Shown here: one piece after another, positions 1-64,000 of the stretch
How the letters are laid out: each line of letters opens with the position of its first letter
Numbering within the stretch: the first letter of the stretch is position 1
Assembly: GCF_037042905.1 (NCBI RefSeq)
Contig: NC_087251.1
Span: 25,792,001 to 25,856,000 of the forward strand
Origin: Lytechinus pictus
Taxonomy: Eukaryota
Reading direction: 5' to 3'
Length of the DNA: 64,000 nucleotides
Program-made: the position numbers and the translations under genes
The notes under the pieces: generated by a model
The model's input: the letters and a program-made list of their open reading frames with translations, nothing else
The model's database searches: none
Told to the model about the DNA's origin: nothing

Positions 1-603
1 ATGGCACTTTGTATCCATGCTGTAGTGTTACCTTTGTGCTGTTGCAAGGATATGGGAAATTTAGAATGGCCTCTTTGCCCTCCATGACATGCATTATTTG
101 AGCTTCACATATTGATAATGCTATAAGTATCGTCAAAATGATCAAAACACTAACATAATTGTTTAAGTATGACATGCTTTGAAATGTGTTCAGCCAAGAC
201 TGTTGCTTTTGCGTGATAAATTGGGTTGTCATTTGCCCCGTTGGCTGCCGCAGTACCTTGTCATCTGCTTGATGATGAATGGCACTAAGGTTTCCATACA
301 CTCAAGCCTCCTGAGAGCAATGCCTGAAAGGCGTACTTGATATCACTTTTGAAACTTTGTTTTAGATGCTAGCCATATCTCCATCTTGAAATCATCAGTT
401 ATTGTTCACATTTTATCCCAAGAAATTATTAGGCTCTTGATTCTTTAGAATTTCATTCCAGCTGTAGTGTGTATTGTGAAATCATTTGTTCTGCCTGCAA
501 TAACAAATGAGAAGGAAAACCCACACTTAATTATTTCTTGTTGTTTTGATGAAAACATAAAACAAGAGAAACCAGAAAAACACATGATTAAAATGTGTCT
601 AAA

Positions 604-925
604 TCTACTACTAATACTACTACTACTCCTATTCCNNNNNNNNNNNNNNNNNNNNNNNNNNNNNNNNNNNNNNNNNNNNNNNNNNNNNNNNNNNNNNNNN
701 NNNNNNNNNNNNNNNNNNNNNNNNNNNNNNNNNNNNNNNNNNNNNNNNNNNNNNNNNNNNNNNNNNNNNNNNNNNNNNNNNNNNNNNNNNNNNNNNNNNN
801 NNNNNNNNNNNNNNNNNNNNNNNNNNNNNNNNTACTAACACTACTACCACTACTTATACTACTACCACTACTCCTACTCCTTCTACTGCTACTACTACTA
901 TTACTACCACTGCTCCTCCTTCTAC
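604..925. repeat. (ACT)n-type microsatellite flanking an assembly gap (N 636-832)
   Basis: Degenerate tactac/ctacta triplets on both sides of 197 N. Confidence 0.95.
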
Positions 926-1320
926 GATCTGTGTTTTAATGTTTTTGTAACCCATTATAATTATGTATTGTGAAAATTGGACACCTCTTTTAAAATAAAG
1001 AATGATGTGGTGGTAGACTTACCATTCTTCATCAAACAACTTTAAGACACAGCACACTAGCACAGGCAACCTAGAAAAGCTCTATTCAATATGCTTTACA
1101 ACCCTTATTTATATAGCTAAATGTTTACAAAAACTTTTGCAGTGAAGCATGCTGCAAATAAATCACAAACCAAAAATATTTAATGAGGGTTAACAAGAGG
1201 TTAATATTAATTGTGTTAGTCATTTGATTTTATTTCCGGGGGGAGGGGGGGCATATTCTCTAGTTTTATGCTTTTATGTTTGTTTGTTATTTGCTAAATG
1301 GGAAGTCCATTAGTCCATTA

Positions 1321-1542
1321 GGAGGCACGATAGCTCAGTCGGTAGAGCGGGGGTTTCATATTCCGGTGACCCGGGTTCGATTCCCAATTGGTGCGCTAGT
1401 GCCCTTTGGTAAGGCTGTTAAATCCTCTTAACCAGGTCCTTCGGAGAGGACCTTAAGCCGTCGGTCCTCTGGTTGCTTACTTACAAGTATTCATGCTTTC
1501 TTAGCAATCAGGTAAAAAATTACTATTACCATTTACCATTTA
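1321..1542 (+). mobile_element. tRNA-derived SINE
   Basis: Pol III A box TAGCTCAGTCGG (~1331) and B box GGTTCGATTCC (~1374). These are followed by a non-tRNA body with the hairpin aggtccttcggagaggacct and taagccgtcggtcc, then a short tandem tail (accattt)n. There is no intact acceptor stem. Confidence 0.85.
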
Positions 1543-2397
1543 ATGATGTCACCTGTTAGGTTTTTTCCTGCTTTTAGCTATTAAAAAGTATAGGTACACA
1601 GCTTTATATTTCTCACATTATCTTAAATGGATGCTTCAAATTAAGCACGATCCATCTGTAAAAACTAGATACATATGCCATTAGTTTTTCATTTCAAGGA
1701 AGAATATAATATCTGATTTTTCAATATGTATGTGGTTCGTGAGTTTTAAACTTTGCATGTTTTAATCAGAATCATTACGCAGTTGATTGATCACCACCCC
1801 ACACTCTAACTACCTTTGTTGAGAATATTATTAAGTTGAATGTTGAACAAAGGAAATAATTTATTGGCCCACTCTTTAATATGTTAACATCTTCAGTCAT
1901 TGTTGAACAGAGTGATGAAATGAATGCTTGCTTTTTCTGTTTAAAAAGTTATATTGGAAATCTGTTAGCCTGGGAGGTGAATGGATTTTAACATAAAAAA
2001 CTACAATACACTAGTTATTGCACATTCCAATATGGAGCCCAGGTTTTGTAACAAAGAGCTCATTAATTCATATGCTCCATTAATTCTCTAAGTGCTAAAT
2101 CAATACTAAAAAAAAAAATCCCTTATTCTCAATATCACCCTAGAAGAATGATATTTCTATTAGGAAATGATTCAATCAGGTACATGTACTATGGATTAGT
2201 TTGATACTTTAATAGATGATTGGCTGAATGCTCATCTCAAGCTGTGTCTGTGAGCAGTGAAAGCAGAGACATACTCAGAATAACAGCCTGATGTTGCCAC
2301 TAACAGAGGCATTATAAAGTCAACTGACACCAACAGAAATTAATCCAATACACTTTCTGCCCCAATGCACAGTTTCTAAAAATGTCATTATCTTTGA

Positions 2398-2574
2398 CAG
2401 GGAAAAAAAATAATTATTTTTCCTAGGGCTATTTATGAGCTCACCAGACGAAATTTGCCACACTGTATTAAAGTTTACTGTGTAAATTTCAGGGGCTCCT
2501 TTTTAGTTTTCCAGGGCTCTATAGGGCATTTCAGGGGCAAATTCGCCCTGAGCCCCCGTGTAATTTTTTCCCTG
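2398..2574. mobile_element. hAT-type MITE
   Basis: TIR CAGGGAAAAAA...TTTTTTCCCTG with a perfect 8-bp TSD ATCTTTGA on both sides. Confidence 0.85.
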
Positions 2575-4303
2575 ATCTTTGATGTAAAATCCTTTTTTTT
2601 TCCCAGTAAATATTTGACAGTACATGTATGTAAGAAACCACATTAGCCAAAACATTCAAACCAATCAATAAACGCACTACTGAAATATTTGATTGATTGA
2701 TACTTGGTTCACGTAATTGAAATTTAAGTTCACTGATTGATGGGATGGAGTGCGCTGGGAATGTTGGATTACCCGGTAATCACAGCCCAAATGAGTGAAC
2801 CAGTGAACCAGTGATCAAGCTGGGGCTATGTACCATTTAACATTAGGCAACCCACATAACATTCCTATTTTTTTATTCATAGTACTCACAGACCATTAAG
2901 GCATAAACAAATTCTTTGTGACAACACACAATTAGCCTTCACAGTGTATCCAAAGTCATGTGCAGTTAGATATTTCTACTGTTTGGATTTACATCTCTTA
3001 ACTCTTTCATTTACTTGGTGATTTTCTAGATATGATCGATATGGTTTTTGCAATGTTGTTAAAGTTTTTATTTCAACTTTAAGTTTGTTTCTGTTTTTTA
3101 TAAGTGCTTAAACTTTTTCTTGCTCGTATAAATGGGCTTCTTTGTGTTTATAGTTTATTTTTCTGCCCATGATTTCCTCTCATTATTACAAGTATTTGAT
3201 TTGACATCTCACCATGCATCCTGGTTGCATTCTAATCTGAACACATTTGGATCTGACATCACCACCCCCCATAACCAATGAAAACAGTTTGAATTTTTAA
3301 AGAAACAGGTTTTGTTACCGTAATGATTCAACAATATTGACTAAATATCTATAGAATAGTGAGATTTAATTACCAAGTCATGCATGGGTTAGCAGTATTA
3401 AAGCCAAATTGGATGAAGGATAAATATTTTGAATTGTGCACACTGAACTATAAATATTTAAAAGGTGTAAGGAGAGGTGTGGGGTAAAACTATCTGACAA
3501 AGAGGGACATTCCTTGTCAATTTACCCATTGGGCTAAATTGTACCAACTCTAAATTTACTCATATTTGGTATATAGGTTAATTGACATAAAAAAAGCCTA
3601 AATTTTCATTTTTAGCACTGTGCGCCTTCAAAGTTCTTGTGCTATGACGCACCCTTATTTTGCATTTTCGGTCAAAAAGGTAAGGTCACCCATTTTTGCA
3701 ATGGTTTTTGCGCGGCAACGGGTGATCCAAATTTCATGCAAGTGGCATTATTGGAAAGAGAATAAATAAATCTAAATAACTTGTTACTTTTTACAGAGGG
3801 TTGACTTTGAATACATTGACCTTTAATTCAACCATGTGTTTCAGATTATTTTGGGCTGAAACTCATAATTATTAGTGGTGGATCTAATATTTTTGCTAAG
3901 AGGGGGTTATGACAAGTTGTCCCAATAATGATGAGCTGCAACGTAATTCGTCCTTTGTAATAATAGCAAAATTCTCGAATGGTCGGGTAAACTGGATCCA
4001 ATGTTTCGGGAATCTAGGTGGTCCTCTTCTCAAATGGTCGGGTATACGCGATTGCCCAACCCGACGCGATAACCCGATGTGATGGCACAAGCCTTGAAAT
4101 ATGCATGTTATATTAAACATCTTCAGCCAGTCTTTAATGAGTGGAAGTATTCATAACACTTAAAGATATAAATTTCTATTCTTCTTTATACAGTCATAAG
4201 TAGATAAAAGAAGATATTTTTATCTTGAATGTGCAACAGCCCAATCAATGGTGTTTGTAACTGTACTTAAAAAAAAGAGAATTTTGTTTTTATTTTATTT
4301 CAG

Positions 4304-4420
4304 AGAGCTGTAAGGATCAGAGAAGATCTTCCCAGAGTGGATGCAAACATCAAACAGAAGCATAACAAGAGAGTGATAGACCAGGACCTACAGGATGTAA
4401 AACAAGCTCTGAAAGGTTGA
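4304..4420 (+). CDS. Terminal coding exon of an upstream gene that begins outside the window; possibly a TPR-repeat protein
   Basis: Strong acceptor (ttttgtttttattttatttcag), then RAVRIREDLPRVDANIKQKHNKRVIDQDLQDVKQALKG* if phase 0. 'RAvrIrE' resembles the end of kinesin-light-chain/NPHP3-type TPR repeats (inference). AATAAA occurs downstream (~5554). Confidence 0.55.
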   Translation, partial: RAVRIREDLPRVDANIKQKHNKRVIDQDLQDVKQALKG

Positions 4421-5764
4421 GGATAGTCCAGTAACAAGCCCAGTAAAGATCTGTATGATCCACATTCACTGTGAGAAACCGAATCAGATGGTCAAGGCCA
4501 AGTTTTTTCAGCATCCAAACTTGAGGTCTACACTACAGGCTCAAGAAAGATCTGTCTGGTTTTGTACTGGCTCCTGTGTGAGATAGTACCAAGATTTTGC
4601 AGCAAGGATGCGATTGTCAATTTGCTTGTATACAGAAAATCAAGACTGAGAAAGAAAATGATGTACCCAATATATGATATTTTTTGGCAAGGACAAGTTG
4701 TCATTTGTTCAGAGACTGTATTTGGCAATACCATTTAAATATTACAATCACCGAATGGTAATAGCCAATTATTTGTTGCATGCACGGTTAGTTCAAATCT
4801 CTGAACGAAACCAGTCCGAATTGCTCTCTCATATCCTGAATCTATTGCAAACCTATGTGATATGGGATCCTGACTTCAATCACCCCTCAAAAGATTCTAC
4901 GCATGATCAGAGGAAGGTCATTTGTACTAAAGTGACATGGTGGTTTAAAATCTAATGAGATAAGCACCAACTTTGATGTCTTGATTATTCATATATTCTT
5001 TTGAATTGTGGTTTTCATTTACATCCACAAAAAACAACAATGCGTCCACGAACGACTGGTATTTCACAGTTTGCCAAGTACATTGTGCAACATGCTATGA
5101 TATGCATTCAAAGTAGGAATGCAACAAATACCTTCATAAAGTGTTCATTGGTGTGCTATTCTAGTCACCTGGTCTATTCAATTTCTTCATCCTGCTATGT
5201 AAGGCAAGCTTACGTAATATCTTGCTTTGAAATCTGCCTATCATAATGAAAGAAATGAAAGGTCATTTGACCAAAATTGTTCATGAAGTAACTACGAACT
5301 GGTCTCTTCCAATGATGAATGAATGTTCCTTTAAACATTATGCATACATGTATCATCCAACTGTTGTTAATTGGGAGATCTATATGGCTCATTCATGATG
5401 TGGAGTCTTTTGATTTGGGAAATCTGCCTTATTGTAAGCATGAATAAGGAGAAGATTCTGTGTCATGGGCTAGGTTATGAAATCTATCGCTCCCTTAAAA
5501 GGCTAATGGAGAGAATGGAAAATACATATTTTTACATGGTGTATGCTGCATTGAATAAAATATATCTATATTACAATGGAAGGCATAAGGGGTTTATATT
5601 TTTGTCTCAATGACCTGTTATGATTTCATCCATGTTCTTTGGCTCACAGGATAAAAGTAATGTCTAGCACCAATTTGATGGAAATTGGATTTATTTAAAG
5701 GACATCATACAAGATTCATTCTCAGATTATAATATGTTATAATAATGTTCCATCTTTAATATAT

Positions 5765-6874
5765 GAAGAGCTCACTTGCAAAAGGGATTAGGTCCATTTT
5801 TCATCAAATTTGATTTTTTTTTTGTCTCAATGTATAGATTTTTAGTAGCTCTATAAGATGATAACAAAGAAAAGTTGAAATTCCCATTAAAAAGAGATCT
5901 AAAATGGCAAAGAAAAATCACTTTTTTTTCAAAAGGGGTTAGGTCCATTTCAGTTTGCTTGCAAAAGGGGTTAGGTCCACACATAATTTTTTTTGGAAAA
6001 GAATATTTCAAACAAGTGGAGCGCCTCTGGCAGTCTCACCTGCATCACGCGATTCAATATAGCAGCAGTGCTGACTTTGAAAACTACTATAAAATAATTA
6101 TTCACAAAAAAACACCATTCATATAATGATACAATACTTTGTTCGTTGACAATAAAATGACATTTGACCTTGATCATGCAACCTAAGACTTGTCAGTGAT
6201 ACTTGATTACCCCTATATCCACATTTTATAAACTAAATCTATAAACTTTGAAAGTTATGACAGCAATCTAATAATTACCTCCAAAATGGCCAAAGTTCAA
6301 TGACCTTAAATGACCTTTGACTTCGGTCATGTGACCTGAAACTCACATGAGATGTTCAATGATACTTGATTACTCTATGACCAAGTTTTATGAACTAGAT
6401 CCATACACTTTCAGAGTTATGATGGTTATTCAACAAATACCCCCAACATGGCCAAAGTCTAAGTTCATTGACCCTAAATGACCTTGGTTATGTGACTCAA
6501 AACTCAGGCAGGATGTTCAGTAATACTTGATTAACCTTATGGCAAAGTTTCACGAACTAGGTCCATATACTTAGTTAGTTATGCTGTCATTTCAAAAACT
6601 TAACCTTTGGTTAAGATTTGGATTTGACGCCGCTGCGTCGGAAAAGCGGCGCCTATAGTCTCACTCTGCTTCGCAGGTGAGACAAAAATGTGAAGACAGG
6701 TAGATTTCTTTTATACCCAATTTTATGATCTAATGGAAGGGAACCATGATATTTTGGTTTCGCATAAGAATATTGCAACCGTTTATCTAGAATACTCATG
6801 AATATTCATAAGAGGGATATAAAAAAAAATATTTTCTTGGATTGGACCTAACCCCTTTTGCAAACAAACTCTTC
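5765..6874. mobile_element. TIR DNA element (GAAGAG...CTCTTC termini) carrying a nested insertion; a second copy starts at 6876
   Basis: GAAGAG..TTGCAAAAGGG(A/G)TTAGGTCCA at 5765, repeated internally at ~5960, inverted at 6843-6874, and starting again at 6876. Confidence 0.6.
6011..6689. mobile_element. Helentron-associated (HINE/pearl/Tsp-like) non-autonomous element with internal tandem repeats
   Basis: Begins AACAAG, has subterminal IR GTCTCACCTGC (~6033) / GCAGGTGAGAC (~6673), a 3' hairpin, three diverged ~150-nt units (tgacct...gatacttgatta...gaactag.tccat) and ends in AAAAA. Confidence 0.7.
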
Positions 6875-9738
6875 TGAAGAGCCCATTTGTCAAAAGGGGT
6901 TAGGTCCATTTTTCATAAATTTTATTGTTTTCTGTCTCTAAACCTCTAAATTTTAGTCGCTCTGATGAAAACAAAGAACATTTGAAATTCACATGAAAAC
7001 GTGAATAAAAGTGGCAAAAAAAATCGCATGGGAACATGAGCTGATTGACCATCCATTCTATTAAAAAAACATGCTATACATATATGGTATAAAAATGAAG
7101 CCTTAAAATAAATCAAGTTCAAAGAATTATCATGTCCTTTATCCTTGAATTATAAAAATGTGTAAGTGTCCAGTATTGGCAAATGGTGTTTCCCTCATAG
7201 ACTGCTAAGTTAAATGTAAGGTACCACAGAACAGGGTTCCCAGCTTTTCATGAAAACAAATTCCCTGATGAAGTTTGAAAATTCAGATAATTATTTAAAC
7301 CCATTCCCAGTTTCGCATGTTTTCTAAGTTGTTGCAGTGAATAAAATGTATTTTTAGTATTAAAACAATAATGTAAGACTAATTAGTACCACCATAACTA
7401 GTCATTCAATGGATGTAATGTTGTTTTGATATGCAACAAAATATAACGGAGTCTGACTACCGTTAATTCGACTTTTGGGCGATCAAAATTCACAGATTTT
7501 CCCTCTTTTGAGGCATTTTCCCCCGATTTGAGGTATTTTTCATTTTTCCCTGACTGGAAAAAAAAAATACCATTTTGTTTACTCAAGTCGTTTTATTTTT
7601 TATGAAATACCTCTTTTGGGCTTCTTAATTGTAATTGAAACACTGAAACAACTTAGATGTGCAAAACAAGTGTCAGATTTTTATGTCAGGTCATGCATAG
7701 AATTGAAGAAAAAAAAGGATCACTCAATGAAAATACCCAAGACACTTTTTATATTTTAACTTGGCAATAATTAGTTTATTTTTAACAATAAAGTACTATC
7801 AGACATTACTATTTTACAGCTACAATAAATGGATAAGACTTGTACATTACATTTTAGAAAGTTTAATTGCTAATAATAGTGCAGATAAAATATAAATAAT
7901 ATTGTTTGATGCCTACATGTAAATGGCACAATTTAACAGGTTAGCCAACAAATTATTAGACGTAATTGGGTAACTTTGAGACTACAATATTAACAATTTA
8001 CTGATAAGTTCATCTGATCTGATATTAATTTCAATTAATGAACTAATAAAACGTATAATGTAGAAACAAAATCAATTTCATCATATGATCATTCAAGGGT
8101 GTACAAGTTGATTTCACAATTGACAAGTCTGTACCAATTTGTGCTCCTTTAGAATATCAACACTAGGCTAAACCACAAATTTCTGGCTGTCTAATGGGTT
8201 TTAGACTGCAAGCTGATAGTGACAGAAAGTAGGTAGGCCATGGTCCCGTAATATAAAGCCTAAGGTTAACGATTATTCATGGGGCTGGTTTATATGACTG
8301 ATCATACATAATAGTATACGTACAGTAATTAATCCTAGAAATAAGCCCCACAATCGCTAAATAGCTTTATGTTAGGGGCCCATTCTGACATTGTACTGGA
8401 TTTTATCTGCATTTGAGTACAGAATTTATTTTGAAGATAACACTGAAGATATATATATAAACATTATACAATGGTTTATTGGTAAGTATTCCTATTAAAA
8501 TGACAATATATCTATGTCACGACTTTGAACATGACCAGATGAGTGTTCACAAAGATTTAACTGTAACTGAAAGTCGCTCTTAAATTGCTAGATGCATGAT
8601 GAATACTATACTGTGCAGATTGATGTCTAAGCATGCCACACTTCATTCTTTCTGAAACAACTCTGCATCCTTGTTTCGCATCCCAATTTGCTCCACATTT
8701 TTAAAAGACTTACACAAAAAGTCTTTTGTGTACCAATTGTTTTTTATTTTTTACAAAGGACTACAGAACGTAGTGGAGAGCTTTTCTCCTATGACCAAAC
8801 ACGCTAATCAAATTTGGAAAGCAAAATTATTATTTGAACTATAATGGTACTCGAATTCAAATGTCTGACACAAAAGAAAAAGAAATTAATAGTGCACATA
8901 AACCTTCAACTTATGTATTATCTCTCCATACATGATCAACATTTATTTCATACTGCCATTACAATCTGTTACTTGACTTGAATGTAACTACATGAACATT
9001 ATTGAACCTATAGGAATCCGAATATGAATGTGAAATAATCCCTATTCTGTAAATATACACCACTGCCAATACAAAATAATGCATAAAGTGGTATTCTATG
9101 GATATAAAACAAATGCATAGCAGCTTAAATAGAAATTCAGCAGTTGTCTTGTTGCCACATAAATTGGTGAATACCAAAAACTAGAAATTTAAGATTCAGA
9201 CAAAATCATACTAGGTATCTAGAAAGGCACACATAAACATTGCCACGATTGAACAAAATTAAACTGAAAAATAAGGCATTATTGTGCACCATCTTCCTCC
9301 AATGTGATAAAGCATGCTCTATTTTTCAAAATATTTCCAAAAATAATTAGAATTTGAACACAATGAATATAGCATATATATCATAAATTGTATTTACAGG
9401 TATTTCATAATCATATTTATAACCTTTAAACAATAAACCAATAGTAATGGTTAATATACAAACAAATATCTTATCGGCATTTGCATTTTTAGTTTATATT
9501 CAATTGAATTTTACAAGCTGTTCAAACATTATGCAATTTTTTACTACTTATCCAATCAAACATAATTCCCAACTTTGCAATATTTATATCAATTAGAAAA
9601 TTATGATTAATCCGGGAAAAGTAGGATAAAAACAATCCTAATCATGTAGACTTTATATCGTTCATGTCTTTTGAATACAACTTTCTTATACAACTTTCTT
9701 ATATTTTCATGTAGAGTCATTTATATTTCCATAACTGA

Positions 9739-10180
9739 CAAACGGACATCTACAATACCTATTAACGTGATCTCACAGGAAAAATGCTTTTTTTTTTTTT
9801 CAAAAGGTATAATTAAGGAATTATTCAGGTTCAATTAAATAAACTAATTTGAATTTTCTTAAATATTTCAAGACAGTGCATATGTTTTATACTATCATAA
9901 TAACTCTCCACAATAATAGTAGTGACTGAGTTTAGGCATAAAAACCCTCTTTCAGATTCTTGCAAGAGATCACAAACAGACATCTACACTGCCTATTAAC
10001 GTGATCTCACAGGAAAAATGCTTTTTTTTTTTCCAAAAGGTATAATTAAGGAATTATTCAGGTTCAATTAAATAAACTAATTTGAATTTTCTTAAATATT
10101 TCAAGAACAGTGCATATGTTTTATACTATCATAATAACTCTCCACAATAATAGTTGTGACTGAATTTAGGCATAAAAAAC
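9739..10180. repeat. Recent local tandem duplication of ~205 nt
   Basis: acaaac.gacatctaca...cctattaacgtgatctcacagg...tttaggcataaaaa occurs near-identically at ~9739-9945 and ~9971-10178. Confidence 0.9.
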
Positions 10181-10502
10181 ATTTTCAAGATATCATGATC
10201 ACAATGAAAATATCTGAGAACTGATGTTACATGCAGGAAATAGTAGACCATAATCGTATTATTTACAACAAATACATACATCCCTCAACATTCTTCCTAC
10301 AAAATCCATACAGTAAGAATGTTTGATAACAAGATTTGCCTGGTTTAAGAAAAAAAAGCCTGGGTAAATGAATATGGGCAATCAACCATGCAATCGATTT
10401 CTACAATAGAGCACTCCTAGATGACATCACAACAAAGAACAAAACAATAGCAAACCTGTCTATCATAAAACAATGATTATCGCAATTTTCATGCACAGGT
10501 CT

Positions 10503-11092
10503 TTAAAGGAGAATGAAACCTTTGAAAGATAGCTTATGTGAAAACAGAAAAATCAAAGAATAGGATCAACGAAAGTTTGAGAAAAATTGGACAAATAATG
10601 AGAAAGTTATGAGCATTTGAATATTGCGATCACTAATGCTATGGAGATCCTCAAATTGGCAATACGACAAAGATGTGTGATGTCACTTGTGAACAACTCT
10701 CCCCATTAGTTTAGTATATATTTCACTTAAATTGCCTCTTTTATCACATCTATCAGTAGATCATGTGTACTTTCTATAGGAGGGCATGTAATACAGCTTT
10801 TTGAAGAATACATCATAGATAAAGAGTTTGTATCACCATAAGAAAAAGCAAAAAGATACATTTTGTGGGTATTTTATAGTCCATCAAAGGGAAAGTTGTT
10901 CACATGTGACATCACACATCCTTGTCGCATTGCCAATGTGAGGATCTCCATAGCATTAGTGATTGCAATATTCAAATGCTCATAAATTTCTCATTATTTG
11001 TCCAATTTTTCTCAAACTTTCTTTGTCCTTATTCTTTGATTTTTCTGTTTCGACACACGCCTACTTGTTCCAAAGGTTTCATTCCCCTTTAA
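10503..11092. mobile_element. Kolobok/T2-like palindromic MITE
   Basis: TTAA|AGGAGAATGAAACCTTTG ... CAAAGGTTTCATTCCCCT|TTAA, with ~190-nt inverted arms. Confidence 0.85.
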
Positions 11093-13153
11093 CCATTAGT
11101 CCTCCAAAATGGCTGCTCATGAGAACCCTTAATTTTAATTTCACATAGTAATCAATGCAATCGATTGTAAAATCAATCCCACAATCAATCATGAAGCTTT
11201 TGTTACTGGGACAAGGTCAGTAGGTCACCAAGAAAAATTCAGGATCATCGTTAAGCTTGTGCTAATGTTTTATTCTTAAAAAGTGGTAGGGGCAGACCCA
11301 AGGATAAAACATCCATTCAATAGTATTACTATATTACAGACACATGGACATCCAGCAACTCCACTGCCAAATCAAAACAAAGGGGGAAACATTTACAGTA
11401 GTAAAATAGAAATCTCCCATTTACCACATTACAAAATTCCACTGAAATGAAACTTCTGTTTATGGTATGGCAGTCAATCTCTTTTTACGGGTTCATTACA
11501 TTCCTTGTTCATTCTAATATACAAAGAAAAATACAAACTTGACAGATTCACCTCTAAAAATGTTGATGCTTGTGTCAAAGTTTTCACAGGTGAATAAAGT
11601 GTGCACTGTGAAATGAACACTCAATCAAATTTAATACAAAAACCACAGAATCTAGATACTAAAGATTCACAGAAAATATGGCAAGAAAGTAATTATTTGA
11701 TTTCACACTCCTGTTTTACACACTTGTTTTTGTTCTGGACCTAAATGTGACTCGGTGTAGAGCATGCAATATAAATGTGGTATGAATCATTGTTAGAACT
11801 CACATTAGGTGCTGGAGGCGAAGAGCGAGTGAAGTTTATCAAATTTGTGCTTCAATATAACACTGATAACACCACCGACTTTACTGAGAACACCACCGAA
11901 TTTGAATGGAGTTAGCCCAGTGATAACCAGCTTTTTGTATGTAGCGTGTACCAAATTTGTAGGTTTTCTCTTTTTCTCTCCCCTACCCCCCCCCCCCCCA
12001 TTCCTCACAATCCTCTTCCTACTCATTTCTTTCTCTCTGTGATCAAACAGTAATTTTGATAGTCCGTCTAGTTTATATTTTTCTTTACTTGTATCAAACC
12101 AAAGTTAAATAAATAATACTGCAATTATCAGAAAATAATGTGGAAATTATGAAATAACAGTCTATTATTCCAGTAATAACTTTCAACCACATAACATATA
12201 GGCCCACTATTCATCTACAGAGTTGTTTAATGTTATACCAGAACGCATTACTCCAGGCATTTGTTAAGCAAATAATTGGCAGTTTTATAACAAAAGCCAA
12301 GAATAGAGAGACAAAACTGGAAATGAAAACTTTCATCTACTGTAAAGAGATACACACAGGCAATACACTTCATTATAGCGTTCAATATTTTCTCTCACTT
12401 TACATGTACATTACACCAGAAACAGAAGCGTTCTTCCTCACAAATGCACTGATTAGAACACCAGAGAAGAATAGAATGGTCTCCAATCACTTCTCTCACC
12501 GCCATCATCATTGTGGAGCTGTATGTGATACCCTGTGCAGTGTTTCACAAAGAATTTACCAGTCAGAAACACAGGGGTGTGACGCTGGACAGCAACAGAA
12601 TGGTGTCCAATCATTTCTTACACCGCTGCTGCCAATGCCCACCTGTTTGCAATATCCTCTGTGTAGTGTTTCACAAAGGGTTCACCATTCAGAGATACAC
12701 ACATACAGGTGTCGGATGCCAGGCAGGAATTAAATAAAGCCTGATTGTTTGTTATCCTGCTGTGGCAATATCCAGTATGAAGTACTCTTATCACCTTTCC
12801 CATTCAGAATTAAATATTCAGAAACATAAACACAAAAGTATGTTGTTACACAGAAGTGAAATAGTGTCACATCTCTCTCCATATCACCACCATATTGCAG
12901 CTTTCCAGTGTCTTGTATCCACGCACAAAGAAGAGACACCGTCCAACAATCCATTCCCAATAATTCTTCTGCAAGTGTTTGTGTCTAAAGCTGACATAGG
13001 ATGAACGTGAATAAGAAAATAAAAATGGTCTCTGCTTATTTCAATGCTCAGCTATATAAACTATAGTTTATATTTACAGATGATAATCTTGCAGGAGATG
13101 AGTTGCACAAAAATGGCCATGCCTGGATGAAATGTCTATTACTGTTAGTGCTT

Positions 13154-27080
<13,927 letters not shown>

Positions 27081-29039
27081 TTTTTTTACATTTCTGGTTG
27101 AACTTCCAAGAAGAACATCACAGACTTGACATTGACAACATCAACACATTATTTTCTGCGTGCACCGTACCGCCTACTTTCGTGAATTGTCGCCCTCTCT
27201 CGACCGGGCGCGGCGCAAAAAGAAAATAAATAGCAGCAACCAATCAAAATCAAGGATTCCAGACCCCAGACAAGTTACCATTAGATGGCAAAGTTACCAT
27301 AATTTTATGGAAAGGGGCCGAGGTCCCCCATGCAGGTCCATGTAATTTAAAACGTTCGAATAATTGCTTCTCTTTATTGTTTGACCTTAACACTCTGTAT
27401 GTATTATAAATTTATTTTATTAAATGATATGGGTTTTTGTTTTCATTTACTCTCTGTGGAATTAGCTTATTTTGTAGCGGATCCATACAAAGAGGGGGAG
27501 GGATCGAGTCATTGAAAAGTTGACATGCAAAACAAAATAAATAAGTAAAAAATAAAGTAACAAAACAAAGGAGAAATAAAGGGGTTCCTCTCGAAGGGAC
27601 CTGCATTCATTTTCACTTCCAAAATTGGGGACACAGTCAAGAGAGGCACAACATACCACAGGGTGCTATTTGTGTACAACTCAACCGATCGAAGGGGTGG
27701 AATCCATGTTTATAATCAAAAAGTTTTGAGGGGGCACATGAGGGCATGGGGCAAACTTTCGAATAATTCACATTTGATCCGTTAAAAAATAAAATCCCAT
27801 TTTGTGAAGAATTTGCCAGTATATAAAAAAATATATATATTTCACCTTTTTTTCTTTCCTTTTCTTGATCATGTAGCCTTTTAAGGAGGCAGTGCCCTCC
27901 ATCCATAAGCCAAGCAGTGGCAGGATCTATGGCCAAGTATAGTCAACTCATTTATATATTTCAGTAAATCTGGTCAATTTAATGATTAAAAGATTTTTCA
28001 AAATATATTTATATATGGGTGTACATTTTATACAAGCCACATTTCCTTGTTTCTTGAGAAGCCTGTAATGCATAATCACAAAAGTTTGTTTTCACCTGAC
28101 CAATCTTCACTTATCTCATTTTACTTCTATATATATATTTTTTTTCAAACAACTTATTTAGGAGAATGGGAGAAATATGGATAGCTATTACACAAAATAA
28201 TGGATTTCGGCAGTAGCGTATTCTATATTGAAATAAGATTTGTTTTTTTAGTATAAATCAGATTCCATCATCAATGGGAGGGGAAGACCTAGTTTTAAAT
28301 TCACTTTCACCCTGATAGCCTGATCAATAGTAGTCTCTCAAATACAGCAACATCCTACAATTAAAGACAAAATCAAAGGGATAAACTGTCGCAATAGCTG
28401 ATATTCAATCAGTAGTATGAAATGCACTATTTAATGCAATTCGGTAATTCCATCACAATTCAGAATATGTCACTTCAATAAATTAAATCCATTTCATACA
28501 AATTATCAATCTGATTCATGATATTACAAATACAAACTTCCAATAATAAATAATATATGTCACATTTCACATGACCATCAAATCTCTCAGAAAAATTAGT
28601 ATTTTTTGCAATAATAAGCAGATACTTAGTACATTCCTCTCTAATATCTAACAAATATTCAATTACATTGAATTTTCAAACAAAACTTCAAAAAGATACA
28701 CAATTGATTCACAATCATATTGCAAAAGAAAAAACATGAAAGAATATAGAAAATGTATACTTCTAGTCATGACATTCATTCATTATGAAATCACTGCATT
28801 GAAATAAAAAAATTATAAATCACATTTACACCTATAACACACAAAATAATTATTTAAAAAAATCGATCAATCAATCATTATATTTTAAACCCCAAAACGA
28901 GGCACTCATATTAATAATTTTGATGATAAAATGAATGCATTTTGGAATGTTAACAGGGTTATGTACTCTTCTTCATTATCAAAATTATAATCAAACATAA
29001 TATGCTACACAACAAGACATACAAAGTCATTTTGATAAC

Positions 29040-29216
29040 CAGGTGGGTGTTTCATAAAGCTGTTCGTAAGTTAAGAGCGACTTTAAGAACGACTGGTGAT
29101 CCTTTCTAGTGGTAAATGATATATACATTGGCGATGGTTAAGCGCGTAAGAAAGGTTTACCAGCCGTTCTTAAAGTCGCTCTTAACTTACGAACAGCTTT
29201 ATGAAACGGCCCCCTG
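29040..29216. mobile_element. Harbinger-like hairpin MITE; near-identical copy at 32544-32720
   Basis: GTTTCATAAAGCTGTTCGTAAGTTAAGAGCGACTTTAAGAACG arm and its reverse complement, with CAG/CTG flanks. Confidence 0.85.
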
Positions 29217-29601
29217 AAATAACAAAATTATGAAATAAACATAATAGTAGACATGTTACAAAACCTGTTCTTAAATTGCTTGATTTTTTTGCCATTCAAA
29301 ATGAGTATACTAAGCAATATGGACAAACACAACAAATCAAAAATACATTCAAAATGTACTGAAAATTACACACATACAAATAATGATAAATGATCATGAG
29401 GAACAAGTTGGTATCTAAGGAGAAAACTAAGCATTTGAGGGATTATATTTTTTTCATTCTACAAGATTGGATTAACTTAGATTCTTACAGGAGTATGTTT
29501 ATTTTACCCTAATCAATAACAATGCCAAAGACATCATCTACCATATTTATATTGTTCGATCAATCACACCTGATCCTCCAATTTACGAAATGTTCCATAT
29601 A

Positions 29602-29829
29602 CAGTGGTGCTAAAAAGTTAGTGAAACCCACCAGAAAATGAACATATTAAAGTGTTCATGTTCTGTCATTCTTAGACATTTATTCCTGAATTCAGGTGAC
29701 AAAATATTACATTCAATAATGTTTGTTTCTCTGGGCTCGCCAAACATTGTATTGTTATTGTCTACATTCAACACTCAGCTTAAGGGAGTGCATTTTCTGG
29801 TGGGGTTCACTAACTTTCTAGAACCACTG
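29602..29829. mobile_element. Tc1/mariner-type MITE
   Basis: TA|CAGTGGTGCTAAAAAGTTAGTGAA..CCCACCAGAAAATG ... CATTTTCTGGTGGGGTTCACTAACTTTCTAGAACCACTG|TA. Confidence 0.85.
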
Positions 29830-30314
29830 TAGCTAATTCAAATATGCTTTGTTTCTACATGTACATAATAATTGAACATATATTAAAGTTCATGCTTCTG
29901 AGCCCATTATTCAGTTTGCAACTGAACAAATGTAAAGTAATTTTTGTGTCTGCATCAGTTTTCTCTTGTTCAGACAACCAAACTGTCTTAAAGATTTAAA
30001 CTGTTTATAGACTGGGTAACCCTATTCACATATGTCATCAAAATTTTTAATTTTATACCTGAGATAATGTCATAGAACAAATATACACAACATACATACA
30101 TAAACAACTTCATGTTTCATGTTTAGGAGTAGACGGCACTCAGCAACTAATGATACTGCCACTAAGACACGTGTCTTTCATAAGCTGTCCATCAACTACA
30201 TAACCAATTTTAACAGGCCAAGATGGAGGCTTGACCAAAATATTTTCTAATGTGCTTTTGCATGAATAAAAATTCCAGTGTATGAACAACAATATGAATG
30301 TAAGAACGGGTGTG

Positions 30315-30600
30315 TGGGGGTAGAAAATAGATAGGAAGATGGAGAGAGAGAGGTATAGACAGACAAAGAAAAAGAAATAGGAGAGATGGAGAGACAGGGG
30401 GTAACAAGAGAGATTGGGGGGGAGGAGACAGAAAAATAGAGAGTATGGAGATAATGGGGATATAGAGAGAAAGAAGACACAGAGAGGTTGGGAGACAAGA
30501 CAAAGAAAGGTGGAAGGGGAGTAGGAAGGGAGAGAGGGAGAGATAGAGAGAAAGGGAGATGATTAAGAAGGGAGGGAAGGAGGGATAAAAATAAGGAATC
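30315..30600. repeat. Polypurine (GA-rich) low-complexity tract
   Basis: About 280 nt dominated by G and A. It produces the spurious Leu/Ser/Pro ORFs on the - strand. Confidence 0.85.
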
Positions 30601-31145
30601 AAAATTGTGTGTTTTCCAGAATACAATAACACAGAATACATGGTAATGATGGTATACAAGAAAGGGGAATGAATAAACATGAAATACACTTTTCTGACAT
30701 AGGCAATAAATGTAATTTGTTTTCCTTACATTACAATGATGTTCACCCTTTTGTTTAAACAAAAAGAAACTACACTGAACATCCTAATCTATATGTTCTC
30801 AACAGAAATAAATCTAATCAATTTGATAAAATCAGAAAAGTCTACACATTAAGAAAGGAAAGCATCTGATTGTCTCTTATCCATCATGATTTTTCCGTCA
30901 CTTGCATAATAACTTTTCACAAATGTTATCAGGCATTGTATTGTTGCCTGATTTTATAATGAGAAATGATGAGAGTAAATATACAGTAAATATTGCATAA
31001 TTAGTAATAACGACCTGACCCTTCCCCTTTGGCATATGTTACCATATTTTAAACCATGATGTCAGTCAAATTTTGTATGAGACTGATCCCTTTTACTGTG
31101 AGCCAAGTAACCTTGATCACGGTGCTCAATAAAACTGTTCATAAA

Positions 31146-31391
31146 GGCCCTGTCACATCGCTTCTTGCAAGCGGTCCGGGTGAGTTGCAGGTGACTGCCC
31201 GCTACTCATCTGCAACAAAGTTTTCAGCAAGTTTGAAACTTTTTTACATGCAAATCAGACTTGCATGCACTTCTACGGTCAACTAGGTGTGAGATACATG
31301 CGAGATACTGTCATTGTTGGTGAATGTGGGTAGCATAAATAGTTACCCGCATGTCACAAGCAAGGCTTGCACGGAACGATATGACAGGGTC
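31146..31391. mobile_element. Short TIR MITE
   Basis: GGCCCTGTCACATCG ... CGATATGACAGGGTC. Confidence 0.6.
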
Positions 31392-31761
31392 TTCAGTCAC
31401 ACGTAGCTTTACACAACTTAACGCATGACTGGAGACCTGGGTCCCATTTAAAAAAGACTTGTTATAATAACAAATGGACAGTTTCTATAACAAATTTATT
31501 ATCAACCAATCAGATTGAAGGATTTCAGTAGCTTTAAACTGTTATTGCAAATTTGATATTATAATAGGTTTTATGAAACAGGTCCCTGTTCTTTGGTGCT
31601 TATAATCAGATTCTCAATCATTTTTTGAAATCTGGTCTTTGCAAATTAAAATGCTCATTTTTGTGGAAAATTCAACATTGGTATTTCAAATCTTTATTAG
31701 GATTAATTGATACACACTCCCATTAAATGGGAAATTTTGGTATCTCATTTACAAGAAAGGG

Positions 31762-31971
31762 CAGGGACGGATCCATGACTTTCCAAAGGGGGGGGGCACA
31801 TATTTCAGAGGAAAATTTGACAAGCAAAAAAAAAAAAAAATGGTCTTCACTTTCAAAGGGGGGGGGGGCACACTTCTGTTTTAATGGCATTTTCACATTA
31901 CAAATTCTTATTTTGATTCTCAAAAGGGGGGCACGGGCCGGCTGTGCCCCCCCCCCCTGGATCCGCCAGTG
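31762..31971. mobile_element. hAT-type G/C-run MITE
   Basis: CAGGGACGGATCCA ... TGGATCCGCCAGTG with 8-bp TSD AGAAAGGG/AGTAAGGG. Confidence 0.75.
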
Positions 31972-32543
31972 AGTAAGGGTCACCAGTCATGTGCAAATTC
32001 ATGCATTAATTACAAATAGCTATATGAAACTAGTTGTAAGGCAGCCAAATATGACCAAAAAAATGAGATTTTGTGGCATGGAAGCCTCAACAAATGGAGA
32101 CAATATATAACCTCAACTACATTATTAGAAAAATATAGATTTTTCATTCATTTCAGACATCAACAGAGGCTCAAAGTGCAATTAAACAATGAAAGCAAGC
32201 CACTAAATCCAGACCTCACCAATCCAACACACCAGTGTTGTAATGCAAAAAAGTAGTACTTTAAAGTCATAAAGGCATCGACCCTATCAAACTTTGATAT
32301 GCATCCTATGCATAATAACTGTATGTTTTAATGTTGCAGAAAATATGTTATGTGACTATTGTTTGACAACTATGCAAGGAGGGGGACCTAATCCCACAAA
32401 GGTTTGGAGGTGAACCATTGTATGTTAACAATGGTTCAATTTCTCTTATCAGACTAAATCTTCTGTACGATAGGGGGGTGCTTCACAAAGATTTAATTAT
32501 GATTAAAAATCACAATTATATAAGAGCATATAACCAAATTGGC

Positions 32544-32720
32544 CAGGTGGGTGTTTCATAAAGCTGTTCGTAAGTTAAGAGCGACTTTAAGAACGACTGG
32601 TGATAATTTCTTTTGGTAAATGGTATATTCTTTGGCGATGGTTTACCGCGTAAGAAAGGTTCACCAGTCGTTCTTATAGTCGCTCTTAACTTACGAACAG
32701 CTTCATGAAACGGCCCCCAG
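32544..32720. mobile_element. Harbinger-like hairpin MITE (copy of 29040-29216)
   Basis: Same arms and loop as the 29040 copy, with few substitutions. Confidence 0.85.
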
Positions 32721-33050
32721 ATCACATAAACAGGCTCTATTGTATTATTAATCTATGAGAATTGCACTTTGGCACTTAGACATGACATTCAGTTGGACTC
32801 TACTCTTGGTGAAATACCCCCCAGGATTTTCAGGCACAATTGTCAATGCAGAATTAAATAAATTCAGCATGTCGGTGCAAGATCGCCCTTAACAAAACAT
32901 TTCCACGCACCACATCAGTGCAGAAAATCCCTAATGCAATGCACTTCAATATGCATACTGGCTGCTTAGGGCCTTTTCCGCGTGCGAAGTGTGGTATTAA
33001 AGGCGTTCTTGCACCGACACAATGAATCAGTGATTCACCTTCACTTAGTG

Positions 33051-36000
33051 TTAAGGAAATGGAGGAGGTACGGTGGTGGTGACATTGTTACACCAAGGAT
33101 CAGGTTTACAGAACGGATCCAGGCAGAAGGTTGGGAATGAGCAGCAGGTGCAGATAGCATCGTGGACCAGACACGTCTCCGTTGCTAGGAAACAACATCC
33201 TCTGTAGTCTCCACAGCATCCCCAGTCAGACCCAAAGATGAACCAGCCATCGGTGTACTGCAGTATGGGATGGGCATTCAAAAAATAGAAGTTTTATTTA
33301 CCTATTGCATGATCATTTTTGTTATTTTAGTGAGTTAAGTGACAATTCACTACAAATATGTGAGTCGTCCATGGAGTACAAGCCAATAATGCAAAATTAA
33401 TATTTCAGGTTATAGAACTGTTATTTTGTAATTTAAAGGGATGGTCCGCGCTGAAAGTATGTATAGCTTAATAAATAGAGTAGAATTCACTGACCAAAAT
33501 GCAGAAAATTTCATCAAAATCTGATAACAAATAACAAAGTTTTCGAATTTTAAAGTTTAGCAATATTTTGTGAAACAGCCGTCATGAATATTCATTAGGT
33601 GGGCTGATGATGTCACATCTCCACTTGTTCTTTTGTATTTTATTATATGAAATTAAGTTTATTCAAATTTTTTCCTCCAAGAACTAGAAAAATTGGATTG
33701 ACAACTGATTTAGTGCATTAGATATTTATTGCTGCAACTTATTTCATTATAAGGGAGACATATTATTCACACAAGTATGAAATAATGAAAAAATTATGAT
33801 TTTATGTAATAACATAAGAAGACGGAAAGTGGAGATGTGACATCATCAGCCCACCTAATGAATATTCATGACGACTGTTTTCACAAAATATTGCTAAATT
33901 TTAAACTTTAATAACTTTATTATTTGTTATCCGATTTTGATGGAATTTTCGGCATTTTGCTCAGTGAATTCTACTCTATGTATTAAGATATAAATATTTT
34001 CAGCCCGGACCATCCCTTTAAGTAACTTGAGTGATAGGTTACTCAGAATAAAACAAGTAGAAATATTGATTGATTCTCTTACATGTAGTTCAAACCATTC
34101 TTCTCTTGTTTTCCACTTAAAATATTTTGAAAACTAAAAATAAAATTGATAAGATATATATATTTTCTTCATTTTAACTAAATAGTGTTGCCAGAACATG
34201 CTGATTAGAGAAGTGACTGTAGGGGCAAGTCATTGACAAAACACCCTAAAATATTTAATCTGCTTAAAGTTCCAGCATACTATAAACCATATCAATTCTG
34301 TTTCTACAACGAATCTGGCAGAAAAATATGTAACAATCAATAGTTTCAAAACAAAATTTACTCACTATCCATGATTTGCACCCTGGTTCAAAACAGCTGA
34401 TGTTGCCGCATGCAATCAACCTTGCTACTTCCTCAGCCAACTTGGAGTTGTTTCCAAGACCCAAGACATCCTCAACAAGCTCTATGGTTTCCTCAAGATC
34501 AAGGCCATCCTCACCAAGCAAGTGGGCTAAGGCCATAAATTGATGGGAACAATACAGAAAAAATAATGATTTATTATCATATTTCAATTGAATCAAGGTT
34601 GTATCATATTAACAGTTTTTAAACATAAACAAAATAAAGTGCCATATAATCTTGCCTATTATGATCAAATTTATGTAAAATATTAATGCACAGTTATAAC
34701 ACTAGAAATCCTGAAAATCACTATGGTGTAGAATGTAAAAATACAGCAAATTCCTTTTTTTTTTAATTAAAAAGAACTTTTATTTGGAATTCTCTTCCCA
34801 GTAACATAACAGATTTCATATCTAAATTCCTTTAAATCTAAGCTTACAAACTTTCTTTTCATACATTCAACATCTTAATTTGATTCATCCCATCATATTT
34901 CTGTTTATTTAATCAGTACAAGTCTTTATTTTATATTTTACTGTAAGGATTGCCTCGACAGAACCTTTGCTTTGTTTTTTTGCAGTTTCCCATTTCATGT
35001 TCATTTTTATGCATGTACTGTAAATAGCTTTTGTAAAATCTTAGCTTTCTTATCTTACTTGCATCTTACTATTTATCTTTGTTTATTTTTTCTTTACTTT
35101 TTGTGTGTTTTTATTGTTTTTTAAACATTATCAATGTATTTTAATGGACTTGAATAAATCAATAAATGAAACAAATGATACACACAAAAAGATTAACAGA
35201 GATCTCCATACATGTGAGCAAATAGATATTTGAGGAACAACTTTTTTTTCTTGGTGTCAAAGATTTTCAAACCCCATAAAAGTGTGATCATCTAGGGTTT
35301 GGGGTAAGGAATCATCGACATGAATTCACAAAAGACAAGAGATTGTAGCATTCATTTAACCCATTTTAAGTTTCTTATGTGCATTAAAATAGATGTAATA
35401 TTAAGCTTCTATTTACAATTGGATCAGACTCAATGTGCCCACATGTGTGTTTAACTTTGAATTTACATTGTGAATTCAAGCCATTGGGTTTAATATGCAG
35501 GGAATTAAAAGATATATTTTTTTCTCTCTTAATACGCTTAATAAGCCAGATAACATATATCTTTTCAATGCATTTAAAGAATATGAATAAAGTTGATGTA
35601 ACATTGAATAAAAAAATTACAAAGAGATGCCAGTGATTTTGCTCTCTGATTTTTTTTAAACATAGGCCTTCATGTTCACATGAAGTCCCTTCCCAATGCT
35701 GAGTTATGCAATGTTGTTTATTTGCAGATTTGGAAAAATCAAACCCAAAATGTAAACATATAAATGCAATCTGAATGGAGACTTCTCATTAGACATACCT
35801 AGATACCAGTGAATTTTCTTTACACATTCCACATCTTTGCAATCCAAGATTTTTGATGACAGGACCTTCTTCGCATGGTGGCTGTACTCCTGCTGACATG
35901 CAAACAACCCCTGAAAGTCGTAAGCCTGGTGAGCCGGACAAGCTTCCTCTGATGACACTCCCTTTGACAGACGAAGAGCTGTTCTGGCAATGGAGCCGTG

Positions 36001-36877
36001 GTAGATAAATGCTGCCCTCGCTTGGTTGAACTTGTTCTGCACATCAGAGATTGGAACCAGATACCCAATCATTGCATCATAAAGTTTGACAAGGTCAGAG
36101 AGGGCAAGTCCTGTAGATGTTGATAATGCCTGAGAGGCCAAAACCATGTCCTTGGCTGCCGATGTAATCTTTGCTTTCATATCTTGAACAAATAAAATCA
36201 AAACAAAACAACTCTGATAATATTCCAATGCAGTAATAGCTAGGTCAAAGTCCTGAACTTGATTTCATAAGTACTTTAGTCAAGGAAAACAAAAGCAAAC
36301 ACATCTACCAAATGAAATGTTTGTTTCACAAAAATCTGGGGGTTACAAAATAATACATTTTCACAATGCAGTTTCTTTTAAATCCAAAATTATTTTCAAT
36401 AGATATGACCTCTCTTTCATCTTGAATTTTTTTAATAATAAATCAAGATACATGTATTTGTTCATGGTACAAAAGAGTTACAGTGCATGGGCTCTTGTAA
36501 TCACCTGGAATTTTTCTCTGGTACAGAAATTTCTTTGGAATCTCCAGTTTTGACAGAACGAATGGCTGTCCATTCTTTCCCATTCTATCTTCTAGATCAA
36601 CCACTGAGATGATGGAAACAACATTCCCTGCTGTTTCCTCTCTAGCTTTCCACAACGTTGATAGTACTTTGGGTTCTTCATCTTGGATGTCAGAACTGAT
36701 GTTGAAGAGCAAACCTTCTGATTTGAAAATCGCTCCAATGCCTTCTGGAGAGTTGATAGTAAAGGATTGAAGCTCAACTTTCTTTCCCTTCTCCTCCTTG
36801 GAGATGAACTCTTTGGCGGATGCCACTACCACCAGCAGCACAATGGCAGTCTGAAGATGATTGATGTATTTTAGCAT
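33051..36877 (-). CDS. Uncharacterised secreted protein (~374 aa) with a C-terminal Cys-rich, PLA2-like domain
   Basis: Exons 36877-36505, 36182-35799, 34526-34366, 33257-33051. Phases 1,1,0, all GT-AG, 1125 nt with no internal stop. Signal-peptide-like start MLKYINHLQTAIVLLVVVASA-KE. Last exon is YTDGWFIFGSDWGCCGDYRGCCFLATETCLVHDAICTCCSFPTFCLDPFCKPDPWCNNVTTTVPPPFP*. There is an acceptor at 36898 upstream of the ATG, and a probable non-coding first exon with donor AAG|GTGAGC at 37374. Confidence 0.85.
33433..34021. mobile_element. Kolobok/T2-like palindromic MITE in the last intron
   Basis: TTAA|AGGGATGGTCCG.GCTGAAA ... TTTCAGCCCGGACCATCCCT|TTAA, with ~200-nt inverted arms. Confidence 0.9.
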
Positions 36878-37373
36878 GTCTGATGGATGGTTTGAAGTCT
36901 GTGAGAGACAGATAATTGCATGATTGGATATTTGATATAAAAATGCCAAAATGAAAATAAATACTTTTTTACTGAAATGATTACCAGCAGCTAGTATCAT
37001 CACAAGGAAATATAGACTCTATCCTCCATTAACATATTCACATTCCATTTCTTTAACCTTACGCCAACAGATATTTCATAAAATCAGGACAATTAATACT
37101 TTGACTTGGTCTTGGTTTACTTAAGTTTAAACCAAGTCAAATAATTTTCATAACAATTTCCATAATTAGATTTAGAACTCTACTGTTTGTTCTACTTGTT
37201 TTAGGCCTAATTATCAATTTTTGGGATTTATATTTATTAAATTATTTACTAGTACTACTACGGTATATTTTTCTGTTTCAAAAGTCATGGATCTGAACTT
37301 CCTGAACTTGGAATGGATTACATCTACAGACAGACAGAGGTACACATGCACAGACAACATGGACAAGGCTCAC

Positions 37374-38116
37374 CTTGTGCTGACTTCTGTCACTCAGTCT
37401 CAGAGAGATCGAGTAAAAGCTAGTAACGAAAGGAAGCAAGGGGATGGTTGCTGGTTGCCCCGCCCGGGTCGACCACGGCAGGCGCGGTAAGACTGAACGC
37501 CCTCGGCCCTGTGTCGACTGTAGTGTAGGCTGTAGCTGTCAGTCTTGTTATGACTTGTTATCTTCTTCACGCCAATTGTATCCCGTCCACCAAGAGCCCA
37601 AAACGATAAAAAAGACGTGCCACTTGTTGGAGTAAAACTATGGAAACTATTAAGGTTTTTAATTAAAACGTACTACTATTACGGTACTACTAGACTTGTG
37701 AGTAGTGGTATACTTCACGGAAATCTCGGCCCGGGACTCTTGAGCTTGCACTTGCTTGATTACGCAGAGCGCGCGCTGTACACAGTGCAGTGCACATGCA
37801 CAGTGGCCAATACCAAAGATACCGTCGAGTCATCATGTGATCACATAACTATATCATCACGTGATCGCCCATGTGTTGCGCGTAAATTAATTACGGACTC
37901 GACTGGAGGAAATCAACAGAAGAAGAAGAAGAAGAAGGTTACCGTAAATTACCTTCATTCATCGTGATCGCAAACAACGTCCATGTGAAATGAAGTTTGT
38001 CAAAATGAACGTCTAACTTTTAGATCAAAGTCTAGGAAATCAACAGACTGCCCAGACCAAGCTGGTGAATGATTGAACAGAAGACCGATGATTTAAAAAA
38101 ATCAAACCGTGAACAG
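37374..38116. promoter_or_regulatory. Probable bidirectional promoter and non-coding first exons of the secreted-protein gene (-) and TRMT61B (+)
   Basis: CpG-richer island bounded by two outward-facing donors (- strand at 37374, + strand CAG|GTAAGC at 38116). It contains the E-box palindrome ATCACGTGAT at 37856-37865. Confidence 0.65.
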
Positions 38117-38285
38117 GTAAGCCAAGGCAGCCCAAGCCCACTCACAGTCACACTAATACGATTACGAGGTGAGCCAAGCCAAGGGCAAGGCTTATTATAT
38201 TTATAATATTAAATGCCAGTGGCAGTGGCACTCATTCAATGAACAAGGTTATCATATAACTGCCAGTGGCAGTGTGTGTAGGCTG

Positions 38286-38787
38286 TAGCCAGGAGGCTTC
38301 TAGAGAGTAAAAATCATTTACTAAACATGCTAAAAAGTAAAAGTAACGTATGCTTACTCTCAATGAAACCACGTATTCCTTCCCATTTATCTGCGTGTAC
38401 CGCCAAAAAACCTGAAAATTTCGCCCCCGAGATTTCTACTTTCCTTCTAAAAGATCTAGCCCTAAATCATGTACATGGGATAAAACTTCATTTCCGACAT
38501 TTCTACGCTCTCGGTTTTATTTTTAAACAAGAATTCATCAAAAAAATGAGAAAAATATTGTGAAAAGACGGAAGAGACTTGCCCGATGTTTACGCCGCCA
38601 TCTTGTTTCCTATTATACTTCCCCAACGTTACGGATGCGTGCGTTTAGAAGGAAAGTAGAAATCTTGGGGGCGAAAGTTTCAGGTTTTTTGGCGGTACAT
38701 GCAGATGAATAGGAAGGAATACCTGGCTTCATTGAGAGTAAGCATACGTTAGTAAATTATTTTTACTCTCTAGAAGCCTCCCGGCTA
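38286..38787. mobile_element. Long palindromic MITE in TRMT61B intron 1
   Basis: TAGCCAGGAGGCTTCTAGAGAGTAAAAAT ... ATTTTTACTCTCTAGAAGCCTCCCGGCTA, arms ~150 nt. Confidence 0.8.
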
Positions 38788-41118
38788 AGTGTGTGTGGTA
38801 GACAGCTGGCAGCCGTCCGTTTCGAGGAGTTTTTTAACATTTTTTTTTTCTCCTCGTGGAGCCAACAGAGTTCAGGGGAACAGCCAACATAACAGAGACC
38901 CTAGCTTTGTTTTGGTCTATATGTGTGGGCACTCAAAATAAAATTGTATTTTGATGGGGGTGTGCCTGGCCAGGAGGCTTTCTAGAGACTCTTCATCAAG
39001 ATCTGAAAAAATCATACAGTTTAATGAAGTGGTTGATGAGATAGAAATATCTTGCTGTCTCTCCATAGTACAACTACCTGCAGTAGCTATGCTAGTATTA
39101 AGTACAGCCACAGTCATGCTGCGCTGGCCTGCTCTCCTTGTTTAGGGCATGTGTATAAAGATAGTCTGATAGACTAGATGGCATATTTAGTTACTCGACT
39201 TTTAATGAAGGTACAAAATATAAGTTGGAGACTGGAGAGATCACAAATCAAAAGATGAAATTTATGGAGATCTTCCACCTATCTCCACCAAGGTAAATTA
39301 GTAAACGTATGAGATTTGCTGGTCACTGTTTTCGTAGTGAAAAGGAAGTTATGTCTGATGTCCATTTGTTGTGCCTCCCTCTTAAAACATGAGGACGGAG
39401 ACCTTTTTTTCCATCAGATAATGCAAAGTTATTTCCTTTGTTCCAAGTTTCTCAGCAGACCCTTTGAATGTTTTATTGTGACTTATTCCAAAATAAATGT
39501 ACAAAACCCTGGAATTCCATTCAATTGCAGAACATATCATGTGTTACATACATTTAGCTTGGAACTGCAATCATTCTAATTGAAAGGTGGGGCAATCTAT
39601 TTTTCTAAGGGCAATCCCAACTTTCCAGACTAAAGGTGAATGAATAACTCACCATTGGAACAATTCCTCTCCCAGGACAATGACAAAATCAGTTTGCATA
39701 GAACCTTCCAGGGGTGGTTAAAACAGTTCATAGCAAGACAAGTCTGTCCAAATCAATCTTTATTGTTGATTAAAGATGTTGCTTAACTAGGGAATTCCAG
39801 TTAAGTCAATTTGAATATGTACATGTATGTATTTTTCCGGGGTCCTTACTCCTTATTATAGTTGCCCCAGAATACTTCAAAGACATGTTTATGGTACCAG
39901 ACTTTACAATAAAAAATGGACAGGCATGCATCTGGTAAATTTGCCATGCGTCCGGTAATTTCTTATGCATGGCGAATTTACCGGATGATGCATGGCTAGC
40001 CATGCATCGTAATAATTATGCATCCATGGCTGTTAAAAAAAATTGAATTTTAGCCAAAAAATTCCACCATTCTATAAATAAATGATACACAGGTTTGTTC
40101 TTGCAACAGTAAGACTAGTGAGCATGCGGTAACTATGGAAACTAGTCTAAAGCCACTCGGCTGTGCCTTGTGGGTTTAACAGTTCCATAGTTATCTTATG
40201 CTCACAAAACCTACTGATGCCATCTCATCTGTGCATCATTTGTATACAATACCTGCACAATTGACATTCCTTTTATAACAATCAGGGCACCATAAGCACA
40301 GTATGTCTTTGGCATCGTTGAATAATTCTTATTACTATTGACATCACCAGTCATCAATATGACATATTTTGCCATTATGTTATTAATAATTAAATTGCTC
40401 TGAAAAGCTGACATTGCCTAAACATTTGTTGTCATTGGAGTTGATGACAAGAACTGAATAAGTGGCTAAATATCTGTCAGTAATTATTTACTGGATTGAT
40501 AAGTTGGGAGTTTATCTGTGATCTTTTCCTATACCAGTTTATTTCACAGAAATTCTTAAGAAGTTTTCAATTCAATGCCTCTAAATGCCTCTCTTTACAA
40601 ACCAGGTGAAAAATTTGCTACTTAACATTTAGGTGCAAATATTCAAATGTTTATTTATATACAGGGATGTGCTGCTGGAATGGGTCGCTTTTTTTTAAGA
40701 AATCTTTAAACATGGGGTATAGTTTTATGCTGGAAAATCCCTAAACATGCCCCCAATTTTGAGTGATAACCTTTTTTTTTTTTTTTCTTTTTTTTTGCTT
40801 GTCAAATTTTAATAGATTACTAATAATGGGTACCTTTTTAGCCAAAATGACCCGTAAATATGGGTATGGGTTTTGAAACTTCAGCCGCACACCCCCGTCC
40901 AAACCAAATCTAAGTACCCCCCCTCCCCCCCTTCCCGGGATGGATACTGCATCATTATGCAGGATTAATCCATTTCTCTAGAAAATTAGGAATAGTCACA
41001 TACAGTATGTATGTTTTTTTTAATTCTGATCATAACATCCTTGGAAATCCTTCACATCAGTTTAGATGTGACATCTTGATCTTGTTTCCCATATCACAGA
41101 TGAACAATATAACCGACG

Positions 41119-44100
41119 ATGCTGTCAAGAAATCGTTTGATGTGTCTCCTACATCAAACTCTCCACCATGGAAGGCTTCAGGATGTTTACGGTACCAGTA
41201 GAGGAAAATCATTTCAAAGAATCTGTACCTGCCCTTATGACAGCTCTTCATTTCAAAGACTACAAAATTTGGGCATGAAATCAAGACATTTCCATTTGAC
41301 TGCTTGTAGAAAAGGTACAGATGGTTACAGTTCTACAGGTAAGGTGGATTCAACTCTGAGTGATGGCTCTGAAACAAAAGAGAGTTATCTTGAAGCAAGC
41401 AGAAAAGGTGTTCTGAAGGGCAGACGGACACTCTCCCCAATGGAAAGAATTGGTGGTATGATAATGAATAACCCTGAAACTGAGGAAAGAACTAAAAATC
41501 AGAATACTACTAGTGACTCCAAAACTTCTGGTATCAGGGATTCCAAAGATGTCATCAATGCCGATGAAATAAAGTCAGCTCAGGTATGTGACTCCAGTCA
41601 TGTGCAAAGATTTAGAACATCGGTAGATGGTGAAACTTCTGTGAAAGTGAGTGACTTTGATAAAGCCCAGCACCAGGGGCCTCCTCTCGTAGATGGAGAA
41701 TACATCATTATCACCAGAGAGAACTTGAAGAGGCAGGAGAAACTTGTTCGCCTGATCAAGCTTGATGCTTCCCAGGACTTCAAGTGCAAGTTTGGTAACC
41801 TACGGCATGCAGATATCGTCGGACATCAGAGTGGCAGTGTCTTTGTGACTGATATTGGCATTGAGCTTCTGATTAGGCGACCAAGTCTGGATGAATATGT
41901 GCTCTACATGAAGAGGCATCCAACCATTGCATACCCAAAGGTAATGACACAAGGATTGATTGCTTTGAGCATATGAACAATAACCTTGGGAATATTCTGC
42001 TATTCTAATTTTTTTCAATGGTGAATGTTCGATATTTTTGTATTGACAACTGGTTTGTATATATTTTTAGGGTGATTACCCTGTATTGATATTCACACTG
42101 CAGAAATCTTCAACTTAAGTACCCCCACCCCCTCCTGAAAACTACATTGTAAAAACCCCTTACGACTATAGGAATTTGGGAGAGATAAGGGGCTCACTGC
42201 ATACTCCCTGATTATCAATTTTCTACCAGTGATACACTGCCAATATTATCTATATTGCTGATTTTTTTGTTTTGCTTGACATAGGATTGTTGTACAATGC
42301 TAATGATGATAGATGCTTATCCTGGTGATGTGGTCTTAGAAGCGGGTTCAGGGTCTGGAGCTATGACGTTGTTCCTTTCTAGAGCAGGTAGGAACAATTA
42401 GTGATGATAAGACTAATGATCATATCATTGATAGTGATAATTATGAATAATCCTGATGATGACAATGATAATGATAAAATAATGATAATAATAAATCATA
42501 ATATTGATAATAATTGTATTTAGCTTGGTAGAAATAGCAACAAGTAATGTATACAACTGGATCCAAAATATAATTGTTCATTTATTGCTGACAGGTAAAA
42601 GAAATACTTCACTATTAGGTTCCAGGGAAGAAAAAAAAATCACAATTCAAATTACTTAGTAAACAGGTATATATTTTCATAGACCAAAAGCTTCCATCTG
42701 TTGCTTGTTCCAATGGACTACACCTGGCTTGTTCCACTGGCTCCGGAGAAATTTTATAAAGTTAAAAAAAAATTAAAAATTTCCTCCAAACAGATGGATT
42801 TCAGCTGTCTAAAAAAAAATTAAGAATAATTGCTATATGTTCCAGTTTCTTCGTTCTCATTTCTTAGAAGGCAAGCTTTTGTCTACACCTTCCATTTCTG
42901 TGAAAGTTTAAGCCAACTGATCAGTCACACATTTGCCTGGTGCCACCTGCAATCTTGCAATGAGTTGGTAGAAGCTTGAACATTTTCCAACCAGTAAATT
43001 ATGTCTGTATTACTCACCATTTATCTTTTCTTTTTCTTTTTTTACAATTCTTTGAAGTTCTACAAGGCTAGCTTGAACAATTTATTATTTAATAATCCCC
43101 AACCAATGAGAGATTTCTGAATTAATTGCTTTTTGTTTAAATATTTCTTTTTGAATTCTTTATTGCAGTTGGACACAATGGCCAAGTTCTTTCCTTTGAC
43201 AGAGAACGGAACCATCAGGTCAGAGCGGAGAAGAACCTCAGCCTGTGGCAGAAATCCTATGACATCAGCCATGAAGTCAAGTGGCCCCAGAATGTCTTAT
43301 TTTACTCCTGTAGATTGCAGGACTGTGGACAATATATCAAAGATACTCAAGTGGATGGGGTATGATGATTCTTTGTGCATGGTATATCCTTTAACCCTCT
43401 CCCCTTCCCCTCCCTCTTCCCTCCCCCATCCCTCTCCCTCTTCCCCTGGGAAAAAAATTGAATGAGTGAAAAATCTGTATTAGATAACAATATTCCTGAC
43501 ACGACAAAGACAAATTTTTCTTAGTACACATAGATCTTAACATTCCAAATATTCATGTATATCTGGTCATAGTGACCATTTCATTCTGGGTTTCAACTAT
43601 TACACCCTTACATCATGGTTTCCAAAGGGGCAGGGTTATTTCTTGATTCCATGGTTTGGCAGAAGTTGCCCTGATGGAAAGCCGGCACATTCAAGACAAA
43701 CTTAAACCTATAAAACCTCAAACATAATTGTGAATAATCCCGATCCTGATACAAATAAAATACCCTCTAACAATCTTAATCCTAAAAAATATATTTTGTA
43801 TGTTCATATGATATGTTAGGCCATTTGAGAAGTAATTTATTGTAATTGATAATTGCAAGAAATCTGAATGTTTATGTGTAGTAGAATGTTGTTAATGCAC
43901 CAGTATGATATTCAATATATTCATTTTCAATACAGGCAATTATTGATATGGAGGAACCTTCCAGAGTGATGTCTACTATGTCTCAAAGACTTAAACCAGG
44001 GAAGGCAATGGCTGTGTATGTGGCAAAGTAAGTTGCTCTTGAAAACCTTATCCAACTCTATTTTCCCCTTAACACAACTTCATTCTTCGAAACTGAAAAT

Positions 44101-46604
44101 GCAGATCAGTTGCCTTTCTAAAGCCATGGTTATTACATGTATGCGGCATGGTGATACAGCATTTGAGACTTCTGATAAAGCATCGTTAGTTGCTGTATTT
44201 AATAATTCTAATCTATATTTTGCCATGAATAAATGAAAAAAATACCGATTTGTGTATTGCTTCCATAGTATTTATATTGGCCTTTTCTGTGACTCCAGCT
44301 ATATGAATCTATTCTAGGTCACTATCAAGGTCACTCCATATTTTATCATTGGATTCAGCCGTCAAAGGAACATCCTACCAGTGTATTTTCAGTAGTTCTT
44401 TTTTCATGATTTTAATGTATAAAATTAATGTTTTGTTGTTTTACATCCATTATTTCTCTTTCAAATTCAGTCTGACCATGGTGATTGAGATAGCTGAAGC
44501 CATTCGCATAGAAAGACTCCCCCTTTTCATCGAGACTACCATAGAAGTCACCCACAAGGAATGGGTTGTAAACCCAGCCAGGCGGTATGGAGGGATTGTT
44601 CTGCAAGACCCAAAGGCATCCGACGAACAGGAGTTTGAGAATGAGGTGGTAGGAAAAAGCAAAGGTAAATAGCTTGCAGCTGGTATTGCATTGTGGGTGA
44701 ATTCCATTGTCACGGGATGATGTAGTGATTATCTACATGGATGGTTGACCCAATATCTTCTGAATGTTCCTCTTGAATGTAACAATGTTACATTTTCTTC
44801 ATCCTTTTCTGGTGGTTGTTCATAAAGATTGAATTAAAGTCTTGCTTACGCATCAACACACTTGATTTTAAGAATTAATATCAACAAATGCGCTATAGCA
44901 TGCTAGCATGCATCCCCTGACCAATGTGGCAGTGCATTATATGCCACTCACAACTGAGAATTGAAGTGTGATTTGCAAACAAACGTAACTCTTTGACAAA
45001 ATGTGGAGTGATGACATTCATAAAGTAGATTTAAATACCTACGAATGGATACAGTTAATATTCCAATAAAATTCACTATTTTATTCATAGAACAGAATCA
45101 CCGACTTCTCAATGGCACATTCGGACAGGTCTTAAACTAGATTTATTGTGCTTGAGTTTATGAATTGAATCATTTTATCAATTAAAAAAAAAAACTCATC
45201 AAAGACCATTGAACACATTTTTTCTTTAATAATATTGTACTTGCTTATATAGGACCAAACTTGCATTTTATCACAAGTCTTTACAATATCTACAATAGTA
45301 TAATTATCCTGGCCTATCATGTGTTCATTGTTACACCGTTTCAATTGGCCTAAATCGTTATTAATGTTGTATTATAGGGCTTTACTTTAAAGACATGTAA
45401 AAGTTATTTGTTAAATAAGGATTTGTGAAGAATAAACTTTCAACTTTGAACTTTAAACCCCTTCAGGAGTGCGATACATTGCCGATGAAATACCCAAATA
45501 TCTTGCAAGACCACATCATATTCAACCTTCTCATACAGGTAAGATGATTCTGTCCATAGAAGAAGGCTTGTTCAGATATGGCATTGCCAACCCCCCCCCC
45601 CCCCCCAGAAAAAAAAATACAAATGTAGACTTTATATATGGTGCAACAAAATGCCCAAATACATGTATGTTAAGAACATGCTTCAACTTTTTTTGGTCAA
45701 AATTTTGTGCAAACATATTACGCATTTTAGATGTGTGAATATCATCATCTCTTAACAGCCAGGCACATTAAAACAGATATGTCTCCCTTGGCAGCTTTGC
45801 AGGGGTATCATTTTATTTGTGTTTGGGGGGAGGGAGGGGGGTCCTCACATCTTAATTGTACACCGAAATGTTAGTTGCCTCATATCTGAACAGAGCAGAG
45901 AATGCTTTTGTTGTATCCCTGAAGTGGTTTTGATTCTCTTTCTCTTTATACTTGCTATCTGCTAGTGGATGACAAATTTTTATGTCTTTAATGTGGACCA
46001 ATAAATGAACCCCCCCTCTCTCTCTGGTTGTTTGCTTAAAAATGCATCAACTTTTTTTAGTAATAAATGAACCCCCCCTCTCTCTCTGGTTGTTTGCTTA
46101 AAAATGCATCAACTTTTTTTAGTAAACATCAGGCATAAAATGATGGTCCTGTTCCATAAAACATCAAATTGGTTTGCAAACTTATTATAGAATTTGCTTT
46201 TATTTCTAGCATCTATTAAATAGTTACCAGGATTTATGAAAGCCAACCTTGTTCGCAATAGTTTTTTTGTCTACTTGAATGTAATTGAAAATATCCATTG
46301 AGCTTTAACACAAAACAAAATGTCTTTGACATATTTTGGCATTTAAGAATATTAACTACCAAAGGGGTAAGTTACATTTAATGAGTGTGCCTTCAGAATG
46401 TAGCTAAGAAAAGTAGGAAGGGCAAATGAATATTTCAGAGTACCTGACTGTCCGACTCCCTTGCTATTATTTTTTTTAACAATCATTTCTTTCAATGAAA
46501 ACTAACTTAGCTTTCTGTTCTTGCTTTATTATTTTTCTCTCACTGCAGCATTCTTGGTAAAAATTAGGAAAACAAGGAAATCATCGTCAACATTTAAGGT
46601 TTGA
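41119..46604 (+). CDS. TRMT61B: Mitochondrial tRNA (adenine(58)-N1)-methyltransferase, ~509 aa
   Basis: Exons 41119-41940, 42285-42387, 43169-43359, 43936-44027, 44471-44664, 45467-45538, 46549-46604 (GT-AG, 1530 nt). Motifs [43 protein letters not shown] (SAM binding), [33 protein letters not shown] match the GCD14/TrmI family and TRMT61B in particular. Arg-rich N-terminal presequence. AATAAA at ~46688 and ~46725. Confidence 0.95.
46000..46124. repeat. Near-perfect ~61-nt tandem duplication in the last TRMT61B intron
   Basis: aataaatgaacccccc(c)tctctctctggttgtttgcttaaaaatgcatcaactttttttagt occurs twice in tandem. Confidence 0.9.
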
Positions 46605-48585
46605 AACTAAAAATGGACAATTAATAACACAAGTTAGCTTTATCGTTGTTTAAGTTTCTGCTATAAATCTATTTTTAATCTTTGATAAATAAACGTACAA
46701 ATATTTCAAAAATTCACAAAGTTTAATAAAATAAATTTAGCACAAAATCATTTTGACAAATATATACAACAACGATATTGAAATTAAATTTTGTCAGTTT
46801 GATAACTTATTTGTGTGCAGAAAAACATTTCAATAAATAAACCATATTCTAATTACATGTACTAACAATGAGAAAGAAATCAATTTCTGGATTATATAGA
46901 GCGATAATTTGAGGAGATTAATAAAAGGTTTTAAAGTCTTTTCCAAATATTAGTTACAGTCAAGCATTTTCATTGTGACCTGCAACCAAGTTTATTTTTC
47001 ATCCATCAATTTAAAAAGTGGTACATTGTACTCTATGAACAGAATATGTAGTTGAATTCTCTACTTACATGTAGGTGGTAATTGTGAAATTCAAGTGAAA
47101 ATTAATAAATTGCTGATTTTAAATAAGTATTTCAGTCTGGGTTTCTTTTCTGCGTTTTTTAATATTTTTAAACAAGTCGCATCTTAAAAATCTAAAAATT
47201 TTAGGAAAACAGGAGATGAATATTAGATTGGTGAGATTATTAATGAGATCACAACGTTATAATCAGTTATGTTGAGGAGGGATGCACTGTACTAGTGTGC
47301 ATTGAGACTACAGGGATGTGCTGCTAAGCAGTGTGATTTTTTTAAGAAGGATCCATAGACATGGGGTCCCCTTTTCATTTGGTCATTGCATCATATTGCA
47401 GCTGGAAATGTCATATTCAAAGTTTGAAATCCGTAGACATGCGTCCATTTTTCGCAAAAAAAAAACCTTTGACATGGTTGCCTGTCAACATCAAAAGGAC
47501 CATTGGATGTGGGTATTTGCTTGGATTTCTCAGTCGCAAATGCATGTCCAATCAAAGTGCCCACCCCCTTCAAATATGAGCTCCTCAAAATTAATGAATT
47601 GCAATATCTGTATTGGAATGACAGAATATCTGTTCTTCCAACACGCAAGTTAATTTAGAGGGACCTAGAAAAGGCTGACTTTGCCATTGAACTTATTAAA
47701 ACATATATTGCATTTTAATTTGCAGTGACATTATACCCCCAAAAGACTGGGTTTTCCCCCTTTTTTTAAAGCCTGCAATTTAGACCAAATTGCTCAAAAT
47801 TGTTATTTAATGTTCAAATCCAATATACATAGGTATTCAGTCAATATTCATAAAATGTGTTATTTTTGCTATTGGTGATCAAAATCAATTTTAGAATTAA
47901 TAAATAGATAACATTTTAGGTGATGTTGTGTGCTAATTTTCGCCATTACCATCTGGTCCAAATGACCCTTTTTTAATCTCATCATACTTCTAAAGGTCCA
48001 GTGCTCAAATGTACTACATAATAAATACAATAGTTAACTTTATTTCAAATAACCTTTTCTTTTATCAAACCAATATCATAACTCATGCATTTTCAAAAGT
48101 TTTGGATATCAGTGTTTTGAAAACCTCTGCTGTGAATAAATTGATATCAAACATCATTGTAGATACAGCAACACCACATAACCATTTCTGTTTACCTTAT
48201 TCATTGATGAATACGATATAGACATTTTAATATTAAATAAATAAATATTTCAATAGAATCATGAAATAAGATATTAATATATTACTCCTGAAGTTATACT
48301 CTATATATTAGAACAATTTTGTACAATATATACTTCATATAAATAAACTATGGTTTCATTTACAATATGCTCAATTATTTATACACTAAGGATATAGCAG
48401 CAGAATAAATATGATCTACTAAGTACAGAAATAAACTTTGTCTATAAAGAGTTGGGTCGAATGAACAGATGTAATTTGACAAGCAAAAATAGAAAATTAT
48501 TCTCCAAAATCAAAATTAAATAAGAAAATTCACTAAAATTTTGCCTAAGGCTGTTTCACAATTAAGGTATGTAAGTGCCGTGAGC

Positions 48586-49034
48586 TTAATAGGGAAGTTT
48601 CCCCTGACAATAGAATGGTTTTAACAATAGTAGAAAAATTAAAGATATTTGTGAAGGTTTGATGAAAATTTATGAATAAAAGAATTAAGAAGTTTTTCAT
48701 TTGTGACATCATATGCGAGCAGCTCTCCCATATATCACATAATATGAATTCAATAAATTCCAATTTTTAAAAGGAACATGATGAAAACAAGTATATTTTC
48801 TTTTAGAAGGGGGTCATGAAATGATGCGTATTATATATTCCCCGCACAAATAAAATCACTTCCAACTTTTTGTAATTTATATCACACAATATATGGAGGA
48901 GCTGCTGGTCTATTCAAAATTTTGGTATTTAATAAATCTTGTTATTCTTTGACGGATTTTCATCAAACCACCAATATTTTTCATTTTTTACCCTTCATTA
49001 AACCCAAACTAACATCTTGGTGAACTTCCTTTAA
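48586..49034. mobile_element. Degenerate T2/Kolobok-like MITE
   Basis: TTAAtAGGGAAGTTTCCCCTGA ... GGTGAACTTCCTTTAA termini, with internal tgtgacatc...gagcagctc blocks resembling the other TTAA MITEs. Another end fragment lies at ~50612-50634. Confidence 0.55.
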
Positions 49035-49616
49035 AGAAATTCAACGGGCCAAATTGTAGCCTCTATCTGATTTTCATTTTCAAAACTGGATTTGAAAAAT
49101 TTAACAGGTTTTTTGAAAATTCCTATTGTATCACAACGTATTCTAAATAATGACAATCTTTCACATTCCATGTAGAAACATTTTGACTGAAGTTATGACA
49201 TCGCTTGCTTTGTAATATGTCCCAACCCATTTTAAGAATAATGTAGTTACTAAAGCAATTCAAAACTTAAAGATGCAATTTTCAGTTGAGCTCGTTTCTC
49301 TATCTGTTCAACTTGACTTGTCTGAATGGACATTTGAATAACGTACCTGAGGGTATCAATAAATAAATTACATATATTTTCTATTCATATCTTTTCTAGT
49401 TTACAAAACACATTTTGTTGTCAAAAAATATTTGACAATAGTCTAAAGAGAAGTGTGACTTCAGACACGTTACTCTATTTTGACATAAACTACATTCAAG
49501 TACACTGGTGTATAGATGGACAGGGGACGGCCATGGACCCCCAAAATTTTCACAAGCAAGAAAAAAGGAAGGAAACGAAAAAAGAGGGAAAGGGGTGTCA
49601 GAATATTATAATTATA

Positions 49617-50431
49617 CAGTGCGTCCCAGAAAAAACGAAACCGAGATTTATCGATGATTTATCATAACTTAATCACAAATACAGTAGACAAATGACCTAC
49701 CATTTTAAAGCTTAGAATCTCCTCTTTCATCTGAAATTACTTAGTTTATTTCTCTTTAATGCATGAGTGAGCAAGAGCAATTTGAAAAGGGGATACCAAA
49801 AAGTCACTTGGCGGGCCGTATCTGGGTTTTCAAAAGAAAACCACATTTTTAAAAAGTTCAATATCTGCTCTTTAATTTGATACCTCAATTACAGAAAATG
49901 GTCAAGAAATAACAAAGTTCTGGTTATTTGAAATAAGGCTTGAATTTCAATAATTTCATAAAATGAAGAGGTTTTACAGGCAAGCGTCTAAACTCGACAC
50001 TCCGTTTTGTTGACGATCAACCATGCATTAAGTCTTTTGTTACCGTGCGATAGCTTCTGTGGGAAACCGGTGAAAACACGTTTATTTAATGAAATTATGG
50101 AAAAACAAGCATTGTTTTGAGGGATCATAACTTTTTTACTTCTTGACCGTTTTCTGTGATTAAGGTATCAAAGAAAAGAGCAGATATTGAACTTTTTAGT
50201 CATGTGATTTTCTTGTTGAAATTCAGATACCCTTTGCCAAATGAGTTTTTGGCATCCTTTCTTCGAATTGTTTTTGCTCACTCATGCGTGAATGAGGAAT
50301 AATCTAAGTAATACCAGATGAAAGAGGAGATTCTAAGCTTTGCATTGGTAGGTAATTTGTCTATTTTATTTATGATTAAGATATGATAAATCATCGCTAA
50401 ATCTCGGTTTCGTTTTTTCTGGGACGCACTG
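49617..50431. mobile_element. Tc1/mariner-type long palindromic MITE
   Basis: TA|CAGTGCGTCCCAGAAAAAACGAAACCGAGATTTA ... TAAATCTCGGTTTCGTTTTTTCTGGGACGCACTG|TA, with ~300-nt inverted arms. Confidence 0.92.
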
Positions 50432-50738
50432 TATAATATAGTTAAGTGGGTTATCCCCCACCCTTTCCAATTTCTTACAAGCTGCTAGATGTTAATCATT
50501 AAAATTTGTAATTTTAAAAATCTTACACCAATTTTGAAACCTCTTATAGGTGATGGATGTGAATGCTTAATTGGTTATCAAGCAAAAAACTCTTCGTCAA
50601 ATATACCTATTTTCAGGGTGGACTTCCCCTTTCAAGTGACAAATATTTGACCACTTTTTTGGGGGAGCAAGTATAGGTCTACAAGATAATTTTACCTGTA
50701 CACCCATTACTGGCATTGATTATTTGATGTAAACCATA

Positions 50739-53700
50739 TCACTCATCTCTGGCTGCCCAGATGGACGCTTCCTCAAAGTTGAAGTCCCCATGACCTGAAA
50801 TTAACAGATAGATTGTGAAAAACACTTGTTTTATTAATTATTGAAAAACAGACATTGTGAGGATAATGGGTTTTCATGTGAAAATGTAAACAATTTAAGA
50901 ATGATAATGTCCCATCTTCATTGTGCAACTTCTGCTGATGCAGTTTAACATGACTGATGATCCAATATAGCCATATTTAGGTCATTCATGACATCATGAG
51001 TAATTTTACAAAGGGTTATGAAAACTGGTACACAACCATGGACTAACAACAAAGTTAGCATCTGAGGAATGTTTCCACAAAGAATGAAATGTACCTTTCA
51101 TAGGAAGCTCTTCCAACTTAGGATACGATGAGCTGTCCATTTCCTCAATGCTTCCTGCTGAATCAGTAGAGCTATCTGTGCATGATGATAGGTAGAGAAA
51201 GCCACTATCTGGACTATGATGAATTTCAATGTCAAAGGCAAATCCCCCTGCTTTCTCACATGCTCTGCAGTGAACAGGTGTTGCATCAGGTCCCATAGGA
51301 ATGGCCTCTTCATCATCGTCATAGTCTGGGTATTTCCTGACAGCTCCGGCATGGTGCGGCATTCGTTCACGTTTCCAGATGATATGGTCTGGGACCAAGC
51401 TCATAACCTACATTGAAACATAAAAGATGGTTAATGGTCTGGTGGCTCAATGTGTTCATAAAACTACCATTTCATGAACATCCCTTCTGATGAAACCTTC
51501 TGCCTTCTAATGTAATACTTGGGATATTAGAATGGAAAATGGTAAAGATATTTTGATGAAATTCCCAGTGTTATGCTTGTTTTATTTTTTCTCTTTTTAT
51601 TAAAATCATCATTTCTCCCAATCATGCGAACTTGACTCAATCCCAACAGATTTGGTTAAGAAATGTGCCACAGTATTGGCCCGTCATTACTAGAATAGAA
51701 AATCCAAGTCTTAGTTTGGGAGTTGTCCCACAGGTCTGTATAAAAGCTGTCATCCATCCGACGCTGAAAAAAATCAGGCTTAGATCAAGAGTGTCTGAAA
51801 AATTACCACCCAATATCAAACAGTAAACTGCTGGATAGAGTTGTTTTCTCACAGTTAACATATTTACAAGAGAATGAGTAATTTGACCCATGTCAATTTG
51901 CCTACAAGCTTGGTCATAGTGTAGAAACACTACAAGTCAACTTAGTATCTTTCGTGAAATGGATAATGGTAACATTACAGCTCTTATTATGCTTGATATG
52001 AGTTCAGCATATGATACAGTAGATCACACCATCCTAATTGAAAGGCTGAACTCATTAGGTATCAAGGGGACTGCCCTTCTTGCTTGGTTCATGTCCTATC
52101 TATCAGAACGATCTCAATATGTCAGAATCGGTAGTTCTATCTCAGGTTCAATTACTCTAAGGTTTGGTGTACCCCAGGGCTCTGTAGGAGGTCCACTGCT
52201 CTATATGCAACCGATCAACAAGATATTTCGTAAACATGGCATTAAATACCATTGTTATTCTGATGACATACAACTCTATTTGTCCATGTTTTGATTTTCT
52301 CCCATTTAGATTTCTCAAACTCATTGTTTTGTAGCCTCCCACAAAAAGGTTAGACAAAACTTCAACATCTACAAAACTCTGCTGCCTGTCTCCTAACCTA
52401 CAAAAAAAATATGACTCCATCTATCCAATCCTCCAGTCCTTAAATTGGCTGCCTTTTAAAAAAAAGAATCACCTTCAAAATTCTTCTAATTCTACATCAT
52501 TTAGTTTATTCTCTCTCCCCCACATATCTGCGCAGCTCTATCTCAAAATATCAGCCTTCACGTAGTCTCCGCTCATCATCCGATGCTCTATTGCTCCAGA
52601 CACCCAGAACAAAGCACAAATGAGGGGACCATGCATTCTCTGTTATAGGACCAAAGCTATGGAATCAACTGCCTATCCAATTACGCCAAATTTCATCAAC
52701 AGAAACATTCCCAACTGAAAACTTATTTGTTCCTCTCCCATTAACAGTTTAGTGTGTTTTATTCAGAATTCATACTTCAAAATTCTATTCATTTTTTTCT
52801 ATTGCTTATGTGTATGTTTATTGATCTTGATTTGGAGCGCCCTGAGCACCGAAAGGTGAACCTGTATGCTATATAAGTAGCCACCATTATTATTTTTCTG
52901 GAGTTGACTTGACCTTTGAATCCGAGGCCATGGGATGCAATAGCCCTGGATGCCCTGTTAGCTTTCCTCAATGCTCCTCTTATACTCCTTTTTTTATTCT
53001 TCCCATTTGTGTTGTAATATAGGCATATGCTTGCCCCAAAAGTATAAAAGAATAAGGCCTGTTGATTGCTATACAAATTGGTATTAGTTATTCAGAGCAT
53101 TTGTCCCAAGATGAATATTAAGTCAGTAAAGGGCTAGATACAGAAACTGAAATTGAGATGGAAGAAAATTTTCGACGTAGAAGTGGTAATAAATATCTAT
53201 GTATAATAATCTGGTCTGCAAAAATTTATTTTAATTTAAAATGCATCATTTATACCTCTTCACAACACTTTCTACTGACTGCAGCCCTGTACTGGATAGT
53301 CCTTAGGAGTCTGTCTCTCTTGCGCAGAAAGCCAGTATAAGTGTTTCTCCAGTTCCTTCCCAATGCCCAAGGGAAGATATTGTACTTGTCATCCTCTTCA
53401 TCTTCTTCCATATCACTTGCTAAATACCTGAAGGATTATGCATGAACAGGTACACTGTTACTCCCATAAATGATTCAAAGGATACTTGAAGATCAGATAT
53501 AGAACTACATGTATCTTGAGTGATGTTGAATCCCTGAAATCATGAACAGTTTGTGGAAGATTGACCCATTCTGCCATGATGCTACATGAATACTCTGTAT
53601 TTTTAGATTGTTGCAGATTTTTAGCTATTCACTGTAAATTATGAATAAGACAAAATTATTTGTTCAACATTTTTCCCTAAATAATTCCTAGTTTGGGGAT

Positions 53701-56700
53701 AATTTAGCACCAGTGTGAGATAATTGTGTTCCACATTTGCAGTTATTACTTCATAATGATGTTCATACATGTGTATGTGTATTTGACTATGATACTTGGC
53801 TGTAACCAATCAATATGCCACAACCTTTCCAAATTGCCTGGTTTCCTTTATTCAATACACAGAAATAAATGGAAAGTGTATATTTTGTTTTTACACAATT
53901 TGTGTTATGATGTACTTGTTGAATGAGAATCACACTTTACTGATTATTTTAATTTTAAAAGAAATTTGCCACCATAACAATTTGATTTTTGTCATACTCA
54001 TGTAAGTCTTTTTTTTCAAATGGCATACTTACAGTGCTACGAAGAAATTCATTCTTGTGTACTGCTTGATAGTGTACTGAGCCCTTTTGAAATATGCAAA
54101 GACCATGGCCAAAAGATACTAAAATGAAAAATGACAAAAAGAAGTGAAACAAAGCTGATTTACTTGGGAATACAACACTGCTGGGAAGCTGGGGTAACAC
54201 TCTCATTAACTTCTATAGCATCTGGGTTTTTTTTTTCAGGATAGTGATAGCACATTGATGCAATTAACACTATGAAATGGGATATTGTTCCCAACTTTTT
54301 TCCATAATCTTGGATTTGGACAGGAAATCCCTTGACAGATCATTCACTAATAGGAAAGATTGATTTTCCTACATTTGCTGATCTAGATATTCATTCACCT
54401 GTTTTAACAAGAAATAAGATTTGCATTTGTCAAATGTATTTTGCATAGAATTCTCCAATAAAACAGACAACAAAATGCTTTACATGAATTATATCCAGTC
54501 CAAAGTACTACAGACAAGACCCTAATATTCATTGCTGTGTGACATAAAATATGTTAAGATCTACTGTAGATTTCCAGCTGACCACATGGTAAATTTAAAC
54601 TACCGGTACACTTCTGTAACGCCTGGGTCCCATTGCACAAAATTGTGAATTCTATGGTAAGTCCCTTCTTAGCACAATTTCAGTACCAGAAGCTCATGTC
54701 GGGAACTTGAGACCATAAATCATGTTAAGTTTTATGAAATTGGACCAAAATTCTAACTCTAAATAAAGATGCACATTTTGCAAAGGGCTTTTTTATATTT
54801 AATTATCAGGCAATCAGGCTGTTTTTTTTAAATCAATCTTATATCTATTATGCCAGTAACCCTCCCCCCCTTAAGGCATTAGGAGCGAAAATTTGCAAAA
54901 TATGTCTATGTCCGAACTTTGCATAGTTGGCATGGAATTTATTTCTGTCACACATGCACAGAATGTCCCCTTAGATGCCATCTTGTTCAAAGTGGGTGTC
55001 ATCTACTACTACTTTTAGTTTGACTAACCTATGCCAACTTGGGAGATATATAAACGAATGACAAAAAGACTAGGAAAATATACATATTTACATGTAACTG
55101 CAAGTGATAGATTTAGAAGTTTAGTGTGCTGAGAATTCATGAAAGCCATGGATCAAAATAGGTTTACATCTCCTTTAGATATGAAATGAAGTTATTTTTA
55201 ATTTTTGAAGTCCAGTAGAAGAGACTAGTTTACATTTAGATGTGAATTCATATACCAGCACATGTTATAGATCTAGGTTCATATTAAGACCTCTACAAGG
55301 TCCAGGAGCATGCAGAATCAAGTTGATTTAGATCTACTAGTTTTGAGGGTTTTTTTTTACCTTGTCAGCAGTTTTTGCACAACAGTCCATCCACAGGAAG
55401 TCTTGGATAAGATCATCATCTGAAAGAGTGAGAGAAGGTTAAAGAGACAAATAGATCTAGAGCTAGAAGTATACATGTACCGTATATCACCAACACAGCT
55501 TGCCCCGGGGATGTAGCCACAAAGCCCAAACACATTGTGTTCAGGCTGCTGCAATAAACAGAGACAGATGTTTGACTGGAATGTTCCTTACTTTCAAAAT
55601 TAACAAGAGTAGATCTAGAGGTCAACAGTTTTCCAAATTACCGGTAATGGAAAAGTTGGGAGCCATGACCAAGGGCTGCAGAACCAGAAAGAGGGGGGGG
55701 GCGGGGGGCTTCAGCCCCCACTTTTTTCCAAAACCAGCGTGTACAAAAACACAGAAATTACCATCTGATTGTGATTTTTTGTGTGGTCAACGCTTGGGTC
55801 AACCTCCCCCCCCCCCCCCCCACTTTCAAAACCGTTCAGCGGCCCCTTAGAGTGAGGCTGAGAGTTTTTCAAACTAACATTTTTCATTAGTATGGCAAGT
55901 TACCCTAAGTCTGCGCAGTCCCCCTTGTCTGCGCATACGCGTATCTGCGTGATTCTAGTAAAAGAATATACGCAATAAGCACGAACTTTACACATGCAAT
56001 ACATAGACAGGTATTCATAAAAAATCTGACTCAAAATGGTGGAAAAATAATGAATTTAGGGCATTTCATGTGACGGCCTCAAAATGCAGCCTTTCTCATC
56101 AATCGTGTGCAAAGTGAATGAGTGCGCAGACATGGGGTACTATTTATTTTTCAATCTGAAAATGACTGCCCGAGGTTTTTTCAAGAAAATCCTATATTTT
56201 CTTTCATTTTTTAATGAGAAATTTAATACTCTAAATAATATAAGGAACATTTTTAATTGAAAAATTTTGTGAAATAAGAAAAAATTCATGTTAAATCTTA
56301 ACTCAAATTGTTGGGTGCGCAGACTTGGGGCCCACCATCATACTACGGTACGGGGGGGGGGGGTCTAATGTCCGGACTGTCACTGTCTAAGCACTAAGTT
56401 AAAGATATTCCGATGTCCACTTAACATTTAAAAACATAGGCCCATATTCTGAAGTCGGGTTTAACTTAAACTCAGGTTTAAAGTTGTGGTTTAAGTATGG
56501 ACAGCCAATTGTTACATAAATCACTAACAGTAGGGATATCATATTTCAGCTCATTTGGCTCTCAAATAATTCATAATTGTCTAGGAAATATATATAGATT
56601 ATTGTCTTCACCATCGATGAATCAAGAAAGAGCACAGCAAACATAAGAAACGTACAACTTAACAAAAAAATTGATACTTTTGGCTGTCCATACTTAAACC

Positions 56701-57789
56701 ACAACTTTAAACCTGAGTTTAACTTAAACCCGACTTCAGAATACGGGCCATAGCCTCTGGGGTCTAATCTTTTGCTATGGATTTTCTCAAAATAATAAAT
56801 ATTTGTGCTATGTAAATAGATCTAGATCTAGCCTACATCTTTCAATCGATAAATGAAATATTGGCATAGATCTAGGTACCGGTAGGGAAAGATCAAACGT
56901 TAATTCTCGTTAGATTGAGACTTTAGACTTGTCTTACTTAAGAAATGTAAGATGATCTCTTGAAAATAAGTCAGATCTAGATATAGACTAGTCTAGATCC
57001 TAATTAAAAGTTAACACTAAAGACAAAGTTTACTAAGGTAAAGTTAAGTAACAGAACAGATAGATCTAGGCCCTATAAAATTTTGGTTTACCGTGTAATT
57101 TAAACGGTTTAGGTTCTATAGACTCAAGATATCTAACGTACGTTAGATCTAGAAAGTCTAGATTAGACAAATCTAAAATTAACTAGGCCTAATAGTGTTC
57201 TAAATCTAACTCTAAGTAAGGCTTAACGTTAGACCTTTTTTGAGAAAATCCAGAGCAAAAGCGTTAATTCTTACTACTGTAGGCCTAGCCGTAGGCCTAA
57301 CGTCAATTTTGAGTGACAAATCTATAACTTGGATCTAGGCCTAGTCTTACTCTTAGTCTTACTCTTAGACTAACAGTCTAACGTTATAGATTGAGACTGG
57401 GAGGAGTGGAACTGAGGCTGACTCAGTCTCAGACTGAGATTGAGTCTCACTCAATCTGTCTGACTCTGAGTCTGAGTGAGACTGACTGAGACCGAATCTG
57501 ATTGCTCACCAAAAAGTCGGAAAAATGCTGTTATTTCCTCCGATGTAACGACCATTTTCTGTGGTTGCTTTCTTCTGAAGAAGGAACTGAATTGTGCAGA
57601 TGTGGACATTTCATGTTCATTTTCGGCTGTAGTAAATTTATTATAGAATGTTCCTTTGTCTGGTTGTGCCAAAGTTGTCGAGGCTGAGCCGGAGGCCGAT
57701 TTGCCAGTTCCAGTTCCGCGAACAGACAACATTTTCGCCGTTTTCTGCAGAATTCCAGGCAATTTAATCGGCTGTTGAGTGCCTTTCAT
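50739..57789 (-). CDS. SPDYA: Speedy/RINGO non-cyclin CDK activator (Speedy A-like), 321 aa
   Basis: Exons 57789-57510, 55419-55361, 54118-54033, 53427-53256, 51407-51095, 50794-50739 (GT-AG, 966 nt). Speedy box: [39 protein letters not shown]...[33 protein letters not shown]...[14 protein letters not shown]...[15 protein letters not shown]. The start could be a downstream Met. Confidence 0.96.
51640..52895 (+). pseudogene. Decayed L2-clade LINE 3' portion (RT) in SPDYA intron 4
   Basis: [55 protein letters not shown], and later [14 protein letters not shown]. The 3' tail reads gagcgccctgagcacc...tatataagt..cattattatt. Many stops and frameshifts. Confidence 0.9.
56439..56749. mobile_element. 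Harbinger-like MITE in SPDYA intron 1
   Basis: About 70-nt near-perfect TIR, GGCCCATATTCTGAAGTCGGGTTTAA...GGACAGCCAA and its reverse complement. Confidence 0.85.
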
Positions 57790-57959
57790 GTTCCAGCTTA
57801 GGCCTGAACAAGACTGTTCTATTTAATACCTCAGTTCGGTTCCTGTGTATCTAGTAATAAAGCCTTTTCCCCCCTTTTTTTGCAATGAATCAGTCTAGCT
57901 CGGTATGGCAATGGGATCTCGAAGGATGGCAGACGGGGAAGTTGCGGGGCATGCATGGA

Positions 57960-58100
57960 TCGGAGCCAATACACCCGAGCAGCAGTCAAGAAGCAGCTAG
58001 TTTCCAAGTTAGCGCAGCTAGCTCAGCTGATCGATCATGACGTCAGTGCAGTGTGAGCATGCGCGCATGTGTATCGCGTATATTATGACATGCGCACTGG
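57960..58100 (-). promoter_or_regulatory. Putative SPDYA proximal promoter: CCAAT, full CRE and NRF-1-like palindrome
   Basis: AGCCAAT at ~57964, TGACGTCA at 58038-58045, GCATGCGCGCATG at ~58057 and CATGCGCA at ~58089, in a CpG-rich patch 170-310 nt upstream of the ATG. Confidence 0.55.
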
Positions 58101-59023
58101 ATTATTATGTGCACAAAACCAATGTCATCGCGTATGCATCATCAATGGATAGCACTTCTTTATTACGTCATAAATTTGTAGTGTTTACACAAAATTGGTT
58201 TCGCGCCTTTATGAAGGAATGATGGTTCGAAGTTTCGATCCCATCTTAATTGGCTCTAGCGCTGGATACATACCGGTAGTCAATTCAGGCCAAGAAACCC
58301 CGGGACAGAAACGAAAGTTTCTTCGGTGTTTACTCCAAGCGAAAACTCGGTTGAACATGCTCCCAACAAACACTAGGCCTAAAAAGACAATTGTTTTGTT
58401 GCCCTCATAAGCCCCTGCACATCGGAAAGTTGGTTCGGTCGGCTACACGTTACAGTGTGGATGACAATGGTTCCCTTTTTAAGTGAAAACCTTTTTTGCA
58501 CAGTTTTAGTACAGATGTGGGTCGTGCCCAGCCCCCCCCCCCCCCCAAAAAAAAAAAAAAAAACCAACAACAACAGATCTTTGATCATAAAATAAGGAAG
58601 AGAAACAGAAAGAAACCGTGGTGAGATGATTTTTTTTCTTCTGAAAATTATGTCAAAATCTAAAATTATAGATTTTCATTTGAAAAGGTCACATTTTGTT
58701 CACTGCCACCGCTCGTTAGTGATTTTTAAAGAAATTTTGTCACACATATTACCATACATGTATGTTGTGTCCCTCATGTTATGGCTCATTTGGCCACTGC
58801 TTTTTTGTCAATTTTGTTTGAGAATAAAATTAATAAACAATTTTAGAGCACCGACATTATTCATTCTGCCCTGCACCCCCTCAAAAAAATGTGTAGTTAT
58901 AACGTGATGTGTCTGCACATTTTGGTAACAACTTGATTTGACGGTTATAATGGAGTAACTTATTGTTAATATGGTAGGGCCTATTGGGTTAGGGACAAAG
59001 TCAGGGTTAGTATAATGTCTGTA

Positions 59024-59355
59024 CATGTGCGGAAATCCCAGGGGGACGTGTCCCCCCTACGCAAAATAGAAGGGGGACACAATGTCAAATGTCCCCCCTA
59101 CTATTGTTGGTCTTTTATGATGGTAAGAAATATACATCATTCAAAATCGAAATAAAACATCATTTTGGGACGAGATGACCTTACTTTGGGGATGATAACT
59201 TTTTTTTTTTTTTTTTTTTTTTTGCTTGCTTGTCTTTATTTTCATCGAAATGACCTGAAGGGGTGATAACCTTTTTTTTTCTTTTCTTTTGTTTTGATTG
59301 TCAAATTTTCCAGCCCCTCGTCCCCCCTACCTTTTGGGAGAGATTTCCGCCCCTG
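59024..59355. mobile_element. hAT-type G/C-run MITE
   Basis: CATGTGCGGAAATC ... GATTTCCGCCCCTG with TSD TGTCTGTA/TGTCTGTG. Confidence 0.75.
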
Positions 59356-59364
59356 TGTCTGTGT

Positions 59365-60525
59365 GGGGTGATTTGCCACTACGTCCAATGCCATTTCTTC
59401 CAATGACCATGCCATATAATGCTGTCTGGTCCAACACCATTTTGTTCAATATCCATTTCGTCCGATAGCCACTTCGTCTAGCTTTTTTTAAGAGTAATTT
59501 CGTCCAATAGTCAGTTTCTCTTAGACCCATTTCGTCCAATGGCCACTTCCTCGATCTAAGCATGCTCTAAGAGCCATTTCGTCTAAATCCCACTTCATTT
59601 ACTAGACACTTCTTTCAATAGCCAGTTCGTCTAACTTCTTTATTTTGGTCCAATACCCACTTGTTCCAATAAATGACAGTTGGTCCGATATCCGCTTGGT
59701 CCAATACCCGCTTGGCCCAACTGACAGTTCGCCAAATTGGTCTAATACCCGTTACTGGGGGCAGGCGCTGATCCAGGGGGTGAATGGGTCCCCCATCTAA
59801 GAGCCATTTCGTCCAATAGACACTTCTTACAAGGCCATTTCGTCCAATAGCCAGTTCGTCTAACTTCATTGTCAGTTGGTCAAATTGTCATTTTGTTCCA
59901 ATACCCACTAGGTCCAATTGACAGTTCGGCCAATATCCAATAGGTCTAATACCCGTTACTGGGGGCAGGCGCTGATCCAGGGGTTGAATGGGTCCCCCAT
60001 CTAAGAGCCATTTCGTCCAATTGACACTTCTTACAATAGCCATTTCGTCCACTAGCTAGTTCGTCTCATAACCAGTTGTTCTAATGTCCATTTTATTTTC
60101 ATTCATTTCGCCCATTTAACACTAATTTTAGTCCAATGAGACCTAATGGTAAATGGCTATTGGACCAACTGGTTATAGACGAAATGATGAGTGGATGAAA
60201 TGGTAATTAGACCATGTGGAAAGTGGTCGAACTGTCTATTGGACCAAGTGGGTATTGCACCAACTGTCAATTGGACCAAGTGGGTATTGGAACAAAATGG
60301 CAATTTTATCGTCTGGCAATGAAGTTAGACGCACTGGCTATTGGACGAATTTGATATTGTAAGAAGAGGCTATTGGACGAGATGGATGGCTCTTAGACTA
60401 TTGGCTATTGGACGAAATGGCTATTGAATGAAATAATATTGGACTAAACAGCATTAGACGACATGGTTATTGGACAAAATGGTATTGGACGTAGTTGGTA
60501 TCAGACCATGTGGATCTCAGACCAA
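59365..60525. mobile_element. Foldback-type element made of inverted arrays of short tandem repeats
   Basis: Left arm has many CCATTTCGTCCAAT-like units (59365-~60130). Right arm has the reverse complement ATTGGACGAAATGG-like units (~60140-60525). Confidence 0.75.
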
Positions 60526-61272
60526 CTACTGATTAGACAAAATTAATGGAAAACCAAATGGGTTGAGCCGATGTGGTTTTACAAAATATAGAGACCAATG
60601 AAGTTCCTAGTGTCGATGAAAGGTATTTTGTATTTTACTTAATGCATTGAAAGAGCACAGACAACTGAGCGAATAATCCCAGAAGTTACCAAAATATGCC
60701 GTCAATGTCCTGCACATTTTGGTAGATTTATCAAACTGTGCCTTGTCATCTTTTCGGCTACTTTAACATCTTTTTATAACACCTCCCCTCTCTCTTTCTC
60801 TATTTTCATTGATGTCTGTTTCATGAATTTAATCACAATTACAATATCAATTTTTTTTTCATTTGATTTGATTTCATATGGGAAACTTGCTACCTATTAT
60901 ATCCTTTCCTTTTAAGTATATTTTGTCATTAAAGTTTGGTATATAAACAATAACAATTTGGCTGTAATATTTTTACTCACGATTTAAGTTTACATAGCTT
61001 TTGTTTTCTGTTAAATAACGACGTGAATATTATTATTTAAAAGAAACATAATTGCCTAAATGAATAATGCGAGTGCAAAACGCGAGCCGACATTTTCACT
61101 ATACACTGACTTGAAAAAGGGTCATTTTAGGCCGGGGCCGCTACAACTTGCATTGTCCAATTTGGGAGGGATTTTTCCCATGAAAAATTTCCATAATCGG
61201 CTGCTGGAAGGGCTTTGAAAGCTGTTTTTTAATTCCCTCTTTTTTTTCTTTTTTTTTTGGGGGGGGTAGTCC

Positions 61273-61514
61273 CATAGGCGGCGGAAGCGGGGGGGGGGAC
61301 GGGGGGACGTGCCCCCCCCTAAATTTTAGGTGGGGGACGGTCCCCCCTAAATTTTTTGTTGATAACCTTTTTTTTTTTTTTTTTTTTTTTTGCTTGTCAA
61401 TGTTTTTTCTTGCGTCCCCCCTAAAATTTTTTGTTGATAACCTTGTTTTGTTTTTTTTTCTTGTCAAAAAATTGTTGTGGTCCCCCCTATAATTTTTGGC
61501 TTCCGCCGCCAATG
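61273..61514. mobile_element. hAT-type G/C-run MITE
   Basis: TIR CATAGGCGGCGGAAGC / GCTTCCGCCGCCAATG with a perfect 8-bp TSD GGTAGTCC. Confidence 0.9.
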
Positions 61515-62580
61515 GGTAGTCCTAAAGATTTATGTTTATGTACATGTTAGCTTTATTTTTACAAGATATGATTGTTTCGTAAGGAATTAAATATGATGCA
61601 TGCGCTAAGCGCGAGCTAAATTTGTAAAATTACTTTAGGAATTCATGAACAGGATGTTGTCTCACTAATCCGAGCGCGAAGCACAAACTGAAAATCCACT
61701 CTAAAAATGAAATGTAAAATCGACATTTGATGCCCATGAATGTCAATCCCGGGGGTGGGTTTATATTTTATCACCCCACCCCAATATTTCAGGTGGGGGG
61801 ATGGCCTGTGTTATCATCCCCCATTAAGTTCGAACATCATATTTTAACACAATGAATCATTTTGACAAGTATGATCATAATACTAATATTAGTTATATAT
61901 TATTATTATCATCATCATCATAGTGATAATAATGATTATCATCGTGATGGTATAGCGATTCCCATAAAAAGGGACTCATTCATGGGTATCAATCACGGGA
62001 TGGGGGTGAGGGTGGGAGATATATCTCCATATTTCAGGCGGGGGAATGGCGTGTGTTATCAATGGTAACATTGGTTGTCGTATATATACGCATGATGATC
62101 TTTTTTCTCTAGCTCTCTGAATTTACTTATGTTGTTATTGAATGAAACCATTCCTTTCAGATATATATATTTTTTTTAAAATCCAGGATCCCATGGCCGT
62201 GCGAAGCGGTGGGGGCAGTTACCCCCCCCCCCCCAAAAAAAAAAAGAATAACATTTTTTACTGAAAATATTCACAAAATTAACCCCGAGTGTGCACGAAA
62301 TCCTTCAATTTCACTTTAGGAAATGCAAAAGTGCCCCAATGGCAAGATCGGTCACTTCGCTCCATCGTTTTCAAGTTTCATTGAAAATGTGTACGCATCC
62401 CTCTCGGAAAAATATCTGCTTATATGACCATGGTCATCCCCCAAATATATGAACACAAATCGACACCCATGAATTTTGGAAGGTTGGATTTACCACTTTA
62501 AATTGTTCGATCCAACACTTTTGTTGGATTCAGCTTTATGCAAATTTTGGAAAAGGTTGTCACTCCTCCGACCTTTCAGG

Positions 62581-62736
62581 GGCCCGTTTCATAAAGGACT
62601 TGCAACTGTTGTAACTTTGCCATTATGGCAACTGCCATGGTAACATTGATTTTGATTGGCTGCTGAGCCCTGTTACCATGGTATTTGCCATTATGGCAAA
62701 GTTACAACAGTTGCAAGTCCTTTATGAAACGGGCCC
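62581..62736. mobile_element. Harbinger-like near-perfect hairpin MITE
   Basis: CAG|GGGCCCGTTTCATAAAGGACTTGCAACTGTTGTAACTTTGCCAT ... ATGGCAAAGTTACAACAGTTGCAAGTCCTTTATGAAACGGGCCC|CAG. Confidence 0.88.
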
Positions 62737-64000
62737 CAGATGTTGATTAAACATTCCATTTTTAGAGTGTTATTGATATTCAGACCTGAAAACTGAAGAA
62801 TTTAGGCACTTAATAAATCACAGTCAGTATCCTTGCTTAACTGAATACCTAATGCCGTAATGCGAGTCCGAGTCCCGAGCTGAAAGTTTATTTCGGCCTA
62901 CATGTATACAGAACCTAACCCGAAAATGAGCGTTTTACATTATGCACTGTTAATTTTGACATTATGAAGAGGATACGTTTCTCAGTAAATGAAAAAAATT
63001 ATATACGAGCTCAATGCGCGAGCGTACATTTTTTTACCTAAGAACTTAACGCACTCTTTGGTAATCATGTAGAGAAGCCTTTCTAACAATCAACGCGAGC
63101 GTGATATATATACGAACTGAATTTTTCATATACTGAGATTTAATAAGGGACATTTCAGGAACTGTTTCTTGGGGTCATCAAGAGGACACTAATTATATCA
63201 CTAATCACAAGTAATGCGAGCGCGAGCTTATTTTTTATATTCAGACATAAAAACTGAACTTTCAAACAACTTGAGAAAAGTTCTGGTGAAGGGCTGGCTT
63301 GATGAAAATCCGTCAATTAAGAATAACCGAGTTATGAATTAAAAAATATTAGATTAAATAAAAAGATAAATAGATAATGAATTAATAAATAATTAAAGAT
63401 ATAAATAAATAAATAACTGATGCCCAAGCGTCCAAATGGGGGAAGGGGAAGGTTGGGGCTACAAGCCCCCCCCCCAAAAAAAAAGTTCCACGACCGAAAG
63501 GAAAATAAAGAGGGATAGTGACAGAAGATATGTTAAAACTTAAAAGCTTTCACAAAATGAGTTTCAATTTTAAAAGTTAAAATTTTGGCTCGATTTATAA
63601 ATCCCCTGTGCGACATATTTACCCCTTAATCGTTTTTTTTTCTTACTCATATACGCCAATCGACGCCAATATGCATTATGATTTAAGTGTCCTTCATTTT
63701 GTCCGAATATAGTCACCAAATTGTAAATTTTAGATTCCTGATCTCATCTTTCAAACAGTCTTAACTTTGTTATTCATACTGATCCTATTATTTTCTAATT
63801 TATCTAATTAATGTCCACTCCTACATACACAGATGTTCCAGTACATGTTCGTTAATCCGGAGGTGTTTGTTAATTTCGAAAACGAAATCCTCCTGTAGCC
63901 ATGGTAGCGCCGCCCCTGATAGTCCTAATATAGCCAATTTGACCCAAAATTTTAACTGCACAAAGTCTTACAAAATATTGTTCAGAGGTTTAAAGCTGAA

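Follow-up and report, generated by a model that had tools for sequence, protein, structure and literature searches.

The region between positions 33051 and 36877 of the window (the whole 64 000-nucleotide stretch of Lytechinus pictus DNA that was analysed) is a real, expressed-type, four-exon sea urchin gene with a secreted, two-domain product. This product belongs to an undescribed family that is found in Bacteroidota and in no fewer than four animal phyla and is without a Pfam or NCBIfam entry, and both of its domains are, to judge from profile comparison, homologous with those of Bacteroidota lipoproteins. As to function, we put forward, as an evenly balanced proposition, that the urchin protein is a toxin-like secreted effector of bacterial-toxin type, probably acting at membranes or the envelope. 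The predicted protein comprises a signal peptide, an N-terminal domain of ~270 aa made up of a beta sheet and a helical bundle, and a C-terminal disulfide-rich domain of ~75 aa with 14 Cys residues, here called the knot. The features of the gene are listed below in window coordinates, with their basis in parentheses.

33051..36877, minus strand: whole coding sequence, ATG to stop, in four exons, encoding a 374-aa secreted protein (canonical splice sites and open frame)
36505..36877, minus strand: exon 1, signal peptide and beta-sheet part of the N-terminal domain, aa 1–124 plus the first base of codon 125 (junction contiguous in homologues)
36815..36877, minus strand: signal peptide, aa 1–21, predicted by eye (hydrophobicity maximum at residues 8–21; conserved in orthologues)
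35799..36182, minus strand: exon 2, helical part of the N-terminal domain (translation, animal alignment, AF2 helices)
34366..34526, minus strand: exon 3, in which the last N-terminal-domain helices give way to the Cys-rich domain (translation, AF2, contiguous junction)
34366..34416, minus strand: C-terminal disulfide-rich domain, portion encoded by exon 3, aa 290–306, with C292, C297 and C302 (translation, Cys co-occurrence)
33051..33257, minus strand: exon 4, including the stop codon (translation)
33087..33257, minus strand: C-terminal disulfide-rich domain, portion encoded by exon 4, aa 307–363, with 11 Cys (homologues, conservation, AF2)
33198..33224, minus strand: Gly-rich loop W318–G326, including Tyr324 and the first of the vicinal Cys pairs (column conservation, translation)
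33159..33164, minus strand: His338-Asp339 dyad, carried by the domain's single helix (column conservation, AF2, translation)
33051..33086, minus strand: Thr/Pro-rich C-terminal tail, aa 364–374, and stop (low occupancy and identity among homologues)

The four-exon reading frame proposed in a preliminary description of this DNA is borne out in full. The GT/AG borders are canonical at all four exons, the 374-codon frame runs without interruption on the minus strand, and the exon junctions, start and stop agree with those of the independently annotated Lytechinus variegatus orthologue LOC121418730, with which the protein shares 94.4 % identity from end to end and whose locus is collinear. Comparison of the same four exons between the two species gave a dN/dS of 0.23, with intron-level divergence equal to dS, and the last exon is free of nonsynonymous changes over its first 58 codons. 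All three exon junctions are contiguous in six homologues, in one of which, an orthologue on a contig that was assembled from a public sequencing run, the ORF is unbroken, and the head-to-head neighbour gene is conserved on another echinoid contig; tblastn found no paralogues within the window. The chance that the gene is an artefact, whether of mis-joined ORFs, a pseudogene or bacterial contamination, is negligible in the face of these intact introns and frame, the shared exons, the selection and the conserved neighbour, and contamination in particular is rejected because of the introns and the conserved synteny. The signal-peptide-like start that had been described was also found, in the form of a brief charged segment, a hydrophobic core of 11 residues and Ala-Ser-Ala preceding residue 22, and residues 8–21 are the hydrophobicity maximum of the whole protein.

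Searched by itself against 1.84 billion proteins, the last exon recovered 74 at E≤1e-3 (best 9.5e-33), which argues against a chance reading frame. Full-length searches and folding employed P0075, a protein of 94 % identity, in place of the spliced window protein. When the animal profile was aligned with the Bacteroidota profile, hhalign returned a probability of 99.95 % (E 8.7e-38) over 264 columns, covering residues 40–363. The family is present in echinoids, an ophiuroid, a hemichordate, bivalves, a gastropod, a brachiopod and 46 Bacteroidota genomes. Homologues possessing both domains were found in echinoderms, a hemichordate and the Bacteroidota lipoproteins, most bacterial members having lipoprotein-type N-termini, and the C-terminal knot occurs without the N-terminal domain in molluscs and a brachiopod. 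In some animal members a signal peptide and a dibasic site precede the knot. The preliminary description could assign the protein to no family, and our searches agree with it: none of the four exon translations matched Pfam, NCBIfam or PDB sequences, no relative matched Pfam or NCBIfam, and PDB sequence and profile searches gave chance-level hits only (a MYND zinc finger, E 0.2; cohesin helices, E 0.013). PADLOC, run on six members, yielded one weak Csn2-like match in one protein, which we judged to be due to chance, and a literature search by gene identifiers and motif strings found no paper on the family. The family was thus rightly suspected to be undescribed, as no curated family, structure or paper was found for it, but the suggestion that it is an invertebrate one was too narrow, since it extends to Bacteroidota. 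A word-indexed protein search added few further members, none of them named.

In the knot, residues 292–362 contain the 14 Cys residues counted previously, and the WGCCG-x15-HD motif is located here: exactly 15 residues separate W318-G-C-C-G322 from the H338-D339 downstream of it. Across 75 homologues, eight Cys residues, the Gly-rich loop, Tyr324, His338 and Asp339 are held at fixed spacing. Within the loop, G319 (100 %), C320 (100 %), C321 (99 %), G322 (92 %), Y324 (99 %) and G326 (92 %) are conserved, giving a family pattern of two adjacent Cys, a Gly, a variable residue and a Tyr, and C-x2-H-D-x2-C occurs in 74 of 76 members. His338 is present in 73 of the 75 homologues and Asp339 in every one. 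Asp317 and Asp359 are conserved at 81 % and 68 %, respectively, W311 at 68 %, and position 350 is aromatic. The Cys residues contributed by exon 3 co-vary in homologues (C292-C297, phi 0.91; C302-C327, phi 0.56). The AF2 model of the C-terminal domain (pLDDT 84) has a single helix, and in both this and the full-length model a predicted helix, E333–I341, carries the dyad; the end of the C-terminal tail has a pLDDT below 50. The N-terminal region, too, is a conserved domain, with helices spanning residues 126–294 (mostly at high confidence in the AF2 model) and with Y185, H186, R195, G199, C206, Y212, F218 and C220 of exon 2 invariant in the animal alignment. When the domain model was compared with 350 542 PDB chains there were zero Foldseek matches at E≤10, although Foldseek is weak on small knots; against BFVD there was nothing relevant (E>4), and the best match of the full-length model to PDB had an E value of 0.067 and a TM score of about 0.1. 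This is a new family, possibly with a new fold, that is without a solved or similar structure, and the conserved N-terminal domain, having no structural relatives, also needs explaining.

Evidence that bears on function comes from gene context in Bacteroidota, which was taken from a genome scan, single metagenome contigs having been uninformative. A membrane-protein gene follows 37 of 50 family genes, compared with 11 of 254 other ORFs (Fisher P 9e-27), and lies immediately downstream on the same strand, mostly with a gap of -3 to 45 bp. It encodes a protein of ~95 aa with about three hydrophobic segments. Where the knot is C-terminal, as in the window protein, this partner gene follows in 35 of 42 cases; bacterial members with a tail of at least 100 aa after the knot are mostly without it, which counts against the effector reading. 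At least 21 partner proteins belong to one HMM family (14 seed and 7 non-seed matches, E 1e-12 to 6e-8), and ten of the small membrane partners, searched against Pfam, had no match. In one locus (L033) there are three tandem units of knot and membrane gene with a period of ~533 bp, and in another (L037) two partner genes are in tandem; as more than one knot was found in only 3 of 46 loci, such extra units are uncommon. Solely from gene order, we infer that the membrane partner is a cognate immunity protein and, if this is true, the bacterial cassettes represent a new toxin–immunity pair in Bacteroidota interbacterial conflict. A holin or lysis protein was also considered as the identity of the partner and rejected: holins are expected to have a charged tail, which the partner lacks, and the putative toxin carries a signal peptide itself.

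The arrangement resembles that of bacteriocin and polymorphic-toxin cassettes in having a C-terminal toxin module, a small integral-membrane gene directly downstream on the same strand and tandem extra units of toxin tip and partner, and in being patchily distributed among genomes and sometimes adjoining mobile-element genes. It differs from the known cassettes in that the toxin domain, N-terminal domain and partner all belong to unassigned families, in its plain lipoprotein signal and in being recognized from gene order alone. Pore-forming colicins have small membrane immunity proteins. Toxins directed at lipid head groups have transmembrane immunity proteins (PMC12419801). The bacterial gene context thus lends indirect support to the earlier suggestion of a toxin. 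In the effector reading that we favour, the knot would be the effector module, because knot-ended genes of Bacteroidota usually precede a small membrane-protein gene and form tandem units in one locus; the knot and the membrane gene would together specify a toxin tip and the immunity protein that matches it and, as the partner is wholly embedded in the membrane, the toxin would be expected to act in or on the membrane or envelope of its target. The urchin protein would then most likely be a host-encoded secreted defensive or antimicrobial effector, under purifying selection. No membrane partner is adjacent to any of the animal genes, and tblastn for it within the window was also negative; this tells against the effector reading and means that the role of the protein may have changed since the split.

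The alternative that survives best, which we consider somewhat unlikely, is that the knot is a non-catalytic module that binds glycan, mineral, metal or a receptor, or is structural. In that case the urchin protein would be a component of the extracellular matrix or of adhesion, the His-Asp pair and Tyr would serve ligand or metal binding, and the bacterial partner would be an anchoring or assembly factor. The conserved aromatic residues (W311, Y324 and position 350) on a compact disulfide scaffold are common in binding modules, no enzyme family was matched, and surface lipoproteins of Bacteroidota are often glycan binders. In bivalve members, furthermore, the knot is joined to long, acidic, sequon-rich (glycosylation-rich) tails; these would suit a protein of the extracellular matrix and speak against an effector. 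However, an Asp in 75 of 75 homologues, a near-absolute His, three Gly and a Tyr, all at fixed spacing from bacteria to deuterostomes, are more typical of an active site, tandem units of knot and membrane gene mark toxin–immunity pairs rather than adhesins, and the standalone arrangement of signal, propeptide, dibasic site and knot resembles that of toxin or antimicrobial-peptide precursors.

The preliminary description proposed that the protein could be a divergent enzyme or toxin of the secreted phospholipase A2 (PLA2) fold with a long pro-region, and a true, highly divergent PLA2, in which the loop binds Ca2+, His338 is the general base and the first 290 residues are a pro-region, has therefore to be weighed. 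The family shares with secreted PLA2 (groups I, II and III and relatives) a small, secreted, disulfide-rich protein, an invariant His-Asp dyad on a helix, a disulfide-tethered Gly-rich loop at a fixed distance upstream of it and a conserved Tyr. PLA2 domains serve as toxins in bacteria and animals (PMC3482391), and the use of PLA2 as toxins and immune effectors parallels the toxin-like reading of the family. Nevertheless, we regard PLA2 membership as very improbable. No PLA2 Pfam model was matched at E≤10 by any of 79 members or by the four exon translations, nor at E≤1 by ten full-length relatives, PDB sequence and profile searches gave no PLA2, and there was none among the best 50 matches listed for the full-length model in Foldseek. 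The motifs examined were those of the preliminary description and of PMC3482391: neither the calcium-loop motif G-C-x-C-G nor the catalytic motif C-C-x2-H-D-x-C is present in any of 76 members, the placement and spacing of Cys in both being different, and the prokaryotic Tox-PLA2 motifs D-x-C-[ST] and C-x2-H-x3-Y-x-N occur in 0 of 105 members (PMC3482391). Unlike PLA2, which measures roughly 120 aa and has a three-helix core, the knot is about half that size (about 55–75 aa), has one helix, lacks a second catalytic Asp on a partner helix and is joined to an N-terminal domain of 270 aa that is conserved as well. Because Foldseek is weak on small knots, the negative result for the PLA2 fold, which extends to PDB chains at E≤10 and to BFVD, is strong but not absolute. 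A long pro-region is plausible for those relatives that have a dibasic site before the knot; the window protein has no such site, and its N-terminal region is itself a conserved domain.

Tox-PLA2 (PMC3482391), a toxin domain directed at lipid, is likewise present in bacteria and eukaryotes and has a Cys two residues before its catalytic His, as the present family has before its invariant His. Unlike the family, it is all-alpha with its own motifs, and its carriers are filamentous or T6SS-delivered, whereas the members described here are short lipoproteins. As the His-Asp pair is conserved in homologues, lies on a helix in the AF2 models and belongs to a protein that matched no well-described unrelated family, the family may have PLA2-like chemistry, and it is only its membership of PLA2 that fails. 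The invariant His-Asp, Gly-rich loop and Tyr may, speculatively, form a putative small metal-assisted hydrolytic site with a lipid or lipid-linked substrate, and such a site may be an analogue, rather than a homologue, of that of secreted PLA2. Two natural members are without the His, Asp317 and Asp359 are less than invariant, and, unlike in PLA2, the His has no conserved second acidic residue or second helix, all of which count against the effector reading.

The layout of a helical N-terminal domain and a Cys-rich C-terminal domain recalls Wnt-type ligands, and the helical core of Wnt has prokaryotic toxin relatives. The literature shows that animals can come to use a bacterial toxin fold as a ligand (PMC12419801). 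However, this likeness is one of layout and not a measured similarity, and Pfam, PDB sequence and profile, and Foldseek searches gave no match to Wnt or any other ligand, so that a secreted signalling ligand of this kind is scarcely credible.

A bolder form of the effector reading, which we regard as unlikely, is that the knot is a new minimal secreted His-Asp hydrolase fold with ~50 core residues and four core disulfides, convergent with PLA2, that serves in Bacteroidota as a membrane or envelope toxin tip with a membrane immunity protein and was exchanged with marine invertebrates to become a conserved defence factor. Were the knot catalytic, few known hydrolase domains would be smaller, and its likeness to PLA2 would be one of convergence. 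If true, the family would also provide an old, intron-bearing example of a bacterial-type toxin in marine invertebrates, with a bearing on echinoderm and mollusc immunity. Bacterial toxins that have been domesticated by animals include the dae amidases, whose genes occur in ticks and in other eukaryotes. The present family resembles them in being a secreted, putative effector family common to bacteria and scattered animals, intron-bearing and under purifying selection, and is set apart from them by its old animal branch, which includes echinoids, an ophiuroid, a hemichordate and lophotrochozoans.

The protein encoded at 33051-36877 on the minus strand is a conserved, secreted, two-domain protein, homologous to Bacteroidota lipoproteins, in which an active-site-like cluster of invariant residues lies within a new disulfide knot. 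The preliminary description had proposed a four-exon reading frame, and this was confirmed, all borders being GT/AG and the joined exons comprising 1125 nt (374 codons plus stop).

36877-36505, minus strand, exon 1 (GT/AG border)
36182-35799, minus strand, exon 2 (GT/AG borders)
34526-34366, minus strand, exon 3 (GT/AG borders)
33257-33051, minus strand, exon 4 (GT/AG border)
41119-41976, plus strand, neighbouring GCD14/TRMT61-type ORF, as beside the homologue P0076

The signal peptide suggested there is likewise apparent, although predicted, i.e. judged by eye (hydrophobic core at residues 8-21, Ala-Ser-Ala before residue 22). Fourteen of the 18 Cys residues sit in the final 83 residues, which hold the motif originally quoted (W318-G-C-C-G322, 15 residues, then H338-D339), and the protein is as unassignable as first thought, the four exon translations matching nothing in Pfam, NCBIfam or the PDB sequences. 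The window contains no further copy.

The gene is real and under constraint. The Lytechinus variegatus orthologue (P0075, LOC121418730, 376 aa) is 94.4% identical to our model over its whole length and the Strongylocentrotus purpuratus protein LOC100890657 is 77% identical, both being annotated 'uncharacterized'. The window and the L. variegatus chromosome are collinear, with nucleotide identity of approximately 88-89% that extends through the introns, so the sequence derives from a close relative of L. variegatus; over 309 ungapped codons of the gene, dS was 0.113, dN 0.026 and dN/dS 0.23, and three synonymous but no nonsynonymous differences fell within the opening 58 codons of exon 4. The three exon junctions are contiguous in six homologues. 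One of the family, P0076 (53% identical), is encoded without interruption on a contig that was assembled from run SRR6173504 and reads like spliced RNA, and the splice model is thereby supported. Its head-to-head neighbour is a likewise uninterrupted GCD14/TRMT61-type ORF, the same type of neighbour as in the window, so that gene order is conserved. The ORF at 41119-41976 is exon 1 of a TRMT61B-type tRNA methyltransferase gene, in which a TR61B FKBP-like match is weak and sub-threshold (E 2e-4); it too is head to head with the window gene, approximately 4.2 kb apart, and the same pair is separated by 258 bp on a contig from another echinoid (L008).

With exon 4 as sole query, HMMER was run exhaustively on 1.84 billion representatives and returned 74 proteins at E <= 1e-3; P0075 (94% identical) replaced the spliced window protein in search and folding runs. 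Members were found in echinoids (Lytechinus, Strongylocentrotus, Diadema), the brittle star Amphiura filiformis, the hemichordate Glandiceps talaboti, bivalves (Solemya, Mya, Mizuhopecten, Dreissena), the limpet Patella caerulea, the brachiopod Lingula anatina and Bacteroidota (Sphingobacterium and Spirosoma validum among the named sources). All are named 'uncharacterized' or 'hypothetical' except the Mizuhopecten protein, whose label is automatic and composition-driven. When bacterial and archaeal genomes, one for each species, were scanned with a single fixed peptide pattern, 46 loci emerged, a lower bound, and all belong to Bacteroidota (Flavobacteriales, Sphingobacteriales, Chitinophagales, Cytophagales and Marinifilaceae). 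Three architectures were distinguished.

Architecture 1: N-domain plus knot; window protein, echinoderms, hemichordate, other animal-like contigs and Bacteroidota
Architecture 2: signal peptide, short propeptide and knot; approximately 110-150 aa
Architecture 3: signal peptide, knot and long acidic, sequon-rich tail; bivalves

When an animal profile (12 full-length proteins) was aligned with a Bacteroidota profile (26 proteins) by hhalign, the match (probability 99.95%, E 8.7e-38, 264 columns) ran from residue 40 to 363, and both domains are therefore common to animals and Bacteroidota. In P0005, P0008, P0010, P0013-P0015, P0017, P0020-P0023, P0025 and P0035 (bivalves and other unnamed contigs) the knot is near the N-terminus, often preceded by a basic cleavage-like site, and a recurrent, short Gly-Ser-Gly-Glu/Asp-type motif closes the long, acidic, sequon-rich tail; the many paralogue-like members of this set suggest lineage-specific expansion. 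A dibasic (Lys/Arg-Arg) site within 45 residues ahead of the knot occurs in 22 of 101 members (including P0036, P0038, P0071 and P0078), so in some lineages a proprotein convertase may free the knot; the window protein lacks a site of this kind.

Conservation of knot residues in 75 homologues
G319, C320, C335, D339, C342, C345, C351, C356: same residue in 100%
C321, Y324, C328: same residue in 99%
H338: same residue in 97%
G315: same residue in 95%
G322, G326: same residue in 92%

Eight Cys residues form the invariant core of the knot, and the spacing from G319 to the His is identical in 73 of 74 members. C344 and C362 are both present in 42 members and both absent in 33, without exception, and almost certainly pair with each other; similar co-occurrence holds for C292 with C297 (phi 0.91) and C302 with C327 (phi 0.56). 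AlphaFold2 models of full-length P0075 (66 aligned sequences; pLDDT 80, and 84-93 across most of the knot) and of window exon 4 (79 sequences; pLDDT 84) agree on a compact knot that has a few one-residue bridges and a sole helix, E333-I341, bearing the His-Asp pair. The N-domain is modelled as a five-stranded sheet (35-114) followed by a helical bundle (126-294). Its invariants in the animal alignment include Y185, H186, R195, C206, Y212, F218 and C220; only A134, R195 and F218 stay nearly invariant in a mixed animal-bacterial alignment, and Bacteroidota retain F185, E189 and D190 (their own numbering). The sole two homologues lacking the His, P0029 and P0061 (Lys and Tyr instead), deviate at other conserved positions too and may therefore be inactive or relaxed copies.

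Most bacterial members begin with a lipoprotein-type signal. Downstream of 37 of the 50 family genes in the 46 Bacteroidota loci lies a same-strand ORF no longer than 135 aa that has two or, mostly, three strongly hydrophobic segments, usually at a gap of -3 to 45 bp; the background among other long ORFs of these loci is 11 of 254 (Fisher p 9e-27). This membrane partner follows 35 of 42 genes in which the knot is C-terminal, as in the window, and 2 of 8 with a tail of at least 100 aa after it. At least 21 partners, 14 of them seed sequences and 7 non-seed hits, group in a single HMM family; a Pfam search with ten of the partners matched no family. At locus L033 (Fluviicola sp. MAG, 2479-5052) the 3' end of a full-length gene and its membrane gene are repeated twice more (period approximately 533 bp, 75-90% identity), giving three small membrane-protein genes and two extra knot-only ORFs, both paired with a membrane gene of their own; the array looks like extra toxin-tip and immunity cassettes. 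The known pattern of such cassettes is a short effector, a small downstream partner and extra tip-plus-partner units (PMC3482391), traits which the Bacteroidota family genes share. The long forms (L026, L039, L047, L049, L051, L053; 430-490 aa) have an extra Tyr-rich region of at least 100 aa after the knot and mostly lack the partner; L026 and L039 carry two family genes each. The neighbourhood at L002 (Sphingobacterium MAG, 1-7700) is variable and island-like, a family gene lying beside a type I restriction-modification system, an AAA ATPase gene and several transposase fragments.

We give a toxin-like effector reading of the family an even chance. The knot would be a toxin module working at the target membrane or envelope and the urchin gene an effector of that kind encoded by the host, with a probable role in defence; more speculatively, His338-Asp339 and the Gly loop might hydrolyse a lipid or lipid-linked substrate. 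Secreted toxin tips with immunity genes are known, as are bacterial-type toxins in animals; both domains and the membrane partner are new, in that no curated family and no similar structure corresponds to any of them and the literature searched holds no paper on them. A non-catalytic module with a binding or matrix role is the main rival and is rather unlikely. The acidic, sequon-rich tails of bivalves favour it; the cassettes in tandem and the pattern shown by the invariants speak against it.

Membership of the secreted phospholipase A2 family, originally offered as a divergent form, is highly improbable and was rejected. No member matches any PLA2 profile, PDB sequence and profile searches returned no PLA2, neither of the two PLA2 motifs first cited occurs in any of 76 members, and none of 105 matches the prokaryotic Tox-PLA2 motifs printed in PMC3482391; the knot model matched no solved structure at E <= 10, and a comparison with viral models gave nothing of relevance. 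Compared with PLA2, the knot is roughly half as large and has a single helix. The resemblance lies in logic: a Gly-rich loop tethered by disulfides is combined with a Tyr and with a His-Asp pair carried by a helix, and these are all invariant in the family, as would be expected of a small metal-assisted active site. The knot may work like PLA2, but membership of the family is closed. A signalling ligand is less probable still, and an artefact least of all.

Intron 3 contains a MITE-like element of approximately 600 bp (33428-34026) with long terminal inverted repeats, the arms being 148 nt at 89% and 54 nt at 98% complementarity; 33437-34016 is absent from the orthologous L. variegatus intron and is therefore a recent insertion or a lineage-specific loss. 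Two further features were recorded.

51959-52294, plus strand, reverse-transcriptase fragment of a retroelement (RVT_1, E 1e-13)
636-832, run of 197 N, assembly gap or mask
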